From the NCBI GenBank assembly GCA_021613535.1, contig CP075494.1:9796001-9860000 (forward strand): a stretch of 64,000 bases of DNA, written 5' to 3'. A program made the position numbers and the translations under genes. Under the pieces are notes generated by a model. It did no database searches and had not been told where the DNA came from. It saw only the letters and a list, made by a program, of their open reading frames with translations. Of the stretch, positions 1-64,000 are shown piece after piece (positions within the stretch are counted from its first letter, which is position 1; each line of letters opens with the position of its first letter). This DNA comes from Adineta vaga. Taxonomy: Eukaryota > Animalia > Rotifera.

Positions 1-783
1 ACGTGGAACCATTTCAGGTTGATTAACATGAATACCTTCACTTTCTAACCATTCCTAAAGCAATAAGAAAATATTTATCATTATCTTTCTTTCATTCATT
101 TAATCTCTTACACGAGTAAATGCATCACAATCACAGATACGAAATACTTTCCCATAGATCGCTAAATTCTGTCCAAGATTCAGATCACGAAAATTATAGG
201 TTTCGCCATGATCATTTTTTGGAAAACGATGACGACGTATTAGTTTTCCTTGAGGAATACCACTATTTTCTTGAACTTCTTCAAAAATTTCTATACTATC
301 ATCTTCAAGATAATAGAATATTTTAATTGGTCGTACACGATAAAATTCATTGGGACTTTCAGGAATTGATTGTTTAAAGTATCCAAAAAAACGAAGAACT
401 TTTTTATCATATGCTAAAATAGCTGGAACAAAATTATCAGGATGTTGAACAACAACTTTGCCATAGACTAATTCCGGACGATAATTACGAAGAAGTTCTG
501 CTTCATCTTCACTCATTCGATTGTAATTAATACGTGCTCCGCCTATTAAATGTCGATGCAATCAATCAATCAATATATATATATACAAAGATTTGATATA
601 CCTAATCCAACTTCAGGCCATTTGGCGACTCGATGTCCATTCTTAATTTCAAGTGTATGACTTACATTATGATTTGTTTGCTAGATAATATCAATATTTA
701 TTTAGATGTGTTAAGAAAAAGATAAATAGACATACTGTTGGATCAGAAAATGTATTTCCGGGTAAACGTGATAGACCTTCCAT
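1..783 (-). CDS. EFHC1: EF-hand domain-containing protein 1 (RIB72-like, DM10 domain), 5' part; gene runs off the window start
   Basis: Spliced N-terminus MEGLSRLPGNTFSDPT|QTNHNVSHTL...EVGL|GGARINYN, followed by DM10 sequence YDKKVLRFFGYF...YYLEDDSIEI...NSGIPQGKLIRRHR...CDCDAFTR. Confidence 0.92.
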
Positions 784-899
784 TTACGTTACAATCAACT
801 CAACACCGAGTTGTCAAGAACTATAGAAGAGAAGCAGTGTTGCTATTGACTGTCTTGTTCTTTTCTTTTTGATATGATGCGCGTGGTTTTTTCATCATC

Positions 900-912
900 G
901 TTACCTAGAAAC
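900..912. promoter_or_regulatory. RFX X-box upstream of EFHC1
   Basis: GTTACCTAGAAAC about 120 bp upstream of the EFHC1 ATG; fits the X-box imperfect palindrome. Confidence 0.6.
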
Positions 913-1496
913 AACCATGAACTACTCATTATTTTTCGTTCAACATATTTGAGAAACTACATTTTCATCCTTAGTTCTGCACACGAAGATCTAAATTAGA
1001 TACTCAGAAGAGCTGCATGAATAGATGTCGCAAATACATCTATTATTCTCTATTTTCATAATCAAGATATGATATAAATGAATCTTTCTTTTTAATCTCT
1101 AGCATTTTAGTAGTGATGAAATAAATTCACAAAAATGTGATTGAAAAAGCTCAGGAGATAAGTCACATATCTTTTCAATGATAAGTAGTGCCATCTATTA
1201 ATTAATTGAAAAATTCCTTATTTCCATCAATAATAATTTTGAAATCATTTTCTTTTCAAGAAAACTTTTATACTCTCTATTAGAAATTTTTTTTAGAAAT
1301 CTTCGTTTTTCTACATACATATATCTTGTTTATTCCAGTGATTACCGAAAAGAAATGACTAGTGAATAATAATAAAAACGTAGAGAAATAGACCTTTCGT
1401 AATTTTTCTTTTTTCCATAGTATGCAATTTAAACTGAAGGCAATATAAACTGTAAATATTTTTTCATTTTTAGATACATTAGAAAACAAAAACAAG

Positions 1497-1969
1497 ATGC
1501 AAATCTTCGTTCGTGGTGCCGCCGAACTCGTTCCGCTCGATCTCGAAAAAGATGATACAGTCCAAGATATTCGCGTATGTTCTTCATATTATTCTTCTTC
1601 AATGTTATTATTTTAGAATATTCATTTTAGGAATATATCGCTGATGAATATGATATTGATATGGATGAACTCGTTTTAAGTTACAATGGAACAGCCATGA
1701 ATGATGAACAAACTGTTGAACAACTTGGATTCATCTCTGGTGCAACACTTGATGCTACCGTGAAATTATTTGGTGGTAAAGTTCATGGTTCCTTAGCTCG
1801 TGCTGGTAAAGTCAAAGGTCAGACACCAAAAGTTGCCAAACAAGAAAAACGCAAGAAGAAAACCGGACGTGCTAAACGTCGTCTTCAATACAAACAACGT
1901 TTCGTTAACAAGGTTGCTGGATTCGGTCGTCGTCGTGGACCAAATTCAAATCAACCAGCTTCAACTTAA
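1497..1969 (+). CDS. FAU: Ubiquitin-like FUBI-ribosomal protein eS30 fusion
   Basis: Exons 1497-1574 (MQIFVRG...) and 1631-1969; LFGG|[19 protein letters not shown]...RRGPNSN. Confidence 0.97.
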
Positions 1970-2178
1970 ACATTCAAAAACAAAAAAGGAACAATAAAAT
2001 CTTCAATATCTCCTTATTCATCTTTCTACCTATTTGATTTTGAACATAAGGGGTTTGACAAAAAAAATGTTCTTTTGTTTTTGTTTCGAAATAAAAACAT
2101 ACTATCATTAACATCAGCAAATACAAAAATTTTGTCGTTTTCTTTTTCTTCTAATTTTCACTTTCTATAAAATATTAG

Positions 2179-2939
2179 ATGAATCAAAAGAAATCTATTT
2201 CAACATTAATTGTCCTTGGTTCTGGTAAGCGAGATTATTCCAAATTTCATCGTACACATATTCTCAAAAATAGGTGGACATACAACAGAAATGTTTCGAT
2301 TATTATCAGGTACTGATTTGAATGTTTATAAACCAAGACATTATACGATTGCATCAACGGATAAAATGAGTGCAAAGAAAATGAATGAATTTGAACAGAA
2401 TGTGAGCACAATTTCTTCTTTTTTGAAAATAATAATGGTGATAAATTACTTTTCTTAAGCAGACTTTAGAAGATATGAATGTTTCATTTATCAATCGTAG
2501 TCGTCATGTTGGTCAAAGTTATATTAGTTCAATATTTACTACACTTTGGGCATTTTTTACTGTTATCCCATTGGTTTATCGAATACGACCTAAACTAGTA
2601 AGTTTATCTCCTAGTTGTTACAATTAAATGATTTTATCTATCGATTAGATACTTGTGAATGGACCTGGCACATGTATTCCAATTGTTATAGCTAGTCTAT
2701 TATTATCAGTAATATTATTGATTTTCAAAGTAATTTATCTCTGTATATTTCTTTTTTCTTTGTAGTTTCTGTTTATTATACATCGTCCAAAGATTGTTTT
2801 TGTTGAAAGTATATGTCGTGCGCAAACTTTATCGTTGACTGGTAAAATTCTTCAATATTTACCTGTCAATATTCTTGTTCAATGGCCACAATTGACTGAA
2901 CGTTATCCAAAAACGCAATATATTGGACGACTTGTTTAA
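2179..2939 (+). CDS. ALG14: UDP-GlcNAc transferase subunit ALG14 (multi-exon)
   Basis: LIVLGSG|GHTTEM, RSRHVGQSY, NGPGTCIP, FVESICR, VQWPQL motifs across short introns. Confidence 0.93.
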
Positions 2940-3129
2940 TAAATTTTTAACTTTTTTTTTATTTATGTGCTATCGATAATGTTTATTTAATAAAGTTTAT
3001 TGTATTGCAAAATATGTATAATAATAATCATAGAAAGTTAATTCAAGCTATCACATCAGAAAAGAGCGTTTTTTTACATATCACACTGTTTTAAAAATGA
3101 CGAAGGATATTTTATATACAGAAATAATA

Positions 3130-3530
3130 ATCTTATTCCCAAACTTTCATTGGATACATTACGGGTTTCTTCTCGTAAATTCCGTGTCAACATGAGTCCT
3201 TCATCTCTTATTGAATTTAAATATTTGATTCATATAAATGGTCGATACGTATCGCAATTCCTTCTTCACATCTTCCAGAGTATCAATGTATCACTGAAGT
3301 AGAAGATAATCTAGTGGCAATATCTGGTTGATATACCTTGTAATAAATATCAGCTAAATCAGGATGCTGCGAATGGAGTGACTATAAGTCAATTGTTGTC
3401 AATCTTCTCTCATATTAGGAAAGTGGCTCTCATAATTACCTATGTTATTATGTGTTAGACCAATGCTATTGTTGTAGCACATTATAAAACTAGGATAATT
3501 GGATGGAAATGATTGTTTCTTGATCTATAT
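3130..3530 (-). pseudogene. Decayed TPR-repeat gene fragment, same repeat type as the ART-TPR gene at 52369-54705
   Basis: Minus strand reads IKKQSFPSNYPSFIMCYNNSIGLTHNNIGNYE, then frameshifts to PLS*YERRL...*SLHSQHPDLADIYY; matches the S-L-P-x-x-H-P-D-L-A-x-x-Y-N-N-I-G repeat. Confidence 0.7.
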
Positions 3531-3679
3531 TTTTATAAATGAAGTTAAAAAATTGTTTGAGGAAATTTGAATAGTATTACAACATATAAAAAATGAACAC
3601 ATGTTGAATTTTCATCCAGGTTTTACTACTTTGGAAAAAATTTTGTTGAATTCGTTGTTTGATAAAAATATCAGAGAAT

Positions 3680-3745
3680 CAGGGCTCCGCGTGGGATGGG
3701 ATGGGACTCTAAAAAAATTTCTGTCCCATCTCACGCGGAGCCCTG
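3680..3745. mobile_element. 66-bp hAT-type MITE
   Basis: 22-bp TIR CAGGGCTCCGCGTG(G/A)GATGGGA with 21/22 match; perfect 8-bp TSD CAGAGAAT at 3672-3679 and 3746-3753. Confidence 0.9.
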
Positions 3746-4445
3746 CAGAGAATTGTATATTATATGAATAAATTTACTAGAATTTACACACTATCCGTTT
3801 TTAACGTAAGATGGTCATAGTAGTTTGTCCGGTTTTCTATGTTTTGATAGATCTTCATTATCGATGATTAGACCATTAGAGATTGTTGATAATCTGATTA
3901 CCACTTTGTATTGTAACGTTTTGAAATCTGAATCACATGATTTTCTGAATAATAGTTATAGTTAATTTTGGTTAAGGTCACCTGTGTTCTTTGTTTTGTG
4001 AAAGTTGTGTGTATTCCACAAACATTATTGAGCAGAAATCTCAGTATGTGAAGTCAGCATTTTGTCCTACTAAAAATCCCTACGTATGCTTCTTCGGTGC
4101 AAACCAAAATTTACTTTTGTCTGAAGAATTGAAGATCAAGACGTTTTTCTTTCTTTCTTTTTTTATGATATTGTAAAGCACATGAGTAATAAATCAAAGA
4201 CTTAGGAAAGCTCAGACGACACAAAACAGTATTGACTTTCCTGTAACGTTTCTTTCTCTCCTATTTCTATGAAATGATGACTTTGAACAATCATATCCGA
4301 GCAAAATCAGACAATTTTCAAATGATTCAATATTCATCACAAGACATGCTAAGTCGTATAAATAATGTGTTCAAATCTCAGATCCTCAACAACGTTGATC
4401 GTCTTTGAGCTGGCCTCTTCTTTCTTCAATACAAAAAACCACAAC

Positions 4446-5195
4446 ATGTTTTTCTCCAAAATTATACTCGTCATCGTTATTTCATTTGCATTAGCTGATC
4501 ATCGATCGAAACATGATGACATGTGTCCATTCACACGAGATACTCTCTGTGTTAAGGATCTACTCATGACCATTGCAATTGTGGCACGAAGTGTCGATAG
4601 AACAGTAAATGAGATCGAAAGAAATATTCTCTTCAAATATCCAGAAATTGAAACACTCAATCGCTATATTAACTTTGAAATGAGTCACATTCAACCTGGT
4701 CTACCAACACCGCAGTTTCATGTCAGATTCTTCCAAATGAATAACATTGATAAGGTATGAAAGAGTCAAAAATTCGTCATATACTCTATGTTACCATCAT
4801 TGTTGTCATAGAGCTATCTGGTAAATCTTCTTCTAGAAGCACACAATGCTATAAGCTATTATTATAAATCCATTAATACAATTTTGGCTATGAAAGAGAT
4901 TACATCTTTCACAAGTGATTTATGGTTTGAACAAATTCGAAACAATCTTCGAGACGAAATGATTTGCCGATATCGAAATGTCTTAAGTGTATATTCAGAT
5001 GTATGGCCATCAATAAATGAAGTGAATGAAATTCAGTTTTCTCGACGAAAATATGCAAGTTCACCATCAATGGTGCATGATGTACATGCGATGATAGTAA
5101 TTCGATTGTTAAGATATTGGACGAATAAAATAAATGGTGTTTTAACGAATATGGAAAGTAAATACTATTCAAGAACAACGAAAACTAAGACATGA
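4446..5195 (+). CDS. Secreted helical protein, paralog A (230 aa); candidate long-chain helical cytokine
   Basis: Exons 4446-4754 and 4812-5195 (phase-0 intron); signal peptide MFFSKIILVIVISFALA; paralogous to 6958-7776 and 8610-9353; TATAAATA at 4357-4364. Confidence is for the gene model; function is inferred. Confidence 0.85.
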
Positions 5196-5301
5196 TTAAA
5201 AAGTTTGCTATTTTTTTTAATATGAATATCGATCGTCTTTTAAATAATAAATATCATTGATTCTGAACACTATTAATTCTCTTGTTGATTACTTAAAGAT
5301 A

Positions 5302-6220
5302 CAGGTTGATTCACTTATTTTTGCTCATTTTGCTTAGTCTACTTTGTTTCAGCAAACTTTCAAAACGTTTCTGTTTTTATATGGTTGGATAGAGCATCGA
5401 TTACTCTATCGAAACATATAGTTTTCATTTATACGTATTTGATTCTAGTCTGAAAATTTTATCAATCTCTAAGAAGTACTAAAAAAAAACTTTTGCAGAG
5501 CTATTTTCTTGAAAAAATCTATGTATTTTACCTTACAAATAATTTTTTATTCTTTACACTACCCTAGCCGTTTCAAAATTTATTTCGAAACATTTAAAGC
5601 AGTGAAAATATCGAAAAATGCTACTATTATTTAAGAACTTTGTTTTGGAACATTTTAAAGGATTTTCATAATATTTTAAATATTTGATCTAAATAAACAA
5701 TTTGACTTTTTTTACTATGTACAGTTTGTAGAGTTCGATGAGCTCTATCAAACTATGTAAAAATATTTAAAGTAAAAACTTTTCTCCAGTGCTGAATTAC
5801 AGACATCTCAACTCTGTGCACCAAACAGTGGATGAAGCTTTTAAAAATTGATTTAGCTGGATATCAAAAAGTTCGTATAACCCTTACTATTTAGTACTAA
5901 TAAATAGTATCTTTGACGAGCTTTCATTTAATATAAAATTCATTATATACTCTCTGAAGTAATATCAATTGCAACCGTATATTATATGCACATAGCATCG
6001 CAAAATCGTTAAAATAATGCAGGTTTTCAAAAAAAAATTTTCGTACTTTTTAAAGATTGAGAAAATTTTTGGATTGGAACCAAAGAAGAAAAAATGTTAA
6101 TTACTGTTTCGATAGAGTAATTGATGCTCTATCTAACTATATGAAAAAAGAAACGTTTTGACAGTTTGCTAAAACACAGTAAACAGAAGAAAAATGAGCA
6201 AAAATAAGTGAATCAACCTG
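5302..6220. mobile_element. Non-autonomous Tc1/mariner-like element with long TIRs
   Basis: TA|CAGGTTGATTCACTTATTTTTGCTCATTTT ... AAAATGAGCAAAAATAAGTGAATCAACCTG|TA; inverted similarity is clear for about 115 bp and patchy to about 200 bp; no ORF in the track. Confidence 0.88.
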
Positions 6221-6957
6221 TATATGTGAACACTTCTTGAATAGATCTAAAAGAAAACGTGTTCGTTCTCACTCATCAAATAGTATTTTGACTTTATTTG
6301 TATCGTAAACATATCATTTGCATACTGTATACATCATTTAAAAGAAGTAGATTATCAAACATGTGGAATCTGCAATTGCTGAATTTTCACAACAATAAAC
6401 ACTGTAATCAATATCTATGCGTTTTTATTCAGTATATGTTTCTGGACAGATATAACGTACAAGTGTTACATATATGAAACCACGGATGAAAATCTCAAAA
6501 AAAACGCTCTGTAGAGAACCCGTCGCTCATCGATCATTTCTGATGTTCATTTAAATTTCAAAGTCTAATGTCTCATCTACACACACATCTGTTACTTCAT
6601 CTACGTCATAAGCATATATTCAATAGTGAGTACTGCCGATATATGTCAGCAATTCTAAGTCATAAATATTTGTTTTCAATGACGCGTTGTTCATAGCTCA
6701 TAGACTATGATATTGGAATAATCCTATATAAAAAAATCCAAGATGATGACGATTATTGTATATGTTTGCTTTGTTGTCGAGTAGATATTTTGAGGGAAAA
6801 CATCACGTACAGATCGTCTGAGAAATATACTATTTAAACGGCAGTTTGCCGTCATAATCTTCACACATCTTAGTTTTTCTACTTTCAACGTTGATCGTTG
6901 TGAATCTTACGAGCTGGTCTCAATCTTTCAAAGTTTCACAAACAAAAAAAAACCGAA

Positions 6958-7776
6958 ATGACTGCTAATTCAGTTCTTTCTATTTTAACCTTGGTTTTGA
7001 TATCACTTGGTATCGTACCTATATTTGGTTATCATCATAAGAAAACATCTGATGGCTTATGTCCTGAAATTCGTACCGTACTCTGTTTCAAAGATGTTGT
7101 TAATAATATTGCAAATAATGCAAAAGACATCAATAATGTTGCTCATCAGATTAAACAACAAGTAAGTTTTGTGTGAATAATTTTTCTTCGTATCAATGAA
7201 ATTCATATCTTATCGAATTCTAGATTAGAAAAGAATCATCACATTTAGATCTCGACGGATATATTGCACATAAAATGGACTCTTTACGAGACTTTTTACC
7301 ACAATCTAAATATCATCATCAATTTAAGAGTGTGCAGAATAATATCAATCGAGTATGTTTATCCAACTATGTTTATTCAAGTTAAACAGTTTTTTTTTCG
7401 TTTTTCATTTTAGACTGATCTTCTCAATCTATTAAAAGAACAAAATTTTGCTTATACATATTTATACAATTCGATAAAAAGTGTTCTCAAACTAGAGAAT
7501 ATCTTTGCTCCATCCATAGATAAATCTTTCAAAACAATTTTATATAATATTCAAAAGAATATTTTATGTAACTATCGAAACATTTTCTATACGTATTCCG
7601 AATTCGTTTCATCTGTTGATGATATTAGTGGAATACCAATAGCAAATAGACGGAAACGTCATGCACCATCAGTAATGCACAACTCATACTCAATGATTAT
7701 TGTTGAATTATTAAACGAATGGATGAAACATGTCGAAAGTTTTGTTAAGAATCTTGAAACTAAACTTTTACGTTGA
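6958..7776 (+). CDS. Secreted helical protein, divergent paralog B (231 aa); candidate long-chain helical cytokine
   Basis: Exons 6958-7161, 7224-7352, 7414-7776 (both introns phase 0); signal peptide; shares CPx6CxKD, CxYRN, RRK, PSxxH and LLxxW with paralogs A and C. Confidence 0.85.
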
Positions 7777-8609
7777 GCGTCCCAACAAAAATGCTGGCCA
7801 TTTTTTTATTGTTTTGATTTATTTCTTTTGCTTCTTTCATATAATAATTTCAATAAATATTTTATTAATCCATGGGCGAGACTTGTTATATGAATGCTTT
7901 TAATTTGTAGTTAGTTTTGAATAATAATAATGAGGAGAAGAGTTACTGATATTTGTCTTTCCTTATTGATCTATTACTTGCATATGATGTTAGTAAGAAA
8001 ATCTTTGAGAAATATTTTTCAAAACTAATAAAATTCAATCTAATAATTTTCAGTCAATTTTATATACTTTTTCAGTTTTAGCCTAAGATGATGATGTTAG
8101 GAAGAACTCTACCACTTTTCGTTTCTAAGCTATTGATGATAATTACGAATTTCTACATGTCTGCAACCTACACAATATGGATGGTTTGAAGAAAATAATA
8201 TAAATTCCACTGAACAGCGTCACAAAGTCAATATTCGCCTATACTAGGAAATTATCATATATATCATCTGCCTACAATATGAACTTTCAAGAGAATGCCA
8301 TTCTTTTATCCTTATATCATGATATCAATGAACATATGAACATTGACAATAAAGCAAAACTCATGAAAAATATAAAAAAACATCCAATAAAAAAATCAGC
8401 TTTGTTGGAATATCCTATATTCCTTTTCCAACTAGATTATGATCATTCTGAACGGTTTTATGAGTATAAAATCAGACCTTTTCACATGATTATAATTTTT
8501 TCACAATACGGATATAAGCATATAAAAGCCTCTCTCAAGCTTCATACTTCCAACAACATTGATCGTCTTCGAGCTGGCCTCTTCTTTCTTCAATACAAAA
8601 AACCACAAC

Positions 8610-9353
8610 ATGTTTTTCTCCAAAATTATACTCGTCATCGTCATTTCATTTGCATTAGCTGATCATCGATCGAAACATGATGACATGTGTCCATTCACAC
8701 GAGATACTCTCTGTGTTAAGGATCTACTCATGACCATTGCAATTGTGGCACGAAGTGTCAATCGAACAGCAAATGAGATCGAAAGAAACATTCTCTTCAA
8801 ATATCAAGAAATTGAAACACTCAATCGCTATATTAACTATGAAATGGGTATCATTCAATCTGATCTACCAACACCGCAGCTTCATGTCAAATTTTTTCAA
8901 GTCAGCAATATCGAAAGGGTATAGGAAAATTTAAAGTTCATTTACTCGAATCTGTTATTGTAGAATTATTTAGGTGATCTGATGTTGGAAGCACACAATG
9001 CTTTGAGCTATTATTACAAATCTATCAAGGGAATCTTGATTCTGAGAGATATCGCATCGTTCACAAGTGATTTATGGTTTGAACAGATCGAAAACAATCT
9101 TCGATATGAAATGATTTGCCGATATCGAAATGTCTTAAGTGTGTATTCACGTGTATGGCCATCAATAAATGAAGTGAATGAAATTCAGTTTTCTCGACGA
9201 AAATATGCAAGTTCACCATCAATGGTACATGATGTTCATGCAATGGTAGTAATTCGCTTATTACGCGAATGGATGCGTAAAATATATGCAGTGTTGATGA
9301 ATGTAGAAGCGAAATACTATCCGATTTTGATGACAGCAAAACCGTCGGCATAA
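8610..9353 (+). CDS. Secreted helical protein, paralog C (232 aa); candidate long-chain helical cytokine
   Basis: Exons 8610-8918 and 8964-9353 (phase-0, 45-nt intron); near-identical to paralog A in patches; TATAAAA at 8521-8527. Confidence 0.85.
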
Positions 9354-9521
9354 ACTGAACAGTCTTATTATTTAATCTGGAAACATTTTTTTTTTCTGAA
9401 CCAATCATTTATCAAAATCTCATATTAATAAAATAATCAAGAAAGCAAATTGAAATGACACACGACGTTCATCTTTTGAAATTCATTTGATTACAACAAA
9501 GACAGATCGTTATGATTATTA

Positions 9522-10525
9522 TTATGAGTTGAGACCATATAATAGAAAATCCATTAAATAAATTTCTTGTGGTTTCATGTAATGATATGAAACACTTCGA
9601 TCACTGCAACAGTTGTAATGCTAGATACATAATTTATTTTTTAGAAAAAATGAAAAAATATTTCATTCTCTTACTTTTTTCAATGGATTTTCTGCATAGG
9701 TTTTCAACCATTTTGGAAATAAACCAAGAAAATGTGCACTAAAAGATAATGGATGAAACAAATCACGATTCTCTTCATCTGTTGATCTGCCCACATAAAC
9801 ACCATGTTCTCGTAGACATTTAGCGATTTCAATATCTTCCATTCCACCATCTTTACGACAGGTTTTATTATCAGAATTCTGATGAGCTTGATAGAAACGT
9901 TTCAATGCTTCACGACTTAATACATAGGATGCTCCACCAGAATGATAACCATTATCTACAAGAACCTAAAAGAAATGAAAAAGATGTTTTTAAAGATCAA
10001 TTTTCGAAAGATATTTACCTTAAAATTATATCCAAATGTAACCGGTTCTGATGGATCTTGTAATTTTAGAAATTCTTTTAAATATTCCACAATTAAATAT
10101 GTATCATCATCTGCTTTTACAAACCAATCAAATGCATGAAAATAATTCTTATAAGCAAACAAGAATGCTAATACAGTTTTTTCTGTTAAATGTTGATAGC
10201 CAGGTTGAATATTATCAATAGGTGCAATTGGTATTCGTTTAGCAAATTGTTTTTGTTTGTATGTCATGTTTTTGTGTGCATATTCACTTATAAAAAACAA
10301 TCCATCACAACGTAGTCCCCATGTTGAGTTTATTGCTCGTGCACGTGTAAAAAAATATTTCGGTGAAGTTAATACTAAACAACATATACTTCCTGATCTG
10401 TTTGAATAAGTATCGAATGTGTCATCATCAAAATCGTTTCCAAAATTGATCTTTATGATTATGATCAATGCTATAATAAGGCAAAATACAATTGTCGTCC
10501 GAAAAATTTGATGTATTGTAATCAT
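9522..10525 (-). CDS. C1GALT1: Core 1 beta-1,3-galactosyltransferase (T-synthase)-like
   Basis: Type II TM anchor, TWGLRCD, DWFVKADDDTY, SGGASYVLSREAL, EDIEIAKCL, CCSDRSVSYHY. Confidence 0.9.
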
Positions 10526-10820
10526 AAGAAATATCAATTTTGTTCTGTTCGTTCTTTTGTTTTTTAATTCTTTTAAATATGTTATACATTTGAAAGGAAA
10601 TCCTAGCAAAACGCAATTGAAATGAGAAAATTTTGTTGAAATCGAATACGTTTGCTATGAGCGACATCTTTATATTGAGAAAAAAACATAAAAATATTTT
10701 ATTATTCTTTTTTATGAAATTAAACCAAATTTTTACTTATTGTCTTATTTCGGAGATATGTTTAAAAACGATAAATGATTTCTTAAAGGTACTGCTTTGA
10801 CAAATAATTCGTTCATGGCT

Positions 10821-10833
10821 GTTACATAGCATC
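10821..10833. promoter_or_regulatory. X-box-like site upstream of IFT122
   Basis: GTTACATAGCATC about 65 bp before the ATG; degenerate match. Confidence 0.4.
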
Positions 10834-10896
10834 TCCTTTGCTGAATCGTTACTATCGTAGTAGATCTATATACATTAGACATTATTCTTCATATCA

Positions 10897-13800
10897 ATGA
10901 AATCAGTTGCTTTGTGGGGTGATAAGCCTTTAGAAGAAGATGGCGAAGAACATAGGTAAATTAATTTCTTTTTCTGTTGCAAATTTTCTTCATTAATATC
11001 TCTTTCGTTTAGTGTTAATTCTCTATGTTTTAATCCTGATGGAACACAATTATTAGCAGCTGTAGGTTTAAGGATACTTGTTTATGGTACTGCTGATGGA
11101 GTATTACAAAGTGCACTTAGTGGTATGTCAATTCTCTTTGATAGTTATCTAATTTTGATGAATAAATTTATTAGGACATGGCGATATAGTTAATACAATA
11201 TCATATGCATCTGATGGTAGTCGTTTTGCGTCAGGTGGTGCAGATAAATTAGTTGTTATATGGACAAGTGACTTACAAGGAATGTTAAAATATGCGTATG
11301 TGATCTATTTTATTTGTTTATAAAGACAGGAAGATTTGTTTTTGTAGACATGATTCATCTGTTCAATATGTTGCATATCATCCTAGTTCGCATTTATTAG
11401 CAAGTTGTTCAAACGCAGATTTTGGTCTTTGGTCACCTGAACAGAAGAATGTCACTAAAACAAAATTAACTGGTCGAATTACTTCTTGTGCATGGAGTCC
11501 GGATGGACAGTTACTAGCATTTGGACTCTACAATGGACAAGTGCATGTTAGAGATAAGGTATGAAATACTTCAGTTGTATTTCTTGTACTACTTTGTTTT
11601 TGAAAACATCGATGTCAGTACATTGATTTTAATTTATATGTAGGATGGCAATGAAAAATATAAATTTGATCGAGCTGATGCAATTAATTCTCCTGTGTGG
11701 AATTTAGCTTGGTCACCAGTTCGGTAAGTATTTGATATTCTTTGATTTTATTTGAAATGATTTTGTATTGTTGTAGAGATGAGGAACTTCTTCTAGCAGC
11801 TGTAGATTGGGGTCAAAAATTAACATTATATCAAGCAACAGATGCTAAACAAGTTTGTATTTCGATTTATTCTTTTTGGAAAGAAGTTCTATTTTTATAC
11901 GTACTATTTAGTCTGGAAAGGAGCGTAAACTTGGATTTGATCCATGTGCAGTGAATTGGTTAGTTAAAGATGCCTACAAACTAGAATCTCGTGCTGAATT
12001 TATCCTTGTGGGTGGCTCTAATAAAGAATGTATTATATATAGCCGTGAAGGATTTAAATTAGGTACTGTTTGCACACAAGATGCATGGGTTTGGTGTTGT
12101 TGTGCAAAACCAGATGGTTCCGCAGTGGTAAAATCATTTGAAATCAATATCAACTTCTCAATTATATAAACATATATCTTTTCTTAGGCCGTTGGTACAA
12201 CCAATGGATTTATTGGAATGTATGATGTAAAATTTGGTGTCGTACATGGAATACATAGAGATCGATATGCATATCGAGATAATATGACTGATGTTATTGT
12301 TCATCATTTAACAACAGATCAAAAAGGTATATTGAATGTTTAAATACAAGATGAAGATCTATGGTCACTTTTCTTTTAGTTAAAGTTAAATGTCGTGAAT
12401 TAGTAAAGAAAATTGCAACATATAAAACAATACTTGCTGTAATAAATATTCATACGTTCTTTTATTAAAAAAAAGAAATTCATATAATTTGATTTAGATT
12501 CAAACACTTGATAAGATTCTCATTTATGAAGCGCCAGGTGATGTTCCACATGATATGAAATATAAAGCAACATTTAAAATCAATAAAAATATTGAATGTA
12601 GTTCAATGATCGTTACGGCTTCTTATGTTATTACTTGTCAGGATAAACGTTTACATTGTTATAATTTTTCTGGTGAAGAAATACGTATTTGGTTTGTAGA
12701 TAAAGATATTTGCTCTTTTCTTTTTTTCTAATTTCAAAGATTTCTTCTAGGCAAATGGATAGTCCAATTCGTTATTTAAAATTAATTGGTGGTCCACGTG
12801 ATTGTGAATCTGTATTGATTGGATTAAAAAATGGTGGTGTTTATCAAGTTTTTGTTAATAATCCATTTCCTCAGATGTTAGCAAAACAAAATGGTGTTAT
12901 CTACTGTGTTGATATGAATATCAATCGAACGAAAGTTGCAGTTATTGATGATACATTAACACTTTATGTTTATAGTGTTCAAACTAAACAATTGCTCTAT
13001 CAAGTAAAACTTAATGAAATATTATATTTAATTCTTAAATAAATAAATATATAATTGTATTTCAAAGGAACCAAATGCACAAACAGTTGCATGGAATACT
13101 TCATTTCCTGATATGCTTGCTTTTTCTGGAGATGGTTTTATCAATATAAAAGTATCAGATTTTCCAGTTTACAGACAAAATTTACAGGTAAGTTATCGTC
13201 GTTTATATAATACAATACAGCGAAAAGCATCAATCTAGATTCCTATAAATGAATACGAAATTTCGGTAAAAACACGAGAAGATTCTCTTATTTTTGTTTT
13301 CAATACTTACATATGTGTGTGTGTGGGATATAATTAATACTTATCTGTGTTTTTTTTGTGCCTGTACATCTAGCGTTCTTTAACTAATCATATTCGACAT
13401 TTATATGAACGTAAACATCGATCAGTATGTAATATTAGATAATAATATAGTTCTATACACTAATTACTGCATGATTACTAATATAATCTTTTTTATTGAA
13501 TCATATTAGAATACATTTTCTTATATTATATAGGGTTTAATTGTTGGTTTTAATGGTTGTACAATATATTTGTTGCATTTATGTGCAATGAGTGGTGTGA
13601 CTGTTCCTGTTACAGATGCTGTTTATCGTTATATGGGAAAAAGACAACTTCAGTAAGTGATTTAGTTTTAAATTTCAAATATCCGATTTTCTTTTCTATT
13701 GTAGAAATGCATATGAATTAGCATCATTAGGTGAAACAAGTATAACTTGGGACGCATTAGGACATGCTTGTCTTGAACAGGGAGAATTTAATTTAGCAAA

Positions 13801-15936
13801 GAAATGTTTTAGTCGTGTAAGAGATGTAAAATATTTGAATTTATTAGCTAATTTTGAGGTAAGTTAATTACAGATTTTCACTTTGATGAAAGAATAATTT
13901 GTTTTTCATATTTGTGTGTAAAGGAAGCAGCAAAACGTGGTGAAACAAAAATGAATGTGAATCTAGGTGATTATTATGCCTATAATGGTCGATTTGCCGA
14001 TGCTGCAAGAAATTATCAACATGCTGGAGCACCAGATCGAGCAATGACTATGTTTTCTGATTTACGAATGTTTGATCAAGCTAAAGTAAATTTTTGAAAA
14101 ATGAATTTCGGAAATAATGTTGACCGTATTCTAGGAATATATGGTTGCAGGTGATGTTGATCAACAGAAATTATTGAATAAACAAGCAGAATGGGCTATA
14201 ACAATGAATGAACAACGACGAGCAGCTGAATTATATGTTGCAGCAAATGATTTTCAAAAAGCAATTGATTTAGCAGGGAAAAATAAATGGGCTGATTTGT
14301 ATGTATTTCATACAATCATCATTCTTTTCTACTCTCTCTCTCTCTCTCTCATTTCCACATAGACTAGCAACTATAACAAGTAAATTAGATAATAGTCAAA
14401 CTGATCTTTTTCGACGATGTGCACGCTATTTTGTTGAAATGAAACAATACACATATGCTGCTGATGTTTATGAAAAAATGGGTGATATTAAATCATTAGT
14501 TGATATGCGTGTTATTCTTTCACAATGGAATGAAGTTTTTGCCTTAGTTCGTCGTTATCCTGCCTATGCATCCGAGGCATATTATAATTATGGTCAACAT
14601 TTAGCTGAACAAGATCGTTTTGTTGATGCTCAACGTGCTTTTCATAAGGCTGGTCGTGTTAATGAAGCAAGAAATGTTCTTCAAGCATTAACAAATAATG
14701 CGGTCAATGAAACACGTTTTAATGATGCAGGATATTATAATTGGTTATTATCAAAAGAATATCTCCTAGCATTGAGTGAAACATTAAATGATGATTTACG
14801 TGCTGATCTATTCAAACGTTATCATCGTTGTTCATTGTTATCAGAACTTTATTATGCATATCAATACATATATGAATATACAACTGAACCATTTGTTGAT
14901 ACACCACCTGTTATATTATTTAATATTGCACGATTTATCTATCATAAATTAGCAAATTTAGCGGGAGATATACCACCGGCATTGTCCAAATTTCGAACAT
15001 GTTATGCAGCATGTAAAATAGCGAAAATTTTAAATGCAAATAAATTTAGTCGACAAATGATTTATTTAATGCGTGATTTAACTTTTACACATAATTTGGG
15101 AAATAAACGAATTGAAATTGAACAATTAGCATTAGAAATGGAAGCAAGAACATTTACGGATGATCATGATTTATTACCATTATGTTATCGATGTTCACAT
15201 CATAATGAATTATTGAATCCTAGAGGAAATGAATGTTCAAGTTGTGGAAGTCCATTTGTAAGTTTTCTTCTTCTATTTACTAGATACAGTTTGAAAATAA
15301 ATCTTGTTTTAGGTTCTCTCATTTCTTTCATTTGATGTTTTACCTTTGGTGGAATTTATCTTACCATCAGATATCAATGATGAAGACGCATTAAATCTAC
15401 TTGAACAAGTACCAAATAGTCATTTAGAAAATTCGACTACATCAGGAAAAATGAATCAGTCAACAGCAAATCGTCTTGTTATTACTGAACAAGGAAATAC
15501 AACACGTGCTGAAGATAAAGATCCATTTTTGAAAAAAATGAGTAAATATAGTGCAAATCCAGATGAATATCGACCTGTTGTAGTTGATCGTCCTTTACTC
15601 AAAGCAATGGATCCTTCACTTGTTTATGTATGTAAATGGCCATTTCCATTAAGATGGAAATGGTTTCGAATTATTGTACCTGAACAACCTGTTGGTCGAT
15701 GTCGACATTGTAATAAAGTAAGATTTGATTGTTTTATATCTATTAACATGTAAGAAGACTTCTCTTTGAATAGTTTTTTCATAATGATGAATTTGAACTC
15801 GCTCTCTTGGAACAAGGTGCTTGTCCATTCTGTCGAAATAATAAAGATGCAGACACATCTGGTAACTTTTCCTATACGATCTTTTTTCTGTAAAAATTCG
15901 TTTTATTTTTATTTAGAAAATCATGATGATTTTTAA
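10897..15936 (+). CDS. IFT122: Intraflagellar transport protein 122 (IFT-A), many exons
   Basis: [10 protein letters not shown]...[15 protein letters not shown]40s; [20 protein letters not shown]; [13 protein letters not shown]; LLPLCYRC...CSSCGSPF; C-terminal CRHCNK..CPFCR. Confidence 0.95.
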
Positions 15937-16322
15937 TCAATAACAATACAAACCACTAGCCGTGCTCTTTGTCACATATTTATCAATAGAATCTGACTAC
16001 GTTTCGGACATTTGAAAGATTATTTACATAAATAAATTACTTCTGTTTTTATCAAATATCATCATACTCACAATATGCAAACAAATTCCTCATCCAGTAA
16101 TAAGTTTTGATTTTTCAGTAAAGAAAATAGATACAAAAAGAAAACACACACACGTTCGAGACAAAGAAAGAAATTGTATATGAAAGAAAAAAAGATATTC
16201 GCTATAATCAACAAATGAACATGCTTCACTTTTATAGACATGTCCTATGATTTGTCTGTTAGAAAATAGTATAGAAGATATATATAAGACAGCGAGAGAC
16301 AAGATAATATTCATTCACTGAT

Positions 16323-17634
16323 TTAATTCCGTAATGTCGCTCCAATTACTTCTTTCTGATCTTTACTGAGAGTGTCAGGAAATTTGATATCAAATTTAAC
16401 AATGATATCTCCTCGTGTACTTGGTTGTTTGGTATTTGGGAGACCATCACCGGAAAGACGCTTTTCAGTGGTAGGTTTAATGACGTCATTTAGTTGTAAC
16501 TTCCGCACACGACTTTGATCAAGTGTAGGAACACTAATAGTTGTACCACATAAAGCCTGAAGAAGAAGAAAAAAAGGTGAACAGGTTCATACGTCTATGA
16601 CAAGCATTATTCGCTGAACTTACATCTTTTAAACTGATTTTCGCTGTATAGATAAGATCTGCACCTTCTCGTCGAAATGTTGTATGTGGTTTATCTTTGA
16701 TTATGAAGATGATATCTGCAGGAATAGTTGATGGGCTTTGATCACCTTCACGTGGAAATGTTATTTTTGTTCCTTGTTTCCAACCTGGTTTGATATCAAT
16801 TGTTAAAACTTTATCTTCTACACGTGTTGTACGACCATCGGGATTCAGAACTTTCCGAGAAATTTTCATTTTCTTTGTTGTACCGTTTGAAACTTCTTCT
16901 AGAGTAACAAATAATTCATGTTCAATAGGAGGATCTTGAGTTTTTTTTCTTGCCATTTGACTTTGTTGAGTAGGATGTCCACCGAAGTTAAAACCGCCCA
17001 TATTTGAAAAACCACCGAAACCTCCACTTCCACCTGGTCCATCATCATCCTCTCCACCAAAAAACATTGCAAATGGATCAGCTCCACCCTAAAATTAAAT
17101 CAAAGAACTAAGTGAAATATGTAACAACAACAAAATAATATTTTCTTACAAAAAACATTCGAAAAGTTTGATGTGGATCAACATTCGAATAGAATTGATG
17201 TCCACCAACACCTCCTGGACCACCACCACCACTACCGGCACCGGCTTTCAAACCTGATGAAAATATTTATTTGTGAATCAGATGAAAAAGATTGATTCTT
17301 TTCTAATCATCGCTTACCTTCTTCTCCATATTTATCGAATATTTCCTTTTTTTTCGGATCCGATAAAATTTCGTATGCTTCAGCAATAGATTTGAATTTT
17401 TCTTCTGCACCTGCTTCTTTATTCTTATCCGGATGGTATTTAAGTGCACTGAAAATGTCCAAATATAACTTAACTTAAAAGGGAAAAAAAACATTCGAAA
17501 TTTACAGTTTTCGATAAGCTTTCTTTATATCGTCATCAGAGGCGCCTTTGGTTAAACCTAAAAAAAGAAACGTTCAATAAATTATTTAATGAAAATTTCT
17601 TCTTACCCAATATTTTATAATAATCTTTCCCCAT
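16323..17634 (-). CDS. DnaJ/Hsp40 class B (DNAJB1/4/5-like)
   Basis: [11 protein letters not shown]-domain YHPDKN, G/F-rich linker, [25 protein letters not shown]. Confidence 0.95.
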
Positions 17635-17797
17635 CGTACTTTTACGAGTAATATAACGTTAGAAAAATCTATAAGAAAAGTATCGTCGTTTCTTCGCCTT
17701 ACACTGACATAACAATTAAAAATGTGTGTCTACTTCTTTTTCTCGTTCGTCATCTATTTTATTTGTCGTTCTTTCACAATCTAGTTAAGAATGTAGT

Positions 17798-17817
17798 CGA
17801 ACCATCTAGAAGCTTCG
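17798..17817. promoter_or_regulatory. Heat-shock element upstream of the DNAJB gene
   Basis: cGAAc-cATCt-aGAAg-cTTCg: four alternating nGAAn units with one mismatch, about 165 bp upstream of the Hsp40 ATG. Confidence 0.65.
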
Positions 17818-17941
17818 ATACCACAACAGAACAGGGAGAGAGATGAAAGGAATAGAAAAAAATACATCGAAGATTTGTAGGACAAACTACCAATCCAAAA
17901 TAAGTCGCTAGAAGTAAACGTGTTTTTTTTTCAAAATTATC

Positions 17942-17954
17942 ATCACCATGGAAC
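17942..17954. promoter_or_regulatory. RFX X-box upstream of RSPH10B
   Basis: ATCACCATGGAAC about 60 bp before the ATG at 18013. Confidence 0.55.
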
Positions 17955-18012
17955 AGTAAGAAAAGAATGGCGAATATAGATTTATTGTATAGATAAACAC
18001 GCAACATAGACG

Positions 18013-21000
18013 ATGCCAGCTAAAGCAGGTGGTAAAAAAGTTGCTAAATCTGATGATGAACCAACGAAGAAAAAAGATTCAACAAAAAGTTCGAAGAAAA
18101 ATACCGAAGATACAGGTGAAGTTGGATCAGCAACGACTGGATCATCGAAAATACCAGCAGGAAATTTAACTCGTGGAGCATCTCAATTAGGTACAGCAAC
18201 AGATGAATCGATTAGTAAAGAAACAGCTGGATTAACGTCAGAAGCTAGTCAACCGACTGAAGGAAATCGAGAAGGTGGTGAAACAGGAAGTGCTACGTTG
18301 GATCTGTTGTTCCAGAAGCAGATATCAAATATGAAGAGCCAATTTTACCGAATTTAATTGTGCTTAAGTATGAATCTATTTGATATGAAGAAAAGTTTTA
18401 AATTTCTTTTCTATTTGATATATATAGTTATGAAGGTGGAAAAGAAAAAGGTTTATATGAAGGATATGGTAAAGCAACATATGTTGGTGGTCATACTTAT
18501 ACAGTAAGAAGATTTCGAAATGTATTACAACTTGTATTGATTTGTCTTTGTAGGGTGATTGGAGTGGAAATATGATGCATGGTCAAGGTCGATACGAATG
18601 GGCAGATGGAGTCATTTACACAGGTTCAATTGTGAATAATCAAATAGAAGGTGTAGGAACTTATCAATGGCCAGATGGAAGGTAATGTTTAATTTTACAA
18701 AAGAATTTATTCATGTTCTATATGTTTAGTGAATATCAAGGTGATGTTTTTCGTGGACGTCGTCATGGTACAGGAATATTTCGACATGGACGAAGTTCAT
18801 TTACGTATGAAGGTAGATGGCATATGGGTAATATGCATGGAAAGGTATAGTAGTATTTATTATATTGAGTTTGTTGGAATCGATTTGGTATAATTTAGGG
18901 TACATTACAATTTGATCGTACAGGAGAAAATTATTATACTGGTGATTTTATTACGAATATTCCATTTGGTAAAGGTCGTCGACAATATGCATCGGGAAAT
19001 TTCTATAAAGGAATGTGGGTTAATGGTAAACGACATGGTTATGGTGTTTTTTCTTGGAATAATGGAAGTGGAGAATATATTGGACAATGGGAAAATGGTA
19101 TTCAGGTTTGTGATTTGATCTTTTTGTTCAAATGAATAAATGAAAGAGATTTTTGGAGTTAGCAAGGACATGGTATGCATATTTGGTATCTAATTCGAGA
19201 TGAAGAATCTCATTATGCATTGAGAAATTATTATGAAGGAAATTTTGTCAATGGACGAAGAAATGGCTTTGGAACATTCTATTATTCAAGTGGAACGAAG
19301 TACATAGGTGGATGGAGAGAAGATCAGAAACATGGAAAGGTATATTTTGAAGACAAATAACAAAAATAAAGATGAAATGAATTGAATTTCATCTAGGGTA
19401 AAGTTATTTTACGAAATGGTACAACAATTGAAGCAGATTTTTCATATGATCGTATCCTGACACCTCTGACTGATGACATGACATCAATGTTATTAATTGA
19501 ATTACCTGAAATTGCCTCAAAAACACCAATGCCATCAGGTAAATCGCTTTTTTCTTCTTCTTGTTATAAATAATAGATCATTTTTTTTTGTTTCAATAGC
19601 ATCCAATACACTTGATCCAATGAATATCAAACGAAGTGAGAGTCGTAATACAATTGGTCCTAGTTTCAAATTACAATTCAACTCAGTTTTTGATGAGACA
19701 TCCACTATGGAAGATGAAAGAAAGATAATTACCGAACAAGTTCGTAGTAATTTCTACTTCAAGAATATTCCTAGAACTAATTAGACGGTTTTCTTCTTTT
19801 TTAAAAGGTATTTCATGTTCTCTTTCGTCATCTACCAAAATTGAATCAAATCTATCGTCTATATGCTCGGTTAGGTGTTGATATGCAAGCTAATGTTGAT
19901 AATACTTTTCTCATGACACGCAATCAATTTTGGCGTTTTATTCTTGATTGTAATTTACATAGCTACGGTGAAACATTAATGGAATATGATCGAATGATTG
20001 GTAAGTATAAATGATTAGCTTATTCATCTTTTTCAAAATTGTCGTACATTTTGTCTTGCAGCGGAATGTTTACCAACAGAAAATATTCATGGACCAGATG
20101 AAGGAATATTAGTACGAGAGTTTTTAAATGCTATCGCAATTATTTGCTTTCATTTACATCGATTAAAGAAAGTGTAAATATACAAGATAGTTTCTAGTTA
20201 TAACAAAAAAAACATTTTGGATTTATGTTTATTCTTTTAGTGAAAATGACATTCCAATAGACAAACTCCCAACTAGTTTACAGATTGCTACTTCAATGGA
20301 AACAGTTATTGAAAAAAATATTTTACAACATGCAGGAACAATTCGAGGTTTGTAACATATGTATATTCTATTTCATTGCTCAATAGTCTTAAAAACGGAT
20401 GAATTCTTGCATCGACATGTTTTCTTTTTCATCCCTAGGAAATCTTTTTACTGAACCACAAAAATATCTTCAAGCATCTCAATATAAAGATCAATGCTAT
20501 CAAATTTATTTATTATTTTGTACAAAAAATAAGGTGGATTCAAAGGTTTTTGCTTCTCTTCATATTACTATCCGAATGTTTTACTTTCAGAAGAAACCAT
20601 ATGATATGACTATGCAAAAACGTGATTTTCTTCTAATGTTAAAACATTTTCAATTAATTGATCAGGCAAATCTAACTGCATCTCGTGTAATCTCAATATT
20701 AGCTGAAGATGATCCAAATATTCGACCATCTGGTACAACAAATACTTCCGATGTTCGTTTAGATATTGAAGTAAAGTTTTACAAATCAATAAATTCATTC
20801 ATAATCAATAATATTTCTGTTTTCAGATGTGTTTTCTTGAATTTTTCGAAGCATTAATTGCTTGTGCATTGATTTATCCAAGTAATAAAGCTTATAATAA
20901 CTATGGTAGACCACCCAAAACCGCTGGTTCAGAACATAGTCTTGGTTCACAACCATCCATTGGTTCGGTAAATAAAAGAAATAGATAATCTCTCTATTGA

Positions 21001-21433
21001 CAAGTGTCATCTATTTCTATATTTTTCTTAGCCAAGTATTCATGATCAATATCAAGAAAGTCGAGTATCAGAACTGCCAACAATTGTTGTTCGAGAAGTT
21101 TCCGATTTTATTCAAGAAACACCTGATGATCCTGATAAATCTCGATCATTAACAAGTCGAGGTAAGATACTTTCTGTCTCTTGTATTTCCTATACGAATC
21201 TTATTTCTATAGAACATGAAGGACAAACAAGTAATCTTGAACCATCGATTCTTTCATTATCAACCTATGCAACAAAAGTTCATGGTTTTTTTCAAACAAT
21301 CTTTCTTCCCGCTGCGATCTCCTATAGAAACATTCGTGAACAAATCCGAGTTGATCAAGAAAAGACATGGCAAGGATTGAAACCAACTAATGAACCAGCA
21401 TGGTCACAGAAATATACTGTACTTATTGAATAA
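18013..21433 (+). CDS. RSPH10B: Radial spoke head 10 homolog B (MORN repeats); frame discontinuity near 18297
   Basis: YEEPILPNLIVLN|YEGGKEKGLYEGYG, multiple MORN repeats, HYALRNYYEGNFVNGRRNG, DNTFLMTRNQFWRFILDC, FLEFFEALIACA. Confidence 0.88.
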
Positions 21434-21911
21434 ATATTTGTCGAAAATGACTTTTCTTTTTTAATAAAATAAATATTTCATAATAATAATTTATCAAAAA
21501 AAAAAGAATAATCAGATTTTCTAAATCAAGCCTGGTTTCATATTCAGTAAAACTCGGTATTTTTTTCAATGAGAATTCCATGCTACCAAGATATTCTTTT
21601 TTCTTATGATACAATCCTGTTTCACTGTTTCTTTTTCTATTCAAACAAAAGAAGAAGAAAAAAAAGACTGTTAAAAGTACATATGTTAAATCAAAGCTAA
21701 AAAACTCTTCATAAATGGATGAATGATTTTTTTTGTTGGTAAAAATTATCGTTGCACCTCTATGTATATAACCATAGAACAAGAAAAGAAGAGAGAGAGA
21801 GAGACATCACTAACGTTAGAAGAAGAAGAAGAAGAGCTGTATTAATGAAGTTCATAAGTATTTTTCAATAATTTCGATAAAAAAAGAAGAAAACAAACTA
21901 AAACAGTTCAC

Positions 21912-22771
<860 letters not shown>

Positions 22772-22948
22772 ATTATAAGTGTGTCAATATCAACAAGGGT
22801 GCGATTTCACAATCAATGGATAATCTATATATATATATAAATGTTAATGCTTGATTTTTTAAATAAAAATTTTCACTGTTACAGGCGAAACTGTTCAAAT
22901 AACCGAGCGAGTGATGACATTACCATATAACTATTGCAACTGAAACAA

Positions 22949-22962
22949 GTTGTTCAGGTAAC
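22949..22962. promoter_or_regulatory. RFX X-box upstream of calcyphosin
   Basis: GTTGTTCAGGTAAC, a 14-mer about 180 bp upstream of the ATG. Confidence 0.55.
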
Positions 22963-23422
22963 CAATAGAGGTCGGTATAAATTGCGTAAATATTTGGTTT
23001 ATTAATTTTCGATAAAAATAAATCATTTTATTTGTAAGTAAGTTCGAATTTCGTTTTATTTATTTATACGAAAATATCTACGAATCAGACATGATCATGC
23101 CGAGCGCTACTCTCGACCATGTTGACAAAGAATAACCGTTCGATTCATACATACAACAATATTTTTATCTTGCTGTATGTTTGTTTGAGTTTTATTCATC
23201 TATTGGTCATTGGACGATTACTGATTATTCTATCAATAAACGATGATTTTTTAGACGAAAACAAACTTTGACATGATTTGGCTATGCTTGACTGAATATT
23301 TTCAACAAAAAATCTTTGAATTTTCTATCTTTTGACTCATGATCATTTCAATTAAAATTCATAGCGTCCTCTATAGAAAACTCTTATTTTTCTTATTTAG
23401 ATTATTGATAGTCTCAATTGAT

Positions 23423-25416
23423 ATGACAGCAACAGCATGTTGTACATCAAATCCAAATTTTTATCAAATCCAAGTCATTACCAATAGATCACAATTTACT
23501 CCAATTTTATCTCGAGCTTCACATTCACCATTATCGTCGTCAATTCTCACAATATCAGATATCCCTAAATCAATTCAATTGAAAAGTGACATAAATAACA
23601 ATAATAAATCTGAGGAAATCATTGAGGAAATCTCTCATATCACAAGTGACGATGAAACAATTTATGAAGAAGAGTTTCTTGCATGTGTTGGTCTACGACG
23701 TAAAACGAAAAGATCTTTTGTAAGTCTTCCAAAATTACGGCCACTAGCTAAACGATTAATAGCTCCACTTTGTTTACTTCCATTGGCTAAAAATGGTGAA
23801 CGTGTTCGACAATCTTTATACGTTCTATTACCATTCTTGAAGTTCTTATCGATTACATATGACACCGAATCGTTTTGTTCGACAGATGAAAAAGCCAAAG
23901 CTGAAAGTCTACTACCACGTTCGTTAACACAAGCACGATCAAGCAAAGCTACGGACAAAAAGAAAAACAAACGAAAAGTTTCGAAAGCAGGTAATTAACA
24001 AAAACTTGGCACATATACTGAAGAAAAGGGCGCTGCGATTGAATGTTTTTCGGCAACAAATTTGCTGATATGAAAAATTCTTCTCTTTGGCGAGACTTAT
24101 GGCTGAAAAATGAATGTTTATTTTGAGTTAACAAAAAATAGCAATCGGCGTCTATGTTTATAAGTAATAGCGATATCATACGATGCCTACATGATGGAAT
24201 TACATACATGGGAGAGATTAAATTTTTAGTGTAACTTTTCGGGGCGATTTTAAACCGAAGCTCAGAAGTTCTATGATGTTATGTGTCAATCTATTGAACA
24301 GTTCTGATTTTCGCTTTGAGAGCCATATTTCCATTATTGCTCTGATTGGTTTTTGCGAAAAAATTTGTTTCGCTTGAAAAACTTCTCTTTTCGCGACTTC
24401 ATCGCATGTGTAGCATTGGTTATGCAAGAGCGAGATCGATTATTCAATGCGCTACATAGAATCTATTCTAATAGGATTGATTATCATAGTATCATTTTGA
24501 ATAAATTGACTTTTCTCGGCTATATACAGGACTGAATCCTCGTTCTAAAGTTGTATTTAACATCTTTACACTTTTTTCTTTATCTACAGCTAATGAAAGC
24601 TATAGTAGATCTATTTTGAAATATTCACTAAAACTTATTTTTCTACACAGAATTCGTCACTATGGCTGCGAATACTTTTCGTAACGATACACGACGAACA
24701 CCAATGGCCAAATATATCCACTCAACTATTCAATGTTCTGTTATTCTTGATCGTTTGGAACAATCCACTATTGATCAGATAATGCAAAATTCCACCGACG
24801 ATACTACATCTTCAGTTTGTATTTATATTGATTGATTTCAAAAATTTTCTAGAATTCTTCTTATTCATCATAGTCACAAGTAAATCAATCATCACGAAGT
24901 TCTTCTCAATCATCTTCTTCGAATGCGCGTCGTTCATTAAATCAAACAACAACAAAAACAACAACAACACGAACAACTATAACAACAATGACAACTGAAA
25001 AAACAACTGTTAAACATAAATCAACTACAACATCATACAATGATTGTAAACGTTTTAAACATACGCTTGATGATGATAATCTTGTTCTTCCTGATCTTGA
25101 TAAACCGTCGTCGTTAACATATGAACGTATCTATTTAAAATGTTTTGTTTGTTCAAAACGTGAATATATTGATGCTCGAGCAACAAATAGTGACATATTA
25201 CATTCACATTGGCTTGAACATGGTAATGATTTATCATTGAATATTTATGATTCGGAAATCGATGAAATTTTAACTCGTGTAGTAGAATTTTTTCATTTTC
25301 CTAAACGGCATATGTTAGAAGGGAAAATTCAAACTGTATTTATATTAAATTCAAAAGAAATACGTAAAACATCATTAACTCCAGTTGACGATGATACATG
25401 TATTGTTATTGACTAA
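23423..25416 (+). CDS. Uncharacterised, probably nuclear protein with a C2H2-like finger and a C-terminal SIM-like motif
   Basis: Exons 23423-23990, 24651-24814 and 24874-25416 join in frame; basic clusters, CSVILDRL, CFVC-x17-HWLEH, ends DDDTCIVID. Confidence 0.7.
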
Positions 25417-26874
25417 ATAGAATATACATATATATCCATGTATATATTGATGTAATTTCGTTTTTCTTTTCTATTTCTCAGGGATCGAATTCGATTAGAT
25501 TTTGTATTTAATCTATCTTTTCTTTATCTATCTAACATGTACAATCATTTATGTTTTCTTTCGTTCTTTGTGTCTATGTGTACTGTTTTGTCTATTGCGA
25601 ACAAATAACAGATCTTCATTTCATATTTTCTTCCGTTTGATTTCACTTTCTTTTGTGCCTATGAAAATTGAAGAAAGAATATTAAAAAAAAAGTACGAAT
25701 TTACGTTTATGTAAATAAATATTTAACATGAAGAGATAACAAGAACAGATTTTCTATGGTTTTTCTATTACGTCAATTATCGAAAATGTAAAGATGTTCA
25801 CAAGAAAATATAAGGTATTTATTAACAGTTTTTCTTGATTATAGTTTTACAATATTTTCTTATTTTTATAGTGGTTCAAATTAAACGCTGTTTCAGTTGC
25901 CTCACAAATTTAATATTCATTGCTTTGCCATATGTATATCAATGTACGTTGAAGTTTAATCAAATTCTCCTAAGACTTGTTTTTTAATAACCTTTACTTC
26001 TCTTTCGATAAATCGTTTTTTTCGCAATATACTTGCTACTCTCTTTTCTTTGCATTCTCATTTGTGGCTTTCAAAGCATGTTATTTATTCAAATAAACAT
26101 TACAGATTTACCAATAAATTGTATGAATATTCTATCAAATAGCGAAAGACTATACATTATTATACAAAACCATTCATTCATAGCGAAGAGCTTGTTCAAT
26201 CTAATTATATAAGAAAATATATCGTCGTCCGATTCGTTCATGTATAAAGAAATGTTGATGATTTTTGACAAGCTTTTCTAATTGTCTCGAACGTTAGTTC
26301 ACAAACTATTGATAGTATAGAGAGACAGCTACCTTGACTCTCTCATACAATTAATCATGACATACCTCAATGAAAGGTTTACAGAGACAATGATTCATTA
26401 TCATTCATATAATTTTAAAAAATTTAATTTTCTCACATTGATAGTAAATTTCTTTTTCTTTATTGTAAATTCATTTTATTGCAATTTTATAAAATGCATT
26501 GAATTATATGTTCACTTTTTTCTTTGTTCACATCAAAAATAATTTCAAGCTTTAATTTTCTCATTTGATATGGTTTTAGTTAGACTGAAACAAGGTGAAT
26601 GGTTTTGATTACCTCGATTTTTTAAATAAATTTTGTTTTAAAAATTCATATATTCGATTAATCATCGTCTAATTGATTATTTCAGCGTAAAATCCTAAGC
26701 GCTACATAGAAGGTGAGATAAACATTATCAAGCCTTGATAAAGTGCAAACAATAGAAACGTACTGTTCTTTCTTTTGTATTGACTATATGTGTGTGTGTA
26801 TATATATATGCCTGATACCCTCTATTGAAATTATGAAATATTCACACTGCTATAAATTTGAAAAATGTTCAATA

Positions 26875-28249
26875 TTAACAGGATGCTGGAATGAACCGTT
26901 TTGTTGCTTTATCGTATATTTCTGTAATATATTTTCGTTGTGGTTGATCATTAGTTGAACGTTGATGTGTTGGATAAGGATTTATTATATCCCATCGTTC
27001 ATCTAATGTTGTATACGGAAATTGATCAACATACGTAACTTGCATACGACCAAGTTGATTGGTATGTGGTCGTGGTGCTTCCGAAGAAGAACGTTTAACA
27101 AGATTTGATATGATAAGACTTTGTCGTTTTTTCGCTAAGTCAATATCATATGATTCATTGGGTTCAATAATGACATTGGCGAATTGCAATTTGTCTTTGG
27201 GTGGATGAGTAATCTTTTGAACTTCTTTAACAGCAGGTATGACTTTAACCGGGCTTTGTGGAAGATGAATTGTTTCAATCTAAATCATGGATAAATAAGA
27301 GTAAAGAAAGTTTTGAATCAATCATTCTATACTTTGTCAAGTGACGATTCTTTGGTTGAAACTTGAATTGGAATGACATGAATTGAATCAGCACTAGCTG
27401 ATGATTGAAGACTTGATGTTTTACCTAAACTTGATGAATCAATTGAGGAAATAGTTGGTGGAGTTGATAGTTCAACTGTTGGACATTGAGGTGGTGCTAA
27501 AATAATAGGAGCTGTTGATGGTGGAGCTGCAGATACTTTTCGTTGAATAGGAATTTCTGAAGTGGGTGTATTATTCTTAGCTGCATTCATCATTGCTGCT
27601 CCTTCACGTTGACGGCGACGGTCAACAAGAAAGCGATCATAAAGAATCAATTGTTTCAAAAAACCATCATTAGGTAAAACACATGGACGAGCTTTAACGA
27701 CATGAACAAGACACTGTTCCAAGGAAACGTTATATGTTCGCATCAAATAACCAATAACAATAGCTGGTGATCGACTAATGGAAAAATGAAAAATATTCAT
27801 TGATTCTCAGATGTTTCCCTCTTCTTTTCTCCTTCTTGTTCTTCTTACCTTTGCCCGTGACTACAATGAACAAGTACACGAGATTTGACTCGTCTTGCTT
27901 CATCAATGAATGCAAATGCTTGATCAAATGCTCGTAGAATATTTTCTCGATCATCATCACGAAGATCAATCGTTAATGTACGTATATCACTTGAATAATA
28001 TGGACATACTTCAACATCACGTATAGCAACATTTAAAATATAACGAATGCCTAATTTTGTTAAATGATTTGTATCATGAGCAGATATACAGTTGCCAAGA
28101 AATAAATAGGGTTCAAGAATCATCGATGGTTCTGTAACATTGAAATGTGTTTTAAATAAACGATGTAAACGACCAAGCCGAGCTTCGGCAGCTAACATCT
28201 GCGCAAGATTTGTTGCGTCTGTTGGATGCAACTGCTTCATATGAGACAT
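26875..28249 (-). CDS. Atypical dual-specificity phosphatase
   Basis: PYLFLGN, YILNVA, spliced active site HCSHGQSRSPAIVIGYLM, RPCVLPNDGFLKQL; low-complexity C-terminal tail; no rhodanese domain. Confidence 0.9.
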
Positions 28250-29117
28250 TTTTCAGTATGAAAGAAACGAGTGACGATCGATCGAATGATGACGACAAGA
28301 AGCGAGACGAACAAATGACGATGCAAATGTTCTGTGTATGTATATATATATATGTACGTATGATTCGAGTCCCGCTTTTTATTTATGTTCTTTCTTTCGT
28401 CTTTTTTCCTTCTTCTTCTTCTTTACTCTCGCTTACTCGCTTTCTTTACTGCGGTTTTTATATTATTTCAAATAAGAATAGTATGCGGGCATCCATGCAC
28501 GCCTACATGCAGCAATACATCTAGATAATATGTATAATGAACGAAGAGATGATGACACATATAGTGATTGTGTGAATATGATAGAGAGAAAAAAGACGAA
28601 GAAGTAAGTTTTGATAAGATGAATATACTTTAAACACCAATCAAGGTATAACGATAATAAAAATAAACCGAGATTGATATATATTTAAATTGCCTAAAAC
28701 TTCATATAAAATATGCTAAAAAAATCCAAATAAAGTATTTTTACCTTGACTTTAATTGCCTCTAAATATGTTTTGTTTTTTTTATTTAGCATTGAAGAAG
28801 TAATAATTGATGTCTGTTTTGACTTCGGTCATTAACCATATCGAAAAATAGATATCAAAGCAGGCGAATTTCTAATAAATTAACTTCTAAAAACAAATGA
28901 GATTGTTTTACGCTTGTACGCAATATTTACCGAAATTTAATGACAAAAAACAATCAATAAAAGAAAAAAAAACTTTTCCGTAGACAATATTTCGTTTTAA
29001 CGATCAATTATCGTTTCCTGTATATGTGTGTAACATTCTTCAACTAAATTTGGTTGTATCGTCGTCAATCTAATCAGAATATCATTGAAAACCGTAACGA
29101 ATTGATACTATTATTGA

Positions 29118-32100
29118 TTAAAAGTATTGTAACTGATCAGATTTATGTCCTTGATCGACTACAAGCAAACTTTGTTCAGCAAGTGTTCTGATAAGATTTT
29201 CTTTGGTATTCGCATGATAAACTGATATGTAATCGGTATTATCTTCATGATATTCAACTTTTATTAAACATTCGTTGTTTTTTGTAGCATCGAATAATGC
29301 ATTTCGAATTTTTTCTCTTTGATCTACACCGAATGGTAGTCGAACGTAAGCCAATTCGTATTTATGAGCTTTCACAGGCAATTGTGCATAATCTAGATAG
29401 ATTAGAGAGAGAATTCAATTGGCAATAAAAATCTCAAAGAAAACTATATGAGTTGTGTGAATTGCAGTCGTGAAGTACTCTTGCGGTTTTTAATTGAATG
29501 TACTATTCATTGAAGCTTTTGATATTCTTAGAGTTGTGTGATAGACAAAATCAATGAATTTTAATATTTTGACATCCATTTCTCCTCACCTTTAGATGGT
29601 CAACGTGGATATCACTATAGAAAAGTGAACACATAATGTACAGATAAACTTTATAATCTTTCGGACATTCGACCTTATGTTCATTCAATAGGTGAAACGA
29701 GATACTTTGTGATATATGTTGAAATTACTCATGTGATCATGAAATTCGAAATTTTCATATTTGAATTTTTTTTCTTGATTTTATCTGTAAAGTGTTGGTT
29801 TATGAGGAGAAAAAATCGTACGTACCAGATGGTAATAACATCAGTCGATTCAAATCTGTAATTATTTCTCGATTACCATAATCAACGAAGTAAACGGATA
29901 TATGATTATTTTCTTCAATTTTTTCTACACATGCACGATACCATTGATTATCGATTGAAAAACGTGCAGCTAATAATTCATTTTCTTCAGGAATATATTC
30001 CTCATTAGATTCTGTCGAGATGAATAGTTCTTGTAAATCAGATTGTAGTTGCTCAAGAGCTTGTATTTGTTCTGAATATTGAAAATAAAGTCTTAAATCA
30101 GATGTAATGTGAGAAATAGCACCACGACGAAAATGTGAATCGTTAAAATCAATTGTATTATTCATTTCGCTTATACTTTCGTCTGACAAATGGAAAAAAT
30201 GAATTGATTTTTATCTCAATTAGAATTCAATATACCTGCAGTTGTATATTCACTTTGATTGTCATTATCATCGTCACTATTCTCTGCTAATGATTCTTCA
30301 TAATCAATCCAAATACCAAGACGTTCTTTTCGACTTTTTTCTTCTGCTTCTAATAATTCTTTATGATCTGCTCTGCCGTATACCGAAGAATGTACTTTAG
30401 CAAGACCGACTTGAACAAGCATTAATGTCACAGATCGTTTTTCTTCAGTTAATAAACGACCGATAAAATTACCTCCACGATCAATACCTTGGATGTCTAC
30501 ATAAACATTCCTAAATGAATAAAATAAATTCATTATGTTTTAAAGCTATCTTTACAAAGCATCAAATAGAACGACTCAATCATATGTCAGAGTCTTCGAT
30601 CGGACATGCCTATAGAATTAAAGCGTCTGGACCCTCAAGATTTTACCGTTGTAAAAAGTTTTCTTCGGAAAAAGCTAATGCTTCAGCACCAAATGGTTCA
30701 TTATCTTTTTTCTGTGAATTATGATCAACAGTTGAACATCGTTCGAAACGTGGGCAATTGATAGATGACAATAATAACGATATAACGAAATCATTTTTTA
30801 ATAGATGTATTCGAAAACGTGAACCACTAACAATAAACTCTACAACACCTTCCATCCAATTATTACGTTGAAGATTATTCAATAAGCTTTTCGCTCGTGA
30901 TTTGTTTTCATCACCTACAAGATCTATAACTGAACGAAGACTACTACCAGATGAAAATAATCCAAGTGCTTTTTGTTCTGCTCGATGTTCAGCAATGAGA
31001 AGAGCATCTTATCAAAAGCAAATTCTTATTTCAAACAATTAACTCATAAAATTCTTACCATAGTGTGATGATCGTCGTTTGTCATCTTGCTGATGTCTGA
31101 TTGCTTTTGCTAAACCTTTTGAGATCAATGTTTCAGCAATATTAACATTGTCGATATAAACAGTACAACAGGTTCTTTCGGAATAACCATTACTTGCTGG
31201 TTGAATATAATCATTAATAATCTGAACAGTTTGACCAATCAATTGCTTTCGAAGTATTTCTCGTGCTTCGAATAGATATGGGATTTCATAGAGTGGTCGT
31301 TTCAATTTTTGTTGTCGCTTTGAATTCGAAAGATTTTGACTAAGTTTTAGTTGAAAATCAACAGCACGTGGAGCACGAACAGATGAAAGATAGATTTTTT
31401 TAACTTGATTATCACTTAAATCTCGAACGATCAAAGCATCACCATTTACAACTTCCAATACATGACCCTGAAACAAAGAAACCTACAAAAATTATAAGAT
31501 TCAAATTATTTTACCTGATATACTTCTGCAGACAGACCATTCGATATTGTTTCATTAGTATGACTTCTTTGTACACTATAATTGTGCCAAATTTTTAGAT
31601 GATTATCTTTTGCAAAATTTTCGGCTGTTCGATATTGTTCTCTTGAATCCGATTTCAAAAAAGTTAAACTCCAATCAGCACATCGAGCTAAACCTTCTTT
31701 CAATAGATAGAGTGCAATATCTCCATTCGGATGTAAAAGTGTTCCAACTAAAGTTTGCTTATTAACACCACTAATAATAACTTTCACTTGACGTTGTAAT
31801 AAACGTTCTTCAACATATTGTTTGGCTTCTTCAGCATACGGTTCATGTGTAGAATTGTCTTCGTGTTTGAACATCGGACATCGAATACCAGCTAATTGAA
31901 TTGTTACAAAATAACAGGATGGTAATAATAAACAACGAACTGTATTTCCATCGCGTATGAACTCAACGATAGCATCCAAAGGTGGTAAAGATTGATAATG
32001 ATTCACAAATAGTTGAGGATTATCTATAGTCCATTGCACATTTCTGATGTGATTAGCGACAGAAGTTTTTGAATACCGTCCACGTTTATTTGCTTTTGCT

Positions 32101-32540
32101 TGTTTATCAAGTAGAACTAAACGTTGATATGAAGTATTAATCACAAATGAATCAATTTGCTTTTGTAAATATACAAGTCCTTCAGATACTAATGATTCAA
32201 TTATGTTTTCACCGGTTTCACTGTCTTTACCTAAATAAATTGTACATATTGTTCGATTACGTTCTGAAATTCTAGTATCAACTGTATAACAAATATTTTG
32301 TCCAATTAATTTTTGTCGTAAATATTCACGAGCTTCAAATGCATACGGTTTATCAACAGTGAATTGAGTTTTTCCAGTTGAATCACGTGAAAAATGAGCT
32401 AATTTTGGTGCTTTAATATAATTTAAAGAAATGCGTTGTTCATTCTCATTTGATAATGCATATGTAATCGGTTTTATTACAAGTGTATCACCAGAAATCG
32501 TTGACTTGACAACCGCATGCCGTAGTGTTATCAATGACAT
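29118..32540 (-). CDS. SND1: Tudor staphylococcal nuclease (divergent; C-terminus appears shortened)
   Basis: Four SN repeats (SGDTL, PYAFEAREYLRQKLIG, VEFIRDGNTVR, VEFIVSGSRFR) plus Tudor ARFSIDNQWYRA...FVDYGNRE and the SN5 remainder. Confidence 0.9.
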
Positions 32541-32636
32541 ACAAGTAGGATCTAAAATATAGAATTTATGTTTTCCATTGAAAGACAGTGTTTTTTGTGC
32601 AAAGATGAAAAGAAAATACAAAAAAAAAGGAATTCT

Positions 32637-33286
32637 TTAATCAGGATGCGATAGTGATAAAACTGGACAAAATTCAATTGTAAGAACATATTCTTGTACA
32701 GTATTATTGTTCGAATATTTTTGTTGTGTTAATTTCCAATGTAAACCGAGTCGATGATAGAGACGAGCATTTTCAGATTGAAGAACTCGATTGACGGCAT
32801 TTTTCGAACGTCTATTTAACCATACGACAGGACATAATGAAAGACCGATTGTGCAACAACAACATATACAACCAAAAATTAACCTTGAATAAAAATGAAC
32901 AAAATACATGTCAAAAGATAAAGTTAATCTCATATTCGATTTCTTCTTTTCCTCCTCTTGCTGCTGCTGCTGCTCAAATAACATTTCAAACACATGATAA
33001 GATAAACTTACCATTTGAAATGATTTGGAATATTTTTTCTTAGAATTGTATTTACACGTTTGATTGTTTCATGATATTCTTCTCGAGAAACTTTATGTGC
33101 TAAACCTTGAGGAAATTCTTCATCAAATTGATTATTTAATGCAAAGACAGTTATATGGCCAGTACCACGAATAATAATTGGTTCGATTAATCGTTGTATA
33201 TACGTAGGAATCAAATCATTGTTATCATCATTCGTCGTAGAGAAATCAAGTGAATGTTGTTCAGATAGAACATCCACTTCATCCAT
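32637..33286 (-). CDS. Cysteine-rich hydrophobic domain protein (CHIC1/2, Erf4 family)
   Basis: EPIIIRGTGHITVFALNNQF; W|LIFGCICCCCTIGLSLCPVVWLNRR; ends EFCPVLSLSHPD. Confidence 0.9.
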
Positions 33287-33615
33287 TTTAATATGTTCTT
33301 TACTGTTGACTCATTATCTAAAAATAATCTTTTTTTTTTCGTTTCTACGTTTTTTTTTGCCAATCAATAGTACAAAAGTTCTTCGATAGAAAGAAAGGAG
33401 AAGAAAAAACAGAATGAAGAAAAAACGAAATATTCTAAAAGATTCGTATGCTTCATTACTATATCGAAGAGACGGGCTGTGTAAATGAAATACCAAGTCG
33501 ACCTTTGGTCGGAACTGTATAAATATTAGATTTCTGATTCATAGTCAAATGTTTTTTTATTAAACAATTAGATATTCGTAAGTTCATTAGATTTATTTTT
33601 TTAATAGAAACAAAA

Positions 33616-34689
33616 ATGAAAACAAAAGCAGTCGTTCGACATCGTTTAATTCGTCTAATTATTGCTCATATTCTATGTGCAATTCATATGGGACTGTCAA
33701 TCTATGTTCTTTATGCTATCAAGGTTAAAACACAATTATATTTTATTCCGTTATTTGGAACGATTTTATTCGGTGTTGAAGCCATTTTCTCTCTCGTGTT
33801 TTATCGATGTAAAGAATATTTTCGTGGTTTTTCAATTCTCGTATTAGTTTATTCAATCACAATTATTGCTTCCATTTGGGTACTTGAATTACATCGAATC
33901 AATGAACTTAAACAAGATGCATGGAAAACAGTAACCATCTCATTTCATCCATTTCCAACACGATTCGGTGATGTTCCGGGACCATGGGTAAAACCAAAAG
34001 ATTTCTTACAAAATTTTAAATACATATGGTCACAAATTGAAATTCAAGTCTATCTTTTTCTTCTACTTATCTTACGTGCCTTACTACCTAAACAAGATTC
34101 TGTATCTTACTTTGGTAAAACCGATCTTCTATTTAAATATTTTGCAACCGGTATGGATCTATTAGATTTTATTGATCTATTAACTTATCCTCAACTCTAT
34201 ATGAATTCAAAACTTGTTTATGCAACTCTATCTGTATGGTCAATTAGTTGTTTACAATTCGTTATTTATGTACCCGAAGTCAAAGATAATAAATTAAAAG
34301 AATTACATTCATTTTTAACTAATTCATTTCTAATTACATTTCTTATGGATGTACCATTCCTTGTCGTACGGATATATGCAATATTCGGATGTGGAAAACA
34401 TGATTATACGAGTTACTTTTTCGTCTTTAAAAATATCGTTGTTATATTATTACAAATTGCACGTATACAAGCAATTTTTGTCGAACGCAATTCTCATCGG
34501 AAAGATCAATTAGAAAAACTTACGTATATACCGCAAGCACCATTTAATACACGAGTAAAATCTCGACAATTATCTCAACCAGTAACAAATAATGGAACAG
34601 GAGCTCGAATTATGTTTTCGAATTATTGGCAAAATGATCGAACTAGACAACCAGGTGATGGTAGATTTACAAATGCTAGTAATGTTTAA
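33616..34689 (+). CDS. TMEM26-family multi-pass membrane protein (intronless)
   Basis: ATGMDLLDF, LVYATLSVWSISCLQF, MDVPFLVVRI, FFVFKNIVVILLQIARI motifs. Confidence 0.8.
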   Translation: MKTKAVVRHRLIRLIIAHILCAIHMGLSIYVLYAIKVKTQLYFIPLFGTILFGVEAIFSLVFYRCKEYFRGFSILVLVYSITIIASIWVLELHRINELKQDAWKTVTISFHPFPTRFGDVPGPWVKPKDFLQNFKYIWSQIEIQVYLFLLLILRALLPKQDSVSYFGKTDLLFKYFATGMDLLDFIDLLTYPQLYMNSKLVYATLSVWSISCLQFVIYVPEVKDNKLKELHSFLTNSFLITFLMDVPFLVVRIYAIFGCGKHDYTSYFFVFKNIVVILLQIARIQAIFVERNSHRKDQLEKLTYIPQAPFNTRVKSRQLSQPVTNNGTGARIMFSNYWQNDRTRQPGDGRFTNASNV

Positions 34690-35816
34690 ATATATCTAAA
34701 ACAAGGAAGAAAGACTAAATTTTCTTTGTTGTCGACTGAAAAGATCTCACCTGTTCTAGATTAGGCTTTCCGCTGAATGATATGATGTTTCTCGATCGCT
34801 TCTCACGCTCAAGATTTGATTTCTCAAGTATGTTTTTTTGCTGTGAATGTGCTTTTCTTTCGACCTTTTAAATCGATTAAAAACTCCTTGCAAACGCAGT
34901 ACAGTATTCTAATAACATACCACTTTTGGTTTTACTCACATATTGCAGATCCTTCTTGATCTGTATGTAACATTGTGTTTTAATTGAAACTGTCGAAAAG
35001 ATAACTTTTATTAGATAAAAATGAAATTGTCTCATATTATATACATGTCATCATGATGAAATATTGCTTTTTGTTTATGTCAGAATATTGCCAGTATGTT
35101 GGGTATTTCTTGGATAATTAGTAATTTTAAAAAATTATTCTCAGTTGTGAAATTATTAATACAAAAATAAACGAGAGAACGCAATGAATGACTATGAAAA
35201 AAAACACATCTTTTCATCCCGATAGTGACACAAAACGAGAACGAACGATCAAAACTCCAATGAGAACCAATTAAAAACATGATAAATTTAAGATATATAC
35301 AGCGAGTAGCGACATGTCATTGATTTTATTCGAAAGAATAGCAATAAAAAGGTTCTATAACCATCTACATATCATTACTGAATTGAGCATTTCTTTTGGC
35401 AATCTTCTACATACATGAGTAGTAGATGGCGCTTCGTATTAGTTACAGATACTTTTTTTGTTCATTTTAATATTTGATTGATTGACAGATGAAATTCTTA
35501 GAAACAAACCATTGTTTCAAATTTAATGATAGATTGAATTTCATATGGAGATTTACTATTTATCGTTTAAGTCTCATCTTTTGATGAAAACATTTAGAAA
35601 TAAAGTAAAAGAATAAGTGAGATTTTGAATAGTTGTATCTGTATCTAAATTCTTTCCTTTTTGCTTTACTTTTTTTTCGATCTTTCATGGCTCTTCTGTA
35701 CAAATGACAGGATTTAACAATAAATCAATGCAAAAATGAAGTGAACAACTAAAATGGCACATACAACACAAACAAAAGTAATAAACAGAAAAAAAACGTA
35801 TGATATATGATCATCC

Positions 35817-36964
35817 TTATGGACTTTCGTTTTCCACTACATTTACCGGCTCATTTTCGATACCAAATCCACCAGCTGGAAATGCTGAATGTCCAAGACC
35901 ATATAAATGACCTGAATATTTTCCTTCATCAATAGAATCTTCGAAGAAGAGTTCTTTCATTTTAAAAAACGCTAAGCCTGTCATTAAACTGTCACTACCA
36001 GCTTGATGTTGTGGACCAATACGTTCAATCTATATAAGAAAAAAGATCACCATTCTAGTTAATAGAATAGAAAAGCGAATCTAAAATATTTACCTCAAGT
36101 TGTTTAGCTACTTCTTCTAAACCACCTTTGAGATTTTTGCAACTTTTCATTAAATATTTGACATCATAGATTGTTGGAAAGAAGATTTTCAATAATTCGA
36201 AAAATTCATTTTCAATATCTGGTAATAATTTTCCAGTCAACATTTTAAGAAGATATCCAAAATCATATCCACTATATAATATTAAAAAAAAAGAAATCAG
36301 TCAAATATGTGAAAATATATGAAAACATACGCATGAAATGAAAGCCATGTGATATTCTCCATAAACACGACACCTGATGTTGTTAACAATTCAGCAAATA
36401 GATGTGGATCGATACCATCTTCTTCATGTTTTTTAAATTGTATACCAGATTTTTGTAGAAGTTCTATTGAGTCTTGAGCATACATATCCATCCTAAAATA
36501 GAATCAAACGATGTGATTGAAGAAAAACAAGCACGGTCATCAAATTGGCCATTTGTTTAGTTTTGTTAATGTCAAAGTTAGTTCTGAGATCTGCTAGACT
36601 TACGTTAAATTAAAATTGAAATTAAATTGATATGAACAGATACCAGGTGGACTTTTGCCTTGACTATCCATGAATGTTAAACCGAGTTGGATAATTTTCA
36701 AAAAGTCCACATTTAATTTCAAACATTGGTATTGATATTCAGCTGTTGTTTTGAATTCTCCCAACGGTCGAACAACAATACCGGGAAATTCCGTATCCTT
36801 AAAACGAACACAAGATATCATGAGAATTTACGAAGAAAAATCAAACTAACCATAGCAACATAAGGGTATTTTAGAATCAGTTTTCTAATTGCACGAAATT
36901 CTTCTTCAACATTATGTGCCCATACATCTTTAATTGTATAGGAAGGAATTGGTTCTTCTGGCAT
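35817..36964 (-). CDS. CNOT7: CCR4-NOT deadenylase CAF1 (CNOT7/8)
   Basis: DVWAHN, YVAM|DTEFPG, SFH|[21 protein letters not shown]. Confidence 0.93.
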
Positions 36965-37272
36965 CTTAGATTTCTATTTCTACAAAAGAAAAAACAATAG
37001 ATATAAATGAAATATTCAATAAATATGACGTACTTTAACAAAAGTACATGACCAATAAAGAGATAGATTTCTCAGTTTTGTCTTTATATTGGAATATTGA
37101 ATGATGAAATCTATGCATATGCAAAGCATATTGGAGAAAAGCTTCATGGAATATTTCTAACCAATCAATAACAACATTTTAATGAAGAAAACTGAAATCA
37201 AGCGACATCTGTCGTTTGAATATTTATATGTTTATTACTGTATGAAAACAAAAAAATTTAGAAAATATTTAA

Positions 37273-37605
37273 TCATTCATCTTCATATTTCATTTGGTCT
37301 TCTGAATGTTTAGATTGACTACATTTTGCCATACATTCTTCTTCATTTTCAAAACGATTTGCATTGCCTACAAATAAAGTAACTAAAGTTTTATATGGCA
37401 TTCGTTTTTCTTTCGTATGTATACCTTCACAACCACCGTAAATAAATTCTTTACATTGATTCGTTGATGGATTGAAATAAAATGACGGAAACATTCCACG
37501 ACATGGACCTGTTGTATGTGGCAATTCACATATAGCAGATCGTGTACACCGAACAATAACTGTTAATGAATACGACAAAATAAGCAGAAATATTAGTTTA
37601 CTCAT
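37273..37605 (-). CDS. Secreted single-domain Kunitz/BPTI protease inhibitor (P1 = Arg)
   Basis: Signal peptide; CELPHTTGPCRG...CKEFIYGGCEG|NANRFENEEECMAKC; 57-nt intron at 37368-37424. Confidence 0.92.
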   Translation of the reverse strand: MSKLIFLLILSYSLTVIVRCTRSAICELPHTTGPCRGMFPSFYFNPSTNQCKEFIYGGCEGIHTKEKRMPYKTLVTLFVGNANRFENEEECMAKCSQSKHSEDQMKYEDE

Positions 37606-38066
37606 AGCTGAAAATGATTGTATGATGGAAGATAAGAGTAGACTTTAAAAAAAAGAAGAGAACGATTTATGTCCTTATTTTGAGACGATCGGGTTCGATA
37701 TAATGGAATTAGAAAGAAACAAATATGAGTTATAAAATATATGATTAATATCTTTTCACGTCGACGAATAATATGGAAGATATTTGATAAGTATGACAGA
37801 ATTGATGACGTGGCTCTTTAAGAATAGATTTATTCTCATGTATTTTTCGTAAGTAAATCGTAAACATCAATCTCAGAAAAAATAGAAAATGTATATGATT
37901 AGAAATTGGTTATTTATTCTATGATTTAAACATAATAATTATACAAAATTTCGTGATGAAGAAAAGATATACAATTCTAAACAGACATAAATGAAGAGCA
38001 AAAAAAAAAGAAGTCGAAATTAATGTAGAAAAGATATGCTTATATGCTAAGAAAGAAGAAGCATAA

Positions 38067-39415
38067 TTAAAATTCAGCATCAAGTGTAAATCGTTGTTCA
38101 GTTGCAGATGTCATTACACCTGCTCGTTGATAATCACCGACCCGTTTTTCAAAAAAATTTGTTTTACCAGTGATTGAAATATTATTCATAAAATCAAATG
38201 GACAATCACAATGATAGATCTATTTAAAAAATAGTCAAGTATGAATGACTTTCAAGAAATTCTAAATAAGATAACTTACTCTCGAACAACCCAGTTCAAT
38301 TAAAAGACGATCAGCAACAAATTTAATATATTGTTCCATGGCTGCAGCATTCATTCCAATAAGTGAACATGGTAAAGCATCAGTGAGAAATTCAATCTCA
38401 AGATTTACAGCTTCACGAAGAATTTCTTCAATTCGTTCAACACTTGGTTTATGAACAATATGTCCAAATAATAAACAAGCAAAATCCGTATGTAAACCCT
38501 TTAAAACAAGAAACGAACAATGTTTTCAATCAACACATTTCTAATTCTCACGTACTTCATCTCGACTGATTAATTCATTGCTAAATGTTAAACCAGGCAT
38601 CACACCACGTTCACGTAACCAAAAAATTGATGCAAATGATCCACTAAAAAAGATACCTTCAACACATGCAAATGCAACTAATCGTTCAGCAAATGGTGTT
38701 TTTTTGTTCATCCAACGAATAGCCCAATCGGCTTTCTTTTTCACATATGGTAACGTTGAAATGGCATTGAATAAAATATCTCTACAAAGAAAAGTGCTCG
38801 CATTTAGTTATCCAATTTCTTTCGAAATCTACCGTTCACGTGGATCTTTAATGTACGTATCAATCAATAAACTATACATTTCCGAATGAATATTTTCAAT
38901 TGCTATTTGAAAACCATAGAAACAACGTGCTTCAGGTAATTGAACTTCGGATGAAAATTTTTCTATCTAATAACCAAGTAAGAACATGATACATTCAGAT
39001 AAAGCTTGAATGATGAATTATTTTCTTTATACATACTAAATTTTCTCCAACAATTCCATCGCTTGCTGCAAAGAAGGCTAAGACATTTTTGATAAAATAT
39101 TGTTCATCAGACGTTAAATTTATCCAATCTTTCATATCATTTGCTAAATCAACTTCTTCACATGTCCAAACAGATGCTAATGCACGTTTATAATAATTCC
39201 ATATATCAGGATATCTTATGGGAAATAAAACATAACGTGAAGGATTTTCACGTAAAAGTGGTTCGTCATCTTTGAGAGATTTGACGAAATCATTCTGAAA
39301 GAAGAACAAATTCTACCGATGTAGAATGAAATCATATTTTGAATAGTAAACTTACATTTAACACATCTTCTTCGATAAGATCAGTTTCACTAGTTGAAAT
39401 AGTTATGTCCCGCAT
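38067..39415 (-). CDS. RRM2: Ribonucleotide reductase small subunit
   Basis: [40 protein letters not shown]|GLH, ends FTLDAEF. Confidence 0.95.
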
Positions 39416-40315
39416 GATATTAATATATATTAAATGATGCTGATGTTCGAACAGAAATCGAATGTATAATGGTATACAAACGTTCTTTCTTTTCCTCTAT
39501 ATATACATGGTGAAATGGATAAACCGTTGGAAAAATCAAACGGACCAATCGGATGAATAGAACTTTGTGTAAAACGAATATGTCATTGTTCATTTTGTAC
39601 AACTGATGACAGAAGAAAGGCACATTTGAAATATATTACGAAGCTACCGGCTACTCTTTTGATGTTCATGAAAGTCTTGTCATCACAAGTATCATATGAC
39701 CATGTATGACTTTATATATCGGCTTCTAGTTATTTTATCAATTGTTTGATTAGATAATATTGAAAATTATATATTATGATTAATGAAATTCTATGAAGAT
39801 AATTTCTTTTCTTCATTTTATGTAGCACTTACTCTCAGTATTTTCACGTGCTGACTGACTAGGCAAAGTTATCATTATTTGTTCAAAGCAGTTATTATGA
39901 ACGTCATGTAGAAGCTTTGTCTTTACAGAGAAAACATGTATTTATTTCACAACTACTGATCGAAATGAATTTAATCTTTCTATGAAAGATAATAGTTTTT
40001 ATTTAAATTTTGTATTGTGCATGATCGACTTTCAATGCATGAAGAAGATTTAAGTAGAATAATTTCAGATAGAAATTTGTACTGAAAAATATAAATTTTA
40101 ATTTTCTTAACATTAATAAATGACGCAAATCTTTAGACCATAGTGTAATCCATCGGACTATACAAGAAATAACGAAGAGAAACAAAGAAATATCGTAGTC
40201 GTATTTATCGACGGAAAAAAAAGAAATTATTTGGTGTACACACAGCGAAGAACGACCTATATATATCCCATACTTTACCTATTATAAACATTCATTTCAT
40301 TCGAAATATACTAAA

Positions 40316-41022
40316 ATGTTCACACAAATGTACCACATCTTATTTGGTATGATCTTCTTGATTTCAATCGCAAACTGCAAATTGAACAGCTTTCAAGATC
40401 CTAGTGATGATGATATTGAACAAGTTGAGGATCAAAGAGGTAAGACTCTACTTTATGTAGATTAGAGATTAAATTAATCTACAAGTATTTCGTATAGGTT
40501 CAACAGCACAATTTGAAGACGAACTGTTACAAGCACATAATCGTTATCGTGCTCGTCATTGTGTATCACCTCTTCGACTTGACAACAGTCTCAATCGATT
40601 AGCTCAAAACTATGCTGAACAGCTCGCTGAGTCGAATGGAAGAAGTCAGAATCGCCCACAAGGCTTAGGACAAAATCTATATATGAAAAGCACTTTTGGT
40701 GCTGCCAACTCTATACGTGGTGAGTAGATCTTTTTCTTTATATATATATATAGATTAAGTTATACTGCTTTAATGTACGAGAATAGGTGTTGATGCTGCA
40801 AGTGAATGGTATCGTGGAAGTCGATCTTACAATTATGGTCGAGGTGGTTTCTCCATGGAAACAGGCTCATTCACTCAAATGGTTTGGAAAAATTCGCGAA
40901 GTCTCGGAGTCGGTCTTGCTTATACTTCTGATGGTCAAACTGCTCATGTTGTAGCTTTCTATTCACCAGCTGGCAATTTCGGAAATGATTATGAAGATAA
41001 TGTTTTTCCAGATCAGTGTTAA
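40316..41022 (+). CDS. Secreted CAP/PR-1/GAPR-1 superfamily protein with a degenerate central cleft
   Basis: Three exons; signal peptide; AHNRYRARH, GQNLY, WY, TGSFTQMVWK, YSPAGN. Confidence 0.88.
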
Positions 41023-41372
41023 TATTAATTTTTCTGTGTTCCATAATTCTTAATAAATTCATGTAGTCTGATGATATTCGTTTTTTCTCTCTTAATAGAC
41101 AGAAATGATATTGAAGCGGTGAATGTTTTCACCCGATGAAACAAAAATTACATTCTACGACTTATTTGTGAATTTGAAAGATTCATATCATTCTTATTAA
41201 AGATAAAACAAAAGAGATTCGTTTTGTAACGGTAAAACTTTTATTTTTTGTTTATATTCGAAAATAATCGTTGATTCTTTTGCTTAACAATAAAAACAAC
41301 AATAACAACAACTATTTTTCAAAGATATCTTTTTATTTTTTGTTTTGAAATTCCAAGAGGAAATGAATTCTT

Positions 41373-43084
41373 CTATTTTGTTGTGCTAACAATTGTCTTC
41401 AGATTATTATTAATCATGACTAAATTTGTTTTCCAAGCTTCTAATTTCTCTTTCAAAGATGTCCAATGTTGTTTTGTAAATGTTCGTTGAACTGTACTAT
41501 CGATGATTACTTTCCGAGCAAGATGATCGATTTTACAACGTATCATTTTCGTTCGAACAGCTAAACATAAATGAGACAGTACAGAAAAAAAAGTTAACTA
41601 ATCATATTCATCATTACCTTCGATAATAAAAGATTCAATTTCATCGGTTGGTATTTGCATTTCTTTTTCAATTGTATCGAATGTAACTTCTTTTTGATTT
41701 TCAGCACTTTGAAGAAATGTTAATACACGCATTTTCGTTACATTTCGATCATGTTTTACACCTGAATTAGAAATAAGATGAAATCGTTGATCAAAATGAA
41801 TTTTACCTTGTGCTTCTATGAAGGCTTTTTGAGAAGCATAGAATTCCAAATAATCTTGTAAACGACCAGAAACAAAAATATTCAATAACTAAAATACAAA
41901 TACAAATCAAATAACATTTTCCTAAGAACTTTTTCGATTTACTTTATGAATTGTTCCACCCTCAAGAACTTTCACCGGTTCAAGTAAAAGTAAATGATCC
42001 ATAACAAAGACATTTGGATCATTTATACTATTGATAATACATCTATCAATGAAAAAATACAAATGATAGATTTTTGTTTCATCAAAATAACATACTTTTC
42101 AGCATCAGTACGAGCTTTTAATGCAGTTTCTTTTGTATATGTACCAAGTAATTCAAGTAACAATTGTAAAGCATTGACACTGAAGAGAAAAGAATTTGAA
42201 AACAAAACTCGATTTGGATATTGAAATAAAACACATACGAATCACCAGTAGTTGCATATGCTTCATGCATGTTTCGATAGAGGTCTTGAACTTGATCGGT
42301 TGAAACTTTCCAATCTTTGATCCATTTTTTGACCTAAGATTAAAATAATTTAGTAGAGTTAATTAAGAAAATTCCGAGTCTTGATAATACCTGATTAATT
42401 CCAATGGAAACAGCATTGATACATCGATGATTTCGAGCACATTTGATTAAATCAGATAGAATCTGATATTTTTCTCCAGTACTACGTTCTGGAGCTACAT
42501 AGATCAAATTTGTTAATCTATTCAAAAATATAAAACATTGAAACTTTCATATTTTGTCCTAAACAAACTTTTAACTTACACTCGAAGTTGCATTGGTCCA
42601 TATTTTTCTGGTAGATTAGCATTGGCAATTGCTTCTGAGAATTTCACGATGGGTCCATTGATTTTATCTTCCGGTACAAGTAAAATTAAACTCATCACCG
42701 AATTAAGAAACATTTCCATTTCTAATCAATCATTTATGTTTTTGTTTATGTTTCATTGAACTAATCTCTTACCTCCTTCTGGTATAGATTCTTTAAGAAC
42801 GTTTTTTAATTCGTCAATAATAAATTTAACTTTAGTTTCCAATTCACCTGCTTCACCATCCAAATTCCCTTGACTACCATGATCATGTAAGAATTTTTCG
42901 ATATCTTTCAACTAGAAAATATCAGAACAATAGATAAAAACATGGATCTTTCATATCGAAACATACTTGTGCTTCAGGTTCAATATCCGAGAAAACAGCA
43001 GCGACACACGTAGCTAGAATTAAATAAAAATGAATATGAATTGATTCTGATTATATAAAACTTACTTGGAATGTCTACTTTCAT
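41373..43084 (-). CDS. EIF3M: Eukaryotic translation initiation factor 3 subunit M
   Basis: LLELLGTYTKETALKARTDA, DHLLLLEPVKVLEG, KMRVLTF, PCI domain, RTFTKQHW. Confidence 0.9.
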
Positions 43085-43216
43085 TGTTGTTGACGATGTT
43101 TATTATCTAAAAATACGAATATTTATTAAAATTAATAAATATTGAATGCATATACGAAGTATACACATGTATATTATCTGTTGTCAAAATAATTCAAGAT
43201 AAAAAAAAGAAAAGAA

Positions 43217-45704
43217 CTATTCGAAATTCACGGAAAATTGATTTATTAGTTGCTCTTCAGCATGTTTGACTTGTTGAAGAAATAATTTGGACATTTCATA
43301 CTGTCGAGATAATGAAAAACCATCGGTTAACGTTAATACAGCATCAATACGTGCTTGATCGAAATTATAATCGGAGAGTAATCGATTACGTATGTCATCT
43401 ATTGACCAGAATTGTTCAAAAACGTCGATACCTGGATTTGTAGGTGAACTAGAATGATAGAAATTCTTATAGAATAGGCTATTTTCTTTACAATGATGAG
43501 CTTTAATTTATAAGAAGTATCTCGTGTACAAGTTAGCAAAGATTCCGAATCCATCGGACGATAAGTATAAATTCGCTCTGAATTGAAATCTGAAAATTAT
43601 CTTCTCTTATAAGTTAAATTGAAGTTCTCATACTGTATCAATGTGTTTTCAGTAGTCATGTGATTGCTAAAACCATTATGTGAATCATTCGATACAGTTG
43701 AAAGTTGATCTAAAACATTCTATGGATATATATTCAACATTTCCTTTTATATTCTTACTAAGACTTTCGTTTGATGACATCGATAACAATGGATTTTGAT
43801 TTGTTACAAAAGATCGTGTTGGAAGAAGTAAACTTTCATTTGTATGTAATGGTGGAAGGAATAGATTGGTTTGAAAATATTGTGGAACAATTGAATTCAT
43901 TTGTATATTTACAGGTCGAGGTGGAATTGGAGGAGGAAGAGTTAACGAAGAGGAAGATATATCATCTGAGAAAATATTCACATGATCAATATTTTCATTA
44001 TTTATTGGACGTGAAATTGTGAGCTTTTGTAAATCATGAACATCAGGAGCAGCATCTAATTTCTGTTAGAGAAGTAAACATCGTTTAAGTGAACATATTT
44101 GCTTTAGAAATGAATATCTATTTACATTATCGAATTCCTGTGGACTTGATTCCCTTTTGTTTTGCTTCATTGCACGATCAAATGAATTGACAATAACCGG
44201 TTCAAAACCTTTGATTTCAGCACGACAAAATGGACATAATGCTGATGTTTTGGCTTGATTTTGCTTCTAAAATTCAACGATTTCATTTTTGGAAAATAGA
44301 AATGTTTAAAAGAGGCAAGTACCTGCCAAGCTGTTAAACAAACTTGACAAATTAAATGGCCACATGGTTGAATTTTACTATTTTTATCATTAACCGAACA
44401 TATTTTGCATAATTCAAAACTTGTACCCATATCACTATACAACTCATATTGTTCTTCGGAAACATGAATACGATCAGATTCTGTTGTTTTCAAAGTAGAA
44501 GATAAATCAATTTGAATATTTTTTCCATTTGGATATTTATAACTAAGCAAAACATGATGTGTTTTCTTTTGAATGGATAGAATCAAGATGAAATGATAAA
44601 ACTTACTGTCCGGCTCGTTCTCCATCGATTAAGGATTGAATTAAAGATTTTGTTTGTGGAATTGTTTGAAGAATTTGTTTTTCTGTCGTCACGTACCCAA
44701 TTGCCCATTGACCAAGACGTGTACAACTCAATCGAAATACATAACTACCTGGTTTATCGATATGATTTGTTAAGATTGCTTTCACATCATCATAGATCAT
44801 AAACGCCATAAACCCAGGATGAGTTACAGCAAGTAATTTCCAATTAGTTAACAATGATGACCATGGATGAAATAATCTAAAGATTTTTTCACATCAAATT
44901 TTATAGTGTACGTTTAGAATTTGTTCGAATAGATTCTTACCGTGTGAAGACATCGAATTCAAAGATTGATACATGATTATTATTAGTTAGGTCAATCGTT
45001 TTTTGTAAAGCTATCGATTCATTACATGATTTTATTGAATAAATATGATTTAATTTGTCTTGAAATTCATTCCATGGTACAATAGTTCTGAACAAAGAAG
45101 ATCTTAATTTCAAAGTTCATTTCGTTTCTCATTTTTACCTTTCATTGAAATTCTTTTTCCAAAAATCACTTGCTTCTTGTTTTGTCAATCGAAATTGTTC
45201 GCCTTGAAAATTTCCATTCAAAAATAAAGATTTCAATTCAGTTAAATTATGTGAAAAATACAATGAAAATTTTTTGAATTCTTTTCGATAATTTGATTGT
45301 TCATTATACATCTGATGACCGGCATGTTTAAAACATTCAATTGTTTTCGTACATAATTCCATAAGATTATCAAGAAATATACGAAAATAATTAATAGCAT
45401 TTAATATATCAAGTCGATCTTCATAATTTGTGAGAATCTCACATAAGATTTTATGAAGATCTGGTAGAATATCTAGCATGTATGGCGGCGAATTTTTCAG
45501 ACACATCTTTGGTATTTGACAATATTTGATAATACGATCCATTTGTTTCGAAACTTTCTCAATTAATCGCTTATCGATACGAACATATGGACGATTTTGA
45601 TGCGAGATATTCAGATTCGATGTCATCAATGTTGCATCATTAGTTGTATCTTGTTTCGAACCAAGAATTCGTCGTCGAAAATTAATTCCTGTTGATTGTG
45701 CCAT
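43217..45704 (-). CDS. CBL: E3 ubiquitin ligase CBL (TKB, RING, Pro-rich, UBA-like)
   Basis: [55 protein letters not shown]...[15 protein letters not shown]. Confidence 0.93.
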
Positions 45705-45853
45705 GGTGTACTATTTCATCTAGAAAGATTTTGATATATTAAATTGTATAAACAAAAATGTCGATATTTTCTTTGACTATAAGAAATACGTTTTTCTCAG
45801 AGATTTTTTTGTTCGAATTTAACATCACAATTAAAAGACAATAGAAAATTGAA

Positions 45854-47201
45854 TTAGACACGATACATATCGATAGGATTCGAAAATTGACTGGATTTCT
45901 TCGAATCACATGGACATAACCAACAGAATATTGGACCTAAATAAAACTTAACTCCAGATTTCAATTCTTCAACTAGTTTCTTTCCTACCTGGACCGAAAA
46001 CTTTGCCGAAGAGAACACGTTTCGGTGGTAAAATTTGTGGTGCATTTCGTGCATTTTCATCGAGTTTTAACGTATCAATCAAACTTCGATCAATGGCAAT
46101 CGATTGTACTTGATCGATGAATACAGTTAGAACAAATATACCAAATAAACAGGCTTCAACACAAATTACGACGGAATGAATTCTAAACAATAAGAAAACG
46201 ATCTGATTAATGAAGAAAAAAAAAGAGATAGAATAAACATACATTTGAGATTCAGTTTTTTGTGGAAAAACAATTAATGCCCAGATAGTAAATATGATTG
46301 CATAGATACTTGTTGCTCCTAAATAAATAGAAAGAAGAAGATAGTGAAGAATTATTCGTCACTCAATGTTTACCAATGTAAAAAAGAAAGAGTATAAAAT
46401 ATTTTTGATTGAATTCACCAACACAATTGTTTACCCCTACAATGAAAGAAGTTGAATCAGGGAAATTTGATATCAAATTTCATTTACATGGACAATGATG
46501 ATCTAATCTAAAAATGAAAAAAACAATATTTTTTTAAAATCCTGAATCTATTCATGCAGCAGAATCTGCAGCAATACTAACCTTCGAACACATCTTTTAC
46601 AAATTCTGAATAGTAAAAGAAAAACACAATCAATCATTAGTATCAAATGCATCTCTTCATATGAAAACTTACCGGCAATGATGTGCACGCGGTGGTCGAT
46701 TTATCTCACATCGATTACAAACTAATTAAAAGAAAACATAAGTATCATTAATCAGATAGAAAGAGTTTTTTATTTCTTACCTGTCCATCCTTCCTCCTCT
46801 GACTACATACAAATAAACAATGATCATTAACAAAAAGACATTTCATCATCAATTATCGTTTACCTTCAAAAGGCTACTTGAATTATCAGTTATTTTCCCA
46901 TCCGATGAGTCAGTAATTCTTTTTGTCAATGATACAAAACCCGGATCGAAATAAGCTGCACGAGCATGTGAAAGAAATGCAAAGAAAGCAAGGGTACAAA
47001 TAATTAAACCATTTAATGTACCATAAAAACTACAAATACATTTTATTTAACTGAATTAAACGAAAAAAACACAATTGAAATTTACCTTTCATTAAATAAT
47101 GGAATAATCATAACAAAAAGTATCACGTATAGACAATGCAAAAGCATTGTATAAGTCAAAGCGATACATATAATTCCACATGGATCCTTTCGTAATAACA
47201 T
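45854..47201 (-). CDS. DHHC palmitoyltransferase (ZDHHC3/7-like)
   Basis: MLLRKDPCGIIC; DPGFV; RPPRAHHC|RICKRCVR|RLDHHCP|WVNNCVGEFNQKYF. Confidence 0.9.
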
Positions 47202-47378
47202 TTTCTATTACAGAATAATTCAAATCAGTATGAAGGAATATAAATATACGAGACAACAAGTCTATAATATTCTATTGGTTGACAAAATTCGTCCAATAGG
47301 AATTGAAATATCAACCATACTTGGAATGTCCACTAGCGCAATCTGATTATTTATGTATATATGAAACCAAAATAGAAT

Positions 47379-48560
47379 ATGAATTCCGATGCTATAATTG
47401 ACTTTTTCAGTGGTATCGTAGGTAAAAAATTCATAAGATTATTCTTATTTTTCTATTATGTATATGATTTGTAGGTGCAACAGTCTCGGTTTATGTTGGC
47501 CAACCATTAGATACAATTAAAACGAAATTACAAACATTTCCTAATCGTTATAGAAACTTGTTCGATTGTGGAAAACAGATTCTTCGACAAGATGGTGTAC
47601 GAGGATTGTATGCTGGAACTTTACCATCATTATTAGCTAATACTGCAGGTTTTTATCTTTCAATCGAATATTCTCTTTTGATTTGATACATGAAATAATA
47701 AAAATATTTAGAAAATGGAATTTTATTTATGGCATACGGACAATGTCAGAATCTCATTGCTTTTACTCGAAATAGAACAGATAATGATCAATTGACAACA
47801 GTAGATAATATGGCAGCTGGAAGTTTAGCAGCAGTATTTTCCTCGTTAGTATTATGTCCCACGGAATTGGTTAAATGTCGAACACAAACAATGAGAGAAA
47901 TGGAAATGATCAATCCATCAAATATGAAAAGTCAGATTTCGACGAGAATGTAAGATGAATAAAAATAGAATTCGAGATAAATATACAAAACGATTTTTGT
48001 TCTTTAATTTCTAGTTCACCATTACATATAACACGTAATATAATTCGAAAAGAAGGTTTATCCGGTTTATTTCGTGGATTGACAACTACATTGGTAAGAG
48101 AATGTCCAGGTTATGGCTGTTTTTTTGGTAGTTATGAATTAACAAGATCACTTTTGGTCAATGAAAATCAAAAGAAAGGAGAGATTGGTAATAGCATATT
48201 GTTCTATTTTCTTTCGATAAACTTGAATATTTTACATGAAGGATTTGCAAAAACGTGGATAGCCGGTGGAATGGCAGGCATTTGTTTTTGGTTAATTATG
48301 TTTCCTGTTGATGCCATTAAATCACGTATTCAAGTTTTCAAACCCAAACTTAATTTTTCGAAATATACGATGGAAATTATAAAAAACGAAGGTATAATTA
48401 TCTTGTTTTCCGAATATTTATCAAATTTTGATTTTATTTTCAAGGTTTTTTAACGCTCTATGCTGGTTTACTACCAACTTTAATCCGCACTTTCTTCGCT
48501 ACCGGTACCTTGTTCATTACTTATGAACAAGTTCGCTCTCTTCTTCATCATGCAGTTTAA
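47379..48560 (+). CDS. SLC25A15: Mitochondrial ornithine carrier (SLC25A15/ORNT1-like)
   Basis: VYVGQPLDTIKTKLQTF, ANTAENGILFMAYGQCQ, CPTELVKCR, RECPGYGCFFGSYE, FPVDAIKSRIQV. Confidence 0.88.
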
Positions 48561-48707
48561 TTCATCACTAATCCTTTAAATCTTTGGTGTCAGTTAGATT
48601 CTTTATTTTGTCATTCAAAATTTACAATAAATCAAAGAATAATTTTTCTTTCCGCTCTATATTTTAGATTGTATTTAATATTAAAGAAAAAACAATGATT
48701 AGTGCCT

Positions 48708-51700
48708 ATGGATGAATCTATTCAATATCCAATCTCTTCTCATTTCGTACGTGGTGGAACATCGATACTTGCTGTAAATAGTCTAGATAATCGATTAATT
48801 GCAGCTGGTCAACAGAGTAAGTATCGAATATTGAATGTTCTTGGATAAATTTTCTCAATTTAGATTTTCAATTATTTTCCATCAAACAAATTGATCATAC
48901 TGTACAATTTATTGAACTGTATGATTTTCGTATTGCACCGAAACAGTCAAAAGTACCATGGTGTACATTACAACCCAAGGATGTCAGTTGGAATCGACAT
49001 GAAGGTAAAACAAATTTGATATTATGAAAATTCATCACAATATTCTTTTCTAGAAAATTCTTTTGCTACGACAAGTAGTACAAATGGTTATGTATATATT
49101 TGGGATGTTACACGATTAGATACTGTTAATCAATTGGATACGCATAGTACAATCATCAATCGAATTCAATTTCATCCGAAAAGTAAACTATAATGACGAA
49201 TTTATTCGAATTCATCGATTTCTTTCAATTAGATCCGAATATATTGTTGACTGCATCTCAAGATGGATATGCAAAGGTAATTATTTATAGGAGAACATTT
49301 GATTGAAAAGAGAATTAAATTGTATACTTTTTGTCTTCTTTGTAGTTAATTGATTTGCGACTCAGTACTCCTGATAAAGTTGCATCATCATTTCGACATT
49401 CAAGTAAAGAAGCATTTCGTGATATTGATATCAATCCATCAAATGACGAAAAATTTGCTGCTGTTATTAAGGATCAATTTTCTGTACCTGTAAGTAAATT
49501 GATTTGACATGCAAACTTATCCTTTTGATACTGTATGGTTTTTTTTAGATATGGGATATTCGACAGCCTGCTCAACCAGATTTTTCTGTATTTACACGAG
49601 ATAGAGTCTCATATGTTTTATGGAATCCTCACGAACGTTCTTGGCTAGCTACTGGTGGAATTGGTAATCATGATCGAACGATACGTGTAAGTTAATATAA
49701 AATCTCCTTCGAAATCGTCTTATTTTTCTCTTGAAATAAATAGATATGGGATGCTAAAGGCAATGACAGTCGTCAAGAACCTTTATATACAGTGTATACA
49801 TTTCGTCAAGTAACAAAATTTAGTTGGCGTCCAACATGTCGATATCATATTGCATCTTTAACACGTAACGGTGATCAACGTATTCATGTTTGGGATATTC
49901 GACGTGCTTATTTACCTCAAGCATCATTTTGTCATCATCGAAGTATAAGAAAAAATTCATTTTCATTGATAACAAAACAAATAAGAAACTTTTCTTTTCT
50001 TTCCTAGGCGATATTGGAGATTTTCTTTGGCGACCGAATTCGGATAATTTGATCTCTGTTGATCGTGGTGAGTGTTTAACTCATGCTCATTACTCGAATG
50101 CAGTTAAAAGTGATCAACTTGTTTCATTATATTCTTTGAATGTAACATCTAACGGCTCTTTATATGTATGTCAACCCAATATCGATAATGATTATGTACG
50201 TGCATTATACAAAAAAGAAAATATTCGATTATCTGATACAAGTTTTCAAAAACTCTATTCACAAAAAACGATATCAACATTTAATGAATGGAATAAAGTT
50301 ATCGAAGGTAGAAGTATTCTAGGAATTCTTAAGGATTCTTCGCAAGATAATTCAGTTCAATTATTTCATCAATTTGCTCGACGGTGGACTTTTGGTAATG
50401 GCGATAAATCACTTCAAGCATTGGAACATATCTGTGATATGAATAGTAAAATTGCTCAAGATTTAAATCGACCGGATCTAAAAGCTACATGGCAAATGAT
50501 TAAAATGTTATATCCTGATCATGATACTTTAAAAAAACGTCGTATTCGATCATCCAAAACATCAAGATCATTAACGAGAGGTTTTCGTAATAGTGATTCA
50601 GTAGGTGGTGGAAGTCGCCATCATCCTCAGCATCAAACAATAAAGACATTAAATGATATTGATGAACAACTATTACTACAAGAATATCAATTAAATAATG
50701 AATTCAAAGATGAAAGAACAATCAAATCGAAAGAACAAAGAACTTTGTCTGATTCGAAATTAAGTATGGAAATTTGTTTTCTATTAGGTTTACCTATTAA
50801 ACAAACGTATCATTCTAATTTTAGCAATGGTAGACGATTTGGATACGTATATCGTTCGAGATGTACTCACAGATGATATTATCTTTATTACACCTGCAGA
50901 TCTACTCGCGAATGATATTGGATTCGATGCATTACAGGATGAGAATGTATACTTTAAACAAAATGTTTTTCTTTTTATAAAATAATTTTTGATAGTGTGA
51001 TATTGAAACGATGCGAACTGGTTTACCTTTGCCGATAAAATCAACCGGAACACCACTTACTGATAATGATTGTAGTTATTTTTCAATAGATCAAGTCATA
51101 CGAAAATCTCCTGAAGTAATAATGAGTGATGATAGTGATGGTGATTTGAAAAGTGATGAAGAATTCGAAGAGTAAGTATACAGGATCTAGAAGAATCAGG
51201 AGATCTCATTGAAATGATGAGAAGAAAATAACGAGAGTTTTCTTTAGTATCGACAGTATCATGGAAACATCGATACATTCAATTATTCCTAATGGTTCAG
51301 ATAATTTTTTCACTATCGGTGAAAGTTATTGTCCTACAATCCAAAAACATGTATTAAATTTCGATGAAATTGTACGACAAACACTCTGGTATTATATAGA
51401 AAATGTAAAGTTATTTGTCGTATCTTCGAAAAACAAAATGAAGATGTCTGGTTTTCTTTTGTATTATTTAGAATGAACTTCAAATGGCTGTTCATCTTCT
51501 TCTTGCCTTATATCCTCAATTGAGTGAACAGAAACGAGTTGAACTATTCAATGGAGCACATATACAATGGATCGTAATGTATATTGGTATGTATCCTGAT
51601 TGTTATCGATAAAAATCGATTGATTTATTCATTTAGAATTATTACAAAAGATGCGTTTATTTGTAAAAGCAAAACAAGTTATAAAACATTGCATAGAAAA

Positions 51701-52124
51701 TGAAAATATTCGATTACATTATAATCCTACTGAATTTGAGGATACACTTATTCTACGTACGCCAACTCCATCATTACCACGTTTGCTTTCAGCTGCTTCT
51801 CCTTCTACATCTTTTTCTACTAAAACTGCTCAACCTGTAACACGAGAATTTATTTGTTCTATTTGGTAAGTGCTATGATATTGATAAACAAATTTCATTA
51901 ATATCATTCTTCTCTTTAGTCGAATTCCATGTCGTAGTTTATTTTCATTTTGTGGTATTTGTTTTCATGGTGGTCATATTGAACATATTGAAGCATGGTT
52001 TGAAAAACATGAGGAATGTTCACATGGTTGCGGTCATCGATGTCGAGATTATCAGAGTAAAAATCATCCGACACGCATAGCACAACGTTCGATTTCTAAA
52101 CCATCGCTTAATGTTCAAAAATAA
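48708..52124 (+). CDS. WDR24: GATOR2 subunit WDR24-like
   Basis: N-terminal WD40s (LLTASQDG, WRPTCRYHIAS, IHVWDIRRAYLP); C-terminal CSIC...CGICFHGGHIEHIEAWF...CSHGCGHRC. Confidence 0.85.
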
Positions 52125-52368
52125 GATTTTATTTTTGAATCTCACATGTATACATATACATATATATAGTAGTAATCTATTTTCATTGTTTTGGATATAT
52201 AGTAATTAATTGTTTTAGGAGAAAGTGTTAGTAAATATTTAATTTTGTAATATTCAAGAAAATTATTATTGTTTTTTTTTCTTCTTTTTATCATATATAA
52301 ATCTAGAGATATCCAGTGGATAGAATATTTTCTTATCGAAGAAAAAAAAGGAAACAAACTAATATTTA

Positions 52369-54705
52369 TCATTTTTCTTTCATACGCTCTAAATTGTTTC
52401 GATATTTTTGAAGATCAGGATGACTTGAAGGTAATGAACATTGAGCAATGTGTACAGCACGTTCAAAAGATAAATATGCAGATGAGAAATCATTCAAGTT
52501 TCTATATGTTATACCAAGATTGTTGTAAGTAACACTGAGACTGAGATGATCGGAAGAAAGTGATTCTTGTTGAATTTCTAAAGCTTTCTCGTAAGTTGAA
52601 AGCGCTTTTGAATAGTCACTCATACTATTGTATATTCTGCCGATGTTGTTGTATGATTTTATCAAATCCGAGGGATTTAAATTAGAGGATTGTTGTTGGA
52701 TTTCGAGTACTTTTTCGTAACATATGAGTTCTTGCTTATAATTTTCCATACTTCTATATAAGAGAGCGATGTTTCTGTAGGTTTGTATTAGACGAGGATG
52801 ATTCGAAGAAATTGAATGTTTTTGAATATCAAGAACCTTTTCATACGATGATAGTGCTCGTGAATATTCACCTAATTTACGATATACTATAGCAATGTTG
52901 TTGTAGGACAGAATGAAATCAGGATGATACGAAGGAAGTGATTTTTCTTGCATATCAAGAGCTTTTTCAAAGAAACAAAGCGCTTTTTCATTCTCATCCA
53001 TTTGAGCATATATAATACCATGATTGATATAACATTTCGCTAAATCAGGATGATTCGGAGGATAAGATTGTTGTTTAATTTGAAGAGATTTTTCATGATA
53101 GGAAAGTGCTTTCAAACGATCACGGATCTTTCGATAGACTACGCCCATATTCGTGTAGGAAGCACTTAAAGATGGATGATTCGAAGGAAGTATTGCTTCT
53201 TTGATTTTCAATGCTTTTAAATGATAAGAAAGTGCATCTGAATATTGACCATTATTTTCATATACTGTACCAATATTATTGTAGGAACTTGCTAAACAAA
53301 GATGATCATGTGGAAGTATTTTGAGATAAATATCGATGGATTCTTTATACAATTCAATGGCTTGTTGATATTCTCCTTGATCTTCTTTTGCTTTTCCAAG
53401 TCGATTATAAATTAAACCTTTATCCTTATCATCCATAGTTTGTTCAAGTAACATTCGATAAACTTGTTCTGCCTTGTCGAATTGACCCAGTCGACGTAAT
53501 AATACACCTAAACGAAACCATCCTATGGTTCCTTCTGCTTCTTTTCGAATACTTTCAGTAAGTTGACAAAGATCTTCATCATTATCACTAGTCAATCTTA
53601 AATCTACTTGATAAAGACATTGATCTTCATCGATTGATTTGATATTTTCAACACGAAAAATTGTATGCATAGAAAAGAGAATTTCATCTTCAGTATTTCT
53701 GTAACATCCAACATCTGCGATGGAAGCAAATGGTGTTTTCGATTGAGAAGGATCAATGATTATCACGAAAAGAATACGAATCATATTGGTATTATTGAAT
53801 GTTTGAGAAGCGAATTTAAGTGAAACATGACGATCTTTACTAGTCGATAAGAAATTATTAATCGCCATCAATCTACCTTTGGTATTGATTAGTCGATCAA
53901 AATCTATTTTTGATAAACTTTGACCACGATAAACTGTAAAAGTTTTATTCGAAGTAGAATAGTACGATTGTTTATTGTACAAATATTCGATATGATGATG
54001 TAAATCAACAATAAAAAAACCCATTCTAATAATAATAGTAATATCCATAGTACGAAGTGCATGATTAAGCATACGGTATAAAAAGCATTCGTAAGTATAC
54101 CACCAAATTGGTGTTTGATATCGATAGTTTTCTTCAAATGTTTTGATATTCTGTAATTCATAATCATTATTAGAAAAATATTCTCGACAATAAAGAATAA
54201 ATTCATCAACATGTTTCTTCTCAAAATCAATTGTTAATAAAATCTCTTTAAGAATTTGTGTATACATAAACGAACAATCGAGTTGATTGAGATTCTTTTG
54301 AGAAATATTTTCATTTGTCGATATAAAACTAAGCGAGATAATGTCCTGTTCACATTCATTTGCCAGTTGTTTTAGTCTTTCACAAATAGATGCAATCTCG
54401 GTAAAAATACCTTTGATTTTCGCCCATTCTTCATGTCGTTCTATATCACCACAAAAAATAAAAATCGAATTTATTTGACATAAATCATGAACCCGAGGTA
54501 TAACATACTGTCCAAGTGAACCTGAAATAATCAAACCAATATTTTCATGACTAAGACTTCTAATGAATTCGATGCATTCATCACTGTCAGTGTAAATATG
54601 AATAGGATTAACAATACGTCGTAATTGAACAATCGCGTGCTGAAAATCATCACTATTGTTGTTGATATTGTTATCAAGCCATATGAAAAGTAGATTTTTT
54701 AACAT
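52369..54705 (-). CDS. Intronless pseudo-receiver + mono-ADP-ribosyltransferase (R-S-E) + 9 TPR protein
   Basis: 778-aa ORF; LLFIWLD...IGLIISG receiver-like N-terminus; WWYT...LNHALR, TVYRGQ, FLSTS, EDEILF; about 42-aa HPxLxxxYNNIG TPR repeats. Confidence 0.85.
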   Translation of the reverse strand: MLKNLLFIWLDNNINNNSDDFQHAIVQLRRIVNPIHIYTDSDECIEFIRSLSHENIGLIISGSLGQYVIPRVHDLCQINSIFIFCGDIERHEEWAKIKGIFTEIASICERLKQLANECEQDIISLSFISTNENISQKNLNQLDCSFMYTQILKEILLTIDFEKKHVDEFILYCREYFSNNDYELQNIKTFEENYRYQTPIWWYTYECFLYRMLNHALRTMDITIIIRMGFFIVDLHHHIEYLYNKQSYYSTSNKTFTVYRGQSLSKIDFDRLINTKGRLMAINNFLSTSKDRHVSLKFASQTFNNTNMIRILFVIIIDPSQSKTPFASIADVGCYRNTEDEILFSMHTIFRVENIKSIDEDQCLYQVDLRLTSDNDEDLCQLTESIRKEAEGTIGWFRLGVLLRRLGQFDKAEQVYRMLLEQTMDDKDKGLIYNRLGKAKEDQGEYQQAIELYKESIDIYLKILPHDHLCLASSYNNIGTVYENNGQYSDALSYHLKALKIKEAILPSNHPSLSASYTNMGVVYRKIRDRLKALSYHEKSLQIKQQSYPPNHPDLAKCYINHGIIYAQMDENEKALCFFEKALDMQEKSLPSYHPDFILSYNNIAIVYRKLGEYSRALSSYEKVLDIQKHSISSNHPRLIQTYRNIALLYRSMENYKQELICYEKVLEIQQQSSNLNPSDLIKSYNNIGRIYNSMSDYSKALSTYEKALEIQQESLSSDHLSLSVTYNNLGITYRNLNDFSSAYLSFERAVHIAQCSLPSSHPDLQKYRNNLERMKEK

Positions 54706-55298
54706 ATTTTTATTCGATTGTTGTTCTGTAAATACACTTATTGACGAGATTGTTGCTTGATTATTTCAGCTCTCAATTCTTCTCGTGTGTAGAAGTTCTG
54801 TATTGTCGAATATAGCAAGATACCTTAACAACGTCTTGGTAAGGAAAAGAAAATACTGAAGTGTTTTTTAGTTGAATGGAAGAAAGAAAAGAATTCTTTG
54901 TTAATAAAGGACGACCGTCTCAACTATATTTCTATCTTCCATTACTTATTATGACGTAGTAGAATTTCAAATGTTTAGAAATAGAAAATATCTTACAGAG
55001 GAAAATAGCACTCCTTATTTCAATGAGAACTGCACGCCATTATATCTACTGCAGTATACATATTTTACACGATTAAGATAATGATCATTAATTGAAATTA
55101 CCACCGGTATTATGGGTAACAATTATCAAGACAACGATAAATAATAGTTAGAATTGATTTTAGTATTTTTCGAATATTTATGTAAAAGCTCAGACGATTT
55201 TATTTTAAATTCAGAAATCAATGAGATGAAATGAACTATAGAAGTGAGTAAATCTGCATACGCCATGCAGTTCCAACACCTCAAATAAAAAGAATATT

Positions 55299-55709
55299 TC
55301 ATCGCAAATTAATCGAAGAAGAACTTTTTTTAACTTGTTCATATAGATTTGTAGAAATTTGAGTAATTTTCATATTTGTATTTTCATCTAGATTAACATA
55401 ATAATAGTTCATAAACTGAATTTCTGGTATATCTGGAAGCATTCGTGCAAGACCACCGTACCACACAGTCACATTATTATATATTTTATCAAATTAACAT
55501 ACAACTGAAAGATAATACAATGCTAATCTACAGGCAAGAATTTCTTTGTCCATTACTAAACCGCTTCTACTAGTTTCAATCGTTGAAGATTTTTCTATTT
55601 GTTCTGAATAGAAATTGATAGCCTTCGATACATAATCATTCCTATCATTTTCATCTCCGATATCAAATAAATCCAAACATATATCATTACCTTCCGATTC
55701 AGTAGCCAT
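55299..55709 (-). pseudogene. Interrupted orphan ORF (71 aa, TAA, 64 aa in the same frame)
   Basis: MATESEG...LSVVC*FDKIYNNVTVWYGGLARMLPDIPEIQF...SINLR*; protein-like composition, family not recognised. Confidence 0.4.
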
Positions 55710-56245
55710 CCGTGAAATAGACAGAAACTATTGCAATCGATATATTTACTTGTACAAGTAGAAAATTTTGATCGGTATAAATAACAGAGAAAGATACGAA
55801 TTGTGAAGTATCTCTACGTATGTTATGTATTTATACAGTGTATTGATGCGTGACAAAAACTTTTTGTCTATCTAATTCACTAACCATTGTACGTAGAAAA
55901 TTTTTTATGGGTAAATGTCAACGACGTCTCTTATCATTGTATATCGATTAATCAAATATCATTGACATAACTTTGTACCTAACTTTGTGTTTCATTCAAA
56001 TTTTTCGAAAACTGACTGATCTTTTTTGCGAATGGAAATAACTTTTACGATGAATAGAATACTGAATAGATCATTTTCATTGAGTCTTTTCGATAACTTT
56101 TGTTGTCTTCATCAATCAGAGAAAAAATGAAATAAAAAAAACAATACATATATATATATATGATTAGTTATAATTAAAGGAAAGAACATAAAAAGGATCA
56201 CTATCTAATTACATCTTCTTTCGTCTAGTTGTAATTAACTATATA

Positions 56246-56790
56246 CAGTAAAACCTCTGTTTGTGAATGCCCTTCGGTTCCATCGAGCGAAGTTTGCTTG
56301 TTTTGGCCCTATCCAATATGATCACATCGTGATTCTGAAATTGAAAGCTTTTCTCAGTCCCGACTGCTGTGTAAAACAACCTCGTTAATGTGAACGAGTA
56401 CATGTAATGACGGCTATCCATTGAATATTATCTTATGTATAATTCGTTGTTCTTTGTAAGATGGACGAGAAGAAAATGATTTTTTTCTTCCTATAAATTG
56501 ATACTGGTCAATTTTCAATGATTAAATATAACATACCATCACAATTTAAATCTCAGTTTGAAAGAGAAAATGAACATTACTAACAACAAACAATATAATT
56601 TCTCATGGCAAAGACGGAGGTATAAATTTAACTACCATTCAATGTCGTATCCATCTAGTGTTCGAAGCGGAAATATAGATACACAAATTACTGCAAAACT
56701 AATTTAAATAACAATCTACATCTGAGTTTATAGTATTGAATAAATTAATTTTTAATACTGAAATAGATAGAACAGAGGTTTCATACTTCA
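56246..56790. mobile_element. Possible degenerate pogo/Tc1-mariner-type element remnant
   Basis: TA|CAGTAAAACCTCTGTT left end; only a partial inverted match AACAGAGGTTT at 56771-56781. Confidence 0.35.
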
Positions 56791-58024
56791 ATATTGATAT
56801 TGCAAAAGAAAGATTTTTTTTCGAAATTTTTCGTAATTATATAAAAATGCAGTGCGCGTCTGTATTAGCGATCTATCATACTTTGATTCTTATACACAAC
56901 AGAATAAATTTAAAAAGTTTGTTAGCAGTAATTCTGCAAATATGGAAATACACTGAACTGCCTCATAAGTGATTATCTTACTAATATAAGCGCTTTTTGT
57001 TGGCCATGTTCGTTTTCACACTAGAGAGGTGTGGGTGTCTATGTGTTGTTCTATTTCATTTCATGCCTTTTTTTTTGACTGCCGAAAGTAACAGAAGTAT
57101 TAGGTGTATTCATCGAATCAAAATAAACAACAATCATTCAAGAAATTAATTTGTAATTTAATTTGAAAAATCTTCTTCGTTCAGATTTTAATAACTCGAT
57201 CTTTTGTCACAATAAATTTTTTGTAACAATAGTTGTATTATCAAGGTGAAATCAACGTGTATTTATTTTCAAATAAAATGGCACAGACGGCTAGCATGTG
57301 ATCATAAATATAGTTAGTCATATCTATCTGCGACAATATATAATTCAAATTTGAATAGTTTATATAAAGAAGTCAAGTAAAAGAAACAGAACATCGTATT
57401 TGAAGAGGTAATTTTATATTAATGAATTGTCTGCAGAAAATATATTCTCTAGGAAAAAAAGAATATTTTTTTCGTTCATACCTCTAAATATTAGAAAATT
57501 TAAAGATTTGAAAATTTTTATAGTATGAATTCATTCCTTTGCCTTTCTACATCTGCCAAAAAAAATATCGATTCGTCACAATAATGTTGGAAATTACTTA
57601 TAAATGAGTCATATTTTCTTTAACGTTATATATAAGACTATGATTTGCATAAAGCACCTTCATTTCTTTTCTGTTTTTTTTTAACTTATCAGTCATCAGC
57701 TGTTTATATAAATACTAAACATCTTTCATCGGTAAGCAATCTAACCAATCTCTCAAACATATTCATCCTTTTCGAAAATGTTTCATTCAACACATTAATG
57801 CATTTGAAAAAAGGCTCTCACCAATCATATCAATAACACGATCGTTCGTCCGCCAGTTGTCGCTAGTACTTCCGCTTTGTACTGTATGTTATGTATGCTC
57901 TATAATTCGGACGTATGTATAGAAGTCTCGGGAGCAAATATTCCAAGAAAAAAACATGTCAATTTTTAAATTTCATCTTTTATAGATGATTGTTGTTTAT
58001 TTGATAGATTAGTTTTAACCATGG

Positions 58025-61000
58025 ATGATGGCTGATTTATTTGCTCCCCAACCACCACCTACAAAAAGATTTCGTTCGGGTACGAATGCGAACGATTCTG
58101 GTATGTAAAAATTGATTAATTGTTTTGTTAAATTAAACTTATAAATTCTTTCTATTTCAATAGATTTTGATTTTAAGATGATGACACAAGTCGATGGATA
58201 CGATCCAACGAATACTTCAGATTTATTCGATAATGTTAATGATTTTAATGATCCACTTGATAATACACAACAAACCCCCATAACTCAACAACAAAATCTC
58301 TATCAATCACAAGTACAACAACAGCAGCAACAAAGAATTAATTATATATCCCAACCTCGTCAACAATTATCATCGTATCAAACACCTAATCTACAACGTA
58401 TACCAACAATGCCTACATCCTCAATTGTACGTCCAGCTAATGTTATATCCAATGGTATTCAACAACAAGCAACTATTTATACTCCACAACAAATGATGAA
58501 TACACCTCGACCTGTGTATCCGCGTATGCCAGGACCAATGCAACAACAACAGCAGCAGCAGCAGCAACAACAACAACAACAGCAACAAACAATACCATCT
58601 ACACTTGTTCGACAACAGTATAATCCATCAGGAATGGTTCCTGTCAATCAAAATGTAACACAAATGAGTATTGTGAAAGCAAGTGATCCAAATAATAATA
58701 GTGTATTTGTAACAAATCCACAACAACAACAACAACCAACATTAGTTGGTTTACAATCACAACATACAGTGACACAAGCAAATAAATCGATGTCAACAGG
58801 TTTACCTTCTTTATCACAACAACAATTTCAAATACAACAACCACAAATTCATATGCAACAACAACAACAAAATTCTTTACAATCATATAATATTCGAGTA
58901 CGTTTTCCATTCTTTTTGAATCGATAATATTCATTTCAGTCTCTCTTCTTTCTCTATTTAGACAAATACGATGGATCAAACATCAACAAATCCTTCGAAT
59001 TATATTATTACTACTCAACCTCAACAAACGCTTACTAATGGTCCATCTTCTAATCAAATGAACGTTTCATCTTCAACTAATAATCCTCAACAACATACAG
59101 AAGCACAACGAAAACAATTCATTCAAAAACAGTTGGTTCTTCTACTTCATGCACATAAATGTCAACAACGTGAAAAGCAAACAATCAATGGTGAACCAAC
59201 ACGTCCAAGTACATGTACACTACCACATTGTAGTACAATGAAAAACGTTCTTCAACATATGACAAAATGTAACGATCATAAAACATGTACAGTTCCACAT
59301 TGTGTTACATCACGTCAAATTATTTTACATTGGAAACAATGTAACAATTCTCAGTGTCCAATATGTCAACCATTAAAAACACCGACGACATTAGCGAAAT
59401 TAAATCAACCTACGAATAATCTAAATCCAATTTCCTTATCGCAACAGTTGCAGCAGCAGCAGCAGCAACAACAACAACAACAGCAACAGCAGCAACAACA
59501 GCAATCGATATCAACAGTAGCACCAACCGTCACAGCGATTGCGACAATAATTAATAAAGAATGGCAAAGACGTGTCACACAAGAAATGCGCAATCATCTT
59601 GTACAAAAGATTATAACTGCTTTAATTCCTATAACTGATACAGGTGCAATGCGTGATAAACGTATTATTAATCTAGCTAATTATGCTCGACGTGTTGAAA
59701 GTGAAACATTCGAAGTGGCAAATAATCAAGAAGAATATTTTCATAAATTAGCTGAAAAAATTTATAAAATTCAAAAAGAATTAGAAGATCGAAAAGAGAA
59801 AAAACGTATACAAGATCTCCAATTAACTGCCCAAATATCTTCAACTAATGATTATAATGGTAAAACACATTCAACAATGGATACCATGGCCGGTGAGCAA
59901 GGTCCACCCAATCGTACTGCACCTTTAACTGATTATGGAATATCATCTGCTGCGGGAAATCTTCTTCAACAACACCAAACAATTAAATCAGAACCATTAA
60001 TGATAACAACAAATCGAGCAATGTTAAATAATACTAATAGTAGTTTAACTGCGGGAACATTTTCTGTAACAAATGCACAATCGAATGAAACTTTAAATTT
60101 TCTTTTAAATGGAGTAATGACAGCAGGAAATCAATCTCATGAAATCGATATGATGGATACAACACGAACTACTTTAGATGGATTAAATCAATTTAAAAAT
60201 GAACCATATTCACCAAAAACTACTTTCCAAGTAGGTTATCCTAATACTAAACTCATGGCAAAATAAATTAATATAAGCGAAAGAAAGAATAATCACTTCT
60301 TATAGTTTTCCAATAACTAAGCATTATTTTTATCCATTTGTCATAAAATGCATATATTTTGTTTCTAATCAAATAAATAAATTAACCTATTCGTTTTATT
60401 TTAGTCCACGACCATTAAACAGGAAGAATCTATGGGTGATATGCATTCTTTAAATTCGGCCTCAACAACAGTGATGATAAAACCATATTCGGATTCTTCG
60501 ACAATAAAAGAGGAAACGAAGCCCAAACATCCTCCAATCGATTCATCAAGTAAACAATTATCTAAACATCCCGTTCAATTTAAACCTGAAGAATTACGAG
60601 CACATCTCGAACCAGTTATTCAAAAAATGATTGCATGTGAAGATTCACTTCCATTTCGACAACCGGTTGATCCTGTTGCATTGAATATTTTGGATTATCC
60701 AAATATTGTTAAAAGTCCCATGGATATTTCAACGATGCATAACAAATTAGTAAATGGAGAATATAAAAATCCTTTACAATTTTGTGATGATGCTTGGTTA
60801 ATGTTCAATAATGCTTGGTTGTACAACAAAAAGACGACACGTGTTTATAAAATGTGTACGAAATTATCCGAAGTATTTGCTGATGCAATCGATCCTATTG
60901 TACAAGCATTAGGTTATTGTTGTGGTCGTCAATATGTTTATTTACCACAAGTCATGTTTTGTTATGGAAATCAACTATGTTGTCAAATTCCACGTGATGG

Positions 61001-64000
61001 AAATTATTATTGCTATAACAATCCGGAACCATCACGATTGAATTTATCCGGTGATAAATATACATTTTGTTCGAAATGTTTCGATTCAGTTAAAGGTGAT
61101 TCAATATTTGTCGGTGATGATCCCGCTCAAACATTAGTTGAAGTACCAAAAAATCAATTTCAATCATCTAAAAATGATATACAAGAACCTGAAGCAACTG
61201 TCGATTGTATCGTATGTTCACGTCGTTGGCATCAAGTATGTGCATTACATTTAGATCAAGTATGGCCTGAAGGTTTTATTTGTCAAACATGTATAAGTGA
61301 ACACAATATTAAACGTAAAGATAATCGTTATATATCACCAAAATTAACTGTCACAGATTTAGCATTACGATTAGAACAACGTGTTAATGATTTTCTACGT
61401 ACTGAAGGTTGTCATACAGGTCGTGTGACAATACGAATTTTAGCTGCAAGTGATAAGATTTGTGAAGTGAAACCACGTTTGAAAAAATATTATCCAAATC
61501 AAGTAGCTGATGGTTATCCATATCGAACAAAAGCTATTTTTGCTTTTCAAGAAATTGAAGGCGTTGATGTCGTTTTATTTGGTATGCATGTACAAGAATA
61601 TGATGGACGATGTCAAGCACCAAATACTCGACGTGTTTATGTTTCATATTTGGATTCAGTACATTTCTTTCGACCAAAAGAATATCGAACAGAAGTGTAT
61701 CATGAAATTTTAATTGGATATTTGGATTATGCAAAACAATTGGGTTATGTTTATGCACATATTTGGGCATGTCCACCAAGCGAAGGAGATGACTATATTT
61801 TCCATTGTCATCCACTCGAACAACGTGTACCTAAACCAAAACGTTTACAAGATTGGTATAAGACAATGTTGGACAGAGCTATTTTAGAACGTGTAGTTAT
61901 TGATTATAAGGTAAAGAAGATATTTAATATTGAAAAAAAACTACATATATTTGGTTTTAGGATGTTATGAAAGACTGTCAGGATAATCAAGTGCAAACTG
62001 CATTGAATATTCCATATTTTGAAGGAGACTTTTGGTCGAATATTATTGAAGAAAGTATAAAAGGTATGTGTGTAATTTTTTTTTGAATTAAAATTGAATC
62101 CGAGAAAATTTCTCTTTAGAACTTGATCAAGAAGAAGAAGATCGAAGAAAACAAGAAGTTGAAGCAGCAAGAGCCATGGAAGATGGTGGATTTGATGATC
62201 CTATTGAACCAGAAGATCAAACCGATGTAAATAAATTTTCCTTAAACGAGTATATCTCTATTTTTCATATTGTTTTTCAATAGACATCCGATAAACGTAA
62301 ATCAACTACGACCTATAAAAAGAAGAATTTGAAAAAAACAACATCCAGTCAACGTAAAGTAGCAAAAAAACAAATGTCAAATTGTACTGATTTATTATCG
62401 AAAGTTTTCGCTACTATGGAAAAACATAAAGAGGTAAATATACAAACAAAAATATAGATTTAATAGATATCTATGAAATTCTTTAGGCATTCTTTGTTAT
62501 TCGTCTTCGTAATCCTATTGCATCTTGTCCAGCTGTTAATGATACGGATGCTTTAATTCAGTGTGATTTAATGGATACTCGAGATGCTTTTTTAAATTTT
62601 GCTCGCGATAAACATTATGAATTTTCTTCATTACGTCGTGCCAAATTTTCTACCATGGCTCTTCTCTATGAATTACACACGTCAACAACAGATAAATTTA
62701 CATATAATTGTAATACATGTCGACAACAATGTGAAATACGTTATCATTGTACTGTATGTGAAGATTTTGATCTCTGTGAGAAATGTTATAATATTGAACC
62801 TAAACATGAACATAAAATGGAACGTTCTGTTCCATCAATTGTCGAAGATTGTGATCAAAATTCTTCAAATCCAAATGGTAAATCAATGGCTAGTTCACAA
62901 TTGCAACGCCAACAATCTATGCAACGTTGTATTGAAGCATTATTACATGCTGTTAATTGTCGAAATGCAAATTGTGTTAATCGAAGTTGTTTTCGTTATA
63001 AACGTGTTATACAACATACGAAAGATTGTAAAGGAAAAAATAGTCAATGTAATGTTTGTAAACAAGTGATATTTCTCTGTTGGTATCATGCAAAAAGTTG
63101 TATGGATCAACATTGTCAAGTACCGTTTTGTACGAATTTAAAAACTAAAATACAAAAACAAAGAGCGACTAGCTCACAAACTGATCGACGTCGTATGCAA
63201 GCGATGATGCAACAGAGAACGAGTACAATGCAATCACAGACACAAGGTAAATATTCAGTTTTTCAATTCATATCTATAAGATAGTATCATATTATCATTC
63301 GTATTGAACTTAAATTGCAAAGAAAAAACTCTATCATATATTTTTAGTATCAACCACACCAACTCGTACTGATTCCATATCGAATTCCTCTCATTTATCA
63401 TCCTATGATACGGCTCTAACAAATCAATCAGTAAATAATTCATCGGGTAAACCATCTGTAACACTTATTCGTACACCTCAACAACAAACTAATTGGCATA
63501 ACCAACCACAACCACAACAACAAACATATATTATGGCACAGAAACCAAACACTGGTAAACCAATTAGTAATCTATCTCAACAACAACAACAACAACAACC
63601 ATCCAATGACTTAAGTTTATTAATCAATCGAGTTAAACAAGATCCATCTACTGATGAACAACAACGATCTGACATAAATGATCAAAATAAACAACAACCT
63701 ATGTTTTCACCATTACTAAATAAAACTTCGACTAATCGTTTACCAACTTCAACATACATACAACCACAACAAAATTGGTATTCGTCAACCTCTCAGCAAC
63801 AATTTAATCCGCCATCTAATTTTTCAACTGCCACACGTCCTCGTTATCCATCTGTTATGCCTCAACAAACTCAAAATCAATCATCACCACAAACACTTTT
63901 AGCACCATTAAGACCGAATTCTTCAACTCTACCTCCTACTTATATAACACGAACAAGTTCAACACCAAATTTACCGCGAGCACAATTGATAAGACCTCAT
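58025..64000 (+). CDS. CREBBP: CBP/p300 histone acetyltransferase; runs off the window end
   Basis: MMADLFAPQPPPTKRFR N-terminus; TAZ1 (QLVLLLHAHKC), KIX (RNHLVQK...YFHKLAEKIYKIQKEL), bromodomain, RING/PHD, HAT (YLDSVHFF, HIWACPP, PYFEGDFW), ZZ, TAZ2. Confidence 0.97.
58541..58588 (+). repeat. CAA/CAG polyglutamine tract (16 Q) in CBP
   Basis: Mixed CAA/CAG run, in frame. Confidence 0.9.
59451..59504 (+). repeat. CAG/CAA polyglutamine tract (18 Q) between TAZ1 and KIX
   Basis: Mixed CAG/CAA run, in frame. Confidence 0.9.

Follow-up and report, generated by a model that had tools for sequence, protein, structure and literature searches.

A tandem gene trio in the bdelloid rotifer Adineta vaga for putative secreted proteins with a predicted long-chain helical cytokine fold

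Three genes lying in tandem on the same strand of the Adineta vaga chromosome-scale contig C5 (positions 4446-9353 of the window, the 64 kb stretch of DNA analyzed here) encode products of 230, 231 and 232 aa, which probably represent a lineage-specific bdelloid family of secreted cytokine-fold ligands of the IL-6/G-CSF/LIF/CNTF type, a reading based on predicted models to which we assign a probability of roughly 60%. The long-chain class I helical cytokines have been thoroughly documented in vertebrates; the invertebrate examples are, to our knowledge, essentially confined to the Unpaired ligands of arthropods. Bdelloids stand out for reproducing asexually, for withstanding desiccation and for their unusual immunity genes, and the trio raises the question of cell-cell signaling in these animals. 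A literature search found no paper on helical cytokines or JAK/STAT in rotifers, which is consistent with the statement of the preliminary description of this DNA that no such ligand is known to have been characterized in the group, and a 2026 survey in which rotifers were not sampled detected IL-6-family ligands only in vertebrates (PMC13203501). A bdelloid-wide multi-gene family with a cytokine fold would offer a concrete handle on the age of the ligand class.

The gene models of g1, g2 and g3 were rebuilt from the window. All four introns are GT..AG and in phase 0, since the length of each exon is a multiple of 3. The features of the locus, including a motif found upstream of each gene, are the following:

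4395-4413, + strand: TTGATCGT-N4-GAGCTGG motif upstream of g1, 33 nt before the g1 ATG, spacer 4
4446-4754 and 4812-5195, + strand: g1, whole model, 230 aa
4446-4754, + strand: g1 exon 1, with signal peptide (codons 1-17), C-P-x6-C pair (C27, C35), helix A and A-B loop with two short helices
about codons 36-64 of g1, + strand: helix A, with limits as in the AlphaFold2 model of the aligned A. ricciae ortholog
4755-4811, + strand: g1 intron, 57 nt, GT..AG, phase 0, at the start of helix B
4812-5195, + strand: g1 exon 2 including the stop, with helix B, short B-C turn, helix C with the conserved Cys (ICRYRN), C-D loop and helix D
6891-6917, + strand: same TTGATCGT/GAGCTGG motif upstream of the g2 ATG, spacer 12
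6958-7161, 7224-7352 and 7414-7776, + strand: g2, whole model, 231 aa
6958-7161, + strand: g2 exon 1, with signal peptide, C-P-x6-C pair and helix A
7224-7352, + strand: g2 exon 2, with the A-B loop and its short helices; both flanking joints seen in RNA contigs
7414-7776, + strand: g2 exon 3 including the stop, with helices B, C (LCNYRN) and D, helix order from the g2-type model
7648-7659, + strand: R-R-K-R site in the C-D loop of g2, within exon 3
8559-8577, + strand: same TTGATCGT/GAGCTGG motif upstream of the g3 ATG, spacer 4
8610-8918 and 8964-9353, + strand: g3, whole model, 232 aa
8610-8918, + strand: g3 exon 1, rebuilt model
8964-9353, + strand: g3 exon 2 with the stop codon, sharing 80% identity with g1 exon 2

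The TTGATCGT/GAGCTGG pattern occurs exactly three times in the 64 kb (0 expected), once upstream of each gene of the trio, and is found upstream of the A. ricciae orthologs as well. The g1 and g3 proteins are 83% identical. Helix limits in g1 were transferred through a gap-free alignment of 230 residues to the A. ricciae ortholog (68% identity).

The NCBI models of two of the genes differ from ours. That of g1, I4U23_025053 (P0003), has 219 aa and uses another splice donor, by which 11 residues of the FFQxNNIDK motif region are dropped, while its residues 93-219 are 100% identical to the product of our g1 exon 2; that of g3, I4U23_025055 (P0072), has 226 aa, uses an earlier donor and misses 6 residues of the same region. 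The FFQxNNIDK motif is family-wide and is retained by the rebuilt g1 donor, so that the gene models of the preliminary description suit the family better and the public annotation, as judged by this conservation, splices two of the trio wrongly. For A. ricciae and Rotaria it runs neighboring paralogs together.

Evidence of expression comes from assembled contigs of sequencing runs whose RNA status was guessed; in g2, however, two joints are spliced and so demonstrate RNA. Both joints (7161>7224 and 7352>7414, GT..AG) were found exactly as modeled in contigs of runs X1 and X3, from two studies, and the X1 contig extends past the g2 stop to 7888, corresponding to the 3′ UTR. Contigs of runs X1 and X2 cover part of g1 exon 2 but none of them spans the g1 junction, and the g3 intron is crossed unspliced by one low-depth contig (X10) that may be DNA or pre-mRNA.

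By inspection, each of the three proteins has an N-terminal hydrophobic signal-like segment and a C-P-x6-C pair directly preceding the first long helix, and precursors of 230-232 aa carrying such segments are of the size of secreted class I long-chain cytokines (~160-210 mature residues). In 16 full-length relatives, three Cys are fully or almost fully conserved, two before helix A and one in helix C, the latter placed 8 residues before the helix end according to the alignment and the AlphaFold2 model. These positions are compatible with a LIF-type pairing of an N-terminal Cys to the end of helix C in the modeled structure. The preliminary description had proposed three same-strand genes with four phase-0 introns and products of 230, 231 and 232 aa, each with a signal peptide and a CPx6C pair ahead of helix A, and had quoted the motifs ICRYRN and LCNYRN together with the terminal helices; the rebuilt models and the g2 joints in RNA agree with this gene structure, the protein features are present in all three products and the quoted segments were all found in the trio. 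A lack of transcripts, which it had listed as evidence against its reading, does not apply to g2.

AlphaFold2 was run without templates on the A. ricciae ortholog of g1/g3 and on a Rotaria g2-type relative, as stand-ins for the proteins of the window. The resulting models (pLDDT 91.3 and pTM 0.88 for one, 92.6 and 0.90 for the other) comprise four long helices in the order A, long loop, B, short turn of 3-6 residues, C, long loop, D, namely up-up-down-down bundles with long A-B and C-D crossovers and helix lengths that fit the roughly 25-40 residues of class I long-chain cytokines. In a Foldseek search against the PDB the best matches were nearly all long-chain cytokines, with a probability of about 1 and a target TM of up to 0.78. 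In the re-scored exhaustive structure search G-CSF reached 15.8 over 166/168 residues at 2.9 Å, the best 50 rows were all cytokines and the top non-cytokine scored 9.6; the best matches, near full length, were G-CSF, CNTF, IL-11, LIF, CLCF1, OSM, IL-6, IL-27p28, prolactin and leptin. A shape search of the ESM Atlas returned partial ferritin-like matches only. In a sequence-only language-model embedding search the nearest clusters were CT-1/CNTF (0.93), LIF_OSM (0.92), Hormone_1 (GH/PRL), IL6, IL12, IL11 and LIF. The same search also brought up a mollusc cluster, part of which carries the Pfam IL6 domain. The long-chain four-helix cytokine architecture that had been proposed from the letters of the DNA is thus supported at the level of models of orthologs and relatives, by prediction, structure search and embedding alike, and the top structural matches are of the LIF/OSM/IL-6/CNTF/leptin type that the preliminary description had expected.

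Two other explanations of these matches were considered. The predicted fold could be an AlphaFold2 artefact in which amphipathic helices are packed with the wrong connectivity; the models are computed ones, and the family alignment is shallow in the N-terminal half because many of its rows are C-terminal fragments. Against this, pLDDT was 88-93 in all five models of both template-free runs, with the crossover loops at 94-97, and the two modeled subfamilies, only about 30% identical, agreed in topology and in the ranking of their hits, so we hold an artefact to be highly improbable. The cytokine-like fold could instead be convergent or re-used in a secreted protein that is not a ligand, for example a matrix, egg-coat, carrier, defense or desiccation protein. 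We judge this distinctly unlikely: few proteins other than cytokines and hormones combine an up-up-down-down arrangement with two long crossover loops, ferritin-like matches in the structure searches span only half of the model, the embedding, which uses sequence only, points to cytokine families too, and ligands would be expected to have such a size and signal peptide, to cluster in tandem and to diverge fast.

Sequence comparison outlines a family that is seen only in bdelloid rotifers. It comprises 66 clusters at 50% identity, all the named members of which are bdelloid (Adineta vaga, A. ricciae and A. steineri, five Rotaria species and Didymodactylos), and the A. vaga genome assembly holds at least 10 loci, with three on C5, five on C2, one on C3 and one on C1. 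The g2-type and C2-type clades each contain both Adineta and Rotaria (tree support 99/99 and 100/100), which makes the duplications old. The dN/dS of g1 vs. g3 is 0.32, indicating purifying selection, and with the 66 clusters this argues that the genes are not a chance product. The locus is syntenic with that of A. ricciae, the flanking galactosyltransferase gene included. Horizontal transfer or viral capture is unsupported, as the relatives are all bdelloid, the genes have introns and the position is syntenic between Adineta species. Exhaustive sequence searches gave no arthropod relative, the single insect row being a repetitive match at 18% identity. Pfam searches at E up to 10 with the seven exons and 16 full-length relatives gave no IL6, GCSF, IL11, LIF_OSM or CNTF match, only sub-threshold noise, and the family profile searched against PDB sequences found no cytokine, only coiled-coil noise. 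This lack of sequence-level homology to any cytokine family in Pfam or among PDB sequences weighs against the cytokine-ligand reading.

The resemblance to known cytokine systems is one of architecture. From the G-CSF/IL-6/IL-11 group the trio family differs in sequence (Pfam IL6, GCSF and IL11 unmatched), in its Cys pattern and in a longer A-B loop with two extra short helices; in addition, profiles detected neither a class I receptor nor JAK in the A. vaga genome. LIF has two Cys in helix C whereas the trio family has one, no Pfam match joins the family to LIF/OSM/CNTF/CT-1/CLCF1, and the FxxK-type site-III motif of those cytokines is not recognizable by inspection at the start of helix D. 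Growth hormone, prolactin and leptin gave lower structural scores than the gp130/G-CSF group, have no sequence similarity to the family and differ in their disulfides. The Drosophila Upd1-3 genes are, like the trio, clustered in tandem in an invertebrate and encode secreted proteins that diverge fast and are predicted to resemble helical cytokines; their sequences showed no relation to the trio, and the Upd ligands use Domeless, Hopscotch and Stat92E, counterparts of which were not found in A. vaga. Upd proteins are also far longer than the bdelloid ones.

The preliminary description had further taken the trio for JAK/STAT-pathway cytokines comparable to the Drosophila upd1-3 cluster, which would act through a class I receptor of the gp130/Domeless type, a proposal favored by the gp130-family and G-CSF cytokines being the closest structures and by the tandem arrangement of diverged paralogs. 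It was not borne out by six-frame Pfam profile searches over the whole A. vaga genome assembly, in which the four STAT profiles (STAT_int, STAT_alpha, STAT_bind, STAT_linker), the three JAK profiles (FERM_F1, FERM_F2, SH2_1) and the class I receptor domains IL6Ra-bind, EpoR_lig-bind and Lep_receptor_Ig found nothing, while control searches by the same method gave 149 kinase-domain and 65 SH2 matches and therefore show that the method works on this genome. A Domeless-like gene was likewise not identified in the assembly. The weak matches proved to be of other kinds: L011, considered as a pathway component, is a coiled-coil exon; L016 and L017, considered as JAK, correspond to a membrane-anchored generic SH2 protein; at C1:4.415 Mb the tandem kinase domains belong to small kinases that lie in an array and lack a FERM domain; and the kinases at C2:13.27 Mb are NEK-type. 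In the region C5:11.14-11.16 Mb, considered as a STAT-like array, ten exons had no Pfam match and there was no SH2 match, three of its exons showed no STAT among PDB sequences, and the ESM Atlas held no STAT-like neighbor. We read these negative results as non-detection rather than proof of absence, because divergent class I receptors such as Domeless are known to slip past profiles. The absence of receptor, JAK and STAT from the genome, which the preliminary description had named as evidence against itself, is thus closely approached by the profile results, with the reservation that divergent receptors may have escaped them, and we regard JAK/STAT signaling by the trio as unlikely. The family may also be a genuine spiralian branch of very great age within the IL-6/G-CSF/LIF superfamily, with at least 10 genes in a host lacking recognizable JAK, STAT and class I receptor, which we consider possible, albeit doubtful; if so, these long-chain cytokines would be wired to a different or unrecognizably diverged receptor and transduction system, and the origin of the ligand class would precede the protostome-deuterostome split and be uncoupled from JAK/STAT.

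Under the favored reading of a bdelloid family of cytokine-fold ligands, we infer that the trio proteins are secreted and, with about 210 mature residues, would adopt the up-up-down-down four-helix bundle. After removal of the signal peptide a disulfide from the N-terminal Cys pair to the conserved Cys of helix C, close to its end, would probably pin the bundle, as in LIF. The proteins would then most likely act as extracellular signaling ligands, with helix faces engaging a putative cell-surface receptor. No downstream pathway is proposed, because domains of JAK, STAT and class I receptors are not recognizable in the genome; their apparent lack makes the receptor question directly testable. 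The number of conserved Cys, three, is odd, which weighs against this picture. Together with the conserved adjacency of g2-type and C2-type proteins, this odd number suggested that the adjacent proteins might form a heterodimer, and the predicted complex of the two scored 0.42 compared to 0.29 for the control, a result that speaks neither for nor against pairing.

The three genes were rebuilt from the sequence of the window, which corresponds to C5:9796001-9860000 of the searched A. vaga assembly (G000, 100.8 Mb, six contigs) and has a GC content of about 30% along its whole length. The rebuilt models are the following:

g1, 4446-4754 + 4812-5195, same strand as g2 and g3, protein of 230 aa
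g2, 6958-7161 + 7224-7352 + 7414-7776, same strand as g1 and g3, protein of 231 aa
g3, 8610-8918 + 8964-9353, same strand as g1 and g2, protein of 232 aa

Each of the four introns runs from GT to AG; all are phase 0, as the preliminary description had stated, and its three same-strand genes of these lengths are borne out by the models together with public-run contigs mapped to 4400-9400, in which both g2 splice joints were matched exactly by contigs from two different studies. One contig continues beyond g2 to 7888, giving a 3′ UTR. Exon 2 of g1 has contig cover and no contig crosses the g1 junction; the g3 intron was spanned unspliced by one low-depth contig, which may be DNA or pre-mRNA. The RNA nature of the runs is presumed, except where the spliced g2 joints show it. 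Exact protein matches were found in the public A. vaga models I4U23_025053 (g1, 219 aa) and I4U23_025055 (g3, 226 aa), both of which splice at upstream GT donors and miss 11 and 6 residues, respectively, of FFQxNNIDK at the start of helix B. Since the public donors delete part of this motif, which is conserved family-wide, the g1 and g3 splice models of the preliminary description, which keep it whole, are preferred over those of NCBI.

For fold prediction, two database relatives stood in for the joined window proteins: the g1/g3 ortholog of A. ricciae in its mature form (P0071:66-278, sharing 68-70% identity with g1 and g3) and a g2-type protein of Rotaria socialis, also mature (P0025:24-231, sharing 41% identity with g2), each folded with AlphaFold2 without templates from an alignment of 87 family rows that included the window exons. 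Mean pLDDT was 91.3 (pTM 0.88) for the former and 92.6 (pTM 0.90) for the latter, with all five models per run at 88 pLDDT or higher and the long loops at 94-97. Both predicted models have the same helix order:

Helix A, 29 residues, beginning right after the second Cys
A-B connection, long, with two short helices inside
Helix B, 27 residues
B-C turn, 3-6 residues
Helix C, 28-31 residues, with a conserved Cys 8 residues ahead of its end
C-D loop, about 25 residues
Helix D, 33-41 residues

In both models the predicted pattern is long-chain up-up-down-down, and the four-helix architecture originally read from the sequence is well supported by prediction on these relatives, through AlphaFold2, Foldseek and ESM-Atlas features. 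No Foldseek match to the PDB fell under E 0.001; the top rows (probability about 1, target-normalised TM up to 0.78) were nearly all long-chain cytokines, namely G-CSF, growth hormone, IL-11, LIF, CNTF, prolactin, IL-6 and IL-27, and the R. socialis model yielded the identical list. On re-scoring, G-CSF reached 15.8 (166 of 168 residues, 2.9 Å) and the top 50 rows were all cytokines; the highest-ranked non-cytokine was a membrane transporter, at 9.6. Ferritin/Dps bundles scored at most 8.7, with only half of the model covered. Pfam gave nothing over noise for the seven exons of the trio or for 16 full-length relatives, the family profile against PDB sequences only coiled-coil noise, and the ESM-Atlas search by shape nothing useful. 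When ESM-Atlas was searched by language-model features, the nearest named clusters were cardiotrophin-1/CNTF (0.93) and LIF_OSM (0.92), near which lay Hormone_1, a mollusc cluster partly with Pfam IL6 (0.90), IL-12 alpha, IL6/GCSF, IL-11 and LIF. This test, which uses sequence alone and is independent of the models, agrees with the structural result, and we regard a modelling artefact as very improbable.

Three Cys are invariant or almost so across the family, an odd number, so that one thiol would either stay free or bond to another molecule. In LIF, N-terminal Cys are bonded to the end of helix C; by position, the bdelloid Cys are compatible with this arrangement, and the LIF structural alignment reaches into the N-terminal segment. 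Helix B begins exactly where the g1/g3 intron and the second intron of g2 fall, whereas the first g2 intron sits about four residues ahead of the end of helix A. The genes of LIF, CNTF, IL-6 and G-CSF likewise have a phase-0 intron near the end of helix A, matching the first g2 intron in place and phase; taken alone, the shared phase of all four introns is weak evidence. In the loop ahead of helix D, g2 has a furin-type R-R-K-R site (7648-7659) that may mark proteolytic processing; similar basic sites (RKRK, RRKR, QKR) occur in g2-type relatives, and the matching position reads RRK in both g1 and g3.

A six-frame search identified ten family loci in the A. vaga assembly (three on C5, five on C2, one each on C3 and C1). 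With g1 exon 2 as query, phmmer run exhaustively against 1.84 billion representative proteins returned 66 clusters, and two word-seeded profile searches returned 21 proteins apiece. All named members are bdelloid (A. vaga, A. ricciae, A. steineri, Rotaria magnacalcarata, R. socialis, R. sordida, Rotaria sp. Silwood1, Rotaria sp. Silwood2, Didymodactylos carnosus), those without a species name being environmental fragments; one sandfly row, a repetitive match at 18% identity, was taken as spurious. A maximum-likelihood tree of 26 rows recovered three clades: g1/g3 (support 100/99), C2-type (100/100) and g2-type (99/99). Because the latter two each contain both Adineta and Rotaria, the main duplications are older than the split of these genera. 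The A. ricciae locus is syntenic, with a g1-like gene, then the g2 and g3 orthologs, annotated as a single fused protein of 473 aa, then a Fringe/galactosyltransferase-like gene on the opposite strand. Public annotation merges adjacent paralogs into models of 356-473 aa (A. ricciae locus L020, 10001-12314; Rotaria P0006, P0069 and P0070) and truncates the helix D end of the first gene. One of the fused models from Rotaria consists of a g2-type half and a C2-type half, so the two types have long been neighbours. The loci concerned are:

C2 paralog cluster, 8.775-8.790 Mb, five loci from the six-frame search
Fringe/galactosyltransferase-like gene, window 9663-9905, minus strand, next to the C5 trio; paralog stretch L003, 48-494, next to the C2 cluster; L020, 12455-13200, at the A. 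ricciae locus

This shared neighbour is consistent with the C5 and C2 clusters being copies from an old genome duplication.

The preliminary description had placed the trio in the JAK/STAT pathway, a reading that our search left unsupported. With six-frame Pfam profiles on the whole assembly, no STAT_bind, STAT_int or STAT_linker, no JAK FERM_F1 or FERM_F2 and no class I receptor (IL6Ra-bind, EpoR_lig-bind, Lep_receptor_Ig) was detected, the receptor negative being of limited weight, as such profiles miss receptors that have diverged. The sole STAT_alpha match (19 bits) was a coiled-coil exon, and JAK SH2_1 gave only 23-bit matches, in a generic SH2 protein. Control searches of the genome returned 149 kinase-domain and 65 SH2 matches, which shows that the method performs here. 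Tandem kinase matches were ruled out as JAK, some forming arrays of small kinases and others being of NEK type. The arrays at G000:C1:4415248-4417703 (L019) and C4:9485305-9487776, each with three closely spaced small protein-kinase domains, look like a lineage-specific expansion; among them, one 618-aa open frame holds two kinase domains. The arrays have neither FERM nor SH2 domains. At C5:11139800-11165000, 1.28-1.30 Mb downstream, exons are open and repeated; for those tested, neither Pfam, the SH2 profile, PDB sequences nor the Atlas supported a STAT identity. We conclude that canonical JAK/STAT components are, as judged by profile matching, absent or very diverged in A. vaga.

The reading we favour, at a probability of about 0.6, is a family of fast-evolving secreted ligands with a cytokine fold, spread across the bdelloids, which would act on a cell-surface receptor. 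Canonical Domeless/JAK/STAT ligands are unlikely given the pathway search; a cytokine fold re-used without a signalling role we hold slightly less likely still. A recent survey places IL-6-family ligands only in vertebrates and Upd in insects, with rotifers outside its sample (PMC13203501), and no description of such rotifer proteins was found in the searchable literature.

Upstream of each trio ATG, at 33-41 nt, lies the motif TTGATCGT-N(4 or 12)-GAGCTGG; these are its only three occurrences in the whole 64-kb window, versus 0 expected by chance. It is also present upstream of the A. ricciae orthologs and not in the C2, C3 and C1 paralog loci examined. As it is kept between genes with only 30% protein identity, it suggests a common promoter or 5′-UTR element and co-regulation of the trio.

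Protein identity is 83% between g1 and g3 and about 30% between g2 and either. For g1 and g3, dN/dS is 0.32 and dS 0.35 (0.14 in exon 1, 0.57 in exon 2). Their DNA is 96-98% identical at 4400-4600 versus 8564-8764 (5′ UTR and start of the first exon) and at 5000-5100 versus about 9160-9260 (within exon 2), and only 68-75% identical between these patches, a mosaic that suggests local gene conversion.

Between g1 and g2, a 925-bp element (5299-6223) carries terminal inverted repeats, with an outer 37 nt of 97% complementarity followed by 89-nt arms of 85%, and resembles a MITE or a transposon of the foldback kind. Contigs of two runs match 6051-6222 and then leave into different flank; other copies therefore exist, and may be transcribed.

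Follow-up and report, generated by a model that had tools for sequence, protein, structure and literature searches.

The bdelloid rotifer Adineta vaga carries an intronless gene whose product, here called P0001, joins a receiver-fold domain, an R-S-E-type ADP-ribosyltransferase (ART) and a TPR array in a single chain. The architecture is real and previously undescribed, and the large family to which it belongs bears marks of immune-like evolution: repeat codons 3, 10, 13 and 32 diversify in relatives while the core stays under purifying selection. Giving the idea even chances, we propose that the receiver-ART-TPR family consists of cytosolic defence enzymes, in which a foreign protein would be caught in the TPR groove and ADP-ribosylated on an arginine by the ART.

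The gene occupies positions 52369..54705 on the reverse strand of the window, by which we mean the whole 64,000-nucleotide stretch of DNA analysed, and reads as a single frame of 778 amino acids. The 195 nt upstream of the ORF contain no ATG, a contig of run X14 spans the gene start up to 54802 without a joint, and no splice-type joint falls within 52369-54705 among the joints listed for the X13 and X14 contigs. The intronless ORF of the preliminary description is thereby upheld. Window GC is 31%, and the neighbours are animal housekeeping genes (CBP/p300, Cbl, IFT122, TMEM26, an SNase-domain gene and a mitochondrial carrier); P0001 is the only member of the family in the 64 kb. A short TPR-like match to the 42-residue repeat profile (E 2e-5) lies on the same strand at 3402-3524, with no receiver or ART near it. 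The downstream neighbour, on the forward strand at 51472-52338, is spliced at 51585-51636 and 51864-51919, and its RNA contig extends to 52338, 30 nt from the P0001 stop, the two genes lying tail to tail. Pfam returned no match for one exon of this neighbour, which by its motifs we take to resemble MIOS/GATOR2.

The R-S-E ART spans residues 147-373, approximately. Structure was modelled with AF2 for residues 1-460 from a 100-sequence alignment (pLDDT 81.9, pTM 0.73). The beta-core of the ART (residues 253-373, 53587..53949), supported by Foldseek and by structural and profile alignment, is preceded by a helical N-terminal lobe (residues 122-252, 53950..54342), which is apparent in the AF2 secondary structure, carries WWYT and LN-x-ALR motifs and is aligned inside the matches to HopU1, ART2.2 and XopAI. 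Foldseek with the ART region retrieves Vis (E 1.8e-6, prob 1.00), and structural alignment matches HopU1 (Z 13.9, rmsd 3.7, 190 aligned), 6drh (Z 13.0), Vis (12.6) and ART2.2 (12.2, 181 aligned). A profile alignment of the region to Vis includes the E-x-E (E 0.055). Pfam PF01129 scores 20.2 bits on P0001, under its 22.3 cut-off, and is matched at E<=0.1 by 49 of 93 relatives. No ART or receiver family is among the 25 NCBIfam matches listed for P0001, PADLOC reports the TPRs only, and PDB sequence searches gave nothing at E<0.001.

The catalytic residues are R260 (YRG, 53926..53928), the STS motif (residues 287-289, 53839..53847) and the ExE motif E339-D-E341 (53683..53691). Among 120 homologues R260, S287, T288, S289, E339 and E341 are conserved in 120, 117, 117, 118, 116 and 120, respectively, and R260 is also found in 142 of 150 representatives. 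The combined R/S/S/E/E set is intact in 112 of the 120 close homologues and R/S/E/E in 122 of the 150 best representatives of separate 50%-identity clusters. Both the complete triad and the Arg-type ART fold claimed beforehand are thus borne out, and the per-domain structure check recommended at that time finds an ART fold here and a receiver fold at the N-terminus.

Within the R-S-E clade of ARTs, the ExE motif is established as conferring arginine specificity. Judged by modelled fold and motifs, P0001 belongs to this R-S-E (ARTC) clade. It shares R, STS and ExE with the R-S-E mono-ARTs (HopU1, 3u0j; the 6drh toxin; Vis, 4xzj; XopAI; SpvB; VIP2/C2/iota; C3), whose fold matches reach Z 11-14 across 150-190 residues, the closest of them taking in the helical N-lobe. 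In contrast to these bacterial-type enzymes, to which it is only 11-23% identical, P0001 belongs to a family that is present in many copies in an animal genome and fused to a receiver fold and a TPR array, and no delivery or secretion part is seen in it. The vertebrate ecto-ARTs (ART2.2, 1gxy; PF01129) have the fold in common with P0001 (Z 12.2), but P0001 carries extra domains, is intronless and has neither a signal peptide nor a GPI-type tail. The lack of both, anticipated in the preliminary description, agrees with a crude hydropathy test in which neither terminus has a hydrophobic segment (the highest Kyte-Doolittle 19-mer scores are -0.25 N-terminally and 0.33 C-terminally). By its sequence, P0001 is not an ecto-ART.

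The N-terminal domain (residues 4-121, 54343..54696) is CheY-like in the AF2 model, with five strands and five helices in alternation. Folded alone, it has a response-regulator receiver as its best structural match (Z 11.4, rmsd 2.8, 113 aligned), and 40 of the 50 top structural-match titles name a receiver, a response regulator or CheY. The same five-strand, five-helix fold is shared by CheY-like receivers, atypical receivers and the Adc/LdcI wing. Foldseek with these residues is weak (best E 1.5e-3) and places decarboxylase N-terminal domains of the Adc/LdcI wing type on top; Pfam finds no match in the region. The Ser noted previously at the phospho-Asp site is confirmed as a family trait: when sites are assigned from DSSP and receiver topology alone, strand 3 ends in Ser61 in 116 of the 120 close homologues and in 119 of the 150 distant representatives, and strand 5 ends in Thr102 in 112 and 94 of them, respectively, Lys standing there in 5 of the 150. 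The position after Ser61 is Gly in 88 of the 150 and Asp in 21. Because strand 3 ends in Ser and strand 5 mostly in Thr, the canonical Asp and Lys are absent. D11 is kept. The family differs from canonical receivers in this loss of the conserved strand-3 Asp and strand-5 Lys and in a conserved W-x-K motif of its own, with K96 in 145 of 150 representatives; P0001 itself has a 4-residue deletion before K96. As modelled, the N-terminus has a receiver fold but is not a canonical receiver.

The C-terminal half of the protein holds two cap TPRs (residues 393-470, 53296..53529), supported by profile matches and AF2, seven 42-residue TPR repeats (residues 471-764, 52414..53295) and a closing helix (residues 765-778, 52372..52413). 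The nine TPRs described earlier are therefore real, whereas the fixed scaffold attributed to them is not found in P0001, whose repeats are 38% alike on average, the second lowest value of 39 genes. Among 609 repeats from 120 homologues, the 42-residue spacing holds in 495 of 499 cases, and entropy peaks at positions 3, 10, 13 and 32 (3.3-3.7 bits). Position 14 can be added to these family-variable sites, and positions 3, 10, 13 and 14 occupy the helix face that also bears the conserved N6 and N7. Of the helix-A residues previously quoted as variable (positions 2-7), position 3 is indeed hypervariable, whereas Y5, N6 and N7 are scaffold. Repeat number ranges from 0 to 12 among the 120 homologues, a range read from short-read assemblies in which arrays may have collapsed.

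Across the receiver, helical and ART parts of relatives dN/dS is 0.19-0.39, as estimated from independent gene pairs in a set of 59 genes that remained from 75 after near-duplicate removal. In the repeats, gene pairs were picked on half of the scaffold codons and dS was taken from the held-out half (test A; about 29 pairs per split). The resulting dN/dS is 3.3 at positions 3/10/13/32 (the 20 splits spanning 2.3-5.0), whereas the scaffold has 0.45, figures that are approximate, as NG86 counting was applied to recombining repeats. This test replaced a first estimate (2.1 overall, 4.7 in close pairs), which was dropped because its pairs had been chosen on scaffold identity and were biased. The encoded amino acid has changed at 86 of the 140 hypervariable codons, compared with 172 of 1,295 in the scaffold, and silent change is not significantly in excess (7/50 versus 92/1,095, p 0.19). 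Two or three base changes are needed for 59 of the 86 replacements at hypervariable sites, which, without raised silent change, fits old divergent codons kept while the scaffold was homogenised. Codon-level hypermutation was also considered and is unsupported. Diversifying selection on TPR positions of one helix-A face, an expectation of the preliminary description, thus holds in relatives at the level of the family.

Diversification is not uniform. When gene pairs were instead picked on the core and their repeats matched by order (test B), pooled hypervariable-site dN was 0.31, and dS was 0.33 in the repeat scaffold and 0.19 in the core. In 4 of the 8 informative pairs the arrays are stable and the variable sites nearly unchanged, so that only some members of the family diversify. 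The remaining pairs differ in repeat number or content despite close cores, as in one example in which cores 99.1% identical carry 13 and 2 repeats, a contrast to which assembly collapse may contribute.

These patterns bear on whether selection is needed at all. An intronless cassette could have been copied genome-wide by neutral or selfish spread, with unequal crossing-over alone producing the repeat variation. Such a cassette would suit the 74 of 80 best metagenome loci in which the core is one uninterrupted ORF amid unrelated neighbours, the broken copies at four loci (L001, L012, L038 and L062) and a 1-nt deletion in P0001 on one contig of run X7. Yet the core dN/dS, the allelic pN/pS of P0001 (0.31, p 0.006), the conserved catalytic residues and the centring of variation on four codons without excess silent change all oppose it. 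Neutral spread is very unlikely and, for the family, largely refuted.

In the available part of Dyrka et al. (PMC4986451), the TPRs of fungal NLRs show positive selection at concave sites together with repeat-number polymorphism. The high-internal-conservation arrays of that study, of the Podospora Pa_2_10340 type, have an effector enzyme N-terminal to KLC-like TPRs, as in P0001, and both groups combine repeat-number variation with a few positively selected sites on concave helices. The P0001 family differs from the fungal NLRs in its ART effector, leading pseudo-receiver and animal host, and in the lack of NACHT/NB-ARC. Pfam detects no P-loop NTPase (NACHT/NB-ARC) in P0001, whose residues 1-392 are filled by the receiver and ART folds. 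Having no NTPase domain, P0001 is not an NLR, and the earlier term 'NLR-analogous' fits the evolution of the repeats but not the domain content.

An NLR-like alarm would nonetheless account for the same selection and family size as the defence enzyme that we prefer. The TPR array would restrain the ART until a ligand frees it, and host modification or NAD+ drain would then shut down the cell or tissue. Besides the parallel evolution of fungal NLR TPRs (PMC4986451), the available part of PMC9503650 counts NADases among R-S-E enzymes, and the low transcript cover of P0001 would weakly suit a dangerous effector. Against this, P0001 has neither an NTPase nor an oligomerisation domain, and the ExE is kept in most members, as in protein-arginine modifiers. 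Bdelloids have fixed cell numbers and syncytial tissue, which would make cell suicide costly. We regard such an alarm as unlikely.

The size of the family was assessed in several ways. Residues 1-395 matched 2,421 of 6,245 candidates of similar length, 5 of 1,722 longer and 628 of 1,521 shorter ones. A TPR-free core profile retrieved 7,712, 5,506 and 2,468 clusters (50% identity) at E 1e-3, 1e-10 and 1e-30, respectively, in keeping with the expanded family that had been suspected; inspection at the cluster level covers the best 150 of the 7,712. Isolate-derived named relatives are bdelloid rotifers throughout (Adineta steineri, A. ricciae, A. vaga, Rotaria spp.), and the nearest Atlas clusters to a stored homologue are Rotifera. 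In run X8, from the same organism, contigs of partial paralogues map, 67 of 140 being less than 90% alike. As a rough scale that takes in other ART architectures and is not a family count, the Arg-ART GO term is carried by 431 gene models of A. vaga and 366 of A. ricciae in the available Suppl. Data 3 of PMC11258130, where 542 gene models carry the broader protein ADP-ribosylation process term, against the 431.

UniRef names in Adineta and Rotaria members, such as 'NAD(P)(+)--arginine ADP-ribosyltransferase' and 'ADP ribosyltransferase domain-containing protein', are machine labels for the same family, whose receiver fold, selection pattern and function are undescribed in the literature searched. 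No description of the family was found there, subscription papers being outside reach, and none appears in the available parts of PMC3417536, PMC12220480, PMC10809525, PMC2861651, PMC8195603, PMC4986451, PMC11258130, PMC12804077, PMC9503650 and bioRxiv 10.64898/2026.09.30.754977.

The long unexplained tails inspected from the 150 closest cluster representatives all proved to consist of TPR arrays, some of them frameshifted, or of what look like fused gene models; a search for C-terminal domain swaps, proposed beforehand, found none in these tails. Neighbours sampled at the longer metagenome loci include animal-type genes such as 7TM receptors, dynein and an Ig/fn3 protein. Several variant forms were seen alongside. 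A doubled receiver-ART core, an N-terminal GTPase-like fusion and multiple receivers occur among P0122, P0123, P0125 and P0282, some of which may be gene-model fusions. At L056, L057 and L059 a lone receiver-fold ORF (e.g. L056:10066-10605) follows some 100 nt downstream of a complete family gene, and Rotifera clusters of 142-161 aa in the Atlas match the receiver region. At L012 an in-frame stop (9609-9611) interrupts a member's TPR array, whose repeats run on to 10346. The same locus encodes on its reverse strand (3532-5307), 2.6 kb from the receiver-ART-TPR gene, an Arg-type ART followed by an NHL beta-propeller, which is only distantly related to the ART of the family.

The origin of the family was sought outside animals. 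A GTDB scan yielded no genuine prokaryotic homologue. Its one match, L001 in an Acetobacteraceae MAG, was rejected as a bacterial homologue: the contig is chimeric, its GC falling from 66% to about 35% before the match, and the copy is broken and followed by a fragmented P-type ATPase-like gene. Along this contig (about 4000-11244), rhamnose-pathway-like genes of 66% GC are joined to DNA of 28-38% GC. No family match was found in 400 other genomes of the same phylum or in plasmids, and none of 48 candidate stretches in viral contigs belongs to the family. A single 1.2-kb fragment with an archaeal-MAG label (P0170) is among the protein matches. At 31% GC, P0001 equals the window, its composition matching the host. 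An ancient horizontal origin, raised as a possibility in the preliminary description, thus gains no bona fide prokaryotic homologue from GTDB, viral contigs or plasmids; since both folds are typical of bacteria, an old acquisition is plausible.

The copy in the window is itself divergent. P0001 branches outside its nearest matches (57% identity, against 68% among them), with no close relative in the sample. At 20 sites it differs from columns that are nearly invariant among its homologues, against a median of 5 (rank 2 of 121), differences that may be due in part to this distance. Together with its degenerate TPR array, they count against the defence reading for P0001. It also lacks the N-terminal extension, which is 37 residues long in 43 of 120 homologues and absent in 7. 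Against the allele in run X10 it shows 15 replacement and 12 silent differences, with no stop (pN/pS 0.31, p 0.006) and no change at the hypervariable sites of the seven repeats. Purifying selection with invariant TPRs, the pattern named at the outset as contrary to a defence role, is therefore seen in part, between these two alleles. On one X7 contig (depth 6) a 1-nt deletion at window position 54542, near codon 55, is absent in X6 and X10 and represents a frameshift allele or an error.

Evidence for transcription of P0001 comes from one study, at contig level. In run X13 two GT-AG introns of the adjacent gene are spliced out, so this run contains RNA. Its contigs cover five stretches of P0001 at depth 3-4, with nothing upstream of 54784, and run X14, derived from the same sample in the same study, gives a similar picture. 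None of the runs listed as matching P0001 is registered as RNA, and run X22, from another study and taken as RNA by guess, gave only chance pieces of 18-21 nt. P0001 is intact and weakly transcribed. Its array looks frozen, and we propose that it represents an old, stabilised specificity.

How such a protein might act as a defence enzyme can be sketched. A foreign protein or peptide would be bound in the variable TPR groove, the conserved Asn6/Asn7 ladder possibly gripping the peptide backbone while positions 3/10/13/14 read its side chains. Kinesin-light-chain-type TPRs provide the model for an Asn-ladder grip of this kind. The ART would then move ADP-ribose from NAD+ onto an arginine of the captured protein, with the ExE motif predicted to set the specificity for Arg. 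The captured protein is the probable substrate, since P0001 lacks an oligomerising NTPase through which a signal could be amplified. The non-phosphorylatable receiver may serve as a regulatory or docking module, and new specificities would arise through repeat shuffling and gene duplication.

The main evidence contrary to this defence reading comes from fungal challenge. In the available data of PMC11258130, the down-regulated HGT candidates are enriched for the Arg-ART GO term, with 6/431 in A. vaga at 7 h, 19/431 in A. vaga at 24 h and 8/366 in A. ricciae at 24 h, and the up-regulated sheets contain no row for this term. These figures apply to the GO class as a whole, other ART architectures included. 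Pathogen challenge, suggested earlier as a check, is represented by these fungal data alone, in which the class goes down rather than up. Constitutive receptors would not need to be induced.

The same lack of induction by a fungus would suit endogenous signalling or stress enzymes whose TPRs pick host substrates, as in OGT and FicD, with a role in desiccation, repair or development. 'ADP-ribosylation' GO terms are enriched in over-expressed genes around desiccation in the available part of PMC10809525 and in under-expressed genes during spaceflight in that of PMC12220480, and the arrays are frozen in several gene pairs and in P0001. The authors of these two studies, as far as the available text goes, link the terms to PARPs or leave them unresolved. 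Host substrates would also leave unexplained a dN/dS above 1 on one helix face, the thousands of divergent clusters and the frequent broken copies. An endogenous role is accordingly rather improbable, and we retain the defence enzyme as the preferred reading.

How ancient asexual bdelloids keep up with parasites is a long-standing question, and a multi-hundred-gene family with a repeat-shuffled, diversifying predicted binding surface is a concrete candidate for bdelloid parasite defence. Tentatively, the family may constitute an intracellular anti-parasite repertoire of hundreds of TPR-aimed, pseudo-receiver-gated Arg-ARTs per genome, an NTPase-free counterpart of NLRs that gains new specificities without sex. 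The A. vaga 'ADP-ribosylation' enrichment under spaceflight is interpreted as PARP biology in the available text of that paper (PMC12220480); this enrichment and the one around desiccation (PMC10809525, in its available part) may stem from hundreds of Arg-ART genes. More generally, where bdelloid transcriptomes are enriched for 'protein ADP-ribosylation', Arg-ARTs rather than PARPs may often be responsible. If the proposal is true, the family would be one of few examples of an animal using cytosolic Arg-type ARTs and receiver-fold domains at scale.
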